Notes under the pieces: generated by a model
Told to the model about the DNA's origin: nothing
The model's database searches: none
Seen by the model: the letters and a program-made list of their open reading frames with translations, nothing else
Shown: positions 1 to 64,000 of the stretch, in pieces
How positions within the stretch are numbered: the first letter of the stretch is position 1
Layout of the letters: every line of letters begins with the position of its first letter
Assembly: GCA_041538025.1 (NCBI GenBank)
Contig: JBGOEV010000001.1
Coordinates: 14,205-78,204, forward strand
Direction: 5' to 3'
Length of the DNA stretch: 64,000 nucleotides
Source of the DNA: Candidatus Thermosaccharophagus gerlachensis
GTDB lineage: Bacteria; Armatimonadota; Fervidibacteria; Fervidibacterales; Thermosaccharophagaceae
Translations under genes and position numbers: made by a program

Positions 1-2
1 CA

Positions 3-890
3 ATGCCTTCAGGGGAGAAGTTAAAGGAGCCGGGTTATCAAGGGCGTGATGATCCGTTTAGCCCTGTGTATCAGCCGAGGCGAGTGGCGCTCGAACGCTC
101 AAGTAGGGAGCCGATAACGCTTCCACCTCTATCGCCACCTGAAGTGGAAGCACCAAAGAAAGTCCAATGGGGCAATGTTGGAGTGCCGATGTTAAACGTT
201 GATGTGACACCAACAGGTGTTGAATACTGGACTGTTGAAGGCAGGAAGCATCTGCGTGGCAAACGCCCTGAGAAGGAAGAGCGTGCTCACGAACCATTGG
301 AAGCACCTTACCGTATGGCAGGCATATTGATTGATAGTAAGCGTGTTCATGCAATCCTTGAGGCAAACGAGAAGGATCATGGTGTTGTGCGTGCTGGCGA
401 TAGCTTACAGTTGAGCGTGTTGCCTGCAGCTGGTTTAGGAAAAAGCGAAGTAAGGGTTGTGCGAATTGAGCGTGACAAGATGTTGGTTGAGGATGTAGAT
501 GGGCAATTGAAGTATGTAAGGATGCGCCCAGCTGGCGTGAGGGCAATGCCAAGTGGTGTCGCTGGGGCACCAACAGGTGGAGAGATGCCACCAGGCATGT
601 GGGGTGCTCCCGGTGTGATGCCACAACAACCTTGGATGCCACAGCAACCTTGGATGCCACAGCCTGAAGCTGGATGGATACCACAACAACCGCCGGGCGC
701 ACCGATGTGGGGTGCACCAGGTGAATTTCCGCAACCAGAACCTGGATGGATACCACCACAGCAACCCGGCATGCCAATGTGGATGCAACAGCTGGGCGCA
801 CCACAACCGGGTGTTGCACCCGGAGCACGCCCAACTCAACCAGGTGGCAGACGACCATTTATACGCCGACCACAAAGACAAGAGGAGTGA
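3..890 (+). CDS. 5'-truncated ORF: PilP-like secretin-associated protein with a P/Q/W/M-rich low-complexity C-terminus
   Basis: The frame is open from the window edge. The segment YRMAGILIDSKRVHAILEANEKDHGVVRAGDSL...VRVVRIERDKMLVEDVDGQLKYVRM fits the PilP-type pattern (G-I/L...A-x-L...V-x-x-GD-x-L...V-x-x-I...V-x-L). It lies in the same orientation directly upstream of a secretin gene. Confidence 0.45.
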   Translation: MPSGEKLKEPGYQGRDDPFSPVYQPRRVALERSSREPITLPPLSPPEVEAPKKVQWGNVGVPMLNVDVTPTGVEYWTVEGRKHLRGKRPEKEERAHEPLEAPYRMAGILIDSKRVHAILEANEKDHGVVRAGDSLQLSVLPAAGLGKSEVRVVRIERDKMLVEDVDGQLKYVRMRPAGVRAMPSGVAGAPTGGEMPPGMWGAPGVMPQQPWMPQQPWMPQPEAGWIPQQPPGAPMWGAPGEFPQPEPGWIPPQQPGMPMWMQQLGAPQPGVAPGARPTQPGGRRPFIRRPQRQEE

Positions 891-996
891 TGTTTCTAAT
901 TGCGCTTTTGTATGGAACTGTAAGGTTAGCATGCGCGTCTAATTAAGTGGCTTGTAACGAAGTATTTCGTCCATCACAAATGGAGGTGTATAGAAG

Positions 997-1986
997 ATGC
1001 GAAATGTGAAAGTAGCAATGACGGCATGTGCTTTCCTTGTGTTTGCGATATGTGCATTTGCGAGTGCGCAAGTCAAAGGCTTGGATGAAGTGATTGAGGA
1101 AGCTTTTGACTTGCAAGATGCCACACTTCAAGATGCGATTGATGCTCTCTTCAAGGACACAGGTGTAAACTACATGATTGACCAAAGAGTGCAAGGCATG
1201 GTTACATTGAAAGTGAAGGGTTTGCCTCGTCGTCGTGTGCTTGACTTAATTTGTGAGCGTGTTGGTGCTGAATGGGTTGTTGAAGATGGCGTAGTGCGTA
1301 TCCGTCCAAAACAGCAACCTGTTCCTCAACAGCCTGTCGGACCTGGTTTTCAACCTGGTGGTGCACCAGGTCAAGTTCCTATGCCTGGTCAGCCAGTAGG
1401 ACCATTCCCGCCGGGTGCTGTTGCACCAGTTCGCCCAGAGGAGCAAATGGCTCAAATGGGAGGTGCACAAGTTGGTGGTAGGCGAACTGCACCTACTGTT
1501 GGTGGCATACAAACTGCTGAGGAAGCTGAACCGGAAGAATATGTTTGGGCGCGCATTCCGTTGCGCTTCACCGATGCAATAATGGTTGCAGAAATGCTTG
1601 GTGGGCAGGTTATTACACCAACAGGTGGAACATTGGGTGGCGGTGGAGGACGAGGAGGGTTTGGTGGATTTGGTGGACTTGGAGGTTGGGGAGGAGGGCT
1701 TGGTGGCTTTGGTGGATTTGGTGGGCTTGGTGGACTTGGAGGCTGGGGAGGAGGGCTTGGTGGCTTTGGTGGATTTGGTGGGCTTGGTGGACTTGGTGGT
1801 TGGGGAGGAGGCTTTGGCGGGTTTGGTGGGCTTGGCGGACTTGGTGGTTGGGGAGGCGGATTTGGCGGGCTTGGAGGCTGGGGAGGAGGCTTTGGCGGAT
1901 TTGGCGGGCTTGGTGGACTTGGAGGCTGGGGAGGCTTTGGTGGTCGTGGATGGGGCGGATGGGGTGGACGAGGTTGGAGGCGTTAA
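997..1986 (+). CDS. Secreted truncated secretin-N paralog with a 116-aa G/F/L/W/R-only repeat tail
   Basis: Signal peptide MRNVKVAMTACAFLVFAICAFASAQ. The module FDLQDATLQDAIDALFKDTGVNYMID and the module RIPLRFTDAIMVAEMLGGQV are both mirrored in the downstream secretin. The C-terminus consists of GGFGGLGGWGG-type repeats. A GGAGG RBS lies upstream of the ATG. Confidence 0.85.
   Translation: MRNVKVAMTACAFLVFAICAFASAQVKGLDEVIEEAFDLQDATLQDAIDALFKDTGVNYMIDQRVQGMVTLKVKGLPRRRVLDLICERVGAEWVVEDGVVRIRPKQQPVPQQPVGPGFQPGGAPGQVPMPGQPVGPFPPGAVAPVRPEEQMAQMGGAQVGGRRTAPTVGGIQTAEEAEPEEYVWARIPLRFTDAIMVAEMLGGQVITPTGGTLGGGGGRGGFGGFGGLGGWGGGLGGFGGFGGLGGLGGWGGGLGGFGGFGGLGGLGGWGGGFGGFGGLGGLGGWGGGFGGLGGWGGGFGGFGGLGGLGGWGGFGGRGWGGWGGRGWRR
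1636..1983 (+). repeat. In-frame tandem coding repeat with a 57-nt (19-aa) period, encoding GGWGGGLGGFGGFGGLGGL-type units
   Basis: 1687-1743 and 1744-1800 are identical over the first 52 nt. Further degenerate copies run to 1983. The + strand is very G-rich. Confidence 0.9.
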
Positions 1987-2006
1987 TGAGTTTGCAGAGT
2001 TAGGAG

Positions 2007-3764
2007 GTGATGTGGGTGCCCATAAAACGGCTGGCGGCATTAATTGCGTTTGTATCTTTCATTTGCTTCCCATGTGTTGCGTTGTCTGCGGAGTCTGAGG
2101 AAGACCCACTCATAATGCAGATTGAACTTGAAGATGCCACAGTTGCTGATGCATGTCATATGCTCTTTCAACAAACTGATGCGCAATACTACATCACTTT
2201 GGAAGCCCGAAACAGGCGTGTTGGCAGGCTCTCACTCTACAAGAAGAGGCTGAGCGAGGCATTAGATTACATTGTTAAGCCTGCGGGTCTGTATTGGTGG
2301 CGTGACAAAAGTGGTGTCTTCATCATCTCGGAAAAACCACCAGTGCAAGAACAGCCAATAACTCCTCAGGAGAGTCAGCCACAAAAGCTGCAACCAGAGC
2401 CAACAGTCCAAGAAGAGCCAGTAAAGCCGTCACAAGTAGCACCACCCGTAGTTGCTCAGGAGAGTGAGCCACCGCCAGTCCTGCCCAGACTCGTGACAGG
2501 CGAGGAGCTAAGAGAGCGCATACAGCAAGAACAGCAACGCTACACATTTGGTGTGATAAAGCTAAAGTTCCTTGATGCATTCAATGTTGCCCAGATGCTC
2601 GGTGCAAATGTATCTGTGCTTTCACCGATGGATTCAATTCAGCGTGCTTTAGGCAACCAAATGAATATGGTTCTGCCATATCCACCAGCACCTACACTGC
2701 AAATGCTTGAACGACTCGGGATAACAAACATGCTTGGTCTTCAAAGACAGCCTATAGGCATGCAAGGTGGAGTTGGTGGATTAGGTGGTTTTGGTGGGAA
2801 TGTAACTCGCGGTGATTTGTTGCAGGCAATACCGGGTGCAGCTCCCGGAGCCATCCCGGGTGCAGCCCCAGGAGGGGCACCGGGCGGTGTGTTTGCCATA
2901 CCTGGTATCCAGCAAATACTTGTTGTAAGCACTGTTAATGCGCTCATCGTCTATGGCACACCTGAGGCTATTGAACAGCTTCGTCAACTCATTGACCTCA
3001 TTGACATACCGCCAGACCAGATTGAAATTGAATCACAGTTTGTTGCACTACAAAGGAACGCACAGCAAGCTCTCGGAATAAACTGGGCAGTTGGCGGAGA
3101 CGAGGTTATGGTTGCTACATCAGGGATGCCAGGTGGAACACAGTTCACAATTGGGTTTGTGCGTGGCAACCTAAGAGCGACTCTTGGTGTTTTGCTCAGC
3201 CGTGGTGAAGGGAAAGTTCTAAGAGCACCAAGAGTTGTTACAACGAACAACCAGCCAGCACAAATAATGTTCACCACAGTCCAGCCAGTCTTTATGGATA
3301 CGCTTGTCCTTGATCAGTTTGGTAACCCGATTAGAGTTACTCTCCCTGTGCCTTTAGTCATACCTGTTGGCTTCGTTGTGCTTCCGAGAGTAAATGCTGA
3401 TATGAGCGTCTCAATCTTCATTACACCAATCATTTCCGAAGTTACAGGCTATGTAACAAACCCAATTGGTGGCTCAGTGCCAATCTTTACAAGTGCTTCA
3501 ACGACAGCATATCTTACAGTTAGGGATGGAGAGAGCTTCGCTATCGGTGGCTTGACGCGTGGCAGCACAAGCACAGCCATAACGGAAGTGCCATTACTCG
3601 CTCGCTTGCCTATCATAGGCGACCTCTTTAAGGGCACGCAAAAACAGCGCTCGGAAGAGGAAATGATAATTTTCGTCACACCACATGTGATAAGGCTGTG
3701 GCCAGAGTATTCTGAAGAAGCGCTCGGTCTGCGTGTCAGGGGTGGTGCAGCGGGTGGTCCGTAA
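2007..3764 (+). CDS. Secretin (PilQ/GspD family outer-membrane channel)
   Basis: It has a signal peptide. The C-terminal secretin signature is ...APRVVTTNNQPAQI...VRDGESFAIGGL...VPLLARLPIIGDLFKG...EEMIIFVTPHVI. The N-terminal module is IELEDATVADACHMLFQQTDAQYYI. The start is uncertain: GTG 2007, ATG 2010 or GTG 2016, with AGGAGG at 2002-2007. Confidence 0.9.
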   Translation: MMWVPIKRLAALIAFVSFICFPCVALSAESEEDPLIMQIELEDATVADACHMLFQQTDAQYYITLEARNRRVGRLSLYKKRLSEALDYIVKPAGLYWWRDKSGVFIISEKPPVQEQPITPQESQPQKLQPEPTVQEEPVKPSQVAPPVVAQESEPPPVLPRLVTGEELRERIQQEQQRYTFGVIKLKFLDAFNVAQMLGANVSVLSPMDSIQRALGNQMNMVLPYPPAPTLQMLERLGITNMLGLQRQPIGMQGGVGGLGGFGGNVTRGDLLQAIPGAAPGAIPGAAPGGAPGGVFAIPGIQQILVVSTVNALIVYGTPEAIEQLRQLIDLIDIPPDQIEIESQFVALQRNAQQALGINWAVGGDEVMVATSGMPGGTQFTIGFVRGNLRATLGVLLSRGEGKVLRAPRVVTTNNQPAQIMFTTVQPVFMDTLVLDQFGNPIRVTLPVPLVIPVGFVVLPRVNADMSVSIFITPIISEVTGYVTNPIGGSVPIFTSASTTAYLTVRDGESFAIGGLTRGSTSTAITEVPLLARLPIIGDLFKGTQKQRSEEEMIIFVTPHVIRLWPEYSEEALGLRVRGGAAGGP

Positions 3765-3765
3765 T

Positions 3766-3827
3766 GGCTAAGCATGTTAGCCCCTTAATGGCGTCAGATT
3801 ATGACGCTAAACATCACTGACGCTTTT
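3766..3827 (+). terminator. Two short hairpins plus an alternative pairing followed by a T-run, lying between the secretin gene and aroC
   Basis: GGCTAA-gcatg-TTAGCC spans 3766-3782. GCGTCA-gatta-TGACGC spans 3791-3807. A second TGACGC at 3818-3823 is followed by TTTT. The stems are only 6 bp, so this is a weak call. Confidence 0.3.
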
Positions 3828-3858
3828 CACATTGCTCCTCTCATAGGTGGTGTAAGTA

Positions 3859-5079
3859 ATGCCCTTTCGTTTCTTTACGGCTGGGGAGTCACATGGCAAG
3901 TGCCTCATAGCTGTCGTTGATGGCATCCCATCAGGGCTTAGGATATCATGTGAGGACATTAATCGTGAGTTACGCCGACGCCAAGTTGGTTATGGACGCA
4001 GCGAACGAATGAGAATTGAAAGTGATGAAGTTGAGTTGCTTTCCGGGGTCCGCCATGGCAAGACGCTTGGAAGCCCAATAGCAATGCGCATAGTTAACAA
4101 GGACTACGAAAACTGGAAGCTCGTCATGCAACCAGAACCACTTGAAGAACAATTTGACGATGCAACTTTAAGGCGCTTTTTTGTTCCTCGTCCTGGGCAT
4201 GCTGACCTTGCTGGTGCTATCAAATATGCTCACTTGGATGACTTGCGTAATGTGCTTGAGCGGGCGAGCGCAAGGGAAACCGCTGCAAGAGTTGCTGTTG
4301 GAGCAGTTGCAAAGAGGTTGTGCGAGGAAGTTAACATAAGGATATTCAGCCACGTTGTCTCCATTGGGGATGTGAGCGCAAAGGCATATGAAGAGTTGAC
4401 GAACGAAGAAGTCCAAAGGCTCGCTGAATGTTCACAGCTGCGGTGCGCCGATAAGGATGCCGAAGCACGCATGATGGCTCTCATTGATGAGGCTATGAGG
4501 AAAGGCGATAGCGTTGGAGGCGTCTTTGAAGTCGTAGCTGTTGGAGTCCCAATAGGACTTGGAAGCTATTCGCAATGGGATAAGAGGCTTGATGCAAGGC
4601 TGGCATACGCATTCATGAGCATACACGGTGTTAAAGGCGTTGAGGTGGGACTTGGCTTTGAAGCAGCAAGGAAGTTTGGCTCACAGGTGCATGATGAGTT
4701 CCTTGAGCCAACTATTGACAGTGATGGCAATGTGATCTTCCCACGCAGAACAAACAACGCAGGTGGCATTGAGGGCGGGATCAGCAATGGCATGCCCATA
4801 GTGGTGCGCGCTGCTATGAAACCTATTTCAACTCTGAGGAAGCCGTTGCGCTCCTTTGATCTAAACACGCTAAAGCCAGCAGAAGCACATTTTGAGCGAG
4901 CCGATGTTTGTGCTGTTCCAGCTGCAGCAGTTGTAGCTGAAGCTATGATGGCCATAGTGATTGCTGATGCATTGCTTGAGAAGTTTGGCGGAGATAGCAT
5001 TGATGAGCTGAAGCGGAATCTTAAAGCTTATCAAGATTGGCTTTGCTCCGAGTTCAAAAGGCGAGGCACAATAAGTTAG
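3859..5079 (+). CDS. aroC: Chorismate synthase
   Basis: [27 protein letters not shown]..., [13 protein letters not shown] and the [10 protein letters not shown] motifs are classic AroC features. Confidence 0.95.
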
Positions 5080-5114
5080 GAAGGGGAATCAAAAGGTTAA
5101 GGAGGGTGAGGGAG

Positions 5115-8100
5115 ATGAAAGTGAGGTTGGTGGCTGTTTCTTTTGTGCTGAGCTGTTTAGTGGGATATGTTGCCTTAGCAGCGCCACAGGCAAAAGCAGT
5201 CCTGTTTTCGCTCCCACAAGTTGGCGCTAAAGCCATTTGGGAGGCAGAGCAAGCAGTTAAAGTCACGCCTAAAGATTGGGAAGTCAGAAAAGAGGCGAGG
5301 GCAAGCGGTGGTGCGTATGTTCGTCCGTTGCGCTTTGGGGAAGACGTCATGCTTGAATTCCCTGTAAGCGTCCCTAATGAGACATCGATCATGGTTTATC
5401 CACTTTGGTGGAAGCATGGCGAACGGTTGCCTGCCAGACGCTTCCCATTCCCGCTTGAGGCGAGACCTGGTCCAGATGTGGTAGTGGCAGCGGAGAAGAA
5501 TTTGGTGCTTTTCACAGCACCAGCGAGTGGGCGAATTGGCATTTTTGACACCCTCGCTAAACGCTCAATTGGAGCGATTAATGTTGGCGGTTACATCTCT
5601 GATCTTGTAAGTGATTTGAAGTCGGGCAAATTCTATGCTTCAGATGCGCTTAATGATAGGGTGGTCATTGGTAGCTTGCGCGAATTAAGGGTTGTTGGGG
5701 AGATAAAAACTCCGCAGGCACCATGGGCGTTGGATTTTTCCGATGGCATCCTCTACTGCGTTGCGAGGGAAGGCAGGAGCATCATCGCAGTTGACTCCAG
5801 AAACGACAGAGTTGTGGCTGAGAGGAAATTGGATTGGTCACCAATGGGTGTTGATGCAAGTAGAAAGGAGGAAGTGTTTGTCTGGTTCAAGTCATTTGCA
5901 ATTAACCTTGCAAACATGTCACAAGTTGAGCCCCATTTTGATGTGGACTTACTATCCAGACGAGAATTCATTGAGGTTGGAAGACCAGGAACAGTTGGCG
6001 CAAGGCGCTATTCAAGGAAGCCGGGGGTAATCATCATTGAAGCGTGGACAGACAAGGGCTATGAGCGAAAGGAGATTGATGTTAAGCAGGTGACAGGCGC
6101 TCAAAGCATCGTTAAAGAAGTTACACCACCACTTGTGAATACATCTGGTCCCGATGTCATGTGCTTGGTTGGCAATAGACTCTTCTTCACATCACCTGTG
6201 ACTGGTAAAGTTGGAGTTGTGGACGTAACGAAAGGTATATTGGAAGGAGCTGTTGACATCGGTGGTTATGTTTCCGACATCCTTGCGGATGCGCCGAGGA
6301 ACAGGGTCTTCGTAGCCGATGCAACTAATAACAGGGTCGTTGCGATAGACGCAAAGGATTTGAAAGTTGTCACCTCACTCAATGTTGATAGGATGCCGAT
6401 TATGCTTGAGGCTTTCATACCGCCGGGGTTCCTGCGCGGTTGTCCATTACTGTTATTCGTGGCATGTCATGAGGGTGAATCGGTGGTAACGGTTGACTTA
6501 CCCTCACTTGGAATTCAATCCGTCATTAAAACGCCATTCAAGCCATATCACCTGAGGGTAGTTAATCCACCTGATCCAGGTTGGTGGCCACTAATACCGG
6601 TTGATAGGATACCATTGGTGGCGCTCCGTGCAAGCCTTTTTATCACACCAGCGCCAATCGCACTTAGCAAAGATGGGCTGAAATATCTACGCACATTAGT
6701 GCCAGCACCTTGGTATAGGCGTAGTAGGGTGAGCTTGACTCAGGAAGTGGTTAAAGATGTTGAGAGGGTTATCATGGTTGAAAATAATCACACGGTGCGC
6801 ATTTCCCTGCGGGATGCGCAAGGTAGATGGCTCAGCAATGAATGGTTTGATGTGAGTGACATCACAGATGTTCAGCTTATGCCAGATGATTTGCCAGTGA
6901 CTGCGCGGGATAAGCCTGGCACAATCACGATAGCACTTGATGATGGTAGCGAGTTTAATTGGCAAAGGGGTATATGGCAGACACCAACGCAGGGCATATT
7001 CCTCGTCAACGATACAGACGAGTTCTGGGCATGGAACGCACCCAAGTTTAGGCTCTCACCCGGAAGGCATGTCATAAGGGTTAGAGCATACAGCAAATAT
7101 GCATATATTGATGGCTTGCAAGTCAGAAGGACACTCCATGGTATAGTGCGGATGAATGTTTATGGTCATAGTGAACTCCCTATTGAGCAACGCCGTTATC
7201 AATCCGTCTTTTACGCCGATGAACCAGTTGAGTTGCACATTGAATTGACTAACCTGACGAGGCGCACGCAAAGGCTCAATTTGAATTTCACGATATCTGA
7301 CTACATGGATAGAGAAGTTGTTTCGGGTAATCGTTTCGTTGAGCTTGAGCCGAATGGGAAGAAAGTTGAAGTGATACGCCCTGCGCTGAAGCAGACGGGG
7401 ATATTCTCACTCTTTGTGCGTGTCAGCTCAAGCGATGGGGATTTGTTTGAAAGGCATTATTTTATGCGTCTTCCGCAGTTAACTCGCCCAAGGATGCTAC
7501 TACGGAAAGAACATATCCCAGAGGTTGAAAAACGGATGCAAGGTTACGCGAGGTTGTTTGAGCGCTATTTCCAATGGCTGAGAAGACAATGCGATAGGGA
7601 GGGCTTCCTACCAGCTGGTGTAACGAAAGCCACCTTTGTCCCGAAGTTAGTGGACGGGAAGGGCGGATGGCGTAGGTATGATCTTGGTTGGCGAATGGTT
7701 GCAACTGGCTTTGCTACCTTGTTTGCGCGAGAACCCGAGTTGCGTTCGTTCTTCATGGAGCGAGTTTCTGAGTTGCTTAAGGATGGGCAAGCTGACACAT
7801 ATTGCACATTCCACCATCATGGTCCCTTCTTCCCCGGAGCAGTTGCAATTCTTTTTGACTTTGCTGTCGCATCGATGGGTGATACGCCAGAAGTGCAACG
7901 CATACGTGAATTCTTTAGGGGCTATATAGGCAACATGGATGTTTTCCCTTGGACACTCGCTGCGCTTGATGAACCAATCTCCATCCGTGAGAGAGCTATC
8001 TTGTGGCACATAATGAGTTGGTTGGTCAATGTTGAAAGATACTTTAGCACACATGCTGGCACTCGTGGTGGCACAAGGTGGCTCAACCCAAGGACTGGCT

Positions 8101-9686
8101 GCCATTGCCCATATGCAGCTTTTGCATATCCTTTCCTTTACCTGCGCCACTTCCTTGATGAACCGCAGTTTCATGAGCGAATAATAGTGAAAGGATTAAT
8201 CACATATTGCGAACTCATCCATCCGAGGATGGATAACCGTAAGATGTTAGGTCCTGTGAACCCGTTAGGTGAACCGATACGCCAGATAGACAATTCCATC
8301 TCAAGGCATCCTCTTGGGGCTTTCAAGTATGATTGGAGTAAACTGATTGAGAGGCTCATGGCAGAAGATACAACCGATGAAGAAGTTGACAAGCTACTCT
8401 ACTTCGCTGAAGAGGCAGCGAGCAATCGTCCGATGGCTTTCGTTGTGCCAATTCAATTGGCTCTCGGTTGGTATGATCCTAAGACACCTGCAGTGAAGTT
8501 TGAGGAACTCCCACCAACAGTTCTTTTTGATGGTGAGGGTGAAGTTGTCATGCGTTCAGATTGGTCAAAAGACCTGACTGAGGTTTGGTTTGCGTGCGGT
8601 GTCAGAGACCATGTCTATCGCCATCAACCAACGCACCTGCAGATAGCTAAAGCAGGGGAGTTCCTCTTAGGGACACTCTCAAGCTATGGTGACGACGGCA
8701 ATCCAAATCCGGGCAAGTCGTGGGGGAATGTCGTTGTCATTGAACCGTCAGATTGGCTTGAGAGGTGGGGAAATAATATCTCGCATCCGAGGGCTGAAGA
8801 GTTCCCGATAATAATGCGCTTTTCTGATGCCACATTCCGCTATATCGCAAGAGATAGGATTTTAGTTGGCTACGCGCCAGCTGAAGGTGGATATGGTGGT
8901 GGGCTTGACTTTCACGGTCATACTGAATCCGTCTACCTGCGTGAGGGTGAGATTTTGGCTTATGAGACACACCCGGAATTTGATTATGTTTGTGGTGACG
9001 CAACTAACTCATGGCTCCCAAGTCAAGCTGAAGAAGTTTATAGGCAGGTTGTTTTCATCCGCCCAAATGTGGTCATAGTCTACGACCGCGTGAAGCTTGG
9101 GGATGAGGCAAAGAGAGCTTTCTGGGTCGCTGCAGTTGGTGAGAAAGTTGAACTGCAAGAAGGCTTATTCAAAGTCCGTCAAGGTAATTCAGCAATGAAC
9201 GCTTACGTGCTCATGCCAACTAAATCACAGTTTCAAGTTTATGACCTTTCACAGCCAAGCAAATATACTACACCACCACCATTCACAATCAATTGGCGCT
9301 TGGCTGACAAAGTGACAGCTCATCAGAAAGTGATTGAGATTCATCCCGAAGGCGTAGGCAAGCAAGTTGAGTTCCTCATACTGATGAGCGTCGGTGTCGG
9401 CAGTGCTGAAGAAATATCACCGAAGCTTTCCGTCAGCTCAGCGGAGTGTGCCGTTGAATTCGCCTACAATGGCAAGAAGTATTGCGTGAGCTTCGCAAGG
9501 GACGGAGTCCCAGCAGGCAAGCTAACAATAACCAATGGGAAGCAAGTTACCAAGCACAGGTTTGTTCAGTCAATTGATGATAGTTATCGCCACTGGAGGA
9601 CCGATAAGAGGTTTAAGATGTGGATGACTGACAAGCGGTTTGAATTCATAATCCCCGAGAGGGATAGGAAAGCATTCGCTAAGTAA
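5115..9686 (+). CDS. Large secreted multidomain protein: CBM-like region, two YVTN-type beta-propeller repeat blocks and a C-terminal heparinase II/III-like lyase domain
   Basis: A GGAGGG RBS precedes the ATG at 5115, and the signal peptide is MKVRLVAVSFVLSCLVGYVALAAPQAKA. There is an internal duplication (GRIGIFD...GAINVGGYISDLVSD...FYASDALNDRVVIG versus GKVGVVD...GAVDIGGYVSDILAD...VFVADATNNRVVAID). The ASGGAYV motif is CBM-like. The C-terminal YRHQPTHLQIAKAGEFLLGTLSSYGDDGNPNP fits the heparinase II/III pattern H-x-H-x-D...G...D-x-G. Confidence 0.75.
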   Translation: MKVRLVAVSFVLSCLVGYVALAAPQAKAVLFSLPQVGAKAIWEAEQAVKVTPKDWEVRKEARASGGAYVRPLRFGEDVMLEFPVSVPNETSIMVYPLWWKHGERLPARRFPFPLEARPGPDVVVAAEKNLVLFTAPASGRIGIFDTLAKRSIGAINVGGYISDLVSDLKSGKFYASDALNDRVVIGSLRELRVVGEIKTPQAPWALDFSDGILYCVAREGRSIIAVDSRNDRVVAERKLDWSPMGVDASRKEEVFVWFKSFAINLANMSQVEPHFDVDLLSRREFIEVGRPGTVGARRYSRKPGVIIIEAWTDKGYERKEIDVKQVTGAQSIVKEVTPPLVNTSGPDVMCLVGNRLFFTSPVTGKVGVVDVTKGILEGAVDIGGYVSDILADAPRNRVFVADATNNRVVAIDAKDLKVVTSLNVDRMPIMLEAFIPPGFLRGCPLLLFVACHEGESVVTVDLPSLGIQSVIKTPFKPYHLRVVNPPDPGWWPLIPVDRIPLVALRASLFITPAPIALSKDGLKYLRTLVPAPWYRRSRVSLTQEVVKDVERVIMVENNHTVRISLRDAQGRWLSNEWFDVSDITDVQLMPDDLPVTARDKPGTITIALDDGSEFNWQRGIWQTPTQGIFLVNDTDEFWAWNAPKFRLSPGRHVIRVRAYSKYAYIDGLQVRRTLHGIVRMNVYGHSELPIEQRRYQSVFYADEPVELHIELTNLTRRTQRLNLNFTISDYMDREVVSGNRFVELEPNGKKVEVIRPALKQTGIFSLFVRVSSSDGDLFERHYFMRLPQLTRPRMLLRKEHIPEVEKRMQGYARLFERYFQWLRRQCDREGFLPAGVTKATFVPKLVDGKGGWRRYDLGWRMVATGFATLFAREPELRSFFMERVSELLKDGQADTYCTFHHHGPFFPGAVAILFDFAVASMGDTPEVQRIREFFRGYIGNMDVFPWTLAALDEPISIRERAILWHIMSWLVNVERYFSTHAGTRGGTRWLNPRTGCHCPYAAFAYPFLYLRHFLDEPQFHERIIVKGLITYCELIHPRMDNRKMLGPVNPLGEPIRQIDNSISRHPLGAFKYDWSKLIERLMAEDTTDEEVDKLLYFAEEAASNRPMAFVVPIQLALGWYDPKTPAVKFEELPPTVLFDGEGEVVMRSDWSKDLTEVWFACGVRDHVYRHQPTHLQIAKAGEFLLGTLSSYGDDGNPNPGKSWGNVVVIEPSDWLERWGNNISHPRAEEFPIIMRFSDATFRYIARDRILVGYAPAEGGYGGGLDFHGHTESVYLREGEILAYETHPEFDYVCGDATNSWLPSQAEEVYRQVVFIRPNVVIVYDRVKLGDEAKRAFWVAAVGEKVELQEGLFKVRQGNSAMNAYVLMPTKSQFQVYDLSQPSKYTTPPPFTINWRLADKVTAHQKVIEIHPEGVGKQVEFLILMSVGVGSAEEISPKLSVSSAECAVEFAYNGKKYCVSFARDGVPAGKLTITNGKQVTKHRFVQSIDDSYRHWRTDKRFKMWMTDKRFEFIIPERDRKAFAK

Positions 9687-9723
9687 AAGGCGAGTCAAGA
9701 CCATTCTACCACGAGACAGCGAG

Positions 9724-11304
9724 ATGTGTGTTGAGGTGGATAAGCTTATCCGTCATGTTGAAGACGAAAGTGAGCGATATTACTTCCACTATGGTGAAGG
9801 CTTCCTTTGGGAGAAGTTACCAGTTGGGACGAGGGTCATTTATCCACCGCCTACGCTTCCCCCGATCAAAGATGTAGATGAAGCGATAGAACATGCGCTT
9901 GAGCATCCATATGGTAGTGAACCGCTGTCGGCGCTCTTAAGGCGTGGCATGAAAGTCACAATAGCATTTGATGACATATCGCTTTCCTTACCCCCTATGC
10001 AACCACCAGATGTAAGGCAGCTTGTGCTCGAGAAGGTTTTGAACAAGCTATATGAGAAAGGTGTTGAGGACATACACATCATCGGTGCAATAGGTTTGCA
10101 TAGGCGGATGACACCGTCAGAGATAAAGCACATCGTTGGAAAAAGGGTCTTCGAGGCTTTCTACCCAGAGCGCCTTTACAATCACGATGCCGAAGATAAG
10201 GAAAACATAGTTTGGCTCGGGAAAACGGAGATGGGTGAAGATGTTGAGGTCAACAGGAGAGCAGTTGAATGTGATTTGCTCATCTATGTTAACCTGAACT
10301 TGACACCTATGGATGGCGGGCATAAGAGCATACCAACTGGCTTGGGAACATATCGCAGCATAAGGCATCATCACAACCCCGATGTGCTCCTCAAGACATC
10401 TCTCATGGATACAAGGCAATCGGAGATGCACCGCTCACTTGAACGCATTGATAAGCTGATACATGAGCATGTGCGAGTTTTCCACATTGAGACGACAATC
10501 AATAACGCTACCTTCCCATGGTATCTGCTTTATCTGCAGAAGGCAGAGCATGAACATACGGTTTGGGACAGACTAAACTTTCACATAAGCCGAAACGCTC
10601 TCAAGGTTATGCCGATATCTTTACGCAGAGCAATCTTCCATGCGACAAGAGCACCGTATAAGATGACAAGCATTCAAGCAGGCGATGTTGAGGAAGTGCA
10701 CAAGCACACGATTGAGAACTTGCGCAAACAACAAGTTGTGCCAGTTGATGGTCAATGTGACATCCTCCTCGCTGGCATGCCATACCTTGGACCTTACAAT
10801 GTCAACTCGATCCTGAACCCGATATTGGTTAATGCCCTTGGTCCGGGGTATATCTTTCACCTCTTCCTCAACAAACCGCTCGTTCGCGAGGGTGGTGTGC
10901 TAATTTTCACGTATCCGCTTCATGAGGACTTTCATCCAGTGCATCAAGTGCCTCACAAAGACTTTTACGAGCTTGTTCTGAAACGCACAAGGGACATGAA
11001 AGAAATCGTCGCACGTGAGGAGGAGTTTGCGACAAACCCAAAGTATATTGAGCTTTACCGCCACTCTTACTCATTCCATGGTGCACATGCCCCGTTTGAT
11101 TGGTATTGGGGTTATAGGGCGCAGTGTTACCTCAGCAAGATAATCGTGGTCAAGCCTAAAGTGAAACATGTGGCACATGTGCTCGGATATGAAACGGCGG
11201 ACAGCCTTAGCGAAGCAATTGAGATGGCAAAGGATGTAGTTGGTTCAAACCCAAGCATAACATACTTTCACATGCCCCCTATCTTCCTCTGTGAGGTGAA
11301 GTGA
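9724..11304 (+). CDS. LarA-like (lactate racemase N-terminal / DUF2088 family) protein
   Basis: KVTIAFDDISLSLPP, IGAIGLHRRMT, NHDAEDKENIVWLGKT..GEDVEVN and PMDGGHKSIPTGLGTYRSIRHHH parallel the LarA blocks (D-x-TR, GTHR, NHD, GG-x-K-x-x-PG, H). At 526 aa it is longer than canonical LarA. Confidence 0.6.
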   Translation: MCVEVDKLIRHVEDESERYYFHYGEGFLWEKLPVGTRVIYPPPTLPPIKDVDEAIEHALEHPYGSEPLSALLRRGMKVTIAFDDISLSLPPMQPPDVRQLVLEKVLNKLYEKGVEDIHIIGAIGLHRRMTPSEIKHIVGKRVFEAFYPERLYNHDAEDKENIVWLGKTEMGEDVEVNRRAVECDLLIYVNLNLTPMDGGHKSIPTGLGTYRSIRHHHNPDVLLKTSLMDTRQSEMHRSLERIDKLIHEHVRVFHIETTINNATFPWYLLYLQKAEHEHTVWDRLNFHISRNALKVMPISLRRAIFHATRAPYKMTSIQAGDVEEVHKHTIENLRKQQVVPVDGQCDILLAGMPYLGPYNVNSILNPILVNALGPGYIFHLFLNKPLVREGGVLIFTYPLHEDFHPVHQVPHKDFYELVLKRTRDMKEIVAREEEFATNPKYIELYRHSYSFHGAHAPFDWYWGYRAQCYLSKIIVVKPKVKHVAHVLGYETADSLSEAIEMAKDVVGSNPSITYFHMPPIFLCEVK

Positions 11305-12192
11305 GTGGCAAGCCCCGATGTTTTGGTCGTCGTAAACCCACTTGCAGGACGAGGTAGAGCTATAAGGCTCGCCGAGGATTTAAAGGTTGAGTTATCAAAA
11401 CTTAGCTTGAGCACCATCATAGTTTGGACAGCTGGGCGCGGGCATGCAGAGGAAATTACGAGGCAGTGGATAAAGAGAGGTGTTGGGTGCATTGCTGTTT
11501 GCGGTGGTGATGGAACAGTGAACGAGGTTGTGAATGTGCTCGTTGGTAAAGAAGTGCCAGTGGCAGTTTTACCTGGTGGTAGATGCTGTGACTTTGCGAG
11601 GGCGCTTCGCATGCCAAGATCGCCAAAGTTAATCGCGAACGCAATTGCACGGATGAAGACTTTGCGCGTAGACCTTGGAATGGTTGGGAAAAGGGTGTTT
11701 GCCACTGTGGCAACTCTCGGCTTTGATGCCGAAGTGACGAGGATCGTTTTTGAAGGAAGGTCTAAGTTTCACGGCATGCCAGCTTATGTATTTGCTGCAT
11801 TGTGCCTTATGAGTGTATATCGTTTCCCGTATGTGCACATCAAAGCTGACTTCGGTGAATTTGAAGGCAGGATATTGCTTGCAGCTACTGCAAACACACC
11901 TGCATATGGTGGTGGGTTGCTCATCGCACCAAGAGCGAGCATAACGGATGGCTTGCTAAACATGTGCCTCATAAGAGAGGCACCAAAGCTGTCAATCTTC
12001 CTTTACCTCCCAACTGTTTTCTTTGGGTTGCATACGATGCATAGCGCTGTCTCAATCCACACATTAAGAGAAGCGAGCATTGATTCACCACAACCGCTTT
12101 GGCTTTACGCTGATGGAGAGCCGATGAGCCTAACTCCAACAGAAATTAAAGTAGTGCCGTCTTCTTTGAATGTCGTAGTGGCGGAAACTTAG
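11305..12192 (+). CDS. Diacylglycerol-kinase catalytic-domain (YegS/BmrU-like) lipid kinase
   Basis: The motifs are VLVVVNPLAGRGRA...IAVCGGDGTVNEVVN...AVLPGG. The GTG start immediately follows the upstream stop codon. Confidence 0.8.
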   Translation: MASPDVLVVVNPLAGRGRAIRLAEDLKVELSKLSLSTIIVWTAGRGHAEEITRQWIKRGVGCIAVCGGDGTVNEVVNVLVGKEVPVAVLPGGRCCDFARALRMPRSPKLIANAIARMKTLRVDLGMVGKRVFATVATLGFDAEVTRIVFEGRSKFHGMPAYVFAALCLMSVYRFPYVHIKADFGEFEGRILLAATANTPAYGGGLLIAPRASITDGLLNMCLIREAPKLSIFLYLPTVFFGLHTMHSAVSIHTLREASIDSPQPLWLYADGEPMSLTPTEIKVVPSSLNVVVAET

Positions 12193-12267
12193 ACAAGCGT
12201 GTGAAGGATGGACATACTAAACAGGGCGTAGCAGTGCGGAGGTCTCCATATATCACTGCGAGAAGGG

Positions 12268-14118
12268 GTGGTGAAGATGCAATTGGTGCATGTGTTAACA
12301 TCCACCATCGTAATCCTCCAAGCCGGTTTCGCTTTCCCTTCATCCGATGAATGGGAAAAGCACATAAGAAAAGCTCATCCAAGGTTGCTTGTAACGCACG
12401 ATGGCTTCAAGGGTGTGAAGGAACTCATAGCTTCGAATACAGCTGTAGCGAAGCTTTATGAAACGGTGAGGACACAAGCGAAACGCATTCTTAACGAGCC
12501 ACCCTCGCGATATGAGATACCAGATGGGTTGAGATTGCTCAGCGTAAGCAGGCGAGTCCTCAACCGCATCTATACGCTTGCACTTGTTTACCAAATTGAT
12601 GGCGATGAGAAGTATGCTGAACGTGCTTGGAGTGAACTTGAATCTGCAGCCAACTTCCCCGATTGGAACCCGCGTCATTTCCTTGACACTGCTGAGATGA
12701 CGCATGCCTTCGCTATCGCTTACGACTGGCTTTACAGTTATTGGAGTGACGAGAGGCGCCAGAAATTAATCCAAGCTATTTCGGTCAAAGGGCTTGAGCC
12801 AGCATTAAAGGTTTATCGTGGTGGTGGTTGGTGGTCAAAGGCAAGGCACAATTGGAACCAAGTTTGCAATGGTGGCATTGGAATGGGTTCACTTGCCATA
12901 TTTGAAGAAAACCCGAAACTGTGTGGAGAGATACTGACACATGCCCTTAATTCAATCGTGCGTGCTATGAGTGAGTTTGCGCCCGATGGTGCTTGGGCTG
13001 AGGGTCCGGGATACTGGAACTATGCCACCTTTTACAATTGCGTTTTCCTCGCAGCCCTTGAGACGGCTACAGGGACCGACTTTGGGCTCTCAAAGATAGA
13101 AGGCTTCTCTGAGACAGGGTTCTTCCCGATTTACATTACCGGTCCACTCATGCGGACTTTCAATTTCGCCGATGGAGGTGACGGGACAATAAGAGCACCA
13201 CAGATGTTTTGGCTTGCACGCAAGTTCAACCGTCCAATATATGCATGGTATGCACGCACCACTACTGTTTCGCATCCACTTGACATCATTTGGTTCAATG
13301 AAGGTGGTGGTGACCCGATTGCTGAGAAGCTACCGCTTGATAAATACTTCAGAAAAGTTGAAGTTGCGACTATGCGCACTTCGTGGAACGACAGGGAAGC
13401 AACATTTGTAGCCTTCAAAGCTGGTGACAACAAAGCTAACCACTCAAACTTGGATATAGGCACATTTGTTCTGGACGCACTCGGATATAGGTGGGCACTT
13501 GATCTTGGTGCAGACAACTACAATCTCCCTGGATACTTTGGTGCGCTAAGGTGGTCATATTACAGGATGCGTGCTGAAGGACACAACACGCTCGTTATAA
13601 ACCCATCTAAGGAGCCCGATCAAGACCCAAGAGCTGCAGCGAAGATAATCCGCTTTTTCTCGGATGCCAATTTGGCTTTCGCCATCGCCGACTTAACACC
13701 AGCATACTCAGCTCATGCAGTTAGCATCAAAAGAGGCTTAATGCTCTTGCGAGATGCTAATCAAGTTATCATTCAAGACGAGGTGGAGCTAAAGCGTCCG
13801 GGCAGTGTTTATTGGTTTATGCACACACCTGCACAAGTCCAGTTGGACGAGAACGGTGCGACACTTCTGCAGGGCAATGCAAAGCTTTTGTGTCGCATAA
13901 TGACCCCCAACGGTGTAAGGTTTTCGGTGATGGACGCAAAACCACTACCTTCCTCACCTGACCCGGAAGGGCAAAACCGAAACGCAGGTGTGAGGAAGCT
14001 CGTGATCAAGCTTGACGATGTGGATAAGCTTCGCTTGTGCGTTTTACTTATCCCGCTTCGGGAGGGACAAAAACCACCTGCTAAGTTGCCACCAGTCAAA
14101 GCGTTGGATGAGTGGTAA
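12268..14118 (+). CDS. Heparinase II/III family polysaccharide lyase-like protein (secreted)
   Basis: It has an N-terminal signal-like segment. The alpha/alpha toroid-type N-domain carries HPRLLV...YTLALVYQIDGDEKYAERAW...FPDWNPRHFLDTAEM. The C-domain motif is NHSNLDIGTFVLDALGYRWALDLGADNY. The start may instead be ATG 12277. Confidence 0.8.
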   Translation: MVKMQLVHVLTSTIVILQAGFAFPSSDEWEKHIRKAHPRLLVTHDGFKGVKELIASNTAVAKLYETVRTQAKRILNEPPSRYEIPDGLRLLSVSRRVLNRIYTLALVYQIDGDEKYAERAWSELESAANFPDWNPRHFLDTAEMTHAFAIAYDWLYSYWSDERRQKLIQAISVKGLEPALKVYRGGGWWSKARHNWNQVCNGGIGMGSLAIFEENPKLCGEILTHALNSIVRAMSEFAPDGAWAEGPGYWNYATFYNCVFLAALETATGTDFGLSKIEGFSETGFFPIYITGPLMRTFNFADGGDGTIRAPQMFWLARKFNRPIYAWYARTTTVSHPLDIIWFNEGGGDPIAEKLPLDKYFRKVEVATMRTSWNDREATFVAFKAGDNKANHSNLDIGTFVLDALGYRWALDLGADNYNLPGYFGALRWSYYRMRAEGHNTLVINPSKEPDQDPRAAAKIIRFFSDANLAFAIADLTPAYSAHAVSIKRGLMLLRDANQVIIQDEVELKRPGSVYWFMHTPAQVQLDENGATLLQGNAKLLCRIMTPNGVRFSVMDAKPLPSSPDPEGQNRNAGVRKLVIKLDDVDKLRLCVLLIPLREGQKPPAKLPPVKALDEW

Positions 14119-14162
14119 GGTTGTTTTTGCTGTCACTCATAAAGACTGACTAAATGCGCATG

Positions 14163-14846
14163 CTAAAGCTTTGATGCTGCAGTTTTTGCATTCTTTACAA
14201 ACTCATCCATCAGTTCAAACGCTTTAACACCTCTTGATATCTCAACACCGCTTGAGACATCCACTCCCCAAGGTCTTACGCTGTATATTGCATCTTGGAC
14301 ATTCTTTGGGTTAAGCCCTCCAGCGAGTATCGTGCGTGCACAAAGCCGTTCAGTGAGGAAGCGTGCGTATCCCCAATGTGACAGCAACCCTGTTCCACCG
14401 TGTATGCCTTTCGTTGGCATAGCATCAAAAAGTATAACATCTGCCCCAGCTGACACATACTGTTGAGCTATCTTTAGCAAATCTTTTGCCAGCGCCTCAT
14501 CAAATGGTGCATCAGGTGGTGGTAGCTTCATCGCTTTCCATATCTCACAAGTTGTTAACTCTTTTAGCTTTCGGATTGCATCGGGCGATTCATCACCGTG
14601 GAGTTGGATTGCGTGTGGTTGAGCTTTTGAAAAAATTTCAACAAGCCTAACGCAATCCATGTTAACTGTCACGATAACGACAGGTAATTGCGATGTTCGT
14701 GAAAGCCTTACAGCTTCACCTTCACTCACAGAGCGCACAGATGATGGCACTCCAACAACTATTCCAACGAAATCAGCACCGGCTTTTTTCGCTGCAGCTA
14801 TGTCTAACTCACTCCTCATGCCACATATCTTTACTGCGATGTCCAT
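14163..14846 (-). CDS. trpF: Phosphoribosylanthranilate isomerase
   Basis: The motifs are MDIAVKICGMRSELDIAAAKKAGADFVGIVVGVPSSVRSV...QLHGDE...ILAGGLNPKNV...GVDVSSGVE. No other trp genes lie nearby. Confidence 0.85.
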   Translation of the reverse strand: MDIAVKICGMRSELDIAAAKKAGADFVGIVVGVPSSVRSVSEGEAVRLSRTSQLPVVIVTVNMDCVRLVEIFSKAQPHAIQLHGDESPDAIRKLKELTTCEIWKAMKLPPPDAPFDEALAKDLLKIAQQYVSAGADVILFDAMPTKGIHGGTGLLSHWGYARFLTERLCARTILAGGLNPKNVQDAIYSVRPWGVDVSSGVEISRGVKAFELMDEFVKNAKTAASKL

Positions 14847-14937
14847 AAGCTTACACCTTCGCTATGTTGAACTTAGTGGCAGTATCATAGCGATAATGAT
14901 GACGCGCTGTAGAACGGTTTATGGAGGTGAGCATAAG

Positions 14938-15876
14938 ATGGAGGTTGTTGCTATAGGTGAAATACTCGCTGAGGTGATGCGCCCTAATGTTGATATGCCA
15001 CTTGACCAACCGGGGCAGTTTATTGGTCCGTTTCCGAGCGGTGCGCCAGCCATATTTGCTGATCAAGTTGTTCGCCTCGGGCACAGCGCCGCGATAGTCG
15101 GGGCTGTCGGGAAAGATGACTTCGGCAAATGTATCCTTGAGCGCCTCAACAAGGATGGTGTTGTGACAAAGTATGTCAATGTTGTTGATGGAGTTGCAAC
15201 AGGCGTCGCATTCGTCGCATACTTCCGTGACGGTAGCAGGAAGTTCATTTTTCACTTCGGTAACAGTGCTGCTGGCTTCCTCCCAAGCGCTGACGAAGTT
15301 GATTTAACTGGCGTTAAGTTTGTGCACATATGTGGATGCACACTCACTGGCGGAGGTAGGTTGCGCGAAGAATGTTACAAGCTCGTTGAAAGGGCAGTCA
15401 AGCTTGGCATCTCAATCTCATTTGACCCTAACTTGCGCCCAGAATTGCTTTCGGATGTTAGCGCTGTGAGGGAGATTTGCAAACCAGTGTTAAGCCACGC
15501 AAGTGTTGTTTCAACGGGTTTGGCAGAGCTACTCGCCATAACAAACGAGAGCGATGAGAAGGCAGCATGCGAAAAGTTGCTCAATGAAGGTGTTAGCATT
15601 GTTGCATTAAAGCTTGGCAAGGCAGGCTGTCGCATTTACTCACAAGAGGCTTTCGTTGAGAGTTTGCCGTTTGATGTTGAAGCTGTTGATCCAACTGGTG
15701 CTGGCGATTGTTTTGATGCTGCAGTTGTTGTTGGATTGATTGAAGGAATGCCTCTTGAAGATATTGCTCGTCTTGCAAATGCCTGTGGAGCACTCGCAAC
15801 TACGAAGCTTGGTCCAATGGAAGGCACACCATGGAGAAAGGATGTTGAGAGGTTTATCTTGGGCTTTGAGAGGTGA
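14938..15876 (+). CDS. PfkB-family sugar kinase (2-keto-3-deoxygluconate kinase-like)
   Basis: I chose the ATG at 14938 because a GGAGGTGA RBS precedes it. The N-terminus is MEVVAIGEILAEVMRP. The C-terminal motif DPTGAGDCFDAAVVVGL is the PfkB signature. The longer ORF from 14659 would run antisense into trpF. Confidence 0.8.
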   Translation: MEVVAIGEILAEVMRPNVDMPLDQPGQFIGPFPSGAPAIFADQVVRLGHSAAIVGAVGKDDFGKCILERLNKDGVVTKYVNVVDGVATGVAFVAYFRDGSRKFIFHFGNSAAGFLPSADEVDLTGVKFVHICGCTLTGGGRLREECYKLVERAVKLGISISFDPNLRPELLSDVSAVREICKPVLSHASVVSTGLAELLAITNESDEKAACEKLLNEGVSIVALKLGKAGCRIYSQEAFVESLPFDVEAVDPTGAGDCFDAAVVVGLIEGMPLEDIARLANACGALATTKLGPMEGTPWRKDVERFILGFER

Positions 15877-17057
15877 TTAATGTGCTTGACTTCGTCCAGC
15901 TTAGGCGTCAGATGAATGAAATGGTGTTAGAGCAAATAGCACACCATGACGTCATGGCTGAAAGGATAAAAAGAGCTGTAAGTGAATTGAAGTCCTTTGC
16001 ACAGAGATGGGAGGATATTCTGAGTAAGGTAAAGTCGAGCAAGACATCTTGGCTTGTTGCATTGCCGACGGGTCGGCTTGATCAAAAACTTGAAGCGTTA
16101 TCTACTAAGCGTCCTTTAACAGTTATGGCAAGCGATGGCTCACAGATCTTTCCAGATAGGCATGAAGTAGCGTTATGCTATCTCATCAACATAGGCTTGG
16201 TAGCATTGCATTACGGCACCGGTGAGCCACCCATAATGCAAAGTCACCCGTTGCTCTACTATCGTGAGGAAGACCTTTACGAACAGTGGGGTGGTAGAAA
16301 GGTCCTGCTCAACTACGACATTGTCTCCATCAAACGCCAACTGCTTGAGATTGAGATGCTTGCCGAGCTCGCAAGCTCCTTGGGAGGGCAGCACGAAAAA
16401 GTTGCATTCCTTGATGGTTCCCTCATACTGTGGCGATTGGAAGGTATGCCGGAGGATTTCACAAATGTGATCATCAGGAGGTTGTTAACAGCGCTTGCTG
16501 AGTTCAAGAAGATGGGCATACCAGTCGCTGGTTATATCAGCTCGCCTGGTTCGTGTGATGTTGTGAATATGCTTAAGGTTTGCATCTGTCCTTATGAATG
16601 CCCGAACTGCGACAAATGCGAATCCAAGCGTGAAACTGGCATACCACATTGTGCTTGTATTGATGGCGTTACGGATGCAGCATTGTTTCGACGCATCTTG
16701 AGAGAAGGCGAGTGGACTGAGCCGTTTCAAAGCACCTCAAAAATACTTGAGCGATATGGTGAACATGCTATCATGTTCTCCTACCTGAATGTTGGTTATG
16801 AGGTTGTTAGGGTTGAGATGCCAATGTGGGTGGCAATGGATAAGTCCATGAAGGAGCTCGTTATGGCTACCGCATATGAACAGGCTATGAAAGGTGGTGG
16901 GTATCCAGTAGTTTTGGCGGAGGCACATGAGCGTGCGCTTATACGAGGTAATGAGCGCGAGCTTTTCTTCAGGATGCTTGAGGAGACTTTCATCCGTCAC
17001 AATGTCAGGGTGAGCATGTCCCTGAAGATGCTTGCAAAGCGTATACCACCGATTTGA
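15873..17057 (+). CDS. NurA-domain nuclease-like protein with a Cys-rich insertion
   Basis: NurA-type acidic motifs are present: VMASDGSQIFPD, VAFLDGSLILW and VLAEAHERALIRG. The insertion is CICPYECPNCDKCESKRETGIPHCAC. The start is uncertain. GTG 15873 overlaps the kinase stop codon, while GTG 15882 has better RBS spacing. Confidence 0.6.
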   Translation: MINVLDFVQLRRQMNEMVLEQIAHHDVMAERIKRAVSELKSFAQRWEDILSKVKSSKTSWLVALPTGRLDQKLEALSTKRPLTVMASDGSQIFPDRHEVALCYLINIGLVALHYGTGEPPIMQSHPLLYYREEDLYEQWGGRKVLLNYDIVSIKRQLLEIEMLAELASSLGGQHEKVAFLDGSLILWRLEGMPEDFTNVIIRRLLTALAEFKKMGIPVAGYISSPGSCDVVNMLKVCICPYECPNCDKCESKRETGIPHCACIDGVTDAALFRRILREGEWTEPFQSTSKILERYGEHAIMFSYLNVGYEVVRVEMPMWVAMDKSMKELVMATAYEQAMKGGGYPVVLAEAHERALIRGNERELFFRMLEETFIRHNVRVSMSLKMLAKRIPPI

Positions 17058-17083
17058 AACAGCCATCTTACTGCTAAGGTGAT

Positions 17084-19720
17084 GTGGCTAAAATGAACTG
17101 CAAAGAAACCCACAAGCTCAAAAGCGTGAGTCAAGCGGAGTTGCTTCATAAGTTACATGAGTTCGTTTTTCCAAATGTGCAGAAGGCAGCGAGGTATATT
17201 GGTGGCGAAGTAAATTGTGTGCTCAAAAGCGACTTCAAATTGCACTTCGCTATCGCTTTCCCCGATGTTTATGAGGTTGGTATGTCAAGCACTGGTTTGA
17301 GCATCATCTATCATGTCCTAAACAGCCTTAACGATGTGCAGGCTGAAAGGGTCTTCTCACCTTGGCATGATATGGAAGCATTGATGAGGGCTCACAGCCT
17401 ACCTTTGTATGGCTTGGAAACGTTTACGCCGTTGTGGAAGTTTGACGCTATCGGCTTCTCGCTACCTTATGAATTGCTCGGAACAAACATGCTTCAGATC
17501 CTTGAGCTGTCTGGTATACCATTACTTTCAAGCGAGAGGGGCGATGATGATCCAATAGTTATCGCTGGCGGGTGCGCTGTAGTTAACCCAGAGCCATTCG
17601 CCGAATTCATTGATGCATTTTGCATTGGTGATGGGGAGGAAGTTGTCGTTGAAGTTGCTCAAACTCTTATCCGGACAAAAGGGATGACGAGAAGAAAGAG
17701 GCTTGAGAAGCTCGCCGAGATTGAGGGCATATATGTGCCATCTTTGTATGAGCTTGAAAGCCTGCATGACGGGACTATTATCGTGAGGGGAGCGGGAAAG
17801 AGTGTGCGAATAAAAAGACGCATAACACAAGACTTGGATGAAGCTCCTTTCCCAACAAAGCCAGTTGTGCCGTGGGTTGAGTTAATACATGACAGAGCTA
17901 ATATTGAAGTGTTCAGGGGATGCACGAGAGGATGTAGGTTCTGTCAGGCTGGCATGATCACAAGACCAGTTAGAGAAAGAAGCCTTCAAAAGTTAATCGA
18001 AAGAGCATGCTCCATTGCGAGACATACAGGATATGACGAGGTAGGCTTACTCTCGCTAAACACATATGACTACAGCGCTATAGGCGAACTCGTTTGCGGG
18101 TTGCTCTTTAATCCGGTTCGCTTGCCACTTTTCCTTTCGCTACCCTCTTCGCGGATGGACAGCTTTGATTTGTCTATTGCTCAGCTGGTGCACGGGAGTA
18201 GAAGGACAGGGTTAACATTCGCCCCAGAGGCTGGCACTGAGAGGTTGAGGCGTGTTATTAACAAGCCAATTAGTGACGAGCAAATCTTTAGCTTACTTGA
18301 TGCCGTTTTCCAAGCTGGTTGGGATACGGTAAAGCTTTATTTCATGATTGGACTGCCAACTGAAAGTGAAGAAGACGTGCTCTCCATAGCTGAGCTTTGC
18401 AATGAGGTTGCAAGGAGGGCACTCTCATCAAACAAGCGTGCGAAGCTCCATATATCAGTCGCAACATTTGTCCCAAAGCCTCATACACCTTTCCAATGGG
18501 AGAGGCAAATAGGACTTGATGAATCTAAGGCTAAGCAGCGCATGTTGCTCAAGCACATCAGGAGGAGAAACATAACATTGAAGTTCCATGATAATCGGCT
18601 CAGCTTCCTTGAAGGTGTCTTTTGTCGTGGTGATAGAAGGCTTTGTAGCGTCTTGCTTGAAGCCTATCGGCTTGGATGCAGGTTTGATGGTTGGAGTGAA
18701 CAATTGAGATGGAATGAGTGGATGCGTTCTTTTGAAGCTATTGGTATTGACCCTCAGCACTATCTCCGTGAGCGCTCACAAGATGAACCACTCCCTTGGG
18801 ATCATATTGATGTCCATGTGGATAAGGGTTTCCTTTTGAGCGAGCGTTTGAGGGCTCTTGAAGGTGAGGTAACGCAGGATTGCAGATTTGGAGGATGTGT
18901 TAAGTGTGGAACGTATGCCGTTGCATCAAAAGCTTGTTCCATAGCTATGCGCTTGCGTGAGCGTATTGAGGGCAAAAGCTTAAATGTGCGAGATTGGGTC
19001 GCTAAGCTTAAAACACGCATGCCAGCAAATCCCGTGCAGCGGATCCGTTTCAGGTGGACTAAACTCGGCAGGCTGCGCTTCCTGTCGCATATTGAGATGG
19101 TTAAAGCACTGCAGAGGGGTATATTGCGCAGTGGGTTGAAGGTATCGTATTCACGCGGTTTTAATCCTCAACCAAGGTTTTCGTTCGGGATGGCAATGCC
19201 TGTCGGGATTGAAAGCGTAGCTGAATATGCGGATGTATGGCTTGATGAGTGGGTTCCACCAGATGAGTTCATAAGGGTATGTAATGAGCAGTTGCCAGAT
19301 GGATGTAAAGTCCTTGATGCTGTTTCTGTGCCGTTAAATGCGCCTTCGTTTGTGCCATTCATATTTAGCTCTGTCTACGAAGTAAGGCTACCAAGAGTGC
19401 TCGTCAAAAGCGAGCTTTGCCACCTTGAGGAGCTTATAAGTGCAAGCTTGCTAAAGGTGACCTGCGAAACTGGTGCAAGCGATTATATTGCAAGGCACAG
19501 CATTGAGGTTCATTTAGAAGACGATGAAGTGTTTTTGCGAATTGAACTGCCGGATGGACAAAAAGTTCATTGTCGTCCGATTGACTTCCTCAAGTCAGCC
19601 CTAAGCATAGCTGATGAGGACTTGTGTCTCGTAAAGGTGATTAAGCAAGCCACCTTGTGCAACATTAATGGTATGCTCTTATCGCCCTTTGAAGCTATCA
19701 AACCTATACCAAGGGAGTGA
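17084..19720 (+). CDS. Fused radical SAM protein (B12-binding-like N-domain plus radical SAM core plus DUF2344-like C-domain)
   Basis: FRGCTRGCRFCQAGMITRP is the CxxxCxxC radical SAM motif. The C-terminal third (RIRFRWTKLGRLRFLSHIEMVKALQRGILRSGLKVSYSRGFNPQPRFSF) resembles the radical-SAM-linked DUF2344 family, which in many genomes is a separate gene. Confidence 0.8.
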   Translation: MAKMNCKETHKLKSVSQAELLHKLHEFVFPNVQKAARYIGGEVNCVLKSDFKLHFAIAFPDVYEVGMSSTGLSIIYHVLNSLNDVQAERVFSPWHDMEALMRAHSLPLYGLETFTPLWKFDAIGFSLPYELLGTNMLQILELSGIPLLSSERGDDDPIVIAGGCAVVNPEPFAEFIDAFCIGDGEEVVVEVAQTLIRTKGMTRRKRLEKLAEIEGIYVPSLYELESLHDGTIIVRGAGKSVRIKRRITQDLDEAPFPTKPVVPWVELIHDRANIEVFRGCTRGCRFCQAGMITRPVRERSLQKLIERACSIARHTGYDEVGLLSLNTYDYSAIGELVCGLLFNPVRLPLFLSLPSSRMDSFDLSIAQLVHGSRRTGLTFAPEAGTERLRRVINKPISDEQIFSLLDAVFQAGWDTVKLYFMIGLPTESEEDVLSIAELCNEVARRALSSNKRAKLHISVATFVPKPHTPFQWERQIGLDESKAKQRMLLKHIRRRNITLKFHDNRLSFLEGVFCRGDRRLCSVLLEAYRLGCRFDGWSEQLRWNEWMRSFEAIGIDPQHYLRERSQDEPLPWDHIDVHVDKGFLLSERLRALEGEVTQDCRFGGCVKCGTYAVASKACSIAMRLRERIEGKSLNVRDWVAKLKTRMPANPVQRIRFRWTKLGRLRFLSHIEMVKALQRGILRSGLKVSYSRGFNPQPRFSFGMAMPVGIESVAEYADVWLDEWVPPDEFIRVCNEQLPDGCKVLDAVSVPLNAPSFVPFIFSSVYEVRLPRVLVKSELCHLEELISASLLKVTCETGASDYIARHSIEVHLEDDEVFLRIELPDGQKVHCRPIDFLKSALSIADEDLCLVKVIKQATLCNINGMLLSPFEAIKPIPRE

Positions 19721-19744
19721 TAGCATTCGCTGAACTGAAGTTGC

Positions 19745-20917
19745 TCACTCACTTTCTGAGCGTCCACTGGAACGGCGCAGAAATGTCGGTGTGTCTATCC
19801 CTTCGTCCACCTCTTTGAGGATTTCGTCAATTGAACGAATTGTTGGTCTTGCTTCTTGGCGTGGTGTTTCAACACTGCTTGAAGTTGATACCGGTTCTCT
19901 CCTTTCCCTATGTGGTTGTCTTACGCTTATCTCTTCCGCAGCTTCAACTGGCTTTGTTGGCTCAGTCTTAAAACCTGTTGCAATCAGTGTTACCCTTATC
20001 TCATCGCTCATCCCTTCATCAAGCACCAAGCCCATACGCAGGTCTAAGTCCTCTACACCAGCAGCTTCCCTGATGATGTTAAGCATCTCGTGCAACTCAG
20101 AAACGGGCATATCCACTGGTGCAACAATGTTGAGCAGTGCTTTCGTTGCGCCTTCAATTGAATACTCAAGGAGCGGGCTTGATATAGCGCTTCTTGCAGC
20201 GTCCCCAGAGCGATCATCGCCTCTACCACTACCAATGCCAATCAGCGCTATACCAGCATTGGAGAGGATGTTCCTTACATCAGCGAAGTCAATGTTGATA
20301 TACCCGGGTCTAACTATGAGGTCACTTATGCCTTGAACTGCCATCCTCAGAACTTCATCAACCATCTCAAAAGCATCTTTCAAAGAGAGGCGTCTATCAG
20401 CAAGCTGCCATATCCTGTCATTCGGTATTGTGATGACAGCGTCCACATATTGCTTGAGCTCTTGGATACCTTCAATGGCTATTCTCATCTTCGCTGGACC
20501 TTCCTCTGTAAAAGGCTTTGTCACGACTGCAACAGTTAGTGCTCCCATCTCACGGGCTATTTGCGCTATCACTGGCGCTGCACCAGTCCCAGTTCCTCCG
20601 CCCATGCCAGCAGCTATGAAAACCATATCTACATGCTCGAGCGCTGAGGCTATGGCATCCCTGTCTGCTTCAGCTGCTTGTTTGCCAATAGCTGGGTCTC
20701 CGCCGGTTCCAAGCCCACCTGTTATGCGCTGTCCTATCTGAACTTTTTTGTGAGCTAATGACTTAGCTAAGTCCTGCGCATCAGTGTTTATAGCTATGAA
20801 TTCAACGCCTTCCAAGTTAGAGGCAATCATATGGTTGAGCGCATTGCCACCACCACCGCCAACCCCCATGACCTTTATGATAGCCCTACTTTTGTAATCA
20901 CCTGTCACCCTCTCCAT
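19745..20917 (-). CDS. ftsZ: Cell division GTPase FtsZ
   Basis: The motifs are IKVMGVGGGGGNALNHM...AGMGGGTGTGAAPVIA... Confidence 0.97.
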   Translation of the reverse strand: MERVTGDYKSRAIIKVMGVGGGGGNALNHMIASNLEGVEFIAINTDAQDLAKSLAHKKVQIGQRITGGLGTGGDPAIGKQAAEADRDAIASALEHVDMVFIAAGMGGGTGTGAAPVIAQIAREMGALTVAVVTKPFTEEGPAKMRIAIEGIQELKQYVDAVITIPNDRIWQLADRRLSLKDAFEMVDEVLRMAVQGISDLIVRPGYINIDFADVRNILSNAGIALIGIGSGRGDDRSGDAARSAISSPLLEYSIEGATKALLNIVAPVDMPVSELHEMLNIIREAAGVEDLDLRMGLVLDEGMSDEIRVTLIATGFKTEPTKPVEAAEEISVRQPHRERREPVSTSSSVETPRQEARPTIRSIDEILKEVDEGIDTPTFLRRSSGRSESE

Positions 20918-21095
20918 GTTAACATCCCTCCCACTTCTTGAAGCAATACTAAAGGTTTACCACCTGCGTAAAATACCCTTGCTGTGCAACTGCAGTTAAT
21001 CTTATTTTCATTATGTGCTGTGGTAGGTAACATAGTCAAGCCTGCTGTCCTCTGCAATTTAAGTATGACATAAAGTTTCCGACAGATGCCTAACC

Positions 21096-22265
21096 CTACT
21101 TTCGTTCCATCTTAGCTACTTGCTGTTTGGCGAATTCTTTTGCCCATGCATCTGCTTCCATAATATCGTCAAGCGATGGCTTTTCAATCGTATTATGTGC
21201 TGCCATGACATTTTCAATTACACGAGGTATGTCCATAAAGCCTATCTTGCCGTTCAAGAAAGCGTTTACAGCGACTTCATCTGCAGCGCTCATAACCGCT
21301 GGCATTGTCCCACCAATCCTTGCAGCCTCCATAGCGAGTTGTAGACACGGGAAACGCTTCAAGTCTGGAGGTTCAAATGTAAGTGTGCCTATGGAGAGCA
21401 AGTCACAGCTTGCAACTAACGATTGAAGCCTGTATGGGTATAGGAGTGCATACTGTATTGGGAGACGCATATCCGGCATGCTGAGTTGAGCCTTTATAGA
21501 ACCGTCTACAAACTCAACAAGTGAATGGATGATGCTTTGTGGGTGAATAAGCACATCTATCTTCTGTGGCACCACATCAAACAGCCACATCGCTTCAATT
21601 ATCTCAAGCCCTTTGTTCATCAGTGTTGCTGAATCAATCGTCACCTTAGTTCCCATACGCCAAGTGGGGTGGGAAAGCGCTTCTTGTGGCGTCACCGCTT
21701 CAAGCTCTTCCAGTGTCTTTTGCCTGAACGGACCACCGGAGGCAGTAAGTATAAGTCGTTTTATGCTCTCGCGCTTCTCACCGAGCAAGCATTGGAATAA
21801 GGCACTATGTTCACTATCAACCGGTATAAGTTCTCCCTTCCCTTCACGCCATGCTTTAGTGACTATCTCACCCCCTGCTACGAGTGCCTCTTTGTTTGCC
21901 AATGCAAGACGCTTGCCCAACTCAAGTGTCTTCAAGGTCGGCAATAAGCCAATGTTACCACTAACTGCATTCAAAACCGTGTCAACTGTCTCAAGCATTA
22001 CAAGTTCAATTAATCCATCCAAGCCACCATGCACTTCTAAATCTCTATCTTCAATCGTCGCTTTAACTTCTTCTGCCACATTGACATCGTAGAGGCAAAT
22101 GTGCTTTGCACCACATGCCTTTGCCTGCTTGATGAGCAGATCAGCGTTTGAGTGTGCTGCCAGCGCAACCACATTCAACTTATCGTTATGCGCCTTAGCT
22201 ACTTCAATCGCTTGTCTCCCTATTGAACCAGTGGAACCAAGTATCGCAAGCCTTCTCACTTCCAT
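21096..22265 (-). CDS. dxr: 1-deoxy-D-xylulose-5-phosphate reductoisomerase
   Basis: The motifs are LAILGSTGSIGRQAIEV...LANKEALV...PVDSEHSALFQCL...HPTWRMG. Confidence 0.95.
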   Translation of the reverse strand: MEVRRLAILGSTGSIGRQAIEVAKAHNDKLNVVALAAHSNADLLIKQAKACGAKHICLYDVNVAEEVKATIEDRDLEVHGGLDGLIELVMLETVDTVLNAVSGNIGLLPTLKTLELGKRLALANKEALVAGGEIVTKAWREGKGELIPVDSEHSALFQCLLGEKRESIKRLILTASGGPFRQKTLEELEAVTPQEALSHPTWRMGTKVTIDSATLMNKGLEIIEAMWLFDVVPQKIDVLIHPQSIIHSLVEFVDGSIKAQLSMPDMRLPIQYALLYPYRLQSLVASCDLLSIGTLTFEPPDLKRFPCLQLAMEAARIGGTMPAVMSAADEVAVNAFLNGKIGFMDIPRVIENVMAAHNTIEKPSLDDIMEADAWAKEFAKQQVAKMERK

Positions 22266-22274
22266 ATACCCTTT

Positions 22275-22958
22275 TCACCTTAACCACCTAAGGAATGCTT
22301 GTGCGATGACATAGGGCGCACGCTCAACCCCTATTGAGGCTACATTGATTATGATGTGATAAAGCGAAGGGTCATTCCAATCAACACCGTAAAACTGGCG
22401 CAGGTAAAGTGAGCGCCTACGATCATGTTTAGCAATTTCACTTTTTGCCTGCTCCAAAGAAATGTTCAAAGAGTTAGCAAGGTTCTCTATGCGCCATTGA
22501 AGAGGCGCTGTTAGACGCACGTGAAACGCTTTCTCCTTGCCCTTTAGGATAGCCATAGCGCCTCTCCCAACAATGACGACATTGCCTCTATCATAGAGGC
22601 GCTCAATTAGTTGCCGTGTTAATTCAACATAAGCATCATGGTCAAAGGAGCTGTATTGTGGTGTATCGGTTTTCCACTCAGTTGAAAGAGCATTGACGAA
22701 ATGCCTTATAAGGCTCGGTGTCCAATGAACATCAGCATATTTGCCTCCGTGGTGAAGCAGTGAATAAATGAACCGCATAATTGGGTGCATGTGCATCTCG
22801 TCAAACTTTTCAACCTCATCTTCAGGCAGGTTAGCTCTCTCAGCAACCCACTTTATCACCTCTCTATCAACAAGCTCATATCCGAGCATGTTAGCTAACC
22901 TCTGAGCTATCAACTCACCACTACAACCGTGTGTCCTGCTTATAGTTATGGTCGCCAT
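22275..22958 (-). CDS. Cytidylate-kinase-like family protein (P-loop NTPase-like, degenerate Walker A)
   Basis: The N-terminus is MATITISRTHGCSGELIAQRLANMLGYELVDREVI. The protein has the typical length and layout of the Cytidylate_kin2-type family. It sits 9 nt upstream of dxr. Confidence 0.6.
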   Translation of the reverse strand: MATITISRTHGCSGELIAQRLANMLGYELVDREVIKWVAERANLPEDEVEKFDEMHMHPIMRFIYSLLHHGGKYADVHWTPSLIRHFVNALSTEWKTDTPQYSSFDHDAYVELTRQLIERLYDRGNVVIVGRGAMAILKGKEKAFHVRLTAPLQWRIENLANSLNISLEQAKSEIAKHDRRRSLYLRQFYGVDWNDPSLYHIIINVASIGVERAPYVIAQAFLRWLR

Positions 22959-23120
22959 AAAGCCATCACCTGGACTAACTGAATTTAAGGCGAAGCCATC
23001 TTTAAGCTACATAGCAAAGCTTCAGCAAGGCAGAAACGGTAATAGCTTAAGAAACTTTAAGTCATCGTGATACAATTTTATGCCGAGAATCAATTGCCTG
23101 CAATACGGAGGTGCTTCAAA

Positions 23121-23960
23121 GTGCGCAAGCTCTTCGTGGCAGTGGTGGTTTTGTGTTTGTTCGTCCCTTCCAAATACTCATATGCTCAGCGCATCCTCTT
23201 CACAATTACTGATAGCATGACATTGCGTGATGTCCTCCAACTTATCTCCAATCGCACAGGACAGGTAATCTATGTCTCAAAGCAGGATAGCAAAGTAATA
23301 AGGCATTACCGCTTCCCACCGCATATGATTGGTGTTACGATTAAGGCTAATACTGCGGGGCAAGCGCTTTCATTCCTTTTTGGTGCTGGTTGGGAAGGCT
23401 CTCCTATACCAGTTGATGCTCGTGCAAAACTTAACGAGACATATATGCTCTCACACACACCACCACCGATAAAAATCGCTAACTACACATTGTGGTCTTG
23501 CAACAATCGCTATTTTGATTGGGAACCTGTTAATGGCAATGCACGTGTCATCGTTCGGTTACAACCAGATGGAGACCTGTTTAAGCGTGAACCATTTGAG
23601 CTTGAGCTTGCCGATGAGTTCACGCTTGATACTATTCGGGACATGATAAAACAACGAACTGGCATCTACATAAACATTGAGCCAGAGGAACATAGGTTCA
23701 TGCCTTCAAACCTCTTACCGCAATACAAGTTCATGAAAGCAAAAGAGCCGTTCCTTGTCCCGATGAGGGTCGCACAGTTGTCACTGCTTTTTGGTGCTCT
23801 CCTTAACGAGAAGTGGACACTTGGCGAATGGCTTTCCATCATTGCAGAAGGCTTAAACTTACACTCTCGTCAAAGGGGCTGCTTGTGGAAGTGGACAACA
23901 TGGGTTAATGGAGGTAAACCAATTTACACATTGCGTTGCTATGCTCATCCAAAGTTTTAG
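23121..23960 (+). CDS. Secreted hypothetical protein with two secretin-N/STN-like modules
   Basis: I chose the GTG at 23121 because GGAGGTG lies 7 nt upstream. The signal peptide is RKLFVAVVVLCLFVPSKYSYAQ. The modules are FTITDSMTLRDVLQLISNRTGQVIYV and LELADEFTLDTIRDMIKQRTGIYINI. Confidence 0.55.
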   Translation: MRKLFVAVVVLCLFVPSKYSYAQRILFTITDSMTLRDVLQLISNRTGQVIYVSKQDSKVIRHYRFPPHMIGVTIKANTAGQALSFLFGAGWEGSPIPVDARAKLNETYMLSHTPPPIKIANYTLWSCNNRYFDWEPVNGNARVIVRLQPDGDLFKREPFELELADEFTLDTIRDMIKQRTGIYINIEPEEHRFMPSNLLPQYKFMKAKEPFLVPMRVAQLSLLFGALLNEKWTLGEWLSIIAEGLNLHSRQRGCLWKWTTWVNGGKPIYTLRCYAHPKF

Positions 23961-24026
23961 CGCCTTAGTCCATCAGACTTATTATGCCAGTATACAGCCA
24001 AAGGTCGTTGAAGGGAGAACTTAAAA

Positions 24027-25067
24027 GTGAATGGTGACGAGGTGCAAAGGGATTTGCAAGGTTCGTCAAATTCAGTATCTGGAGCAACGAAATCAAGTTT
24101 TGCAACAGCACTTGATGTGGCTGGAGATGTTTTTCTGCGTTTCTTAAAAGCGGAGTGGTCTGCACCTTTGATAAGCCTTGTTCTTTTGGTCATCTGCTTC
24201 AGCCTTGTCTCAGAAGCTTTCAGGAGGCTTGAGAACTTCTACAACATTGGTCTTCAAGCACCTATCATAGCCGTAATCGCTGTCGGACAAACACTCATCA
24301 TAACAGCTGGTGGCATTGACTTATCAGTTGGTTCTGTGCTTGCTTTTGCTTCTGTGAATGCAGCTTGGTTGCTTAACAAAGGCTATAGCCCGCACCTTGG
24401 TTTGCTTGTTGCTGTTCTTACGGGGTGTTTCTGTGGTTTGATCAATGGCTCGCTCGTTGTATTTGGGCGCTTGCCACCATTTATAGCCACACTCGGTATG
24501 ATGGGCATAGCAAGAGGGCTGGCTCACTTAATAAGTGGTGGCGTTAGCATTTATATCCCGCAAAGCTGGTTTTGGGGCATCAGCAGTCAGAAGATTCTAT
24601 TCATGCCGATGCCTTTCCTTATAGCTATTCTTGTTGCATTTGCTGGTCATATTACGCTCGCATATACGCGTCTTGGAAGGCATCTTTATGCAGTTGGTGG
24701 TAGCTACGAAGCAGCACGCCTCTCCGGAGTCCCGGTCAAACTTGTGCTATTGATTGCTTTCGTGCTATGTGGGTTATGCACGGGTATAGCATCGGTCATT
24801 GAAGCTTCAAGGGTAACTGTTGGTTCGCCGATGAGCGGTATTATGTATGAGTTGCACGCTATAGCAGCCTGTGTCATTGGTGGTGCAAGTTTATCTGGAG
24901 GTAGAGGAACAATCATTGGGACAATAGCAGGAGCTTTATTAATGGCTGTTTTGAGAAATGGTTGTGATGCGCTCAACCTGCGTTACGAGTATCAGCAGAT
25001 CGTCATAGGGATAGCCGTGATAATAGCTGTCCTTTATGATCGGTGGAGACATGAGAGAACAAGGTAA
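24027..25067 (+). CDS. ABC transporter permease, ribose/monosaccharide (RbsC/BPD_transp_2) type
   Basis: The motif is GQTLIITAGGIDLSVGSVLAFASV...GGASLSGGRGTIIGTIAGALLMAVLRNG. The protein has multiple TM helices. Confidence 0.85.
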   Translation: MNGDEVQRDLQGSSNSVSGATKSSFATALDVAGDVFLRFLKAEWSAPLISLVLLVICFSLVSEAFRRLENFYNIGLQAPIIAVIAVGQTLIITAGGIDLSVGSVLAFASVNAAWLLNKGYSPHLGLLVAVLTGCFCGLINGSLVVFGRLPPFIATLGMMGIARGLAHLISGGVSIYIPQSWFWGISSQKILFMPMPFLIAILVAFAGHITLAYTRLGRHLYAVGGSYEAARLSGVPVKLVLLIAFVLCGLCTGIASVIEASRVTVGSPMSGIMYELHAIAACVIGGASLSGGRGTIIGTIAGALLMAVLRNGCDALNLRYEYQQIVIGIAVIIAVLYDRWRHERTR

Positions 25068-25102
25068 CAAAGGATGCAAAGCCTTTTGTAGTTTGCCTTC
25101 AC

Positions 25103-26710
25103 TTATGTTGTTCGGCTGTGGTAAAGCACCCTGCCAGGTAGGGCTAAAGTAGGTTTGCCATCATACACAACAGCAACTCCGTTCACAAAAACATATTTTA
25201 CGCCCTCAGGAGCAGCGTATGGTTGGTGGAATGTGCTTGTATCGTTTATGAGCAGTGGGTCAAAAACAACTATGTCGGCGAAGTAACCCTCCTTCAATTC
25301 TCCTCTGTAGCTTATGTTAAACTTTGAAGCTGCAAGTGAGGTCATCTTCCTTACAGCTTCTGTGAGCGTGAGCATACCTGTCTCTCTCACATAGCGCCCA
25401 AGTATCCTCGGGAATGTCCCAAAGCCCCTTGGATGTGGTTTGCCTGCTTTATTAGGAGCGCTTAGCCTCCTTGCGGAAGAGTCAGTTCCAATCATAGTCC
25501 TGTGATAGCGTATAACTTGGGCTACATCCTCTTCGGAGAGCGTGAAGCATATCATGGTTGTTTGAGCGTTATCTTCGCACAGCAAATGAACAAGCGCCTC
25601 AAAAGGCGTTTTACCGAGCTTGATAGCTACTTCATTTAGCCTTACACCTTCAAAGCTTTTCAATTCTTCATTCGCTGTTTCAGAGATCATAACCTGTGCC
25701 CAATCGTCCTCTGTGACAAACCTTTTCTCAACCTCCGCTCGTATAAGTTTCAGTGCATCAGGGTCATTTAGCCTTTCAAGGAGTGCCTTTGTTCCACCAG
25801 AATGCACCCACTTAGGTAGAAGCATTTTGAGAGTCGTTGAAGTAGCAGTGTATGGATACATATCGCAAGTTACATCCAAACCACTTTCATTGGCTTGCTC
25901 AATCATTTGTAGCGTTGTCCCAACCTTTCCCCAATTCTCTTTCCCGACAGCTTTGTGATGCGATATTTGCACAGGAACAGCAGTTTGGCGGGCAACATCT
26001 ATTGCCTCATGGACAGCCGAAATTAAATCGTAAGACTCGTTCCTAATATGTGTAGCATACACACCGTTGTAATAGCGCACCACCTTGCAAAGTTCAACAA
26101 GCTCATTTGGCTGTGAGAAGCATCCGGGTGGGTATATCAAACCAGAAGAAAGACCAAATGCACCTTGCTCAAGCGCCTCAGCCAAAAGTATTTTCATCGT
26201 TTCCATTTCTTCCAACGATGGTTCCCTTGCATCATCTCCCATGACTGATGAGCGTAGTGAGTTATGTCCTACGAGAGTCGCTATGTTTATCCCTAAGCCT
26301 CCTTCTTCAAGGACGCTTAGGAACTCACTAAGTTTGTTCCATCTGGCTTCTATACCCATCCTTTGCAACCACATCTCGGTTTGCTCGCGTATGCTCCCTT
26401 TCAGAATCGGTGCTGCCGAGAAACCACAGTTCCCAGATATCTCTGTTGTAATGCCTTGCATAACTTTGCTCTCACAATACCTATTCACAAGGAGCTCATA
26501 ATCCGAGTGACCATGCACATCAATAAAACCGGGCGAGGCAACCAACCCATCAGCGTCTATAACGAGTTTGGAGTTTCTGTCTGCCTCATTTGGTATGAAG
26601 CCGACTTTTGCAATCTTATCACCGACTATCCCTATGTCGCTAACGAACGGTCTCCCTCCTGTTCCATCAATGACGGTGGCATTCCTTATGAGGACATCAA
26701 AGCTCATCAT
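25103..26710 (-). CDS. N-acyl-D-amino-acid deacylase (D-aminoacylase) family amidohydrolase
   Basis: The motifs are FDVLIRNATVIDGTGGRPFVSDIGIVGDKIAKVG...PGFIDVHGHSDYELL...GITTEISGNCG... Confidence 0.8.
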   Translation of the reverse strand: MMSFDVLIRNATVIDGTGGRPFVSDIGIVGDKIAKVGFIPNEADRNSKLVIDADGLVASPGFIDVHGHSDYELLVNRYCESKVMQGITTEISGNCGFSAAPILKGSIREQTEMWLQRMGIEARWNKLSEFLSVLEEGGLGINIATLVGHNSLRSSVMGDDAREPSLEEMETMKILLAEALEQGAFGLSSGLIYPPGCFSQPNELVELCKVVRYYNGVYATHIRNESYDLISAVHEAIDVARQTAVPVQISHHKAVGKENWGKVGTTLQMIEQANESGLDVTCDMYPYTATSTTLKMLLPKWVHSGGTKALLERLNDPDALKLIRAEVEKRFVTEDDWAQVMISETANEELKSFEGVRLNEVAIKLGKTPFEALVHLLCEDNAQTTMICFTLSEEDVAQVIRYHRTMIGTDSSARRLSAPNKAGKPHPRGFGTFPRILGRYVRETGMLTLTEAVRKMTSLAASKFNISYRGELKEGYFADIVVFDPLLINDTSTFHQPYAAPEGVKYVFVNGVAVVYDGKPTLALPGRVLYHSRTT

Positions 26711-27002
26711 TAACGCCTCCTATCGCTATGGCTCTCCAAGCTACTCATTTGTATGAGCGTGCTCTAAAAATCCAATTTTAGATTGTATCCGAGTGCCAAG
26801 CTTATTATGGGAGTGGCTTTAGCCACGAATTTAACTAAGGAGACGAACCAAGTTCTCTCATGTCCATGTTTCATGCTTTGTCTATAAGCTGAAACCAGCA
26901 GTGCGGAAGAGTGAATTGAGATTTTAGAACACTGCTCTTGCTTCGGCATAATTACCAAAGAGAGTAGCGTAAATTAAGCTTGGTCTGCAGGGGGACATCA
27001 AG

Positions 27003-28076
27003 ATGAGAGATGTATTTCGTGTCGGGATAATTGGGTGTGGGCGGAAGGCTTCCACTATTGACGACGAAGCCCACTTGCGCTGGTTAACAAATTACGATGT
27101 TGTTCCAAGCAGCCACACTTCTGCATACTTACAGAACCCGAGGACAAAGATAGTGGCAGTGGCAGCCCGCACAGAAGAATCGCTTCAAAGATACATCGCA
27201 AGATGGAAGCTTTACGATGTGCGCACATACACGGATTACAAGAGAATGCTTGAGTTGGAAGAATTGGACATAGTCAGTGTTGTAACACATGCTGATATGC
27301 ATGCCGAAATAACTATTGCTGCTGCTAAAGCAGGTGTTAAAGGCATAATATGTGAGAAGGCAATGGCTACATCATTGGAGGAAGCTGATGAGATGATAAG
27401 AGTTTGCGAAAGTAACGGTGTTAAACTGCTCATCAATCACCCGAGGCGTTATCACCCAACATTTACTACAGCAAAGAAGATGATTGAAGATGGCGTCATA
27501 GGTGAGCTAAAGAGCATGCGTGGCGCCATCTGGACATTCCTTCTGCACAATGGGACTCACCTTTGGGATATGTTTTGCTACTTCGCTGGAGATGCGGATA
27601 TGGTTTGGGGATATGTTGCTGAAGAGGATGTGCAAGACCCCGGAGGGTGTGCAATGATACGGTTCAAAAACGGCGTGATGGCTTTCGCTGACGTAATGAC
27701 GATGCAAGGGTTTAACATGCAACTTTATGGCAGCGATGGCATGATCCACATTGATATGTTCAAAGAAGGCTTCCGTGTAGAAGTTTATGAGGATTTGATA
27801 CCGCCATCTAAGGATAGACCATATTACCAGTTTCGTCCAAAGAGGCTTGTGCGCAGTGAGCACATTGAGATTGAAAAACCATTTACACCACCAATGCAGG
27901 CAGCAGTTCAAGACCTGATTGATTCCATCATGGAAGACAGGCAACCGCGCTCAAGCGGATATGATGGCAGGAAAGCGTTGGAGTTAGGGATAGCAGTTCA
28001 TGCATCAGCGAGGAAAGGAGGTATGGCTGTCACTTTACCGCTAACTGATAGGACGATACGCATTATTTCAAGATGA
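27003..28076 (+). CDS. Gfo/Idh/MocA family oxidoreductase
   Basis: The Rossmann N-terminus is FRVGIIGCGRKAS. Also present are GIICEKAMATSLEEADEMI and LLINHPRRYHP. Confidence 0.85.
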   Translation: MRDVFRVGIIGCGRKASTIDDEAHLRWLTNYDVVPSSHTSAYLQNPRTKIVAVAARTEESLQRYIARWKLYDVRTYTDYKRMLELEELDIVSVVTHADMHAEITIAAAKAGVKGIICEKAMATSLEEADEMIRVCESNGVKLLINHPRRYHPTFTTAKKMIEDGVIGELKSMRGAIWTFLLHNGTHLWDMFCYFAGDADMVWGYVAEEDVQDPGGCAMIRFKNGVMAFADVMTMQGFNMQLYGSDGMIHIDMFKEGFRVEVYEDLIPPSKDRPYYQFRPKRLVRSEHIEIEKPFTPPMQAAVQDLIDSIMEDRQPRSSGYDGRKALELGIAVHASARKGGMAVTLPLTDRTIRIISR

Positions 28077-28099
28077 AGCTAAATGTGTGGTGATGCAAG

Positions 28100-28879
28100 T
28101 TGGCGAAGCGCAAGACAAGGAAGGAAAAAGAGAGAGCCGCGAAGCGTTGGGAAATGCTTAGGGAGATGGTGCGCTTTGGATATGGTGTTTTACCGGACGA
28201 TGTTGTTGAGCAAGCTGTAAGGATTTATGGGCAGGCTGTAAGGGAATATGATGGTGGAGATTTCGAAGCTGCCGAGAAGCTACTCAACCACGTCCTCCAA
28301 TTAAGCCCTAAAGCTATACCAGCGTTAATGCTACATGCTCAACTCATGATGCGCTTGAAACGATGGGATGAGGCAATTTCGTCACTATCAAAGATTGCCG
28401 AGATATGTCCAAACGATCCTGATGCGTATAAGCGACTTGGTGAAGCGCTTGAAGCCACAGGTCAGAAGAGAAGAGCTTTTGATGTGTATAGGAAAGCGAT
28501 TGATGTGGCAAGCGCAAGCGCGCATTACCAAGAATGGATTGAAGAGTTGCAAAGAAGATGCCAACGACTTGAAAAAGAATTATCGGTTGAGCGCATGAAA
28601 CGAGAACAAGACGAGAAGCAAAGGCAGATCGAGGAACTGTTACACCTCGCTGACCTGTATGAAAGCAGTGGAGTGAAAAGAAGGGCAAGAGAATATCTTA
28701 AAAACATTCTTGAGTTGGACCCGCAAAACATAGCTGTTACTTTGCGCATAGCTGCGATTGAGATTGAGCTTGGTAATTACAACGAGGCAAGGGAACTGCT
28801 TTTGAAGATTGAGAAACAACACGGGGAGCTCCCACCCGAGGCAACAGCGCTTATGGAGAAGTTACAACAGCTAAGGTAA
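28100..28879 (+). CDS. TPR-repeat protein with a central coiled-coil
   Basis: TPR-like helices include FEAAEKLLNHVLQLSPKAIPALML, WDEAISSLSKIAEICPNDPDAYKRLGEAL and AREYLKNILELDPQNI. The start is TTG and is uncertain. Confidence 0.7.
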   Translation: MAKRKTRKEKERAAKRWEMLREMVRFGYGVLPDDVVEQAVRIYGQAVREYDGGDFEAAEKLLNHVLQLSPKAIPALMLHAQLMMRLKRWDEAISSLSKIAEICPNDPDAYKRLGEALEATGQKRRAFDVYRKAIDVASASAHYQEWIEELQRRCQRLEKELSVERMKREQDEKQRQIEELLHLADLYESSGVKRRAREYLKNILELDPQNIAVTLRIAAIEIELGNYNEARELLLKIEKQHGELPPEATALMEKLQQLR

Positions 28880-28979
28880 CTTTTCCACAGCGCCAAGAAC
28901 ATTATTTCTTCATTCTTGCTCGGCACACTGGTCATCCTAAGAGCATTGTAAAGGCGCGTAGTTGATAGCGCTCTTCGCA

Positions 28980-30455
28980 TCAGAAACGCCACGACATCAA
29001 TCGCAGGTTGCTCCTTCGTGCAACATGTTCGGTTCGAAGATAGCGCAAGAGCAGCAGGTCACCAACAAACCATAGGATGACTACAAAAGCTGGGTTGTAT
29101 TTAAGCCTTACTTTGAGTGTTGGACTCCAAGTCCATGCGATGCCAAAGGCAATAAGTAAGAGCCCAATGAGGTATGAGGCAAGTAAAAACGCCGGTTTTT
29201 TTCTCGTCATGCGCATTGGTCTTGCTCGGTAAGAACACTTCAAAACATGTTTTCCGCGCTTCAATGCCAATGCAGTTACGAGCAAGAACAATAGCCAACC
29301 AATTGCTGCCCATGCATCAAAGAACACGAAGTAAAGCTGTATAGCCTTTGAAAGTGTTGCGACTTTGTCACGAAGCGTTCTTGACTCATATGCTTTTGGG
29401 TTTACCAACTTATGCTTTAGCCACGTGATTGGGAGTGTCCTGCCGACTCGCAGCGCTTCACATACATCCTCAACACTTTGCACATCGCCATGTAAGCAAG
29501 TTGCAGTAAAGCTATGTGCGCCAAACTTAAAATCGTTGCTCGCTATGAGTGGGCGCTTCCCATATGCCCTTTGCCACAGCGTTATGTCATCACAGATAAT
29601 GTTTCTGTTTATCACCTCAAAGCCATCTGCGAGTTTAAACAATTTATCAACCTTGTGGTGAGCTGTCCAAGGATGCGCAACGATTACTACACCGCCACTT
29701 GATTTAGCACCTTCAATTGCTCGTTCAAACCCTTCCTTCGGGCTATAACTTTTGCTAATGTTGAGTAGCAGGACATGCGTGCGTGCATGTAGCTCTTCAC
29801 CGACGATGATCAGGATTTTGTAGCCACGCTTTTGTGCGTAGCGCAGCGCTTCAATACCACCGCTTACCGTGTTTGTATCGGTTATGGCTATGACTTTGAA
29901 ACCTCTCTTGCGGTGCCATTCAACGACTTTCGCCGGGCTGAACAGCCCGCTTGAACGGTATGTATGAGCATGGAAGTTCGCAACGATACAGCCTTTCTTC
30001 TCAGCCCTATAACGCATCGTTGGTGCATAGAAGCTTAGCCAACACATCATCGTAAACACCTGAGCCGAAAGCATGAACGATGTTAGCAATCCATTCAATA
30101 GGTTACCAATTGAGATACCTCTACAAGCTACCCAAGCTACCATAAATGGGGCAATGATCAGGAAAGCAATTAAAGTGGCTGAACAAACCGTATCGGCAGT
30201 TCCTACAATGAAAGCCAAAGCAATCAACGGTTCAGCGACGATGCGAACTAATGCATGCGGTTTTAACGGTTCAAGTTTAAGGTGTGAGCCTTTCTTTGCC
30301 ACTACGAACTTATGCTGTGGTTCATATTCGCAGGTTGCTTCGTTTTGGCTTTGCGTGACGGTGGTCATCCAAACGAGGCATAGGAGAGAAAATATGACTA
30401 CTGCTGTTTTGCAAACAGCGCTCTCCAGAAGCCTCATGCTACCTCGCTCATTCAT
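28980..30455 (-). CDS. Polytopic membrane protein with a central PHP phosphoesterase domain
   Basis: The PHP motifs are ANFHAHTYRSSGLFSPAKVVEWHRKRGFKVIAITDTNTVSGG...VVIVAHPW. Several TM helices lie on each side. The start is ambiguous: ATG 30455 gives an ATGAATGA overlap with the receiver gene stop, ATG 30437 has a GAGG RBS, and 30500 is the longest ORF. Confidence 0.7.
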   Translation of the reverse strand: MNERGSMRLLESAVCKTAVVIFSLLCLVWMTTVTQSQNEATCEYEPQHKFVVAKKGSHLKLEPLKPHALVRIVAEPLIALAFIVGTADTVCSATLIAFLIIAPFMVAWVACRGISIGNLLNGLLTSFMLSAQVFTMMCWLSFYAPTMRYRAEKKGCIVANFHAHTYRSSGLFSPAKVVEWHRKRGFKVIAITDTNTVSGGIEALRYAQKRGYKILIIVGEELHARTHVLLLNISKSYSPKEGFERAIEGAKSSGGVVIVAHPWTAHHKVDKLFKLADGFEVINRNIICDDITLWQRAYGKRPLIASNDFKFGAHSFTATCLHGDVQSVEDVCEALRVGRTLPITWLKHKLVNPKAYESRTLRDKVATLSKAIQLYFVFFDAWAAIGWLLFLLVTALALKRGKHVLKCSYRARPMRMTRKKPAFLLASYLIGLLLIAFGIAWTWSPTLKVRLKYNPAFVVILWFVGDLLLLRYLRTEHVARRSNLRLMSWRF

Positions 30456-30870
30456 CACTTTCGCTCTTCTCTTCCTTTTCACTGCTGGCTTTAGATTCAA
30501 GCAATTCTCTAACTACTTCAACAAGTGCCCGTGGTTTAAATGGTTTTGTAAGATAGCGGTCTGCACCAAGTTCCATGCCACGTCTTCTGTCCTCCTCGCC
30601 TCTTGCGGTCGTGAGTATGATCACAGGGATTGAACGTAGATTTGGATCGCTCTTAATAATGCCGAGCAATTGTAACCCGCTTATCTCCGGCATGTATATG
30701 TCAACGATGGCGAGGTCGAATGATTGCTCCTTTAGTAGCCTTAAAGCTTCATAAGCGTTTGATGCTTCAACGACTTCACACTCCTCAAGGAAGCGTAAAG
30801 AGAGGCTTACAAGTCTGCGCAATGTTTCGGAATCATCAACGACAAGCACTCTTTTTTGCCGAGTGCTCAT
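30448..30870 (-). CDS. Stand-alone CheY-like response-regulator receiver
   Basis: The motifs are RVLVVDDSETLRRL...DLAIVDIYMPEISGLQLL...PVIILTTARG...GADRYLTKPF. There is no output domain. Confidence 0.9.
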   Translation of the reverse strand: MSTRQKRVLVVDDSETLRRLVSLSLRFLEECEVVEASNAYEALRLLKEQSFDLAIVDIYMPEISGLQLLGIIKSDPNLRSIPVIILTTARGEEDRRRGMELGADRYLTKPFKPRALVEVVRELLESKASSEKEEKSESDE

Positions 30871-30936
30871 AGCCTCTCCTCTCCGTTCGTAGTAACCTTT
30901 TGTGAATGCTCACTGTATAGCAGTTTAACGAGGCAA

Positions 30937-32055
30937 CTACTCACATGTTCGCCTCAAAGCCAGTTCGTATACTTGCATTGTCATTCTTGCTGTCCTTTCC
31001 CATGTGTATTCGCTCGCTATTCTCAATCCCATTTTGATAAGGTTTTCTGCGAGTTCCTTATCAATAAGCAAACTCAATATTGCATTAGCAAGCGCATCGC
31101 TATCGTTTGGGTCAACCAGTATTGCACCATTGCTTGCAAACTCGTTTATTGCTGGTGCATCTCCAGCTACAACTGGCGTGCCACACGCCATCGCTTCTAT
31201 CACTGGAAGACCAAAACCTTCATAGCGCGATGGGAAAGCAAAAACATCGGCAGCACTGTAGATGATAGGCAGAAGTTCATCTGGGACATAACCCGTGAAA
31301 ACAATCTTCTCGGCAGCTTCCCCAGCTATCCTGAGGAGCGTTTGCTTCATATACTCGGTTGATGCTCCAACCATGACGAGCCAGTCAACGGGAGCTTTTT
31401 CTCTTAACAGCTTCCTAAATGCCTTGACGAGTATGTGTGCGTTCTTCCTTGGTCGGAAGAAATTGACGGTTAAGATGAAGCGTCCATTTATGCCGAGCCG
31501 GCTTGCAAGCAATTGTTTTGAAAGTTCTTTTTGCATCGGCTTAAAGTGTGGTGAAACACCATATGGCGTTACGAATATCTTTGCTGGGTTCACCTTGAAC
31601 AACTTCGCCACATCACTCTTCGCGCTTTGCGAGGGGACGAGAACAGCTCTCGAACGCTGGAGCGAGATAAAGCTAAGTGCGTTTGTAACGATACGAGCTT
31701 TAATGCTTGATGGCTCAATGAACATTGCCGATATAGCATCATGCATTGTAACGATAGTCGGGCAACGACACATGAACGGGACAATATATTCAGCATGGAA
31801 TAGCTCAATACCATCTCGCATGGCGATAGACGGCAGTTGGAAGATAGTCCACCACCAACCTGATGGTGCTTTGATTGCCCTCCATTTGGCGTTGCTTGGA
31901 ACAGCAGGGAAGTCACCGCGTATAGGCTCGTGGTAGTAGAGGAGTGCCTCGTAATTTTTGAATAGGCGTGCGAGTTCGTTAACGATATTGAGCATGTAGG
32001 TTCTCATTCCAGTCCAACGCATCACCATCGGACGTGCATCATAGCCAACGCGCAT
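30937..32055 (-). CDS. Glycosyltransferase family 4 (GT-B)
   Basis: The EX7E region is FAFPSRYEGFGLPVIEAMACGTPVVAGD. Confidence 0.85.
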   Translation of the reverse strand: MRVGYDARPMVMRWTGMRTYMLNIVNELARLFKNYEALLYYHEPIRGDFPAVPSNAKWRAIKAPSGWWWTIFQLPSIAMRDGIELFHAEYIVPFMCRCPTIVTMHDAISAMFIEPSSIKARIVTNALSFISLQRSRAVLVPSQSAKSDVAKLFKVNPAKIFVTPYGVSPHFKPMQKELSKQLLASRLGINGRFILTVNFFRPRKNAHILVKAFRKLLREKAPVDWLVMVGASTEYMKQTLLRIAGEAAEKIVFTGYVPDELLPIIYSAADVFAFPSRYEGFGLPVIEAMACGTPVVAGDAPAINEFASNGAILVDPNDSDALANAILSLLIDKELAENLIKMGLRIASEYTWERTARMTMQVYELALRRTCE

Positions 32056-32073
32056 GGCTTTCGTTATTTCACC

Positions 32074-33243
32074 TCAACGCGAAGCATCAAGGGCTGCCTC
32101 TTCAAAAGCTTTCAATGTTTTTAAAGCTGTTTGTTTCCATGAGAATTCTCTTGCCCTCTCAATTCCCAACTTGCTCAGCTCTGATCGTAACTCTTTGTTT
32201 ATAAGCACCTCTTTCAAGGCATGTGTCCATGCATCTTCATCGCGTGGATCAATCATTATCGCAGCGTTACCTGCGACTTCTGGCAACGCAGGTGCGTTGC
32301 TACAGAGCACAGGCGTGCCACATGCCATTGCCTCAATGACTGGAAGACCAAACCCCTCGGCAAGCGATGGGTAAATGAAAGCATCGGCACCGCAATACAA
32401 TGCTGGAAGTTCATCATCAGGCACATAGCCGACTATTGTAACCCTGTTTTGTAAGCCGAGTTTCTCAATCTCCGCAAGCAGAGAATCACTATACCAACCA
32501 AGGCTACCAGCGATGACAAATCTATGAGGTAGTTCGTTTTTAAGCCTCGCGAAGGCTCTTAAGAACACGTTCAAATTCTTCCTCGGTTCTACAACACCAA
32601 CATAAAGCACATAGCTTTCCGCAAGCCCATACTTACGCATAACCGATTCAACGAACTCCTTTGGCTGTGGCTTAAAGTGCTCTGCAGGTGCGAGCGGTGT
32701 GACGATTATGCGTTCATTTGTGAAGCGGAATATTTCGATAAGCTGAGCTTTAACAGCATCTGAAAACGTGAGCAAGCGTTTCGCTCTTTTCGCCCATTGC
32801 ATTGTTATCCGAGTGACATAAATAGTGTTAGGTAAGTGGCAATGTGGATGTGTAAGTGGTGTCAGGTCGAAGATCGTGAGCACAAGCCCACCACTCATAT
32901 AAGGTAGGAAAGGGTAGAACGGCGAGAAGTAAACGTTTGGTCTCCCAAACATGATGTCAGCGATTGGAAGCTTGTTGAACCGCACAAGGAGGAGCCTGAA
33001 TTTTGAATGATGAAAGAGCCTTGTTGGGAAGCGCGTCACCTTAGCCGAGACATATTTCGTATTGCCTTTGCAAATGTTCAAGTTCGGCATTTTCGGTGGA
33101 GGCTTGAGCATGCATCCATACCAAATGATGTAGCTGTTTGACCTATCAATGCTGAGAAGAGCTTTAAGGAGTTCCCTAACATATACGCCACTCCCAAACG
33201 GTCGTTGCAAGACTTCAATAGGAGCATAGAAGCAGATTTTCAT
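32074..33243 (-). CDS. Glycosyltransferase family 4 (GT-B)
   Basis: The motif is FIYPSLAEGFGLPVIEAMACGTPVLCSN. Confidence 0.85.
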   Translation of the reverse strand: MKICFYAPIEVLQRPFGSGVYVRELLKALLSIDRSNSYIIWYGCMLKPPPKMPNLNICKGNTKYVSAKVTRFPTRLFHHSKFRLLLVRFNKLPIADIMFGRPNVYFSPFYPFLPYMSGGLVLTIFDLTPLTHPHCHLPNTIYVTRITMQWAKRAKRLLTFSDAVKAQLIEIFRFTNERIIVTPLAPAEHFKPQPKEFVESVMRKYGLAESYVLYVGVVEPRKNLNVFLRAFARLKNELPHRFVIAGSLGWYSDSLLAEIEKLGLQNRVTIVGYVPDDELPALYCGADAFIYPSLAEGFGLPVIEAMACGTPVLCSNAPALPEVAGNAAIMIDPRDEDAWTHALKEVLINKELRSELSKLGIERAREFSWKQTALKTLKAFEEAALDASR

Positions 33244-33391
33244 TTTCCTTCACCTGTGCGGGTCTGAGTAGCCATTTGCAAATTTTGGCGCACTAAGCAA
33301 ACCTTATAGCAACAGGGAGGAGGTTTTAAAGATAAGCTAACTGCAGGTTGATGATCAGGTATGTGGTGCACTTAATGTGGGGTGTTCGTAG

Positions 33392-34489
33392 ATGGCTCGC
33401 ATAGCTATAGATGCGCGCCCATTGGTGAAGCGTGACCGAACAGGAGTTGAGAATGTTGCTTATCAGTTTGTCAAGCTTATTTTAACTATCCCCGAGGTGC
33501 ATCAGTGGCATCTATACTTCTCTGACCCGCCAAAGTTTTCCCTCCCGCAGCGTGTGAAGTGGAGAAGCTATCGTGGGAGAGGTTGGTTGCGCGTTGTTGT
33601 TCCAGTGTGGATGCTCATTGACCGCATTCAATTAATTCACTTTGGCATCGGCTATGTGCCAGTTCTTGCGAAGCCCTTTTCAAAAGTTGCTGTGACAACA
33701 TGTGATCTCATGTGGCTTCAAAACATTGATTTCATAGACCCACCAAGCCGTAGGTTCATCATGAGGGGTGTTTTCCCGTCTTTGAAGTGGCGGACGGACC
33801 ATCACATCGCTATATCAAAAGCAACGATGTTGGATGTAATCGTTAAGTTGGGTATACCAAGTGAGCGTGTCAGCCTTGTCTATCCATATGTGGATGAACG
33901 CTTCAAGCGTGTGGAGAATGCGAGGGAGGCTGTAAGGAGACTTTATGGTGTAGAAGGACGTTTCTTACTCTTCGTAGGCGTGGCAAAGCCGAACAAGAAC
34001 ATCGGAAGGCTCCTTGATGCTTTTTCAAAACTTCAAAAATTGCATCCAGATGCGAAGCTTGTCATAGCAGGTTTTGTGATGCCATTTTGGGAGGAGACAA
34101 GACGCATAATACGTGGCGAGCCGAATGTCATCTGGTTGAAGTATGTTCCAGAGGAGCATCTGCCATTGCTTTACAGTGCATGCGTTGCTTTTGTATCGCC
34201 AGCGCTTAATGAAGGTTTTGGCTTGCCGTTGCTTGAAGCCATGGCTTGTGGTGCGCCAATCATCGCAGGTAATACGGGTGCTCAGCCTGAAGTAGTTGGG
34301 GATGCTGGAATACTTGTAAACCCAAACAGCACAGAAGAGATATTTGAGGCTATGTTAGCTGTTTGGACAGATGATGAGCTTGCAAAACGCATGAGCGAGA
34401 TGTCGCTTGAGAGGGCGCTTTTCTTTTCACCACAACAAACATTGTCTCAATTGCTTACAGCGTATGAGAAAGCACTCTCAGATCCATGA
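33392..34489 (+). CDS. Glycosyltransferase family 4 (GT-B)
   Basis: The motif is FVSPALNEGFGLPLLEAMACGAPIIAGN. The gene is divergent from the two GT4 genes on the minus strand. Confidence 0.85.
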   Translation: MARIAIDARPLVKRDRTGVENVAYQFVKLILTIPEVHQWHLYFSDPPKFSLPQRVKWRSYRGRGWLRVVVPVWMLIDRIQLIHFGIGYVPVLAKPFSKVAVTTCDLMWLQNIDFIDPPSRRFIMRGVFPSLKWRTDHHIAISKATMLDVIVKLGIPSERVSLVYPYVDERFKRVENAREAVRRLYGVEGRFLLFVGVAKPNKNIGRLLDAFSKLQKLHPDAKLVIAGFVMPFWEETRRIIRGEPNVIWLKYVPEEHLPLLYSACVAFVSPALNEGFGLPLLEAMACGAPIIAGNTGAQPEVVGDAGILVNPNSTEEIFEAMLAVWTDDELAKRMSEMSLERALFFSPQQTLSQLLTAYEKALSDP

Positions 34490-34571
34490 GCGCCTTTAAC
34501 ACATAAGACGGCAAAATATTTTTCGTGGTGTTCTCAATTTAAAAACTTCATCTTGTGAGGGGGTGGAGCAG

Positions 34572-35618
34572 ATGGCTAAAATGAAGGCTGCTGTTCTGCA
34601 CGGTATAAATGACCTGCGCATTGAAGAGGTTGATATGCCAACGATTACCAGTGACGAACAAGTGCTAATTCGGATAAGAGCTGTTGGTGTTTGTGGTTCT
34701 GACATTCACTACTACCGTGAGGGGCGTATTGGCAGATTCGTGGTCAAAGAGCCGTTGATATTAGGTCATGAGTGTGCCGGTGAGGTGGTAGAAGTTGGTA
34801 AAGCTGTTAAAGGCTTGAAGCCGGGTGATAAGGTGGCAATAGAACCCGGAGTTGGCTGCAGAAGATGTAAGTATTGTCATGAAGGGAGATACAACCTTTG
34901 TCCGCAGGAGAAATTTATGGCAACGCCACCAACTCATGGTGCGTTTGCTGAGTATGTCGTTTGGGATGGCGATTTTGTTTTCAAGCTCCCGGATGAGACA
35001 TCATTCGAAGCTGGTGCTTTATGTGAGCCTTTGGCTGTTGCATTGCATGCGGTTAACATATCGGAAATGAGGTCAGCATCAACTGTTGCTGTTTTAGGTT
35101 GCGGACCTATTGGATTGGCTTTAATTCAAGCTGCGATTGCAAGCGGTGCATCAAGCGTGATCGCTACCGACATCTACTCACTCAGACTGAACAAAGCTTT
35201 GGAGATGGGCGCTACCTATGTTTTCAACGCCAACGAGGTTGATGCAGTTTCTGCGATACTTGAGGCAACAGACGGTGAAGGTGCTGATGTTGTTTTTGAA
35301 GCGGCTGGCTCTGTGGTAACGCAAAGACAAGCATTCTCAGTTGTCAAGAGCGGTGGCGTGATAGTTCTCGTTGGGATGACTCCGGAGGATAAAAACGAGG
35401 TCCCTTTGCTTGATTTGATCACGCGTGAATATCAGGTGCGTGGCATATTGCGGTATGCCAACAGTTATCCTCAAGCAGTTGCTCTAACAGCGACCGGCAA
35501 GGTTAACTTGCTACCAATGGTGACACATCGTTTCCCCTTGGAAAAGACGGTTGAGGCACTTGAGTTAGCCGATACAAAGAAGGACGAAGCCATCAAGGTT
35601 ATGGTTACCATGAGCTGA
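34572..35618 (+). CDS. Zn-dependent medium-chain dehydrogenase (sorbitol / L-threonine dehydrogenase-like)
   Basis: The motifs are VGVCGSDIHYY...GHECAGEVVEVG, the structural-Zn Cys cluster CRRCKYCHEGRYNLC, and VLGCGPIGL. The start is ATG 34572 or 34581. Confidence 0.85.
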   Translation: MAKMKAAVLHGINDLRIEEVDMPTITSDEQVLIRIRAVGVCGSDIHYYREGRIGRFVVKEPLILGHECAGEVVEVGKAVKGLKPGDKVAIEPGVGCRRCKYCHEGRYNLCPQEKFMATPPTHGAFAEYVVWDGDFVFKLPDETSFEAGALCEPLAVALHAVNISEMRSASTVAVLGCGPIGLALIQAAIASGASSVIATDIYSLRLNKALEMGATYVFNANEVDAVSAILEATDGEGADVVFEAAGSVVTQRQAFSVVKSGGVIVLVGMTPEDKNEVPLLDLITREYQVRGILRYANSYPQAVALTATGKVNLLPMVTHRFPLEKTVEALELADTKKDEAIKVMVTMS

Positions 35619-35657
35619 TGCTGAAGCTACAGGCACAAGTTGGGTGGGGTGTTGAAA

Positions 35658-35969
35658 ATGAGGCGCCACACGATTGAGTTTTTAGTTGAAGGTGGTGTTT
35701 ACATTGAAACGCTCATAAGGGCGATTGATGAGGTGCGTTTTGAGAAGCGATGGTCCGTTTGGGCTTCGGTGAAAGGTGAAAAGTGTGTCGTTAAGATGTG
35801 GCGATGGTTCATACCTGTTACATTGCTCATTGTGGATGGTAAGCGCGTTAGAGTGTTGCGCGAAGAGGGGTTTGTCATCTGGATGGCGTATGAGAAGCGC
35901 TCAGCAGCACAGGAGCCGTTGCGAAGGCTCATCAATGAATTGCGTTTCAGGAAGCTTGTTTCATATTGA
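35658..35969 (+). CDS. Small hypothetical protein of about 103 aa, rich in basic and Trp residues
   Basis: The ORF has an upstream G-rich RBS. I recognise no motif. Coding status is supported only by its length and its position between genes on the same strand. Confidence 0.4.
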   Translation: MRRHTIEFLVEGGVYIETLIRAIDEVRFEKRWSVWASVKGEKCVVKMWRWFIPVTLLIVDGKRVRVLREEGFVIWMAYEKRSAAQEPLRRLINELRFRKLVSY

Positions 35970-36007
35970 CTGGAAAGAGAATAGCTGTTTTGTGAGGTGG
36001 GTGTTTC

Positions 36008-37687
36008 GTGGCACAGGTTAAGCGCTACCTCGTCAGCTTGGATGAGTGTCGTTCTCAAGGTCTTGTTGTAAGGAACTACGATGCTGTAATAGTTGGGAGT
36101 GGCATAGCAGGGCTATGGACAGCGCTACAACTTCTTTCGGTTAGAGATGCCAAGATTGCAATTGTAAGCAAGGCTTCAGCCCACGAATGCAATACATACT
36201 ACGCTCAAGGTGGCATTGCAGCTGTCCTTTATCCAACTGATTCCCCTGAGATGCATTTCAGTGATACGGTTGAAGCAGGAGCTGGGCTTTGCAACACTGA
36301 GGCTGCATGGGTGCTCGTCACCGAGACTCCTTCTCTAATCCATGAGCTACGCTCACTTGGTGTAAGGTTTGAAGAGGAAGACGGGAAGCTAAAGCTTGCT
36401 CGCGAAGGCGCACATAGAGTTAGCCGAATCGTCTATGCAAGAGGTGACAGAACAGGGTATGAGATTGAGCAAGTGTTGCTTAGGAAGGTGAGGGAAAAAG
36501 GTGTTGATCTGCTTGAGTGGACGTTTGCAATTGACCTCCTTACGATGGATAATGAATGTTTTGGCGTGCTCGCTTGGTCGGAACACGATCATTGTTATAT
36601 GGCGTTGCTTGGCTTAGTTACATTCATTTGCACTGGTGGTGTCGGACAGTTGTATGAATCAACAACAAACGCGAAGGTTGCTACAGGTGATGGTCTGGCG
36701 ATGGCGTATCGTGCTGGTGCAACGCTTACAGATTTAGAGTTCATCCAGTTTCATCCAACTGCCCTCTACGAAATTCGTTCTCCAAGGCTTTTAATAAGTG
36801 AGACAGTCAGGGGTGAAGGTGGCATACTGCTCAACATTAATAAGGAGCGTTTTATGCCGCGCTATCATCCGATGGGTGAGCTTGCGCCAAGGGATGTTGT
36901 TTGTCGGGCTATACTCAATGAGATGAAGCGCACCAATTCTGACCATGTGTTCATTGATGTAACTTCACTTGATGGGGGATTGATAAGGAAACGCTTCCCA
37001 TACATCTATGAGCAATGCCTTGAGCGTGGTTACAATATCGCTAAGCAACCAATACCAGTTGCTCCAGCTGCACACTACATCATGGGCGGTATTAGTGTTG
37101 ACCTCTATGGGCGAACATCCATACGCAGGCTGTATGCTGTTGGTGAGGCATCTTGCACAGGGTTGCATGGTGCAAACAGGCTCGCAAGTAATTCGTTGAA
37201 CGAAGCCCTCGTCTTCGGGAAAAGAGCAGCCAAGGATGCTTTACAATTCATGGAGAATGCCACCGTCAATGTTGATGTAACAGCGCTTCTTGAGGGGCAG
37301 GGTGAGGATAAGGAAGCAAACATAGATTTTGTCCAAATACATTCCAACTTGCAAAAGCTGATGAGCGAAAGCGTTGGTATAAGCAGAGAGAAGCGTGGTC
37401 TTGAAGCAGCTCGCTCACAGATTGAGCAATGGTTAAACTCTTTCAAACATGTGGCGCCGACTGTGAAGGCGTGGGAGGTAGCAAATATGCTTTTGATTTG
37501 CAGGTTAATAGTTGAGTCGGCGCTAATGCGTATGGAGAGCAGGGGGGCGCACTATAGAGAAGATTACCCAGAAAGGGACGATGTAAGGTGGCTTGCACGA
37601 ATCATTCATGTATGTCACCAAACTGGAGATCATATCCTCGTGCCAGGGAAGGTGAGCATATCGAGGGTGGTCAAGACATCAATATAA
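36008..37687 (+). CDS. nadB: L-aspartate oxidase
   Basis: The motifs are DAVIVGSGIAGL (FAD), YAQGGIAAV, RGEGG, HYIMGGI and ANRLASNSLNEALVFG. The start is GTG. Confidence 0.92.
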   Translation: MAQVKRYLVSLDECRSQGLVVRNYDAVIVGSGIAGLWTALQLLSVRDAKIAIVSKASAHECNTYYAQGGIAAVLYPTDSPEMHFSDTVEAGAGLCNTEAAWVLVTETPSLIHELRSLGVRFEEEDGKLKLAREGAHRVSRIVYARGDRTGYEIEQVLLRKVREKGVDLLEWTFAIDLLTMDNECFGVLAWSEHDHCYMALLGLVTFICTGGVGQLYESTTNAKVATGDGLAMAYRAGATLTDLEFIQFHPTALYEIRSPRLLISETVRGEGGILLNINKERFMPRYHPMGELAPRDVVCRAILNEMKRTNSDHVFIDVTSLDGGLIRKRFPYIYEQCLERGYNIAKQPIPVAPAAHYIMGGISVDLYGRTSIRRLYAVGEASCTGLHGANRLASNSLNEALVFGKRAAKDALQFMENATVNVDVTALLEGQGEDKEANIDFVQIHSNLQKLMSESVGISREKRGLEAARSQIEQWLNSFKHVAPTVKAWEVANMLLICRLIVESALMRMESRGAHYREDYPERDDVRWLARIIHVCHQTGDHILVPGKVSISRVVKTSI

Positions 37688-37709
37688 TCGTTCACGGAGG
37701 GCAAGAGGA

Positions 37710-38225
37710 ATGCAAGGGAGAAAAAGCAAGCGCTTCATAACGATAAGCAGATCAGAGTTCGCCCGCAGGAAGGGTGTTACAGATATAGCTTACGAAGTTG
37801 GATTGATACATTTTGCAGTTCCACTTAAGGCTGGTAGGGAAGCTAAGGAACGTATCCAGATATTGAGTGAATTGAGTGCTGGTGGTGTGAAGCCAATACT
37901 CGTCAAGTTTCATCCTCACTCGCTTCACTTCACGGTTCGTTCCCAAGAGAAGGAGAAGGCACTTGATGTTTTGAGGAACAAATTGCACCTTGAGCCAACA
38001 GTGACAGATAACTGTTGTCTTGTTGCTGTCATCTCTTCAGCGATGAGGGATCTTCCGGGCGTGATGTCAAAGATTGCGGAAGCTGCCCTGCACCTTTCAA
38101 CTGATGTTCTTGAAACAAGCGACACAAGGTCTGCCGTTCTCCTTCTTGTGCACGAGAATGAGGCAACGCAATTTATGAAAGCTTTGTGCAAAGCCTTCAA
38201 TGTGCGTTCCCCAAAAAGCCTTTAG
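37710..38225 (+). CDS. Stand-alone ACT-domain protein (resembles an aspartokinase regulatory or beta subunit)
   Basis: There are two ACT-like halves: LIHFAVPLKAGREAKERIQILSELSAGGVKPILV... and CCLVAVISSAMRDLPGVMSKIAEAALHLSTDVLETSDTRSAVLLLV. It lies immediately upstream of aspartokinase. Confidence 0.6.
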   Translation: MQGRKSKRFITISRSEFARRKGVTDIAYEVGLIHFAVPLKAGREAKERIQILSELSAGGVKPILVKFHPHSLHFTVRSQEKEKALDVLRNKLHLEPTVTDNCCLVAVISSAMRDLPGVMSKIAEAALHLSTDVLETSDTRSAVLLLVHENEATQFMKALCKAFNVRSPKSL

Positions 38226-38257
38226 GGTGATTGCTATATTGGGGGGTGTATAAAGGC

Positions 38258-39643
38258 ATGCCGTCTTACCGTAATAAGGTGATAGTGCAAAAATTTGGTG
38301 GCACATCTGTTCATCCCACTGAAAATCTGCTTGCCTCGGCACGATGTGTTATCAGAGCAATACATCAGGGTTGGTCGCCGGTCGTAGTTGTCTCTGCACC
38401 GGGGCGTAGAGGAGATCCTTATGCAACCGACACGCTCAAGAAGCTTGCCGAGGCTATAGATCCACAGGTGCCAGTTAAACCAAGGGAGCTTGACTTGCTC
38501 ATGACATGTGGCGAGATAATCTCAATCGTGCTTATGGCTCAGGCGATAAGGGTGTTAGGTGGCTATGACACAATAGCGCTCACTGGTGGACAAGCTGGCA
38601 TATACACTGACTACGAGTTTGGCAATGCGAGGATAATTGAGATTGATACACGCTATATTTGGCGCTGCTTGCGCGAAGGCAAGATACCAGTTGTTGCTGG
38701 TTTCCAAGGGGTTACAAAACGCTCAGTTGAAGGGCGCTATGTCCATGGTGCTATAACGACTCTTGGTAGAGGAGGTTCAGATACAACTGCTGCTGCGCTT
38801 GGGATGGCACTCGGTGCTAACTTCATTGAGATATACACCGATGTGGATGGCGTGATGACAGCTGACCCAAGGATCGTTGGAAACAAAGCTAAAAGACATG
38901 ACAACCTCACTTATGAGGAGGTCTCGGAGTTGACACATCTTGGTGCAAAAGTTATCCACCCAAGAGCTGTTGAAATTGCATATGAGAGCAAAACGCCCAT
39001 ATTGGTCAAAAGCATCAAACCAACATCAGTTGGGACAAGGGTGGATAAGTCGCTTCTTGATGTCGGTGAATTGCATCGCATAACTGGTATAACGCAATCA
39101 GCGCCTGTTGTGCACTTCAGGATGGAACTTGAAGAGCGCGAGGATTTGCCCGAAGTTGAGATGCTTGTCTACAGGGCGCTCGGTGACAGTAACATAAGCG
39201 TTCACTTCAATGTCCACTTCGAAAACGGTTTCGAATTTGTTGTTAGCAGGGAAGTCATGTCACAGGTGTTGGATGTCCTTGACGGGCTATTGCTGAATGT
39301 TAGTAGTGGGCGAGCTTATGTGTTACTTGTGGACGAGCATCGCGAAGCCTCAAAGGTGAAACTGCGAATGTTAAGCGAAGCTTTCAAGCAGCTCGGAAAG
39401 CAAACGCAGATAAAAGTCATGAAAGTAAAAGTTGGAGCAAACAGGGTCACAGTTTCAATCGTAGCGCCAAACGTAAGAAACCATCCAGAGGTGCTTACGA
39501 GAGCACTGGATGCGCTTTATAAAGCAAACATTGATGTGCTACAAGTCTCGGATGCAGACCACTCACTCTCATTCCTCGTCTACGAAGAGGATATGAACCG
39601 AGCGGTAAATGTGTTGCATCAAGAGTTCGTTGAGACCTCTTAA
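38258..39643 (+). CDS. lysC: Aspartate kinase
   Basis: The motifs are VIVQKFGGTSV...VVVVSAPG...TTLGRGGSDTTAAALG...IYTDVDGVMTADPRIV. C-terminal ACT domains are present. The ATG at 38258 has a G-rich RBS. Confidence 0.92.
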   Translation: MPSYRNKVIVQKFGGTSVHPTENLLASARCVIRAIHQGWSPVVVVSAPGRRGDPYATDTLKKLAEAIDPQVPVKPRELDLLMTCGEIISIVLMAQAIRVLGGYDTIALTGGQAGIYTDYEFGNARIIEIDTRYIWRCLREGKIPVVAGFQGVTKRSVEGRYVHGAITTLGRGGSDTTAAALGMALGANFIEIYTDVDGVMTADPRIVGNKAKRHDNLTYEEVSELTHLGAKVIHPRAVEIAYESKTPILVKSIKPTSVGTRVDKSLLDVGELHRITGITQSAPVVHFRMELEEREDLPEVEMLVYRALGDSNISVHFNVHFENGFEFVVSREVMSQVLDVLDGLLLNVSSGRAYVLLVDEHREASKVKLRMLSEAFKQLGKQTQIKVMKVKVGANRVTVSIVAPNVRNHPEVLTRALDALYKANIDVLQVSDADHSLSFLVYEEDMNRAVNVLHQEFVETS

Positions 39644-39696
39644 GTTCAAAGTCTATCCAGCAAGCGATGAGGTTCTTTGGAAGGTGATAGACCTCT

Positions 39697-40071
39697 ATGA
39701 GTTTTGTAGCCGATTATTGGTATGTAGCGCTGTTTGCCTTGAGTGGGATTGTATTTGCATTTGCTGCGCTTTTCCTTGCGTGGCTCATCCGCCCACACAA
39801 CCCGACCGCGGATAAACTCGTTTCATACGAATGTAGCGTGCGCCCCATTGGTGAGGCAAGGGTTCAGTTTCGTATCATCTTCTACCTTGTAGCACTCTTG
39901 TTCGTAGCGTTTGAGGTGGAGATAATCTTCCTTTTCCCATGGGCTGTTGTGCTGAAAAAGATCGGCAAACTTGGGCTCGGGTTTCTTGCTTGGTTTGATA
40001 TGATGCTTTTCATTGGCATCCTTTTGTGCGGATGGCTCTATGCTTACCTTAAGAAGGTTCTTGACTGGTGA
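39697..40071 (+). CDS. nuoA: NADH-quinone oxidoreductase subunit A
   Basis: There are three TM helices. The motif is YECSVRPIGEARVQFRIIFYLVALLFVAFEVEIIFLFPWA. Confidence 0.9.
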   Translation: MSFVADYWYVALFALSGIVFAFAALFLAWLIRPHNPTADKLVSYECSVRPIGEARVQFRIIFYLVALLFVAFEVEIIFLFPWAVVLKKIGKLGLGFLAWFDMMLFIGILLCGWLYAYLKKVLDW

Positions 40072-40084
40072 GGAGTGTTTCTGC

Positions 40085-40594
40085 ATGCCTTTGAGTGCTG
40101 ACCAACTTGAGGAGAGGATAAGGGGAGTCGCTAAGGGGCTGCCGTTATCGTTCGGCTTTGGAAAAAGTGGTCTGGAGGTTCGTGTCGATAAGGACTATGT
40201 GGTTGAGCTTTGTAAGTTGCTTCGCGATGACACCGAATTGCAGTTTGATTACTTGCGCTGTTTAAGCGCTATTGATTGGTTTGAAGAGGGTCAAATGGAG
40301 GTTGTGTATCACCTCTATTCAATGAAGCATGGGCATAGCTTAGTTGTAAAGGTGCGCGTCAAAAGGGATGACCCTCGCTTACCATCGGTGAGCAGTATAT
40401 GGGCAGCAGCAAACTGGCATGAGAGGGAAGCATACGATTTACTCGGTATCATTTTTGAGGGGCATCCAGATTTGAGGCGCATACTACTTCCACAAGACTG
40501 GACTGGGCACCCGCTGCGGAAGGATTACAGTTACAACCCAGTTGAGTTTGATGAAGAGTATGCTGGTAAGGTTAGGAGGGGCGAAATAACTTGA
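40085..40594 (+). CDS. nuoC: NADH-quinone oxidoreductase subunit C
   Basis: The motif is PSVSSIWAAANWHEREAYDLLGIIFEGHPDLRRILLPQDWTGHPLRKDY. Confidence 0.92.
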   Translation: MPLSADQLEERIRGVAKGLPLSFGFGKSGLEVRVDKDYVVELCKLLRDDTELQFDYLRCLSAIDWFEEGQMEVVYHLYSMKHGHSLVVKVRVKRDDPRLPSVSSIWAAANWHEREAYDLLGIIFEGHPDLRRILLPQDWTGHPLRKDYSYNPVEFDEEYAGKVRRGEIT

Positions 40595-41754
40595 GCAAGT
40601 TATATCACTCAAGCCAAAGCGATGTTGATAGCGTTCGTCCCGGTGAGGCTATAAAGACAGATAAGTTGGTTGTGAACATGGGACCTCAGCACCCGAGCAC
40701 TCATGGTGTCTTACGGGTGATATTGACTGTGGACGGTGAATGGGTAGTTGCAGCTGAACCAGAGGTTGGCTATCTTCACAGGGGCTTTGAGAAGCTTGCT
40801 GAGATGCGCGCCTATGAGCAAACCATTTTCCTCAGCGACAGGTGGGATTACCTCTCATCGATGAGCAACAACTTAGCTATGTCGCTCGCCATTGAGACTC
40901 TGCTTGAAATACAGGCTCCAGAGAAAGCACAGTGGATAAGGATGCTTGTGGCAGAGCTACAGCGTATAGCCTCTCATCTCGTTTTCATAGCTGCATACGG
41001 CTTGGACATGGGTGCGATGACACCTTTCTTCTATTGCTTTAGAGAGAGGGAAAAGATTGTTTGGCTGTTTGAGATGCTTTGTGGAGCGAGGCTGACATAC
41101 CACTACGTTCGTATTGGTGGGGTGGCAGCAGATTTACCTGAAGGCTTCATTGAAGCTCTTGAGGCAACCATACCACAGTTGAAGAGAGGGTTTGATGAAA
41201 TTGATGAGTTGTTACTCTACAACCCGATATTCATTGAGCGAACGAGAGGCATCGGTATCATTGATCCACAGTTGGCGGTTAACTACGGTCTATCTGGTCC
41301 GATGATAAGGGCGAGTGGGATACCGTATGATGTTCGTCGCTGTCATCCGTATCTTTTTTACGATGCCGTTGAATGGGATGTTGTTGTGCATGATGCTTGC
41401 GATTGCTGGGCACGAGTATGGGTGCGTTCACAAGAGATGCGCCAAAGCTTGAGGATAGTTGAGCAAGTTGTGGAAAGGTTGAAGGGAATGCCAAGTGGGA
41501 ATGTGAGCGCAAAGGTTCCCAAACCTATACGCCCTAAAAAGGGCGATTGCTATGTCGCCATTGAATCTCCAAGGGGTGAGTTGGGCATTTATATCGTGAG
41601 TGATGGCTCTCAGAAACCATACAGGGTGAAGATAAGAGGACCTTCTTTTGTAAACCTTTCAATAGCTCAAAGGGTGTTGCCGGGAGCTAAGATAGCTGAC
41701 CTCGTAGCGATACTTGGTAGCTTTGACCTCGTAATGGGTGAAGTGGATAGGTGA
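40591..41754 (+). CDS. nuoD: NADH-quinone oxidoreductase subunit D
   Basis: The motifs are NMGPQHPSTHGVLR...EVGYLHRGFEKL...IESPRGELGIYI...RGPSF. The TTG start overlaps the nuoC stop by 4 nt. Confidence 0.93.
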   Translation: MSKLYHSSQSDVDSVRPGEAIKTDKLVVNMGPQHPSTHGVLRVILTVDGEWVVAAEPEVGYLHRGFEKLAEMRAYEQTIFLSDRWDYLSSMSNNLAMSLAIETLLEIQAPEKAQWIRMLVAELQRIASHLVFIAAYGLDMGAMTPFFYCFREREKIVWLFEMLCGARLTYHYVRIGGVAADLPEGFIEALEATIPQLKRGFDEIDELLLYNPIFIERTRGIGIIDPQLAVNYGLSGPMIRASGIPYDVRRCHPYLFYDAVEWDVVVHDACDCWARVWVRSQEMRQSLRIVEQVVERLKGMPSGNVSAKVPKPIRPKKGDCYVAIESPRGELGIYIVSDGSQKPYRVKIRGPSFVNLSIAQRVLPGAKIADLVAILGSFDLVMGEVDR

Positions 41755-41762
41755 GGGGATAA

Positions 41763-42824
41763 ATGTATGGGTTCAGCTTGAGTTCATTTTGCGAGCGCTT
41801 TCTTAAGTGGACTAAGTTACCAACGGATTTGTTGGTTGGTGTTATCGTGGCAGTCTTCATTTTCTTCTTTATGACTTTCGTTGTTCTTGCGCTTGTTTAC
41901 CTGTTTCGCAAGTTTGTTGGTTTTGTGCAAGTGCGTCTTGGACCTCGCTATGTTGGACCAAGAGGGTTGCTTCAAACCGTGTGTGACGCACTCAAGTTGC
42001 TCGCCAAGGAAGACATCATGCCAGAGAACGCTGACAAAGGTGTTTTTATTGCAGCACCACTCATCGTGTTTTTGCCTGCGTATCTCGTCTACATCGTCAT
42101 ACCTTTTGGGCATCCTTCACACTTCCAACCGAAAGACTTAAACTTGGGCATACTATATGTGCTCGCCATAACTTCTATAACGGTGATCGGGATTGTATCA
42201 GCAGGATGGGCTTCTGGGAGTAAGTGGGCGACAATCGGTGGAATGCGCTCTGCTGCTCAACTCATTTCATACGAAGTGCCAATGTCATTGTCTGTCATCG
42301 TGCCAGTGCTTGTTTCTGGCTCTTTGAGCATGAAAGAGATAGCACAGGCACAGGGTGATCGTTTCTGGCATTGGAACTTCTTTAATCTTAACTATTTCGG
42401 CTTGACATTCCCTGCCTTCATCATCTACATGATATGCGCTCTCGCTGAGACAAACCAAATACCGTTTGACCTCCCAGAAGCTGAGAGCGAGCTTGTTGCT
42501 GGCTACAATGTGGAGTATAGCGGTATGCGTTTCGCTTTCTTCTTCCTTGCTGAGTTTTCAAACCTGTTCGTTGTTTGCGCCATCGCTACAACTCTTTTCC
42601 TCGGCGGATGGCATGCTCCTTTCCCATTCCTACCAAGTGAAGGGCTTTGGTCTGTGCTATGGTTTATGCTCAAGACATGGACTCTCACCTTTGTAGCGCT
42701 CTGGATTAGAGCAACATACCCAAGGGTGAGGATTGACCAACTAATGGAGTTCGCTTGGAAGAGGCTGTTCCTGGTAGCTCTCATTGATGTTGCAGTTGTT
42801 TCGCTCATCGCAGCCACATCGTGA
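41763..42824 (+). CDS. nuoH: NADH-quinone oxidoreductase subunit H
   Basis: The motifs are VQVRLGPRYVGPRGLLQTVCDALKLLAKED...ETNQIPFDLPEAESELVAGYNVEYSG. Confidence 0.93.
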   Translation: MYGFSLSSFCERFLKWTKLPTDLLVGVIVAVFIFFFMTFVVLALVYLFRKFVGFVQVRLGPRYVGPRGLLQTVCDALKLLAKEDIMPENADKGVFIAAPLIVFLPAYLVYIVIPFGHPSHFQPKDLNLGILYVLAITSITVIGIVSAGWASGSKWATIGGMRSAAQLISYEVPMSLSVIVPVLVSGSLSMKEIAQAQGDRFWHWNFFNLNYFGLTFPAFIIYMICALAETNQIPFDLPEAESELVAGYNVEYSGMRFAFFFLAEFSNLFVVCAIATTLFLGGWHAPFPFLPSEGLWSVLWFMLKTWTLTFVALWIRATYPRVRIDQLMEFAWKRLFLVALIDVAVVSLIAATS

Positions 42825-42856
42825 TGTATTGAAAGACTCCTTTAGGGGGTTAAGCT

Positions 42857-43414
42857 ATGGGAAGAGATGTTGTGTGGTGGGCATTCTTCTACCTCATATC
42901 CGCTTTTGTCCTTTTCAATGCTATCATCGTAGTAACATCACCAACCCTTTTTCGGTGCTTGCTTCACTTAATGCTTGTGTTCATTGGTGTTGCAGGGCTT
43001 TTTCTATTGCAAGGGGCGATCTTCCTTGCTGGCGTTCAAGTGCTGATATATACGGGTGGTGTGACAACTCTCATTCTGTTTGCAGTGATGTTAAGCGAGG
43101 AAGTGGTTGGGAAAGGTAGGGCATTGGTAAGCAGAGGGAAGGGGATGGGAATAGTTGTAGCAGCTTGCTTTCTTGTGCTCATGTTTGCGCTCTACAGCTC
43201 TTGTGTTGTTTTCTTACCACCAACCTATGAAGCACACATATCTCCAGTGGCTCAGTTCGTTGCTAAAGCCCCTTCTTCTGCGATGGGCAATGTGGAAGCC
43301 TTCGGCGTGGCATTGTTAACGCAATTTCTTGTGCCGTTTGAGTTTGTCTCGGTCCTGATACTCGTTGCCATTGTTGGCGCTATCACCGTGGCAAGGCTTT
43401 CAGGAAGCAAGTGA
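42857..43414 (+). CDS. nuoJ: NADH-quinone oxidoreductase subunit J
   Basis: The TM profile fits, and FLAGVQVLIYTGGVTTLILFAVML is present. Confidence 0.85.
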   Translation: MGRDVVWWAFFYLISAFVLFNAIIVVTSPTLFRCLLHLMLVFIGVAGLFLLQGAIFLAGVQVLIYTGGVTTLILFAVMLSEEVVGKGRALVSRGKGMGIVVAACFLVLMFALYSSCVVFLPPTYEAHISPVAQFVAKAPSSAMGNVEAFGVALLTQFLVPFEFVSVLILVAIVGAITVARLSGSK

Positions 43415-43456
43415 AAAAACTTAGCTGTGAAAATTTGCGGTGTGAGGTGGGAGTGG

Positions 43457-43768
43457 ATGATCAGCAGTATGATGCATTACCTCATCCTTTCGGCGATGCT
43501 TTTTTCCATAGGCATCTACGGTATCTTGACGAGGAGAAATGCTATTGCGATCCTGATGTGCATTGAACTGATGCTTAACGCGGTCAATTTGAACTTCGTC
43601 GCCATAGGTGCCCATTTGACGCCAAACCAGATTACTGGTCAGCTCTTTGCAGCCTTTGTAATAACTGTCGCAGCTGCTGAAGCATGCATCGGATTTGCCT
43701 TGATCATTGCCATATACAGGAACTTTGAGAAAGTGAGTGTTGACGACATTAATATCATGCGCTGGTGA
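43457..43768 (+). CDS. nuoK: NADH-quinone oxidoreductase subunit K
   Basis: The motif is LSAMLFSIGIYGILTRRNAIAILMCIELMLNAVNLNFVA...AAAEACIGFALI. I chose the internal ATG that gives a typical ~100-aa NuoK. Confidence 0.88.
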   Translation: MISSMMHYLILSAMLFSIGIYGILTRRNAIAILMCIELMLNAVNLNFVAIGAHLTPNQITGQLFAAFVITVAAAEACIGFALIIAIYRNFEKVSVDDINIMRW

Positions 43769-43774
43769 GGCTAT

Positions 43775-45868
43775 ATGCCCTCTGTTCTATCAAACTTGGC
43801 TCTGGCAGATAAAGCATGCATTATTCATGATGTTATCCCGTTGCTCATCATAGTCCTGCCCTTTTCCTCCTTCCTTATCTGCACGTTGTTTGGATACAAG
43901 CTCAAGAAGGGCGCCGGATTGTTATCGCTTCTACTCGTTGGCTTTTCATCGCTGCTGTGCCTTTTGGTGTTTGTTGATGTCATAGTTTCAAGCAAAGGAA
44001 ACAATGTGCTCACACAAGGTTGTTGGATGGCAATTCGTATAGGCTCTAAGGAAACCCCTTTAGTCATAACTCTCGGCTACCTTATTGACCCACTCACATC
44101 TATCATGCTTTTCGTCGTTGGTTTTGTTGGTTGGTGGATAATGCTTTACTCCGTCGGATACATGGATGGCGACCCACGATATCATCGTTACTTTGCATAC
44201 ATGTCGCTCTTCATGGCATCAATGCTTGGCTTGGTCCTCTCCAACAACTTCGTGATGCTTTACATATGCTGGGAGCTTGTTGGGCTTTGCTCTTATCTTT
44301 TGATCGGCTTCTGGTATGAGAGAGAAGCTGCGATGCGGGCTTGTAAAAAGGCTTTCATAGTAACGAGGCTTGGTGACACAGGGTTTGCCCTCGGTATATT
44401 CCTTTTGGTCTCAGTGTTTGGCAGCGTCGCATTTTATCCGTTGGATGGCGTTAATGGCATCTTCACATCCATTGGATATTCTGCCAAGGGAAAAGAGAAT
44501 GTGCTTGCCCTTGCAGCGTTGCTATTGTTTTGTGGAGCAGTTGGCAAGTCAGCTCAGTTCCCTTTGCATGTTTGGCTTCCAGATGCAATGGAAGGACCAA
44601 CACCAGTCAGCGCATTAATACACGCTGCAACTATGGTTGCAGCTGGAGTTTACATGGTCGCAAGATGCTTCGTTTTGTTTGATGTTAATGTGACTGGCAA
44701 GCTGAGCCTTTTTGATGGTCTCATCGTGCTTTCACCTGCATACCTTGTTGCTCTGATCGGTTCATTTACAGCCTTCATGGCTGCAACTATTGCGCTCGTC
44801 CAAACAGACATAAAGCGCATACTGGCTTACTCAACGATAAGCCAGCTTGGTTACATGATGATGGCTCTCGGGATCGGTGCATACTCAGCTGGCACATTTC
44901 ATCTCGTAACACATGCGTTCTTCAAAGCGCTTTTGTTCCTTTGTGCTGGAAGCGTTATACACGCAATGGGCACAAACGAAATCTTTGAGATGGGTGGACT
45001 GAAGAGTGTTATGCCGATAACGTTCGCCACATATGTCATAGGTATGGGTGCACTTGCTGGCATACCACCCCTCTCTGGCTTCTGGAGCAAGGACGAAATA
45101 CTTGCACATGCTTTTATGCACAGCAAGTTGATTTGGCTAATCGGTGAGGTTACAGCCTTCTTAACTGCTCTTTACATGACAAGACAGCTTTGCGTTGTCT
45201 TTCTTGGTTCACCGAGGAAGCCAGAGGCTCATCCTCACGAGAGTCCACCTGTCATGTTGGTGCCGTTGATCGTGCTTTCAATTGGTGCAGCTGTAAGCGG
45301 ATTGTTTGGGACACCGTGGATGAACTTATATGCAAGTTTCATCAATCATGGTGTAGCACATGCGGGTGCTCATCACAAGCCATCGGCTACTGTTATGCTT
45401 TTCTCGGTTGCAGTATCTTCTCTCGGCGTGCTCTGTGGGTATCTGCTCTATGGCTCAAGGCAAATCCAAAGCCACCTTGAAGATCCGCTACGCAAGTTCT
45501 TAGGCAACCTTTATTCCTTCCTCGAGGCGAAATGGCACATGGACTGGTATGAGGGAAAAGCTATAAGGCATGTTTTCTTCTCACTCGTTGGGTTATGTAG
45601 GAGGTTTGATCTTGGTGTTGTTGATGGCTTTGTCAATCTCGTTGGGTGGGCTGTTGCGTATGTATTTGCATACTTGCACCGTTTCTTTGACCTTTATGTG
45701 GTTGATGGGTTTATCAATGGGTTGGCTTTCGTTACCGGCGTTTGCGGTGACATGTTAAGGCGCATACAAACTGGCTTTATACGCCATTACATGCTCTTCA
45801 TCCTGATGGGTTTTGTTTTCCTGCTCATCGTCAGCCTGTGGCGTATCGTCGTTTTAGGTCACCCATGA
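43775..45868 (+). CDS. nuoL: NADH-quinone oxidoreductase subunit L
   Basis: The antiporter-like motifs are WELVGLCSYLLIGFW, GKSAQFPLHVWLPDAMEGPTPVSALIHAATMV and AYSTISQLGYM. It has the long C-terminal lateral-helix region. Confidence 0.92.
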   Translation: MPSVLSNLALADKACIIHDVIPLLIIVLPFSSFLICTLFGYKLKKGAGLLSLLLVGFSSLLCLLVFVDVIVSSKGNNVLTQGCWMAIRIGSKETPLVITLGYLIDPLTSIMLFVVGFVGWWIMLYSVGYMDGDPRYHRYFAYMSLFMASMLGLVLSNNFVMLYICWELVGLCSYLLIGFWYEREAAMRACKKAFIVTRLGDTGFALGIFLLVSVFGSVAFYPLDGVNGIFTSIGYSAKGKENVLALAALLLFCGAVGKSAQFPLHVWLPDAMEGPTPVSALIHAATMVAAGVYMVARCFVLFDVNVTGKLSLFDGLIVLSPAYLVALIGSFTAFMAATIALVQTDIKRILAYSTISQLGYMMMALGIGAYSAGTFHLVTHAFFKALLFLCAGSVIHAMGTNEIFEMGGLKSVMPITFATYVIGMGALAGIPPLSGFWSKDEILAHAFMHSKLIWLIGEVTAFLTALYMTRQLCVVFLGSPRKPEAHPHESPPVMLVPLIVLSIGAAVSGLFGTPWMNLYASFINHGVAHAGAHHKPSATVMLFSVAVSSLGVLCGYLLYGSRQIQSHLEDPLRKFLGNLYSFLEAKWHMDWYEGKAIRHVFFSLVGLCRRFDLGVVDGFVNLVGWAVAYVFAYLHRFFDLYVVDGFINGLAFVTGVCGDMLRRIQTGFIRHYMLFILMGFVFLLIVSLWRIVVLGHP

Positions 45869-45890
45869 TTTTGCTATGAGGTGGTGAGAT

Positions 45891-47450
45891 GTGACGGAAG
45901 GCATTGGAATACTAACAGCAATAACATTCCTACCAGCATTGGGTGCTCTTATGATTGCCATAACGCCAAGAGAGCGTGTTGCGCTAATACGCTCAATAGC
46001 TCACTTGATAAGTGGCTTTGTGCTTTTGCTTTCGCTCTTCATGTTCGCTGACTTGGACAAGCACTCACCTAAGATGCAGTTCGTTGAGAGCTTCCTTTGG
46101 ATACCGATCATTAACATCCGATACTACCTTGGTGTTGATGGTTTAAGCGCTCCACTCGTTGTTTTAACAGCGTTACTCACTTTTCTTTCAATCGTTTACT
46201 CACCAACGGCTATAAGGCATCGTGAGAAGGACTACTATGCCCTTTTTCTCCTGCTTGAGACGGGCATGATAGGCGTCTTTGTGGCGCTTGACTTCATCCT
46301 CTTTTACATTTTCTGGGAAGTGAGCCTCGTGCCGATGTATTTCATTATCGGCATCTGGGGCGGACCAAAGCGTGAGTATGCAGCCATTAAGTTTTTCCTT
46401 TACACACTCTTCGGTTCCGTCTTTATGCTTCTCTCAATACTGACTCTTTACTACTTCAGCGGACCTCCATCTTATGATCCAACGCAGTCACGCACCTTTG
46501 ACATGCTTGAGCTTATATCGCAACGCCCATTAAGTGGGAACTTGCTTATTCAGCTCCTTTGTTTCCTTGGCTTCTACATTGCGTTCGCAATAAAGGTTCC
46601 TGTCTTCCCATTCCACACCTGGCTTCCAGACGCTCATGTTGAAGCACCAACTGCTGGCAGTGTCCTTCTTGCTGGCATACTCCTGAAGATGGGCACATAT
46701 GGCATGGTGCGAATCCTGTTACCTCTATTCCCTGAAGCCTGCCAGCTCTTTTGGAAGCCTATGGCTATCCTTGCGCTTATCAACATACTGTATGGCGGTT
46801 TGGTGGCGATGGGGCAGGATGATTTGAAAAAGCTCATAGCATATTCAAGCATTGCTCACATGGGCTTCGTCATGCTCGGTGTCGCTGCTGCTGCTAAAGG
46901 CTTGCACGATGTGCCAAACAATTTCATTGAACCAGTCATCCGCGCGAAGGTGATGGCTTTGAACGGTGCCACTCTTGAGATGGTCGCCCATGGGCTTATC
47001 ACAGGTAGCCTCTTCCTGCTCGTCGGCGTCATTTACGAGCGAGTCCATCACCGAGATTTAAACTCGTTTGGTGGGCTTTGGAACAAGATGCCAGTTTACA
47101 GTTCGGTGCTTGCGTTCATGGCTATGGCATCGCTTGGGTTACCTGGGCTGGCTGGCTTTTGGGCTGAGTTCTTAGCCTTGATGGGTGCATTCGGTGTCTA
47201 CGGGCATTTCGCTTGGCTTGCTGTCTTTGGGATCGTCATTGTAGCTGCTTTCTTCCTGTGGATGCTACAGCGGATGCTCATGGGCTCAATGCCAAGGGAG
47301 TATGAAAGGCTTAAAGACATGGATGCACGTGAGTGCATCTCCTTGTTCCCTTTGGTTTTCCTTGTGTTTCTCTTGGGTGTTTATCCGCATCTTCTCCTTG
47401 AACCGATAAACACTGTTATGGTGAGCATTGTTGAGTCATTGCGTCTGTAA
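45891..47450 (+). CDS. nuoM: NADH-quinone oxidoreductase subunit M
   Basis: The motifs are FYIFWEVSLVPMYFIIGIWGG, KVPVFPFHTWLPDAHVEAPTAGSVLLAGILLKMG and AYSSIAHMGF. Confidence 0.92.
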   Translation: MTEGIGILTAITFLPALGALMIAITPRERVALIRSIAHLISGFVLLLSLFMFADLDKHSPKMQFVESFLWIPIINIRYYLGVDGLSAPLVVLTALLTFLSIVYSPTAIRHREKDYYALFLLLETGMIGVFVALDFILFYIFWEVSLVPMYFIIGIWGGPKREYAAIKFFLYTLFGSVFMLLSILTLYYFSGPPSYDPTQSRTFDMLELISQRPLSGNLLIQLLCFLGFYIAFAIKVPVFPFHTWLPDAHVEAPTAGSVLLAGILLKMGTYGMVRILLPLFPEACQLFWKPMAILALINILYGGLVAMGQDDLKKLIAYSSIAHMGFVMLGVAAAAKGLHDVPNNFIEPVIRAKVMALNGATLEMVAHGLITGSLFLLVGVIYERVHHRDLNSFGGLWNKMPVYSSVLAFMAMASLGLPGLAGFWAEFLALMGAFGVYGHFAWLAVFGIVIVAAFFLWMLQRMLMGSMPREYERLKDMDARECISLFPLVFLVFLLGVYPHLLLEPINTVMVSIVESLRL

Positions 47451-47458
47451 CTCTTTTT

Positions 47459-49027
47459 GTGGTTCCGTTTTCCTTTGGAGTTGATGAGGGGATGGATGAG
47501 CTGATGGTTTTTCTTGGTTACTTTGCATCTGAGTCAATTCTTGCCATCGGAAGCATCACGATACTCCTTATCGGCTTGTTTTCAAAACTTAGGAGCCGTT
47601 ATATTGGTTATTTTGCGGCTTCCATCATGGCGCTTTCCGCTTTTGTTGTGCCATGGCAGGGCTGGCTTGCTGTTCAAGTTCGGTCGCTAAGTTCAACCGT
47701 TCGTCCATTCTTTAGCTTTTGTCTTTCACCAGACCTCTTTTCCGTTTACTTCAAATTCGCCATCGCTATAGCTATGCTCATTGTCATCTTGGCGTCACTT
47801 GATTATGTTGAAGCGAACTTTGAGGCAGTTGGAAGTGAGTTTTATGCACTGATGTGTTTTGCTACCTTAAGCATGTCTTTCATGGTCTCAGCAGTTGAGC
47901 TTATAACCATTTTCATAGCTGTTGAGCTGACAAGCATAGCTTCCTATGCGCTTGCTTCGTTTGATGTATCCACACCACGTTCCTCCGAGGCTGGTGTCAA
48001 ATACTTTCTTGTGGGGGCAATTGCTACCGCTGTAAGTCTTTATGGCATGTCTCTCATTTTTGCTTTGGCTGGCACTACGAATTTGTTTGGTATACTTAAG
48101 GCACAGTCTGAGACATCTTTGCATCTTCCACTGCTCATCCTTGTAAGCCTTCTCATGGTCATGGCATCGCTTGGTTTTAAGGCAGCGCTTGTGCCATTCC
48201 ATGCTTGGGTTCCAGATGTTTATGAAGGCGCGCCAACATCAGTTACTGCTTTTTTGGCTGCTGCATCAAAAGTTGCTGCGTTTGGTCTTTTGGCTCGATT
48301 CATGTTGTATGGTTTTTCTGCATCGGAGGAGCTCTGGCGTCCCATCATGTCAATAGTGAGCGCTATAACAATGACGCTTGGTAACCTCTTCGCTATACCG
48401 CAACGGAACATAAAGCGAATGCTCGCATACTCAAGCATAGCTCACGCTGGGTATATGCTTGTTGGATTATCATCGGTTGGGCATGCGGAGATAAAGTTCA
48501 TGATGGGTGAAGGAGCTTTAGGAAACACCGATGTAGCAATGACTGGTCTTCTCCTTTACTCCCTTGCGTATGCATTTGCCACAGGTGGGGCATTCGTTGT
48601 GGTGCTTGTTGTCTCAAACATTATTGGAACGGAGGAAATAGATGGATACGCTGGTTTATCACAACTTATCCCACATGCTGCGTGGGCTCTTGTCATCTTC
48701 TTCCTCTCCCTCATCGGCATACCACCGCTTGCTGGCTTCTTTGCTAAAATGCTTGTGTTTGCAAGCGCCATATATTCGGATATGACATGGCTTGCCGTCG
48801 TTGGTGTCCTCAACTCCGTCGTATCGGGCTATTACTATTTCAATGTGATTAGGCAAATGTTTTTGCTCCCACCAGAAAAGAAACAAGCAATCCACCGAAC
48901 AACACCAAGCATGGATGCAGCACTCCTCATAGCACTGCTTGGGACAATCCTAATAGGCTTGCTGCCAAACCCGTTCATACGATGGGTAAGAGACACTATT
49001 TACGGTGTCATTGCAACGCAGCCTTAG
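47459..49027 (+). CDS. nuoN: NADH-quinone oxidoreductase subunit N
   Basis: The motifs are GFKAALVPFHAWVPDVYEGAPTSVTAFL and AYSSIAHAGYM. The start is uncertain (GTG 47459, or ATG 47492/47504). Confidence 0.9.
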   Translation: MVPFSFGVDEGMDELMVFLGYFASESILAIGSITILLIGLFSKLRSRYIGYFAASIMALSAFVVPWQGWLAVQVRSLSSTVRPFFSFCLSPDLFSVYFKFAIAIAMLIVILASLDYVEANFEAVGSEFYALMCFATLSMSFMVSAVELITIFIAVELTSIASYALASFDVSTPRSSEAGVKYFLVGAIATAVSLYGMSLIFALAGTTNLFGILKAQSETSLHLPLLILVSLLMVMASLGFKAALVPFHAWVPDVYEGAPTSVTAFLAAASKVAAFGLLARFMLYGFSASEELWRPIMSIVSAITMTLGNLFAIPQRNIKRMLAYSSIAHAGYMLVGLSSVGHAEIKFMMGEGALGNTDVAMTGLLLYSLAYAFATGGAFVVVLVVSNIIGTEEIDGYAGLSQLIPHAAWALVIFFLSLIGIPPLAGFFAKMLVFASAIYSDMTWLAVVGVLNSVVSGYYYFNVIRQMFLLPPEKKQAIHRTTPSMDAALLIALLGTILIGLLPNPFIRWVRDTIYGVIATQP

Positions 49028-49043
49028 TGGGGAGGATTAGAAG

Positions 49044-49469
49044 ATGCATAAAGAACTCGCATTCGTGATGCTGAAGCCTGATGCACTTCAAAGGAGGCTC
49101 GTTGGTGAAATAATATCAAGGTTTGAGCGGAAAGGTTTGAAGCTCATCGGGATGAAAATGGTTATGATGGAGCGCAAACAAGCTGAGGAACTATACGAAG
49201 CGCATAAGGGGAAGGATTTCTTTGAGCCATTGATTAACTTTGTCACTTCGCACCCAGTTATAGTCATGGTTTGGGAGGGCGAAAATGCTATAGCAGCTGT
49301 GAGGCAACTTATTGGTGCAACAGATCCGATTAAGGCAGCTACTGGAAGCATACGCGGTGACTTCGGTTTAAACACAACGATGAACCTTATCCATGCTGCA
49401 GATTCGGCAGAATCGTCCATAAGGGAAATGAACATCTTCTTCTCAGAGGACGAACTCTTTGATGTGTGA
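49044..49469 (+). CDS. ndk: Nucleoside diphosphate kinase
   Basis: The motifs are ELAFVMLKPDALQRRLVGEIISRFERKGLKLIGMK...NLIHAADS. Confidence 0.95.
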   Translation: MHKELAFVMLKPDALQRRLVGEIISRFERKGLKLIGMKMVMMERKQAEELYEAHKGKDFFEPLINFVTSHPVIVMVWEGENAIAAVRQLIGATDPIKAATGSIRGDFGLNTTMNLIHAADSAESSIREMNIFFSEDELFDV

Positions 49470-49489
49470 ATTGGCGAACTTAAAAACGA

Positions 49490-50536
49490 GTGGTGAGACA
49501 TGAAATGCTCGCAAACCGTTACCGCAGTTTACTTAGGTCATTTCCAGGCGGGGACGACCTGTATGCTCTAATTGAGAGCCATCTCCAGTCCGTTCAAGCT
49601 ATGTTAGTTGGATGCGCAAAGAAAGCCTCCGGAGAGCTTGTTGAAACCGTTACACACGCTCTTAGCGCTGGTGGGAAAATGATTCGTCCAATTCTTACAC
49701 TTCTTTCAGCGTGGACAATAAGCGAGGTTAATGAACGGACTATAACTTATGCTACAGCGATTGAACTGATACACACTGCGAGTCTTTTGCATGACGACGT
49801 AATTGACGATGCAAAAGTGAGGCGATGCAAACCTACTGTAAACTCTGTCTGGGGTGACAAGGCTGCTATAACTACGGGCGATTTCATGTTAGCTTGCGCT
49901 TTTGAGCTGCTCGCAAAACATAATGATGAGCGCATTATAAGCGACATAGCTGAAACAGCACAGCAAATGTGCTGTGGACAGATGCTTGAAGTCGTGCACT
50001 CCTTTGATCTGGATATGACCTACGAGGAGTATCTTGAAATCATCAAGCTAAAGACAGGCAGGCTGTTCGCATCGGCTTGCTATGCTGGTGGCATCTCAGC
50101 TAACGCATCACTTGAGGAAGCCGAGTGCTTGAAGGAGTTCGGGCTTTCAGTAGGTATAGCTTTCCAGATGATAGATGACTTGCTTGATTTCGTTGGGGAG
50201 GAAAAAGAGCTTGGAAAGCCAGTTGGACAGGATATAAAGCACGGGAAGATAACACTGCCACTCATAGAGCTTATAAGGGTGCTCAAAGCAAAAGAGGAAG
50301 CTAATTTAGTTGCGTGGCTTTGTGGGAAATTGAGGGAAAGAACAACTGATAAAGAGCTTGTTGCCTTCCTGAGGCAAGCCATTGTCCAACATCGCATTGA
50401 TGAGCATGTTAGGGCAGTGGCAAAGTCGTTCACTGATAGTGCTGTCAGGATGCTTCAAGCCTTGAAGGGGAAACGATGGGAAGCATTGTCTCAGGTAGCA
50501 GCCATTATCCCTGAATGGCAGGTGGAGGTGCCATGA
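49490..50536 (+). CDS. Polyprenyl diphosphate synthase (long-chain trans-prenyltransferase, hepta/octaprenyl type)
   Basis: The first DDxxD is LLHDDVIDD and the second is FQMIDDLLD. The chain length of the product is not determinable here. Confidence 0.88.
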   Translation: MVRHEMLANRYRSLLRSFPGGDDLYALIESHLQSVQAMLVGCAKKASGELVETVTHALSAGGKMIRPILTLLSAWTISEVNERTITYATAIELIHTASLLHDDVIDDAKVRRCKPTVNSVWGDKAAITTGDFMLACAFELLAKHNDERIISDIAETAQQMCCGQMLEVVHSFDLDMTYEEYLEIIKLKTGRLFASACYAGGISANASLEEAECLKEFGLSVGIAFQMIDDLLDFVGEEKELGKPVGQDIKHGKITLPLIELIRVLKAKEEANLVAWLCGKLRERTTDKELVAFLRQAIVQHRIDEHVRAVAKSFTDSAVRMLQALKGKRWEALSQVAAIIPEWQVEVP

Positions 50537-51294
50537 AAGCGATAGTTCTTGCTGCTGGGTATGCCACAAGGTTATACCCCATAACATTAAACAAAGCAAA
50601 ACCGCTGTTGCCGATCGCTGGGAGACCAATGATTGAATACACTCTCATGCGTATAGCACCCCTTGAGGCAGTTGACGAAGTGTTTATAGTCACGAACGGA
50701 CGCTTCTACAACGACTTTATAGAGTGGCTTAATGGCTTCTCTCCGTCCTTCACCAAAGTGATAAGGTTACTAAGCGATGGCACAATGACGAACGAAGAGC
50801 GCATGGGAGCTATCGGTGACCTCATATTCACGATTGAGTCAAACAATATTGACGATGACTGCCTTGTGGTGGCTGGTGACAACCTTTTTGATTTTGAGCT
50901 TTCTGAGTTTGTGCACTTTGCGCTAACTCGTGGGACAAGCGTTGGATTATACAAGGTGGAAGATATTGAGCTGGTCAAACGATACAGCGTCGTTGAAGTT
51001 GATGAGGAAGGGCGGATCATTTACTTTGAAGAGAAACCAAAAGAACCGCGCACTAACTTGGTTGCAATTTGCCTATACCTGATCAGGCGTGGTGACTTAC
51101 ATAAGCTCTTTGAATATCGTGCTGAAGGTCACCTGATGGATGAACCGGGTTACTTCATTCAATGGCTTTGCAAGCGCACAGATGTTTATGGGTATTTGTT
51201 CACGGGCATCTGGTTTGACATAGGCGACAAAGGTAGCTTGATGATCGCTGATAAAATTTTCAAATCCCTTTCGGGGGCAGATGCGATTGTGTAA
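50533..51294 (+). CDS. Sugar-phosphate nucleotidyltransferase (NTP_transferase family)
   Basis: The N-terminus is MKAIVLAAGYATRLYPITLNKAKPLLPIAGRPMIEY. An ATGA start/stop overlap links it to the polyprenyl synthase gene. Confidence 0.85.
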   Translation: MKAIVLAAGYATRLYPITLNKAKPLLPIAGRPMIEYTLMRIAPLEAVDEVFIVTNGRFYNDFIEWLNGFSPSFTKVIRLLSDGTMTNEERMGAIGDLIFTIESNNIDDDCLVVAGDNLFDFELSEFVHFALTRGTSVGLYKVEDIELVKRYSVVEVDEEGRIIYFEEKPKEPRTNLVAICLYLIRRGDLHKLFEYRAEGHLMDEPGYFIQWLCKRTDVYGYLFTGIWFDIGDKGSLMIADKIFKSLSGADAIV

Positions 51295-52312
51295 CTTCTT
51301 CCAATTCCCACACTGCAACTGCGTCTACATCTAAACCACCTATGAGGTTCCTCTCAAGCCTATATGAACCTGCGCATGCTATCATTGCTGCGTTGTCTGT
51401 GCACAGCGATATCGGTGGGATGACAAGCTTCAATCCGTAGCTCTCTGCAAGCTCTTTCATTCTCTGACGCAAACGCCTGTTTGCAGCTACCCCACCAACT
51501 ACAGCAAGCAAGCTCGGTTTAACTTTTTCAATCGCTCTTGCTGTCTGCATGAGTAGCATATCAACCACGGTTTCTTGGAAGCATGCAGCTATGTCACAGG
51601 TTGTTATTTTGTCTGTCTTCGTTTTGAGCCTCCCTCTATCATGCCCCTCAACGAAGCGCACAACCGCTGTCTTCAGCCCTGCGAAACTGAAATCAAATGA
51701 TTCACCCATATCAGCTCTTGGGAAGGCGATAGCATGCGGGTCTCCATTCATTGCAGCTTTATCAATTGCTGGACCCCCGGGGAAGCCTAAGCCGAGAATC
51801 CTTGCGACTTTGTCAAACGCTTCTCCAGCAGCATCATCTCTTGTGCGCCCAAGCACTTCATAGTTACCAAGGTCATTGGCATAAACTAACTCTGAGTGCC
51901 CACCAGACACAATCAGACAGAGCAAAGGGAAATCAACATCTACATCCGCAAGGAAGGCGGAAAAGAGATGCCCTTCAAGATGGTTGACTGGGATAAGTGG
52001 CTTGCTAAGAGCTATGCAAAGAGCCTTTGCCACAGATAACCCAACAGCGAGTGATGTTATAAGTCCAGGTCCACATGTGACAGCTATCCCATCAACAGCA
52101 TCTAATCTAACCGAAGCTTCTGCTAATGCTGCATCAAGCGCTGGGAAAAGCAATTCCAAGTGCTTCCTTGAAGCTATCTCAGGGACAACTCCTCCAAAAA
52201 GCTTATGCCACTCCGCTTGTGAGCAGACAATGTTTGAGAGTATTCTACGCTTGTCTTGAACGAGTGCCACCGATGTCTCATCACATGATGTTTCAATTCC
52301 GAGCACAAGCAT
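51260..52312 (-). CDS. tsaD: tRNA N6-threonylcarbamoyladenosine synthesis protein TsaD (Kae1/Gcp)
   Basis: The motifs are MLVLGIETSCDETSVALV...HLEGHLFS...LIVSGGHSEL...GEAFDKVAR...GGVAANRRLR. Confidence 0.95.
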   Translation of the reverse strand: MLVLGIETSCDETSVALVQDKRRILSNIVCSQAEWHKLFGGVVPEIASRKHLELLFPALDAALAEASVRLDAVDGIAVTCGPGLITSLAVGLSVAKALCIALSKPLIPVNHLEGHLFSAFLADVDVDFPLLCLIVSGGHSELVYANDLGNYEVLGRTRDDAAGEAFDKVARILGLGFPGGPAIDKAAMNGDPHAIAFPRADMGESFDFSFAGLKTAVVRFVEGHDRGRLKTKTDKITTCDIAACFQETVVDMLLMQTARAIEKVKPSLLAVVGGVAANRRLRQRMKELAESYGLKLVIPPISLCTDNAAMIACAGSYRLERNLIGGLDVDAVAVWELEEVTQSHLPPKGI

Positions 52313-52314
52313 AA

Positions 52315-52932
52315 CTAACTGTCTACCACCCCTATTGTGCTTTTTGCCTTTGAGATGCGCCTAAGTATAGAGCGCAACCTGTCGTAGTCATCCTTGATCA
52401 AGCGGGAAAGCTCTTTACCGAGCGAGACGAGATATAAGTGTGCGTATCCATGAGCTTTCCATGCATACCTGCATGCCGAGATCAGGAGTTCATCTTTTAC
52501 ACCCTTTGCAGATGTGACAATGAGCCTCAAGTAGTCAAACTCCTCTGTGAAACGCTTTGTCTCTTCATCGGTGCACTTGTAAACGAAGCTATGCAACCTT
52601 GGTGGTGAAGGTGGCAAAGTTTGCATTATCATCCCTTCCAGCTCGTATCCGACTATCAAGCCTTTAAACTCCGTCCTCAACAGCTCAAATATTTGTGGCT
52701 GTTCCTCCATCAGCTCCTCTTCCGTCTTCCCGTAAGCAATCGGGCGCCTAAGTGGGTCTATGCTGTGAGTGGTGATTTCGTAGACGAATGCATATACTGG
52801 TGGTTGTGAGTCAACCTTAACGAGTGAACCAAACGGTGGCGACATGTGCAGTTTGAAGCATTGGGCTACAAACTCCGTTGTGCAACTTTCAACGACCTCT
52901 GCAACCAATAACATTGCATTGTTCGAAGCCAT
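52315..52932 (-). CDS. Hypothetical protein of 205 aa, tightly coupled upstream of tsaD
   Basis: Its stop is 2 nt from the tsaD start. The N-terminal LLVAEVVESCTTEFVAQCF...PPFGSLVKVDSQPPVYAFVYEI resembles a small beta-barrel (HAS-barrel-like) pattern. There is no Walker motif. Confidence 0.6.
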   Translation of the reverse strand: MASNNAMLLVAEVVESCTTEFVAQCFKLHMSPPFGSLVKVDSQPPVYAFVYEITTHSIDPLRRPIAYGKTEEELMEEQPQIFELLRTEFKGLIVGYELEGMIMQTLPPSPPRLHSFVYKCTDEETKRFTEEFDYLRLIVTSAKGVKDELLISACRYAWKAHGYAHLYLVSLGKELSRLIKDDYDRLRSILRRISKAKSTIGVVDS

Positions 52933-53000
52933 CGCTCATTAACACCGCCATACACATATGCGTAGCCTCTCATGCACTATTCAATGGCTCATCTTTGTCT

Positions 53001-53420
53001 TCACTGCTGTTGGTTTGTCTTTTGAGTTCCTTCATTCTCCTCCTGAGCTTTCTCAACGATTGAACGTAGGATGTTGCGTGCAAGGTCTTCATAGAGCCTT
53101 TCCCTTTCCCGCATCCTACCTTTGTAAAGCAGATGCGCATCAACGAGCAACAGCAATAGCACCAGTAGCCCGATAAGGAGACAGCATATCCAGAACCAAA
53201 GCTCACCCTCAAGCGATTTGAACTTTAATGTAAACATGCCTGCAAAGATGAGTGTAAGGAGCACAAGAAAAAGAAAGCCTATGAATAACCGCAACAGAAG
53301 CTGAGCAAGCTTTATCACCGTTCGCTTTCGCCTAAAGTAATAGACCTCAAGGACGATAAGCGTTACCACACCAACCTGCAGTGCCATAATCAAAGCGAGT
53401 GCCCACTCGTTAGCCCGCAA
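53001..53420 (-). CDS. Small membrane protein (about 3 TM helices) with a charged C-terminal tail
   Basis: The hydrophobic segments are WALALIMALQVGVVTLIVLEVYYF, LFIGFLFLVLLTLIFAGMF and WFWICCLLIGLLVLLLLLV. The start is TTG. Confidence 0.55.
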   Translation of the reverse strand: MRANEWALALIMALQVGVVTLIVLEVYYFRRKRTVIKLAQLLLRLFIGFLFLVLLTLIFAGMFTLKFKSLEGELWFWICCLLIGLLVLLLLLVDAHLLYKGRMRERERLYEDLARNILRSIVEKAQEENEGTQKTNQQQ

Positions 53421-53512
53421 TTTGTTTCTCCTTCCTTAGCTTCTTCGTGATTACACCATCACAGATATTGTAACTCAAAGGCAGTTAGGGTTGAAATCGT
53501 ATCCATTGCTTG

Positions 53513-54571
53513 TTAGGGGTAACGGGGAGGCACTTTGCATGGTAGCAGCCAGCGTTTCCTCTTGATGAACGGTCCACCGTGGAATGTCTGTTCAATCCTT
53601 CCGGTCCTTTCCAAATGGTCAAAACAGCTCCTCATGCATCCCCTTGATGCACAAATACCGTAACTCCCACCAACTCCCCACCTTGCTATTTGCGAATGCC
53701 CTTCAACAATGAAGCCAGATTCATCCTGCTTCGTCTTTCTCCATCTGCCTGTTGAGAGTGTCCAGCAAAGCTTGTATGCTGCTTCTTCGCTTAACCGCTG
53801 CTTGCGAACATCAAACTCCAACCCGGGAAAGCTCTTATGTAAGAATGGCGAAACTCTTGGGTCAGCACCATGATAGCTGAGGGTGCATTTCCCAAAATCA
53901 ACATCTGCCCACTCGTAAATGTATTCACCAATTTTGACGCTAACCACTTTTCCTTCGCGCACATGTGGTATGGCATTGCATGGGCATCCATGCACGCATG
54001 CCATACACCTATCGCATATGCTTCCCGGCTCAACAAGCTCATCTGGCTCAAGTTCAAGGTCGGTTAAAATGGCAGCCAACCTTTGGCGTGGACCAAACTT
54101 CTTTGTCAGCAAAACTTTTGACCAACCTATTTCGCCGATCCCTGCAGCAACAGCTGCCAACCTTATAGCAAGATGCACATCTGGTGGCGGTGCGCCATCT
54201 CTTAATGGCTCATTTGGCGGTTGAGCTTCTGGAACACCAGGGTAGTATGGCACGGCTTCCCAACCGTGGTCTTCAATGAAGCAAGCTATCTCGTAGACGC
54301 CGAGTGGCAAAAAGAGTGTGTTGAGCAGCCCATGATAACCAAAGTAAGTGTAGCTGAGCCAATGTGTTCCTTCTTCAATTCCTCTCCAACAACCTCGCAC
54401 TATTCGCCTCGCAACAACTATCACAGAACGCGTTTCTGGGAATATGCTTGCAGGGTGCATCTCTTTCGGTGCATTCTCAAATCGCTCAATGTTAGCTACA
54501 CCAAGCAGGTCAATACCATAGGAGCAAGCGAGCTCGCGGAGCTTTTCCTTTGTCAATGTTTTCCTTTTCAC
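53513..54571 (-). CDS. QueG/RdhA-superfamily Fe-S protein (epoxyqueuosine-reductase-like), paralog A
   Basis: Three blocks parallel QueG in the same order: IDLLGVANIERF...RSVIVVARRI, then RLAAVAAGIGEIGWSKVLLTKKFGPRQRLAAILTDLELEPD, then CDRCMACVHGCPCNAI. The second cluster region is non-canonical (ICASRGCMRSC). Confidence 0.65.
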   Translation of the reverse strand: MKRKTLTKEKLRELACSYGIDLLGVANIERFENAPKEMHPASIFPETRSVIVVARRIVRGCWRGIEEGTHWLSYTYFGYHGLLNTLFLPLGVYEIACFIEDHGWEAVPYYPGVPEAQPPNEPLRDGAPPPDVHLAIRLAAVAAGIGEIGWSKVLLTKKFGPRQRLAAILTDLELEPDELVEPGSICDRCMACVHGCPCNAIPHVREGKVVSVKIGEYIYEWADVDFGKCTLSYHGADPRVSPFLHKSFPGLEFDVRKQRLSEEAAYKLCWTLSTGRWRKTKQDESGFIVEGHSQIARWGVGGSYGICASRGCMRSCFDHLERTGRIEQTFHGGPFIKRKRWLLPCKVPPRYP

Positions 54572-54582
54572 TCTTCGTCCCC

Positions 54583-55449
54583 CTAAAGCAATTTGATTTG
54601 ACCGCAGAGGTCAATTTGCCATGGTGGGCGTTTGCGGAAGGGACTGTTGAAGGTGGAGAGGATGCGTCTTTCAAGCTCAAGGTGGTTAACACAGCTCCTT
54701 ATGCAAATGGCACCAAGACGATCTGGCAACCCTGCATCATGGTATGAGTTTGGGAAAGAACCATTCCTACAGCGCTTGCATAGCTCATAATCAATGTCTG
54801 CCACAACCATCCTCTTCCCACAGATTACTATTGTCCTACTTGCATCAGCTCTCAAAGCGCCTAATGGACAGCTCTTAACACATTCCATGCACATGTCACA
54901 AAGCGTTTCTTCACTTATTGGAGTTGGCTCAAGCTCTGCATCGGTCAATATAAGTTGCAATCGTTGTCGTGGTCCGAACTCTCGCGTTAGCAACTCGCCA
55001 CAGTAACCTATCTCACCAAGCCCAGCTCTAACCGCTGCATCCTTTGCATCGATTATGACATTCGGCGCTGGTAAACCACGCCTGACAGGGATTCCCGAGG
55101 GCGGTATCTGGGGAGGCAAATCTTGCAATGGCACTGCCTCAAAACCTTTATCCTCAATGAAAGTCGCGATTGTGATAGTAGCGATAGCGAGTATGCGGTC
55201 AATGAGCCAAGAACGCCCGTAAAGCTCATAAGAGGTGAAATGCGTTCCTTCCTCAATCCCACGCAGAGCACCTCTCGGTATGCGTTTACCTATAACCAGA
55301 ACTGAACGAACCTCAGGGAAAATTGATGCAGGGTGATGTTCCTTTGGCACATCATCAAACCTTTCAATAGGCGCAATACCAAGTAAGTCAACCCTGTTCT
55401 TTGTAGCGAAAGCCTTGAGCTCTGATGTAAGCTCTTTCATCATGTTCAC
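54583..55449 (-). CDS. QueG/RdhA-superfamily Fe-S protein (epoxyqueuosine-reductase-like), paralog B
   Basis: It shows the same blocks: VDLLGIAPIERF...RSVLVIGKRI, AAVRAGLGEIGYCGELLTREFGPRQRLQLILTDAELEP and CDMCMECVKSCPLGAL. It is clearly paralogous to 53513-54571. Confidence 0.65.
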   Translation of the reverse strand: MNMMKELTSELKAFATKNRVDLLGIAPIERFDDVPKEHHPASIFPEVRSVLVIGKRIPRGALRGIEEGTHFTSYELYGRSWLIDRILAIATITIATFIEDKGFEAVPLQDLPPQIPPSGIPVRRGLPAPNVIIDAKDAAVRAGLGEIGYCGELLTREFGPRQRLQLILTDAELEPTPISEETLCDMCMECVKSCPLGALRADASRTIVICGKRMVVADIDYELCKRCRNGSFPNSYHDAGLPDRLGAICIRSCVNHLELERRILSTFNSPFRKRPPWQIDLCGQIKLL

Positions 55450-55473
55450 CTCTACTGAAGCAGTCCATAGGGG

Positions 55474-56484
55474 CTAACCCATGCAGAAGTTCAAAACGCG
55501 GTTGTCAGAGTTACTCATTGCCCTTCTAAACGATGTAGCCTTCGCTGCTATGACTGGGCATGAAACTTGTCCGATAACCCTTTCGGCAACGCTTCCCCAA
55601 AGGAAGCGTATGAGACCTGTGCGCCCGTGCGTGCTCATCACAATCATGTCAATCCCTTCTCGTTCAACGAAGAGCGAAATGCCATCAGCTGCGTGGTGGC
55701 ATCGTATGACATGCATCGGTATTTCATAACCGTCGCCCATAAATTCGCTCACCCATTGCTTCAGTCCGTTTGAGATCATCTTCTCAAGCTCCTGTAACGC
55801 TTCCCTCTCCCCGACTGATTCAAGTAGCTCTATGACATGAAGCAAGTGGACTTGTGCGTTGAATGGTTTCGCGATTCTGAGCGCATAATCAATGGCTGCT
55901 CTTGTAGCAGCCGAAAAGTCGGTTGGCACAAGTATATGTTTGCATTTCACATCGCTACCTGTTGGTGCTCTTGATGGGACTGCCATTACAGGCACTTGTG
56001 CACCCTGTATAACGCGAGCCACAGTTGAGCCCAAGAGGTGTTCTTTCAAACTGCGCATCCCATGAGAGCCGAGAACAATTAAGTCGGCGTGAATGAGCTC
56101 AACATACTCAAGTATCTGTGCGGGTGGTGAACCAAGCAGCAATGCCCCTTCAACTTTGAAACCCGAGGAGCGTATTTGTTCAACGCGCTTATTTATTTGC
56201 TCGGTGCGTGTGCTTATATGGGCTTTTTGTATTGCGGTTAATGTGTGTGAAAGCTCACCGTCAGTCCATTCATCAAAACCTCTTTCCTCGTAGTATTTGA
56301 CCCAGTCTGGCACTACATGAACAGCCGTTATCGTTGCCTCAAAATTTCTCGCCAACAAAAGTGCCCACTCAAGTGCCCTCTCAGCTGCATCCGAGAAGTC
56401 CGTAGCCCATAGAATATGGCTTATCAAAATGCTTACACCCCCACCTTTGCCCCATAGGTGATCGAGCTTTGAAGTTTGTTTCAC
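55474..56484 (-). CDS. Tandem universal stress protein (two UspA domains)
   Basis: Two copies of the USP pattern are present: ILWATDFSDAAERAL...DLIVLGSHG...GSTVARVIQGAQVPVMAV and ILVPTDFSAATRAAI...DMIVMSTHGRTG...GSVAERVIGQVSCPVIA. Confidence 0.88.
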   Translation of the reverse strand: MKQTSKLDHLWGKGGGVSILISHILWATDFSDAAERALEWALLLARNFEATITAVHVVPDWVKYYEERGFDEWTDGELSHTLTAIQKAHISTRTEQINKRVEQIRSSGFKVEGALLLGSPPAQILEYVELIHADLIVLGSHGMRSLKEHLLGSTVARVIQGAQVPVMAVPSRAPTGSDVKCKHILVPTDFSAATRAAIDYALRIAKPFNAQVHLLHVIELLESVGEREALQELEKMISNGLKQWVSEFMGDGYEIPMHVIRCHHAADGISLFVEREGIDMIVMSTHGRTGLIRFLWGSVAERVIGQVSCPVIAAKATSFRRAMSNSDNRVLNFCMG

Positions 56485-56499
56485 TCATATCAAACTGCA

Positions 56500-57456
56500 T
56501 CATGCTGGTGTGTCCTCGGTTTGCTCTTTTGTTTCAAGTTCGCCACAAAGCCAGAGCAACTTTTCCCACATCTTATCCACTTCCTGCTGTATCTCATCAA
56601 TGATGTGTTCATTCTGCGGTTCAAAGAGGTGACGGAAGCGGGCTTGTTTTTCAAGCCACAACCTTATGGGTAGCTTCTCCTTAGGGCGATATGTTAGACG
56701 ATACTTTCCGTAAACGACTTCATACAGTGGCCAGAAACATGTTTCAGTAGCAAGCCTTGATAGCTCAATCGCTTCTTCAGGTTCATGTCCATGCCCCAAG
56801 TTGCAATCGCTGTATACAACGAGCACTGCTGGACCTTCGGTAGTTATTGCCTTTTCAGCCTTTGTCGTTAAGTCTCTCCAGTAAGCTGGATTAGCCTGCG
56901 CAACATAAGGGATATTGTGTGCAACAGCTATTGCTGTCAAATCTTTTCTTGGTTGCACTTTACCCGGTATGACTTTTCCAGATGGCGTTGTGGTTGTGTA
57001 TGCTCCCCTTGGTGTTGCCCCAGAGCGCTGTATACCTGTGTTCATGTAAGCACCGTTGTCATAACACACAAAAACGAAGTCATGCCACCTCTCAAGAGCT
57101 CCTGAGAGAGCTTGCAAGCCTATATCGTATGTTCCACCATCGCCAGCAATAGCGATGAATTTAATCTCCTTGCTTATTTTCCCTTTGCGCTTCAGCACTT
57201 TGTAGGCAGCCTCAACGCCTGTAATAGTTGCTGCTGCATTCTCAAATGCGCTGTGTATCCAAGGAACATTCCACGCTGTCTCGGGGAAGATGGAAGTTGA
57301 AACTTCAACACAGCCAGTTGCGCATGCTACGACAACCGGGTATGGCGACGAGAGCAAGATTTGTCGGAGCGTCATCCCAGCACCGCATCCAGCACACAAC
57401 CTATGACCGCTCACAATGACTGGCTTTCTCTTAGCGAGTTCCCTTGCTGTTGGCAT
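56500..57456 (-). CDS. porB: Pyruvate/2-oxoacid:ferredoxin oxidoreductase beta subunit (TPP-binding)
   Basis: The motifs are GHRLCAGCGAG...AIAGDGGTYDIGLQALSGA...VCYDNGAYMNTGIQRS. Confidence 0.9.
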   Translation of the reverse strand: MPTARELAKRKPVIVSGHRLCAGCGAGMTLRQILLSSPYPVVVACATGCVEVSTSIFPETAWNVPWIHSAFENAAATITGVEAAYKVLKRKGKISKEIKFIAIAGDGGTYDIGLQALSGALERWHDFVFVCYDNGAYMNTGIQRSGATPRGAYTTTTPSGKVIPGKVQPRKDLTAIAVAHNIPYVAQANPAYWRDLTTKAEKAITTEGPAVLVVYSDCNLGHGHEPEEAIELSRLATETCFWPLYEVVYGKYRLTYRPKEKLPIRLWLEKQARFRHLFEPQNEHIIDEIQQEVDKMWEKLLWLCGELETKEQTEDTPA

Positions 57457-57484
57457 CGCTCAAATCGCCTCCTGCGTCGTCTGA

Positions 57485-58735
57485 CTATGCGAATGTTACT
57501 CCTTCTTTTGTTCTTAACCCAACCCACTGAATCGGCTCAACTGGTTCACCTCTCCCTACAGCCTCAAGTTGCTCAATGATGTTCAAAATTTGCCTTAAGG
57601 TTATGTCCCTTCCGCCCAAGCCGTAGATGTAGTTAATCACCTTTGGGTGTTTTTCAGCTTCATAGAGGGCTGCCTTTATATCTGTGAACAGCGGACCACC
57701 CTCGCCATTGAAACTTAAAGCCCTGTCCATAACACCAATGGCTTTAGCATTGCAAAGAAGTTTCCTTATAGCTGACCAAGGGAACGGTCTATACATGCGT
57801 ATTTTGAGCAAGCCAGCTTTGCTCCCGTTTGAGCGAGCTATATCAATTGCAGCTTTAACAGTCCCAGCAGCAGAGCCCATGGCGACAAGTATTATCTCAG
57901 CATCCTCAAGACGATATGCTTCAACAAACCCGTATGCGCGCCCAAAGCGCTTATAGAACTCCATGCCAACTTCAAGCACGATTGCTGGAGCTCTGTTTAT
58001 AGCTTCCCATTGCGAGCGTTTATGCTCCATGTAGTAAGGCGGAAGGTCAACAGGTCCAACGGTTATTGGGTTGTCCACATCAAGCAGTGAATAAAGCGGT
58101 TTGAACTCGCCAATAAATTCCTTCACCGCTTCATCAGGTAAAACTTCAACCGGCTCAAGTGAGTGGCTGACAACAAATCCATCAAGGCAAACCATGACTG
58201 GCAGGTATATGCTCTCGGCTATCTTAACAGCTTGTATTGTGTTATCGTAAGCCTCTTGAGCGTTTTCCGAGTATAGCTGGATCCAGCCAGAATCCCTTGC
58301 TCCCATAGCATCTGAATGGTCACAGTGTATGTTAAGGTTTGAGTTCAGAGCTCTATTTGTCACCGCCATGACAATCGGTAAGCGAAGCGAAGATGCTACA
58401 TATAACATCTCCCACATCAGCGCCAACCCTTGTGATGCAGTTGATGTCATTGCCCTCGCACCAGCAGCTGCAGCACCTATGCATGCGCTCATGGCGCTGT
58501 GTTCGCTCTCTACATGGATCATTTCGGTATCAACTAAGCCATCAGCAACGAACTCAGCAAACTTCTCAACGATCAGCGTTTGAGGAGTTATCGGGTATGC
58601 AGCAACAACATCGGGGTTTATCTGACGCATTGCCTCTGCGATTGCATCATCGCCAATCAAACCCTTAACTTGCCCTCTGATGAACTTGCCCTCGCTTTTT
58701 TCTGCCGTCACGGCTTTTCCCTCCGTTAAGAACAT
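57485..58735 (-). CDS. porA: Pyruvate/2-oxoacid:ferredoxin oxidoreductase alpha subunit
   Basis: The motifs are GDDAIAEAMRQINPDVVAAYPITPQT...ESEHSAMSACIGAAAAGARAMTSTASQGLALM. Confidence 0.9.
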   Translation of the reverse strand: MFLTEGKAVTAEKSEGKFIRGQVKGLIGDDAIAEAMRQINPDVVAAYPITPQTLIVEKFAEFVADGLVDTEMIHVESEHSAMSACIGAAAAGARAMTSTASQGLALMWEMLYVASSLRLPIVMAVTNRALNSNLNIHCDHSDAMGARDSGWIQLYSENAQEAYDNTIQAVKIAESIYLPVMVCLDGFVVSHSLEPVEVLPDEAVKEFIGEFKPLYSLLDVDNPITVGPVDLPPYYMEHKRSQWEAINRAPAIVLEVGMEFYKRFGRAYGFVEAYRLEDAEIILVAMGSAAGTVKAAIDIARSNGSKAGLLKIRMYRPFPWSAIRKLLCNAKAIGVMDRALSFNGEGGPLFTDIKAALYEAEKHPKVINYIYGLGGRDITLRQILNIIEQLEAVGRGEPVEPIQWVGLRTKEGVTFA

Positions 58736-58737
58736 GG

Positions 58738-59739
58738 TTATGTTGCCATGCTTCTCTCTGGGTGCATCGTTATCGCTTTAACCTTCGGCGGGCAAACAAC
58801 AGCACAAATACCACAACCTTTGCAATAGTCATAATTTATGCCAGCCACCTTCCCATCCTTAATCAAGATCGCATCATCGGGGCAATGGATGAAGCACATG
58901 TAGCAGTTGGTGCATTTCTCCTTATCCCACACTGGACGCTTACTGCGCCATGTCCCAGTTTTATGAGCAAGTGATGTTGCTGGTTGCGGTATTATTCCAC
59001 CAAGTGCCAATTCCTCCCATGAAGCCAATTCAGCCTTTGGGAGATGCTCCTCTATCACCTCTGGGGAGCTTATCGGTTCTTCATCAACTACAACTTCATT
59101 GTAGCCTCTTTCAACAGCTTCCAAGTTCGCCTTGAGGAGTTCAGGTCTCCTCCTTACTCTCTCAGGTAAATGCTCCTTAACGACTTCTGTGAGAGTTTCA
59201 AGTCTTACTGCGCCTGTAACTTTTGCAACTGCGCCAAGCATTGGCATATTAGGCATCGGGCGTTTTATCGTCTCAACCGATATTGCAGTTGCATCAAGCG
59301 TGGCGACCCTCTTTAAAGCTCCAAATATCGGATGAACTCTCCGAAGCTCACTTGGTGGATAGGGAACGTTTGCTATAAGTGTTGTATCGCTCCTTATGCC
59401 ATAAAGCACGCTTGGCGCCGTTAGAAGCGAATCATCAATGATCGCAATCACATCTGGAGACTCAATCCCGCTGTGTATTGTTAACGGCATCTCAGCGATC
59501 CTCGTGAAGCCTTCAACTGGAGCACCTCTTCTTTCAGGACCAAATTGTGGGAATGCTTGTATCCACTTCCCATCAGCAAGAGCTGCGTGTCCAAGCAACA
59601 ACGCAACAGTCCTTATTCCTTGCCCAGCCCTGCCATGCCAACGAACTTCAAGCGCTTTTAAACTGCTCACACCTCCCTCTAAAACCTTAACAACGCCGTC
59701 CTCACCAAACTCAACTTTTAGCTCCTCATTTGCTCCCAT
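58738..59739 (-). CDS. Fused gamma-delta subunit of pyruvate/2-oxoacid:ferredoxin oxidoreductase
   Basis: The N-terminal gamma domain carries RWHGRAGQGIRTVALLLGHAA...GPERRGAPV. The C-terminal delta domain has two ferredoxin motifs, CTNCYMCFIHCP and CKGCGICAVVCP. Confidence 0.88.
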   Translation of the reverse strand: MGANEELKVEFGEDGVVKVLEGGVSSLKALEVRWHGRAGQGIRTVALLLGHAALADGKWIQAFPQFGPERRGAPVEGFTRIAEMPLTIHSGIESPDVIAIIDDSLLTAPSVLYGIRSDTTLIANVPYPPSELRRVHPIFGALKRVATLDATAISVETIKRPMPNMPMLGAVAKVTGAVRLETLTEVVKEHLPERVRRRPELLKANLEAVERGYNEVVVDEEPISSPEVIEEHLPKAELASWEELALGGIIPQPATSLAHKTGTWRSKRPVWDKEKCTNCYMCFIHCPDDAILIKDGKVAGINYDYCKGCGICAVVCPPKVKAITMHPERSMAT

Positions 59740-59809
59740 TCTTTTCTCCCTCCTACGAGAATGCCGAAAGTTGCTCCTTTGTTTTGAATATGCAACATCG
59801 TTGCCTTCC

Positions 59810-61069
59810 TCATTTGCTCATTGCAAGCCACGCTGACACAAATGCACTCCCTCTTGGTCGGAAACGCAGCCTGAGCCTTGTTATTTGGTCTACGATATGG
59901 CTGTGCCACAAAGAATTCGCCTTTACATCCATTTCGCTTAACTCATGCCAACTATCATCACCGGCGACATCCGCTTCAACCGTGACTACACCATCAGTGC
60001 TGCTCCACAACCATATCGTCTTTTGGGAGAACGCGAGTGTGTATATAGCGGATGTGACTGCTCCATTTGGTTCAACGAGTCGTTTTTGCCAAAGCGAGTA
60101 AACGAGTGCCCTCTCCCTGCTTGGTTCAAGCTCCTCCTCATTAATCTTTGCCAAGCATATCCTGTGTGTTGCATCAGCAGATGCCCCCATAACCTCACTG
60201 TAGTAGAGTAAGCCTTTGCCCTTAACAAGCCATGGGTGAACAACACTCATGTCTTGTTTTACGGCTGTTTGTGTTAAGCCAGCCAAAGGGTTGCGTGGCG
60301 AGCGTGCCCATGCTATGCCATCTGGTGAGTATGCTATGCCTATGCTATAACGCCCTTGTCTCCCTATGCCCTCGTAAAGCATTACTATGTGGTCGCCATG
60401 AATGAACGCATGATGCGCTTCTATCCCGGCGTCCCAGAAGGTGCATTGTGTGTCTTCATGCCAACCACGCTGTGTGAAGACAGGGTTCTCCTCAAACTTA
60501 GCCCAGTTCCTACCATCACCAGATATTGCCCCGCCAATTTGCATTGAACGCTCACCGTAACCACCATAGAGCATGAGAAATTCACGTCTCATCTTGATCA
60601 CAGATGGGAAGGCGACACCGTTTTCGTCCCAACATTCCTTCTCTCCAACATCAACCACCGGATTGGAATCCAGTTTGTGCCATTCTTTCTTGTCCTTTGA
60701 TATCGCTAACCCTATGCGTAACTTCCTATCAGCTCCAAACCCTGAGTAGTAAAGCCAATACTCATCACCAACCATCAAAAGAGAACCAACCTCAAAGCCG
60801 AGTTCATCAAACGAGCCCTCTGTCGGGATAAGCACAGGGTTATCAGGATGCTTCTCCCAATGTATACCGTCTTCGCTTACTGCCAACCCGAACATTCTGG
60901 GTGAACCATCGCCAAACAAGCCACTCCCCTTTTCCCAACCCTGATACAGCATGAAATAAACATCGTCCTCACACCAAACGATTGGCGCAGCAACTCCCTT
61001 AGCATCCCAACTACCCTTGGTTGGTTGAAGCACAACGCCGACTCTCTCACATAGCACCATTTCCATCAC
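59810..61069 (-). CDS. Five-bladed beta-propeller glycosidase-like protein (GH130/GH43-clan-like) with a C-terminal extension
   Basis: Blade motifs recur: LAVSEDGIHWEKHPDNPVL, LAISKDKKEWHKLDSNPVV, GAISGDGRNWAKFEENPVF and IAYSPDGIAWARSPRNPL. About 110 C-terminal residues contain no motif I recognise. Confidence 0.5.
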   Translation of the reverse strand: MMEMVLCERVGVVLQPTKGSWDAKGVAAPIVWCEDDVYFMLYQGWEKGSGLFGDGSPRMFGLAVSEDGIHWEKHPDNPVLIPTEGSFDELGFEVGSLLMVGDEYWLYYSGFGADRKLRIGLAISKDKKEWHKLDSNPVVDVGEKECWDENGVAFPSVIKMRREFLMLYGGYGERSMQIGGAISGDGRNWAKFEENPVFTQRGWHEDTQCTFWDAGIEAHHAFIHGDHIVMLYEGIGRQGRYSIGIAYSPDGIAWARSPRNPLAGLTQTAVKQDMSVVHPWLVKGKGLLYYSEVMGASADATHRICLAKINEEELEPSRERALVYSLWQKRLVEPNGAVTSAIYTLAFSQKTIWLWSSTDGVVTVEADVAGDDSWHELSEMDVKANSLWHSHIVDQITRLRLRFRPRGSAFVSAWLAMSK

Positions 61070-61217
61070 CTTCCAAGTGAGCCTTAAGCAAACATTGTTC
61101 CGCTACGCATTCCCAAGACTTCATGATGCCACTTAGCTTAGCATTTTTTCTGCTACACTTACTATGTGGAGGTGTCTAAAGTTTTGGCAAACTGTTCGCT
61201 GTCGGGGTGTGATAAAA

Positions 61218-61853
61218 ATGGAAGAGGTCAAAATGTTAGTATCGCAGGCAACGCAACTGCTGAGGTCTGGGAAGGCAAATGAAGCATTGGAGCTTTTGCA
61301 AAGGGCTGTCCATTTAGCTCCTCATAGCTTTGTCGTCCATCATGCGCTTGGTGTTGCTCTTGCCAAGTGCGGTCGCTTAGAAGATGCTCTCATACACCTC
61401 CGTCAAGCAATTCAAATGAACCCGCGCTCTCCACAAGTTCACTTCAACTTGGGCAGGGTCTACCAGAAGAAGGGAGAGCTTAAAGCTGCACTGGATGAGT
61501 TCGGTGAGGCTGTGCGCCTTAATCCGCAGTATAGGGCAGCTTTGAAGGCGCTTGAGGAAGTCCAACAGCAGATAAGCCAGCAAGCGAGTGAGGAAGCACT
61601 TGTGATTGAAACCGAACCACTTGAGGTCATAGAAGAAAGCTTTGAGCACTTGAGATGCCACTGGCATCCAGACAAAATCGCGACATCAAGATGCCCATCG
61701 TGTAAGCGATGGGTGTGCATTGACTGTGAGCGATTTGTCTATGGGACAACGATGTGTTTTGAGTGCGCAGAAAAAGAGTGGGCGAAAACAACGGGAAGGG
61801 AAGAGGAGAAGAAAACAGAGGACAAGGAAACATTCCTCGAGCTTGAGCCTTAG
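61218..61853 (+). CDS. TPR protein with a C-terminal B-box/zinc-ribbon-like Cys-His cluster
   Basis: The TPR helices include ANEALELLQRAVHLAPHSFVVHHALGVAL, LEDALIHLRQAIQMNPRSPQVHFNLGRVY and LKAALDEFGEAVRLNPQY. These are followed by CHWHPDKIATSRCPSCKRWVCIDCERFVYGTTMCFECA. Confidence 0.7.
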   Translation: MEEVKMLVSQATQLLRSGKANEALELLQRAVHLAPHSFVVHHALGVALAKCGRLEDALIHLRQAIQMNPRSPQVHFNLGRVYQKKGELKAALDEFGEAVRLNPQYRAALKALEEVQQQISQQASEEALVIETEPLEVIEESFEHLRCHWHPDKIATSRCPSCKRWVCIDCERFVYGTTMCFECAEKEWAKTTGREEEKKTEDKETFLELEP

Positions 61854-61873
61854 ATCAACACAGGCTTCTTTCT

Positions 61874-63769
61874 TCACTTTACCTTGAGAGGCAATTCACA
61901 GCGTCCTTCAATGACATAATCGGTCCTTATGCTAACCGAACTCAGCGGATGGGGAAACCCTATGGGGTGCACGTCTATCTCATCGGTGCGCCGAAATAGT
62001 TCTTGTAGCTCCGCGCCTTCTGCAGTTATACTCCGATAAGTCATGTCAAACTTCTCAAGCAACCTGCGGAAACGCCAGTCAGCAGCATCCCAAATCTCGA
62101 CGAGCACATCGTTACCTCTTGGTTCTTCTCTTAGTGCCTTGAGCAGTTCATCAAACGAACTTGGGAAACCACGGTCAGTTACTTGCCTGCTCAAAATGCG
62201 CCCTGCAACTTCATCAAAGTTTTGCTTACAGCGTGCCACAACAACAATGTCGTTTGGCGCATCTTCTGGTATACGCAACTTGATGGTTTTAATTTCGGTG
62301 TCCCCCATGAACGGTTGTAAGTGGACATGAAGCTCAATTTCTCCTCCCCTACGCACAGCACCATTTGCAAGTGATAGTTTGCATATGCGTGCAGTCATGC
62401 GCTTCTGCGAGAGTTTTACATTGACCTCAACATCTTTTAAATCCAATCTTTTGAACTCGTTATCCACTAACGCCTTAAGCCACTTCGTGAACTTGTTTGC
62501 GCACTTGACAGCTATATCCTCTGAGTAAGTTTTTTCATCACACTCAAGTTCACGATTATCGTTGCCTTCCCATCTCGCTTTCCAATACAGCTTTGCCGTC
62601 CCAGCGCCTATCCTGTCATAAACTTTATCAATTGCATCAAGCAAGATGATCCCGCAAAGCAATGGTAGCATCTTTTCCTCGGGCGTAACTTGGGCTGTAA
62701 CTTTTTGTGTTCTCTCCCCATCAACAGTTATACGAAGGGTTACCCACTCGGGTGAGCGACCAAGGTAGCCTGCTATCCCTTTATCTCTGTCTTGGGTGGC
62801 AACGCCGATAGTTGTGCCAAGCGGTGAGCCAACTTTAAACGGCATGATCAAGCTACGCACAACTTTGTGTATATATGCACCAGTCAAGCCGAGCTTTGTA
62901 GAACCACACTGGAGTAATGGATGCCCGAATGCAACGAATTTATTATCGCTGCAGTATGTAAGTGTTCCAAGTGCTGTTATAGAGATGTCGCCAGTTGCGA
63001 ACTGAAGTGCAATCGCAGAACCCATTTCAAGCGCTACGCTATCTTTTTGCATACTCATGGTGGACGATGGAACTGAGAACATCCCAAAGCGCCCACAAAG
63101 CCTTTTTAACTCTTCCATTGCTCTGCGTGAAAGCCCGCATACCATCAAGGGTGTCATCAACCTCGGCATAATGTTATCACTTGAACTGATGCTACGAATA
63201 TACCACCTAAAAATTGGGGTGCGGATGGAGAGCAAGACCCATTCCCAATTAAGTGGCGATGCTGGCATTATAGTTGTTCCAACAGGGTAGGGAGCTATGT
63301 GCTCACTGCTGTCGGTGAGGATATGTTGAGCATGCTTTGAAAAGCTTTTAAGGTTAGGTAACGTTGCTTCCTTCTTTTCGTCGTATTGAAAGATTGAGAG
63401 CATATCCTTAGCTGGCGTCATGTATGCGAATTTTGTATCGGAGAACGGCTCCGCAAAAGCTATCGCCCCAGCAAGTTCCCCATCTATGATTACTGGGCTA
63501 CCACTCATCCCAGCGCACACACCACCAATCTCGTCAATCCTCTTTCCACCAACACGCACCAAAACGATATCGGTTTGTGGCAATGAACCTTTCAGGACGT
63601 CAATTATTTCAACGCTAAAAGCCTCAACTTTAGTGCCTTCAAAAACTGTCTTACCAACGCCTTTCATCCCCGGCTTTATCTTGTCAGTGTCTATGATGGC
63701 TTTCACAGGCGTGATGGAAAACAAAAAAACGCACAGCACTATGTAGGTTTGTAGCAATCTCGCTTTCAT
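61874..63769 (-). CDS. Secreted peptidase S55 (SpoIVB-type serine protease) family protein
   Basis: The signal peptide is MKARLLQTYIVLCVFLFSITPVKA. The catalytic-Ser motif is GVCAGMSGSPVIIDGELAGAIAFA. A long C-terminal region follows. Confidence 0.65.
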   Translation of the reverse strand: MKARLLQTYIVLCVFLFSITPVKAIIDTDKIKPGMKGVGKTVFEGTKVEAFSVEIIDVLKGSLPQTDIVLVRVGGKRIDEIGGVCAGMSGSPVIIDGELAGAIAFAEPFSDTKFAYMTPAKDMLSIFQYDEKKEATLPNLKSFSKHAQHILTDSSEHIAPYPVGTTIMPASPLNWEWVLLSIRTPIFRWYIRSISSSDNIMPRLMTPLMVCGLSRRAMEELKRLCGRFGMFSVPSSTMSMQKDSVALEMGSAIALQFATGDISITALGTLTYCSDNKFVAFGHPLLQCGSTKLGLTGAYIHKVVRSLIMPFKVGSPLGTTIGVATQDRDKGIAGYLGRSPEWVTLRITVDGERTQKVTAQVTPEEKMLPLLCGIILLDAIDKVYDRIGAGTAKLYWKARWEGNDNRELECDEKTYSEDIAVKCANKFTKWLKALVDNEFKRLDLKDVEVNVKLSQKRMTARICKLSLANGAVRRGGEIELHVHLQPFMGDTEIKTIKLRIPEDAPNDIVVVARCKQNFDEVAGRILSRQVTDRGFPSSFDELLKALREEPRGNDVLVEIWDAADWRFRRLLEKFDMTYRSITAEGAELQELFRRTDEIDVHPIGFPHPLSSVSIRTDYVIEGRCELPLKVK

Positions 63770-63830
63770 GCTTTACACCGCCCTTTGTATTCATCTCAGT
63801 AGCATTGTGCTGTGGGCTAAGTTACATCCC

Positions 63831-64000
63831 TCAAAGTCTGAAAACCTTCGACCTATATTTTTCGTCCCTTGGTATTGCGTTGCGTGTATCAACGATTAAG
63901 CGTGCATGCTCAGCAATCCAATGCCAATCATATGTATCGTGGGGTGTCAACACAACTACGCAATCCACCGACGAGAGCAACTCCTCTGTTAGTTCTTGCG
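63831..64000 (-). CDS. 3' end of a nucleotide-sugar dehydrogenase (UDP-glucose/GDP-mannose dehydrogenase family), truncated by the window edge
   Basis: My manual reverse-strand translation reads ...QELTEELLSSVDCVVVLTPHDTYDWHWIAEHARLIVDTRNAIPRDEKYRSKVFRL*. The D-x-V-V-x-x-T-x-H...I-x-D-T-R-N pattern is typical of the C-terminal domain of this family. It falls below the 60-aa cut-off, so it is absent from the ORF track. Confidence 0.55.
   Translation of the reverse strand, partial: QELTEELLSSVDCVVVLTPHDTYDWHWIAEHARLIVDTRNAIPRDEKYRSKVFRL

Follow-up and report, generated by a model that had tools for sequence, protein, structure and literature searches.

Gene X, the open reading frame 997..1986 (+) of the 64 kb window (the whole stretch of DNA that was analysed), is by alignment a truncated paralogue of the PilQ secretin encoded next to it, and it ends in a 116-residue glycine-rich tail. 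Its paralogy with PilQ, its architecture, its conservation and its operon position are matters of observation. Conservation of the tail across the phylum Armatimonadota argues that the tail is a real, undescribed part of the pilus machine, the job of which has to be inferred. We put at about 40% the probability that X serves the type IVa pilus machine as an accessory subunit in the periplasm, its tail forming a cohesive mesh or gasket tethered at the vestibule of PilQ. The family is annotated at present only as 'hypothetical' or 'STN domain-containing protein', and literature searches combining glycine-rich with PilQ, secretin or Armatimonadetes, or FG-repeat with periplasm, returned no description of this protein. 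RNA-Seq and proteomics cover 97.4% of the genes of Fervidibacter sacchari, a relative.

Gene X and its family

A Shine-Dalgarno GGAGG is read directly at 982..986 (+), 10 nt 5' of the ATG at 997, and the listed frame encodes 329 aa. The protein begins with a predicted Sec signal peptide (997..1068, +; MRNVKVAMTACAFLVFAICAFASA followed by Q) without a lipobox; X homologues share a hydrophobic N-terminus with A-x-A or AQ after it (alignment A1). The sequence-only reading had described a C-terminal tail restricted to G, F, L, W and R, and translation bears this out, including the body and the end that were quoted. Indeed, nt 1636-1983 (+) translate to exactly 116 residues (G78 F12 L12 W9 R5, no other residue), and the five-residue run reaches 117 once L213 is counted. 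The tail body reads GGFGGFGGLGGWGGGLGG... and consists of (GG-phi)n units each ending in GGW. It closes with an Arg/Trp cap at 1939..1983 (+; GGRGWGGWGGRGWRR), the C-terminus of X being GGRGWRR. These five amino acids make up 0.30 of the residues in the long ORFs of the window, and the chance of the 116-residue run is ~10^-60.6. X is the sole Gly-rich ORF in the 64 kb.

At the DNA level the tail consists of tandem repeats, 3.3 copies of a 57-nt (19-aa) period with 90% matches. Repeat units of the same length show 7 synonymous versus 0 non-synonymous codon differences. Non-Gly residues follow each other at a spacing of 3 in 28/37 gaps; after five of the Trp the spacing is 4, which amounts to a one-residue phase shift and divides the tail into units of 3-6 triplets. 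The Gly frame is the correct one, since residues 1-212 show homology to secretin N0 domains and all relatives keep the frame. Other ORFs that overlap the tail in other frames, 1545..2003, 1586..2098 and 1246..2040 (minus strand), were rejected as genes; they exist only because the repeat lacks stop codons. A protein identical to X is on record from a Ca. Fervidibacterota MAG.

The sequence-only reading had proposed a search among relatives for STN proteins with such tails, and this yielded more than 100 Armatimonadota homologues sharing one architecture: signal peptide, N0/STN domain, linker, beta-alpha element and a tail of 40-124 aa made of Gly and F, L, W, Y or M. A Gly-rich tail is present in 120/120 homologues among the matches listed (116 by automated measure, four by inspection), a figure that overstates universality since the first homologue search picks by shared words and thereby favours tailed proteins. 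In a profile search of representatives without the word index, only single-stretch matches covering the full profile were kept, the unfiltered list being topped by multi-STN repeat proteins with summed domain scores. Every single-domain full-length match was Gly-tailed, cut by a contig end or frameshifted-looking, and none carried a different C-terminal domain. A scan of the genome collection with the close-relative alignment A4 gave matches only in two Ca. Thermosaccharophagus species, while a tail-only HMMER search left, after composition correction, 2 junk matches with E >4. It is proposed that X is specific to Armatimonadota.

The 116 measured tails are at least 40 aa long (median 90 aa) and contain 67% G, 15% F and 5% L, with F+L+W+Y+M at ~24% and D+E+K+H below 1%. 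In the family, 90% of the tail Arg lie within the last 30 residues, and the last residue is R in 73/120 and F in 34/120 of the matches listed. Length varies, for instance between 50 and 120 aa on near-identical N-termini (P0003 vs L008). Fervidibacteria-type X have the longest linkers (~75 aa) and tails (117-124 aa) of the sample; mesophilic relatives have short linkers yet tails of ~90-100 aa. Frameshifted or absent tails in close relatives would have spoken for decay of the repeat; instead, the two species closest to the window have intact, in-frame tails of 117-123 aa. The few frameshift-like or truncated forms (P0251, P0190, P0232, P0225) are discounted because they are single metagenomic representatives and repeat DNA is prone to assembly error. 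As far as can be judged from sequence, the tail is not a decaying repeat.

Kinship with PilQ and place in the pil cluster

The gene downstream of X (2007..3764, +) encodes a PilQ-type secretin that matches Pfam Secretin (E 1.3e-31) and Secretin_N (2.3e-7) as well as TIGR02517 (1e-35) and TIGR02515 (1e-34), so the placing of the tail on an STN/N0 protein beside a secretin was right. A gene caller starts pilQ at 2016, and AGGAGG stands at 2000-2005; depending on the start chosen, the gap between X and pilQ is ~20-30 nt, and no promoter-like or terminator-like site was found in it. Upstream of X lies the 3' part of a gene in the pilP position (3..890, +; 412 aa in L001). Its product has a P/Q/M/W/G low-complexity C-terminus and no family match among Pfam and TIGRFAM-type profiles; the corresponding proteins of relatives end in Gly/Pro-rich tails. 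The order pilM-N-O-(P)-X-pilQ-aro recurs in 9 sampled lineages (window/L001+L007+L008, taken as one lineage, L003/L004, L005, L010, L011, L012, L013, L016). By this conserved position X is a component of the type IVa pilus pilMNOPQ cluster. One lineage is an exception: in Chthonomonadales (P0009, P0017), X lies apart from any pil gene.

The alignment of X to the adjacent PilQ takes in N0, linker and beta-alpha element (PilQ residues 16-202), with 31% identity and E 3e-12. The N0/STN domain (aa 33-105; 1093..1311, +) is modelled by AF2 with pLDDT >90. Its top Foldseek matches are the N0 domains of PilQ, XcpQ, GspD, EscC and InvG, the best being that of Neisseria meningitidis PilQ (4ar0; E 2.7e-5, rmsd 1.8 A, 72 columns), and it also matches positions 6-76 of the PilQ profile TIGR02515 (E 1e-6). 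DotD-containing structures are among the fold matches, and one X homologue matches the DotD family PF16816. X itself stays under the Pfam cutoffs (PF21305, 17.8 bits vs 27; PF07660, 14.9 vs 28.4), which makes the window copy a divergent N0/STN member, recognised through fold and paralogy; many of its homologues do have a precomputed PF07660 match. The linker (aa 106-180; 1312..1536, +) contains P16 G14 Q11 among 75 residues, with block-mean pLDDT of 43-63, and PilQ has a Pro-rich linker at the equivalent position.

The beta-alpha element of X (aa 181-205; 1537..1611, +; EYVWARIPLRFTDAIMVAEMLGGQV) aligns to PilQ residues 177-202 (2541..2612, +) and is homologous to the first half of the PilQ Secretin_N domain; the AF2 model has a helix at 194-200. 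X lacks a complete Secretin_N (PF03958) beta-alpha-beta-beta-alpha unit, keeping the first strand and helix only. The alignment offers no counterpart in X to the beta-beta-alpha half of PilQ (301-336), encoded at 2907..3014 (+), where PF03958 positions 34-69 match PilQ residues 303-338. In PilQ, a low-complexity insert (2751..2888, +) separates the first helix of the Secretin_N domain from the second strand; it reads GGVGGLGGFGG (2751-2813) and then (AIPGAAPG)n (2826-2888), with a 9-nt repeat at 2766-2797.

The tail of X starts after the beta-alpha element, exactly where Armatimonadota PilQs have GG-phi-GG inserts of 20-55 aa (48-55 aa at that site in other Armatimonadota). This site matches the variable N3 loop of secretins. 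In InvG this loop is linked to constriction of the periplasmic lumen, and long loops build a periplasmic second gate in Thermus PilQ (PMC5745081). The PilQ of Ca. T. tengchongensis lacks a Gly insert, though its X has a 123-aa tail, and co-assembly of X with PilQ loops therefore cannot be obligatory. The Gly fractions of X tails and PilQ inserts show no significant correlation (Spearman 0.36, p 0.39, n=8).

Identity between X and PilQ in the beta-alpha element is 0.29 within lineages and 0.20 across lineages (permutation p 0.002). In the window, the nucleotide identity of this element to pilQ is only 50%, and 6/12 identical residues share the third base. With nucleotide identity this low, the lineage-specific likeness is unlikely to stem from recent gene conversion between X and pilQ, and it probably reflects a constraint shared by the two proteins. 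Several other identities for X were considered and rejected. It is not a secretin itself, having no PF00263 match and no C-terminal beta-barrel domain before ending in the Gly tail. It is not a lipoprotein pilotin either, as there is no lipobox, the signal peptide ends in ASA ahead of Q, and its Cys is not conserved in alignment A1. A C-terminal sorting signal was dismissed for want of a hydrophobic helix at the C-terminus, and insertion of the tail into the outer membrane as beta-strands was dismissed given its 67% Gly.

Possible roles of the tail

By AF2 the tail has no fold (pLDDT ~42 with an alignment and 51 alone; pTM 0.13); the tail model gave 0 Foldseek matches and phmmer 0 matches among PDB sequences. 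Low AF2 confidence need not mean disorder. It is nevertheless very unlikely that the tail is an ordered polyglycine-II (PGII) domain, with GG-phi triplets forming antiparallel PGII helices, turns at the GGG after each Trp, and the helices stacked into a flat sandwich whose greasy F/L/W face sticks to a membrane or to another sheet. Sandwiches of this type have been proposed for PE_PGRS 'sails' and observed in the snow-flea antifreeze protein. The triplet spacing of the window tail, its phase shift after five Trp and its units of 3-6 triplets would suit such a structure, and helices of 3-5 triplets with a hydrophobic 'foot' have been described for PGRS domains (PMC10216338; PMC9436101). However, PGRS sandwiches are modelled by AF2 at a mean pLDDT >90 (PMC10216338), as opposed to 42-51 with no structural match for X. 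Nor is a triplet register kept in the family: spacing 3 accounts for 35% of gaps (4 for 21%, 5 for 14%) versus 28/37 in the window, its share per protein runs from 0 to 0.69, and spacings of 4-7, found in many members (e.g. P0014, P0047, P0052, P0071), are incompatible with a shared PGII lattice. The lack of a confident fold and the drifting residue spacing together favour a disordered sticker-and-spacer chain over a PGII sandwich. Moreover, the composition of the 116 tails is that of FG-nucleoporin-like domains: uncharged, with hydrophobic or aromatic stickers on flexible spacers, and predicted to be disordered.

In the favoured model of a cohesive mesh, X would go back to a partial duplication of pilQ that covered its 5' region: N0, linker and, of the last N domain, only the first strand and helix. 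The duplicate would break off within the glycine-rich variable loop, and this loop may then have expanded into the C-terminal tail. Through its N0 domain X probably attaches to the PilQ N0 ring, the pilP-position protein or both, at the base of the machine, and the beta-alpha element may pack with the PilQ N-domain ring. The uncharged (G2-6-phi)n tail would stay disordered and act as a sticker-and-spacer cohesive domain. About a dozen copies of X per channel, together with the PilQ GG-phi-GG loops at the same site, could then build a compliant hydrophobic mesh or gasket, seated in or under the periplasmic vestibule of PilQ. Such a mesh would limit leakage through the secretin, and a pilus could force its way through or move it aside. 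The Arg/aromatic cap might supply cation-pi cross-links or a terminal contact.

A plug role, in which X would occupy the PilQ lumen and block influx, is suggested by where the tail lies with respect to the variable loop of N3. The idea of a gel or plug in the vestibule, already raised from the sequence, thus gains circumstantial support from this site, from the GG-phi-GG stretch that PilQ has there and from the SlkA/SlkB precedent (see below). The lone X of Chthonomonadales counts against a function in the vestibule. A bolder version, which we regard as unlikely, sees here a bacterial counterpart of the nuclear-pore barrier: a ring of X with the PilQ loops would hang at least a dozen tails into the periplasmic vestibule, where they would form a cohesive gel that seals the open-bottomed secretin to solutes and passes the pilus, perhaps also DNA, a low-complexity, phase-separating device evolved independently of FG nucleoporins. 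Against a permeable gel, a hydrophobic residue occurs every 3-5 positions, far more densely than in FG nucleoporins, and the material could be solid or elastic.

In the main rival, doubtful though it is, X works as a tether or anchor with elastic properties: Pro/Gly linker and Gly tail would together act as one long entropic spring. The N0 end of X would sit at the inner-membrane platform and the Arg/aromatic cap would bind peptidoglycan or the outer membrane on its inner side. X would thereby brace or position a short PilQ across a very wide periplasm, in place of the AMIN domains or stacked N rings of other bacteria. The PilQ of the window is short in this sense, as profile searches found only N0 and one N domain, with no AMIN or further N-domain matches. 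The periplasm of Fervidibacter sacchari measures 55.5 nm, with a peptidoglycan layer of 12.5 nm (PMC11535203), and six PilQ rings span the wide periplasm of Thermus (PMC5745081). The long linkers and tails of Fervidibacteria-type X and the concentration of Arg and a terminal aromatic in the conserved cap point the same way; in the accessible part of its source (PMC9239104), GspB/OutB is presented as an accessory protein able to anchor a secretin to the cell wall. On the other hand, Leu and Met are common at phi positions, a poor fit to sugar stacking by aromatics, and a plain spacer needs neither one third hydrophobics nor near-complete exclusion of charge. Tails also stay long in mesophiles with short linkers, and profile searches recognised no peptidoglycan- or lipid-binding motif in X. 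The Trp/Arg anchor that the sequence-only reading had listed among possible roles is a live rival all the same.

It is quite improbable that X is an assembly factor, similar to a pilotin or scaffold and needed only transiently. Its cohesive tail would then recruit PilQ monomers by way of their GG-phi-GG loops, and the resulting local condensate would favour formation of the ring. Pilotins, however, are as a rule lipoproteins of the outer membrane, whereas X has no lipobox; one PilQ, that of Ca. T. tengchongensis, lacks the Gly insert; and a full N0 with a beta-alpha element suggests stable incorporation. Such a factor would accord with the GG-phi-GG grammar common to the X tail and the PilQ insert, with the Gly/Pro-rich low-complexity end of the pilP-position protein, with the location of X immediately 5' of pilQ in 9 lineages and, according to the accessible text of PMC13392014, with the diversity of pilotins, which are unrelated in sequence. 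Hardly credible is the view that X is an exported product (a matrix or adhesin fibre leaving through the neighbouring channel) or junk, the result of slippage expansion on a dying duplicate. The 57-nt repeat is recent at the DNA level (90% identity), tail length varies widely, even on near-identical N-termini, and a few variants look frameshifted. Conversely, architecture, frame, composition and Arg cap are kept across the phylum, the differences between repeat units are all synonymous, and the frameshifted forms may be assembly errors. Type IVa pilus secretins pass pili, not soluble 30-kDa proteins. The exported fibre or adhesin of the earlier proposal is unlikely, given that X is a shortened paralogue of PilQ, has a ring-type domain of the periplasm and occupies a fixed slot inside pilMNOPQ.

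Comparison with known systems

The X family bears on how secretins avoid leaks in the outer membrane and on how diderm Terrabacteria with a very wide periplasm build a pilus machine. Dedicated plug proteins of secretins entered the literature as late as 2026; the following is taken from the accessible part of that report (PMC13392014). SlkA and SlkB of Pseudomonas aeruginosa are small periplasmic proteins in the lumen of the type IV pilus secretin, seen as a mobile, poorly ordered mass, that preserve the outer-membrane barrier. They occur mainly in gamma-proteobacteria and are encoded by PA5122-PA5123, outside pilMNOPQ. X may resemble them in role, and the accessible text mentions neither an N0 domain nor a Gly tail for Slk (PMC13392014). 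The PDB entries of the Slk complex contain no Slk coordinates. The authors of the same text expect other bacteria to have plug proteins that are unrelated to these (PMC13392014). The X family is a concrete, phylum-wide candidate of simple design, a folded N0 dock with a low-complexity tail, and would merit a name and a profile even if its function proved mundane.

DotD, the HR domains of PilP/GspC, GspB/OutB, TsaP and BfpG are small proteins of the envelope, as X is, and either join secretin or outer-membrane complexes or brace them. To our knowledge none of them has a Gly/aromatic low-complexity tail. X differs further in not being a lipoprotein and in lacking LysM and HR domains. The polyglycine-II sandwiches of PE_PGRS proteins, snow-flea antifreeze protein and phage gp38 have in common with the window copy of X short GGX runs with hydrophobic X positions; PE_PGRS proteins differ in that X has no PE domain and no Ala/Asn-rich GGA/GGN motifs.

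The likeness of the tail to FG-repeat and glycine-loop material, noted from the sequence, holds at the level of composition. The cohesive domains of FG (GLFG) nucleoporins are uncharged and of low complexity, with F/L stickers on flexible spacers, and are anchored to the channel by a folded domain. The X tail shares the stickers and spacers, a likeness of description and not homology; its spacers, however, consist almost entirely of Gly, the stickers are only 3-5 residues apart, Trp and Tyr are used as well, and its setting is the bacterial periplasm. Should the tail work as a gel or as an elastic collar, it would count as a rare sticker-and-spacer low-complexity domain functioning in that compartment. 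Plant GRPs, loricrin glycine loops, tick cement GRP and the GGX of spider silk resemble it in composition and GGX grammar. These eukaryotic proteins are of unrelated descent and make up bulk extracellular or cytoskeletal material, whereas the X tail is tethered to a machine. Tick cement GRP, according to the accessible part of its report (PMC11794139), phase-separates and then ages to a solid.

The closest relatives are the N-terminal modules of PilQ, GspD and InvG, which have the same N0 fold; for the N-terminus of the adjacent PilQ, the kinship extends to sequence paralogy. X differs from them in having no secretin beta-barrel and only half an N domain, and in that the loop has become a free 116-aa tail, one third hydrophobic. 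If this history is correct, a loop of the secretin became a separate subunit by partial gene duplication.

The tail-bearing protein X

Protein X is a conserved, truncated paralogue of PilQ that bears a predicted Sec signal and occupies a constant position in the pilus operon. Its gene (997..1986, + strand) starts with an ATG at 997, preceded by a GGAGG Shine-Dalgarno sequence at 982-986, and encodes 329 amino acids. The sequence-only reading had described the last 116 residues as built solely from Gly, Phe, Leu, Trp and Arg. Translation of nucleotides 1636-1983 bears this out (G78 F12 L12 W9 R5, no others), and the run comprises 117 residues if L213 is counted. Since these five amino acids account for 0.30 of the residues in the window's long ORFs, the chance probability of a run of 116 is ~10^-61. 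Gene X is the only Gly-rich ORF of the 64 kb window.

The tail DNA contains a 57-nt (19-aa) unit in 3.3 copies with 90% matches (Tandem Repeats Finder). The polypeptide consists of (GG-phi)n units, where phi is a hydrophobic residue, each closed by GGW; after five of these units comes one additional Gly. The spacing of the non-Gly residues is therefore 3 in 28 of the 37 gaps and 4 in 5. Two pairs of same-length units differ by 7 codons, all 7 synonymously. The other frames of the tail region show overlapping ORFs solely because the repeat is devoid of stop codons.

The N-terminus reads as a predicted Sec signal peptide ending ASA, followed by Q, with no lipobox, and a lipoprotein pilotin was rejected on that ground. 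Residues 33-105 form an N0 domain (AlphaFold2 pLDDT >90). Among PDB structures, the corresponding domain of Neisseria PilQ matches it best (4ar0; E 2.7e-5, rmsd 1.8 A), ahead of the N0 domains of XcpQ, GspD, EscC and InvG. Residues 37-107 match positions 6-76 of the PilQ model TIGR02515, and the Pfam N0 and STN matches are below gathering scores. By fold and paralogy, X belongs to the N0/STN superfamily.

Relation to PilQ and operon setting

Residues 11-205 of X align with residues 16-202 of the neighbouring PilQ (31% identity, E 3e-12, BLASTP). The alignable region comprises the N0 domain, a Pro-rich linker and a strand-helix (beta-alpha) element, EYVWARIPLRFTDAIMVAEMLGG in X (1537..1611) and RYTFGVIKLKFLDAFNVAQMLGA in PilQ (2541..2612), which makes X a truncated paralogue of the N-terminal part of PilQ. 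Lacking a beta-barrel domain, X does not count as a secretin. In PilQ, the beta-alpha element is the first half of the sole Secretin_N domain. The other half (beta-beta-alpha, residues 301-336) lies beyond a ~100-residue low-complexity insert that splits the domain and reads GGVGGLGGFGG, then (AIPGAAPG)n (repeats at 2751..2888, + strand). As the beta-beta-alpha half falls beyond the end point of X, a complete Secretin_N domain was rejected for X. X breaks off within this insert, which has turned into the tail.

A GG-phi-GG insert of 48-55 aa occupies the same site of PilQ in 7 of 8 other loci examined (for example GGGLGGGGLGGGLGGGG... and GGVGGFGGVGGLGGLG...); in the window lineage it measures 21-24 aa, and PilQ of Ca. 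T. tengchongensis (L008) has no Gly insert at that site. The protein encoded 5' of X, at the pilP position (3' part of the gene at 3..890, + strand), has no match in Pfam or NCBIfam. Its full-length version in the window lineage has 412 aa, the C-terminal ~110 of which are of P/Q/M/W/G low complexity (PQQPWMPQQPWMPQPEAGWIPQQPPGAPMWGAPGEF..., about 560-890), and its positional counterparts in other Armatimonadota carry Gly/Pro-rich C-terminal tails. Three adjacent periplasmic machine parts thus carry low-complexity segments.

In the window and in L003, L005 and L010-L013, X and PilQ resemble each other more closely in their beta-alpha elements when both come from one lineage (mean identity 0.29) than when they come from different ones (0.20; permutation p 0.002, for a small, alignment-dependent sample of n=7 lineages). 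The corresponding contrast for the N0 domain is weak (p 0.08, seven lineages). Lineage-specific residues common to both proteins include IK[IL]xHADP in L005 and RTEK[IM]xLQ[HY] in L003. Recent X-pilQ gene conversion is not supported in the window as the cause of the similarity, since nucleotide identity between the two segments is only 50% and no more than 6 of the 12 residues they have in common agree at the third base. A lineage-specific partner of both proteins, for example the beta-beta-alpha half of the PilQ N-domain, would explain the within-lineage likeness.

The gene order in the window lineage is pilM, pilN, a 268-aa gene, the 412-aa pilP-position gene, X, secretin and aroC. The description of X as secretin-associated holds, as the next gene (2007..3764, + strand) encodes a secretin (Pfam Secretin 1.3e-31; TIGR PilQ/GspD about 1e-35). 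The X-pilQ gap is about 20-30 nt, depending on the pilQ start chosen, and a search of it for promoter-like or terminator-like sites found none; co-transcription is therefore likely, judging from the sequence. The window lineage (L001, L007, L008) has X between the pilP-position gene and pilQ, and X fills the same slot in eight further lineages (L003/L004, L005, L010, L011, L012, L013, L016). In one Chthonomonadales lineage it stands alone between uvrB and bioY, remote from pil genes (6643-7413 in L006; 6001-6768 in L014 and L015).

Downstream of the X-pilQ clusters lies aroC or aroK-aroB. When the window was compared with L003, L005, L010, L013 and L016, pilQ adjoined shikimate-pathway genes throughout, though which gene varies: aroC (chorismate synthase; 3859..5079 in the window) in the window lineage and L012, aroK-aroB in most others. 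Straight after aroC the window has a 1549-aa ORF (5037..9686, + strand), also a called gene in L001, with no Pfam match at E <1e-5; a Lar_N protein and a heparinase II/III-like protein follow.

Conservation of the tail

A protein identical to X is on record in a Candidatus Fervidibacterota MAG, where its gene lies on a contig of 242 kb; among species representatives, Ca. Thermosaccharophagus yellowstonensis, a member of the phylum Armatimonadota, is the nearest. Searching 5.8 billion proteins gave 130 significant matches, 120 of which are listed (186-329 aa). The proposed search of relatives for STN proteins with Gly tails thus found them across the Armatimonadota, to which all named homologues among the matches listed belong (Fervidibacterota, Fimbriimonadales, Chthonomonadales). 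The 40 homologues read directly share a signal peptide, N0/STN, linker, beta-alpha element ending LLGG and Gly/hydrophobic tail.

Tails of at least 40 aa, 116 among the 120 matches listed, have a median length of 90 (range 42-124) and consist of G 66.9%, F 14.7%, L 5.2%, R 2.7%, W 2.3%, S 2.1% and Y 1.9%, with D+E+K+H <1%; 90% of their Arg falls within the last 30 positions. Of the 120, 73 end in R and 34 in F. Among the four matches outside the set of 116, three have a tail that closes with a short non-Gly stretch, and the tail of P0003 measures ~50 aa. The N-termini of P0003 (261 aa) and the 332-aa L008 protein (6001-6999) are nearly identical, while the L008 tail is ~120 aa, which points to fast change in tail length or to repeat collapse in short-read assembly.

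This search chooses candidates by shared words and is biased toward tail-bearing proteins; an index-free profile search was therefore run with the N-terminal 212 residues only. It returned 27,323 STN/N0 matches, topped by multi-STN repeat proteins (P0121, P0126, P0139, P0158 and P0176, with 3-9 tandem STN/N0 domains and up to 1677 aa). Among the 22 single-stretch matches spanning the full profile, 15-16 have an in-frame Gly tail, 3 end at a contig edge where the tail starts, 3-4 resemble the repeat read out of frame (P0251: RRWWRRRWRRW), and none has another C-terminal domain in its place. P0251, P0190, P0232 and P0225, whose C-termini look like an out-of-frame Gly repeat or stop early, may be sequencing or assembly errors or true pseudogenes.

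Frameshifted or absent tails in close relatives, which the sequence-only reading took as a mark of decay, were looked for and not found. In the two closest species X (325 and 332 aa) has intact, in-frame tails of 117 and 123 aa, ending GWGRGWRR and GGRGWRR. The order of tail units varies between species.

Another group of proteins, P0268 (L009, 8001-9677), P0170, P0235 and P0223, combines 2-3 STN domains with a beta-rich domain and a short Gly/Tyr tail that closes with R-x-aromatic (RSW, RTW, QRF, RRW). The genes preceding that of P0268 are not pil genes; they encode an ECF sigma factor and a 238-aa protein. STN proteins may more widely carry Gly-rich ends that finish in an Arg/aromatic motif.

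Possible role at the secretin vestibule

In the AlphaFold2 model built on a 30-sequence alignment, the tail has a pLDDT of ~42 and no secondary structure; modelled alone, it has a mean pLDDT of 51 (pTM 0.13), and Foldseek finds no structural match to the model. The triplet register is good in the window tail and not in the family, where the spacing is 3 in 35% of gaps, 4 in 21% and 5 in 14%, and some tails place F every 6-7 residues. This suggests that selection acts on composition, not on lattice register. What appears to be selected is Gly spacers, hydrophobic stickers, no charge and an Arg cap, and we read the tail, from model and composition, as a probable disordered sticker-and-spacer domain.

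We tentatively favour, at a probability of about 0.4, X as a docked PilQ paralogue that forms a cohesive mesh or gasket at the vestibule. Its N0 domain would dock at the base of the pilus machine and its beta-alpha element would associate with the PilQ N-domain ring; about a dozen tails per channel, together with PilQ's own loops, would then make up the compliant mesh. The main rival, an elastic tether or anchor, strikes us as rather unlikely. It would suit the 55.5 nm periplasm of the cultured relative Fervidibacter sacchari (PMC11535203), the single N domain of the window PilQ, the linker and tail of Fervidibacteria-type X, which are the longest of the sample, and the Arg/aromatic cap, which resembles a terminal contact. 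That X is an assembly factor seems improbable. An ordered polyglycine-II (PGII) domain is unlikely to a still greater degree: for the GGA/GGN repeats found in PE_PGRS proteins, AlphaFold2 yields PGII sandwiches with mean pLDDT >90 (PMC10216338), against ~42-51 for the tail, and the family does not keep the triplet register. X is not demonstrably a PGII protein. Export as a fibre and a non-functional expansion, taken jointly, have the slightest chance of all.

The tail is real, conserved and unexpected and touches a current question; the function proposed for it is inferred. A literature search found no description of a Gly-rich PilQ partner or of the X family, and databases label the members of the family 'hypothetical' or 'STN domain-containing'. 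We class X as a putative secretin accessory protein, the new part being a low-complexity domain undescribed for such proteins. The suggested likeness to FG nucleoporins and eukaryotic glycine-rich structural proteins stands for composition and for nothing beyond it. In the secretin InvG, the variable N3 loop was tied to the periplasmic constriction of the closed complex and reorders on needle passage (PMC6155069). The X tail starts at the topological equivalent of this loop, as argued from homology of position rather than from a structure. In Thermus PilQ, long loops form a second periplasmic gate, and six N rings span a wide periplasm (PMC5745081). The periplasmic proteins SlkA/SlkB of P. aeruginosa, which occupy the lumen of PilQ as a mobile mass and block antibiotic influx, are a functional precedent for the proposed X gasket; plug proteins unrelated to them are expected elsewhere among bacteria by the authors of that work (PMC13392014).
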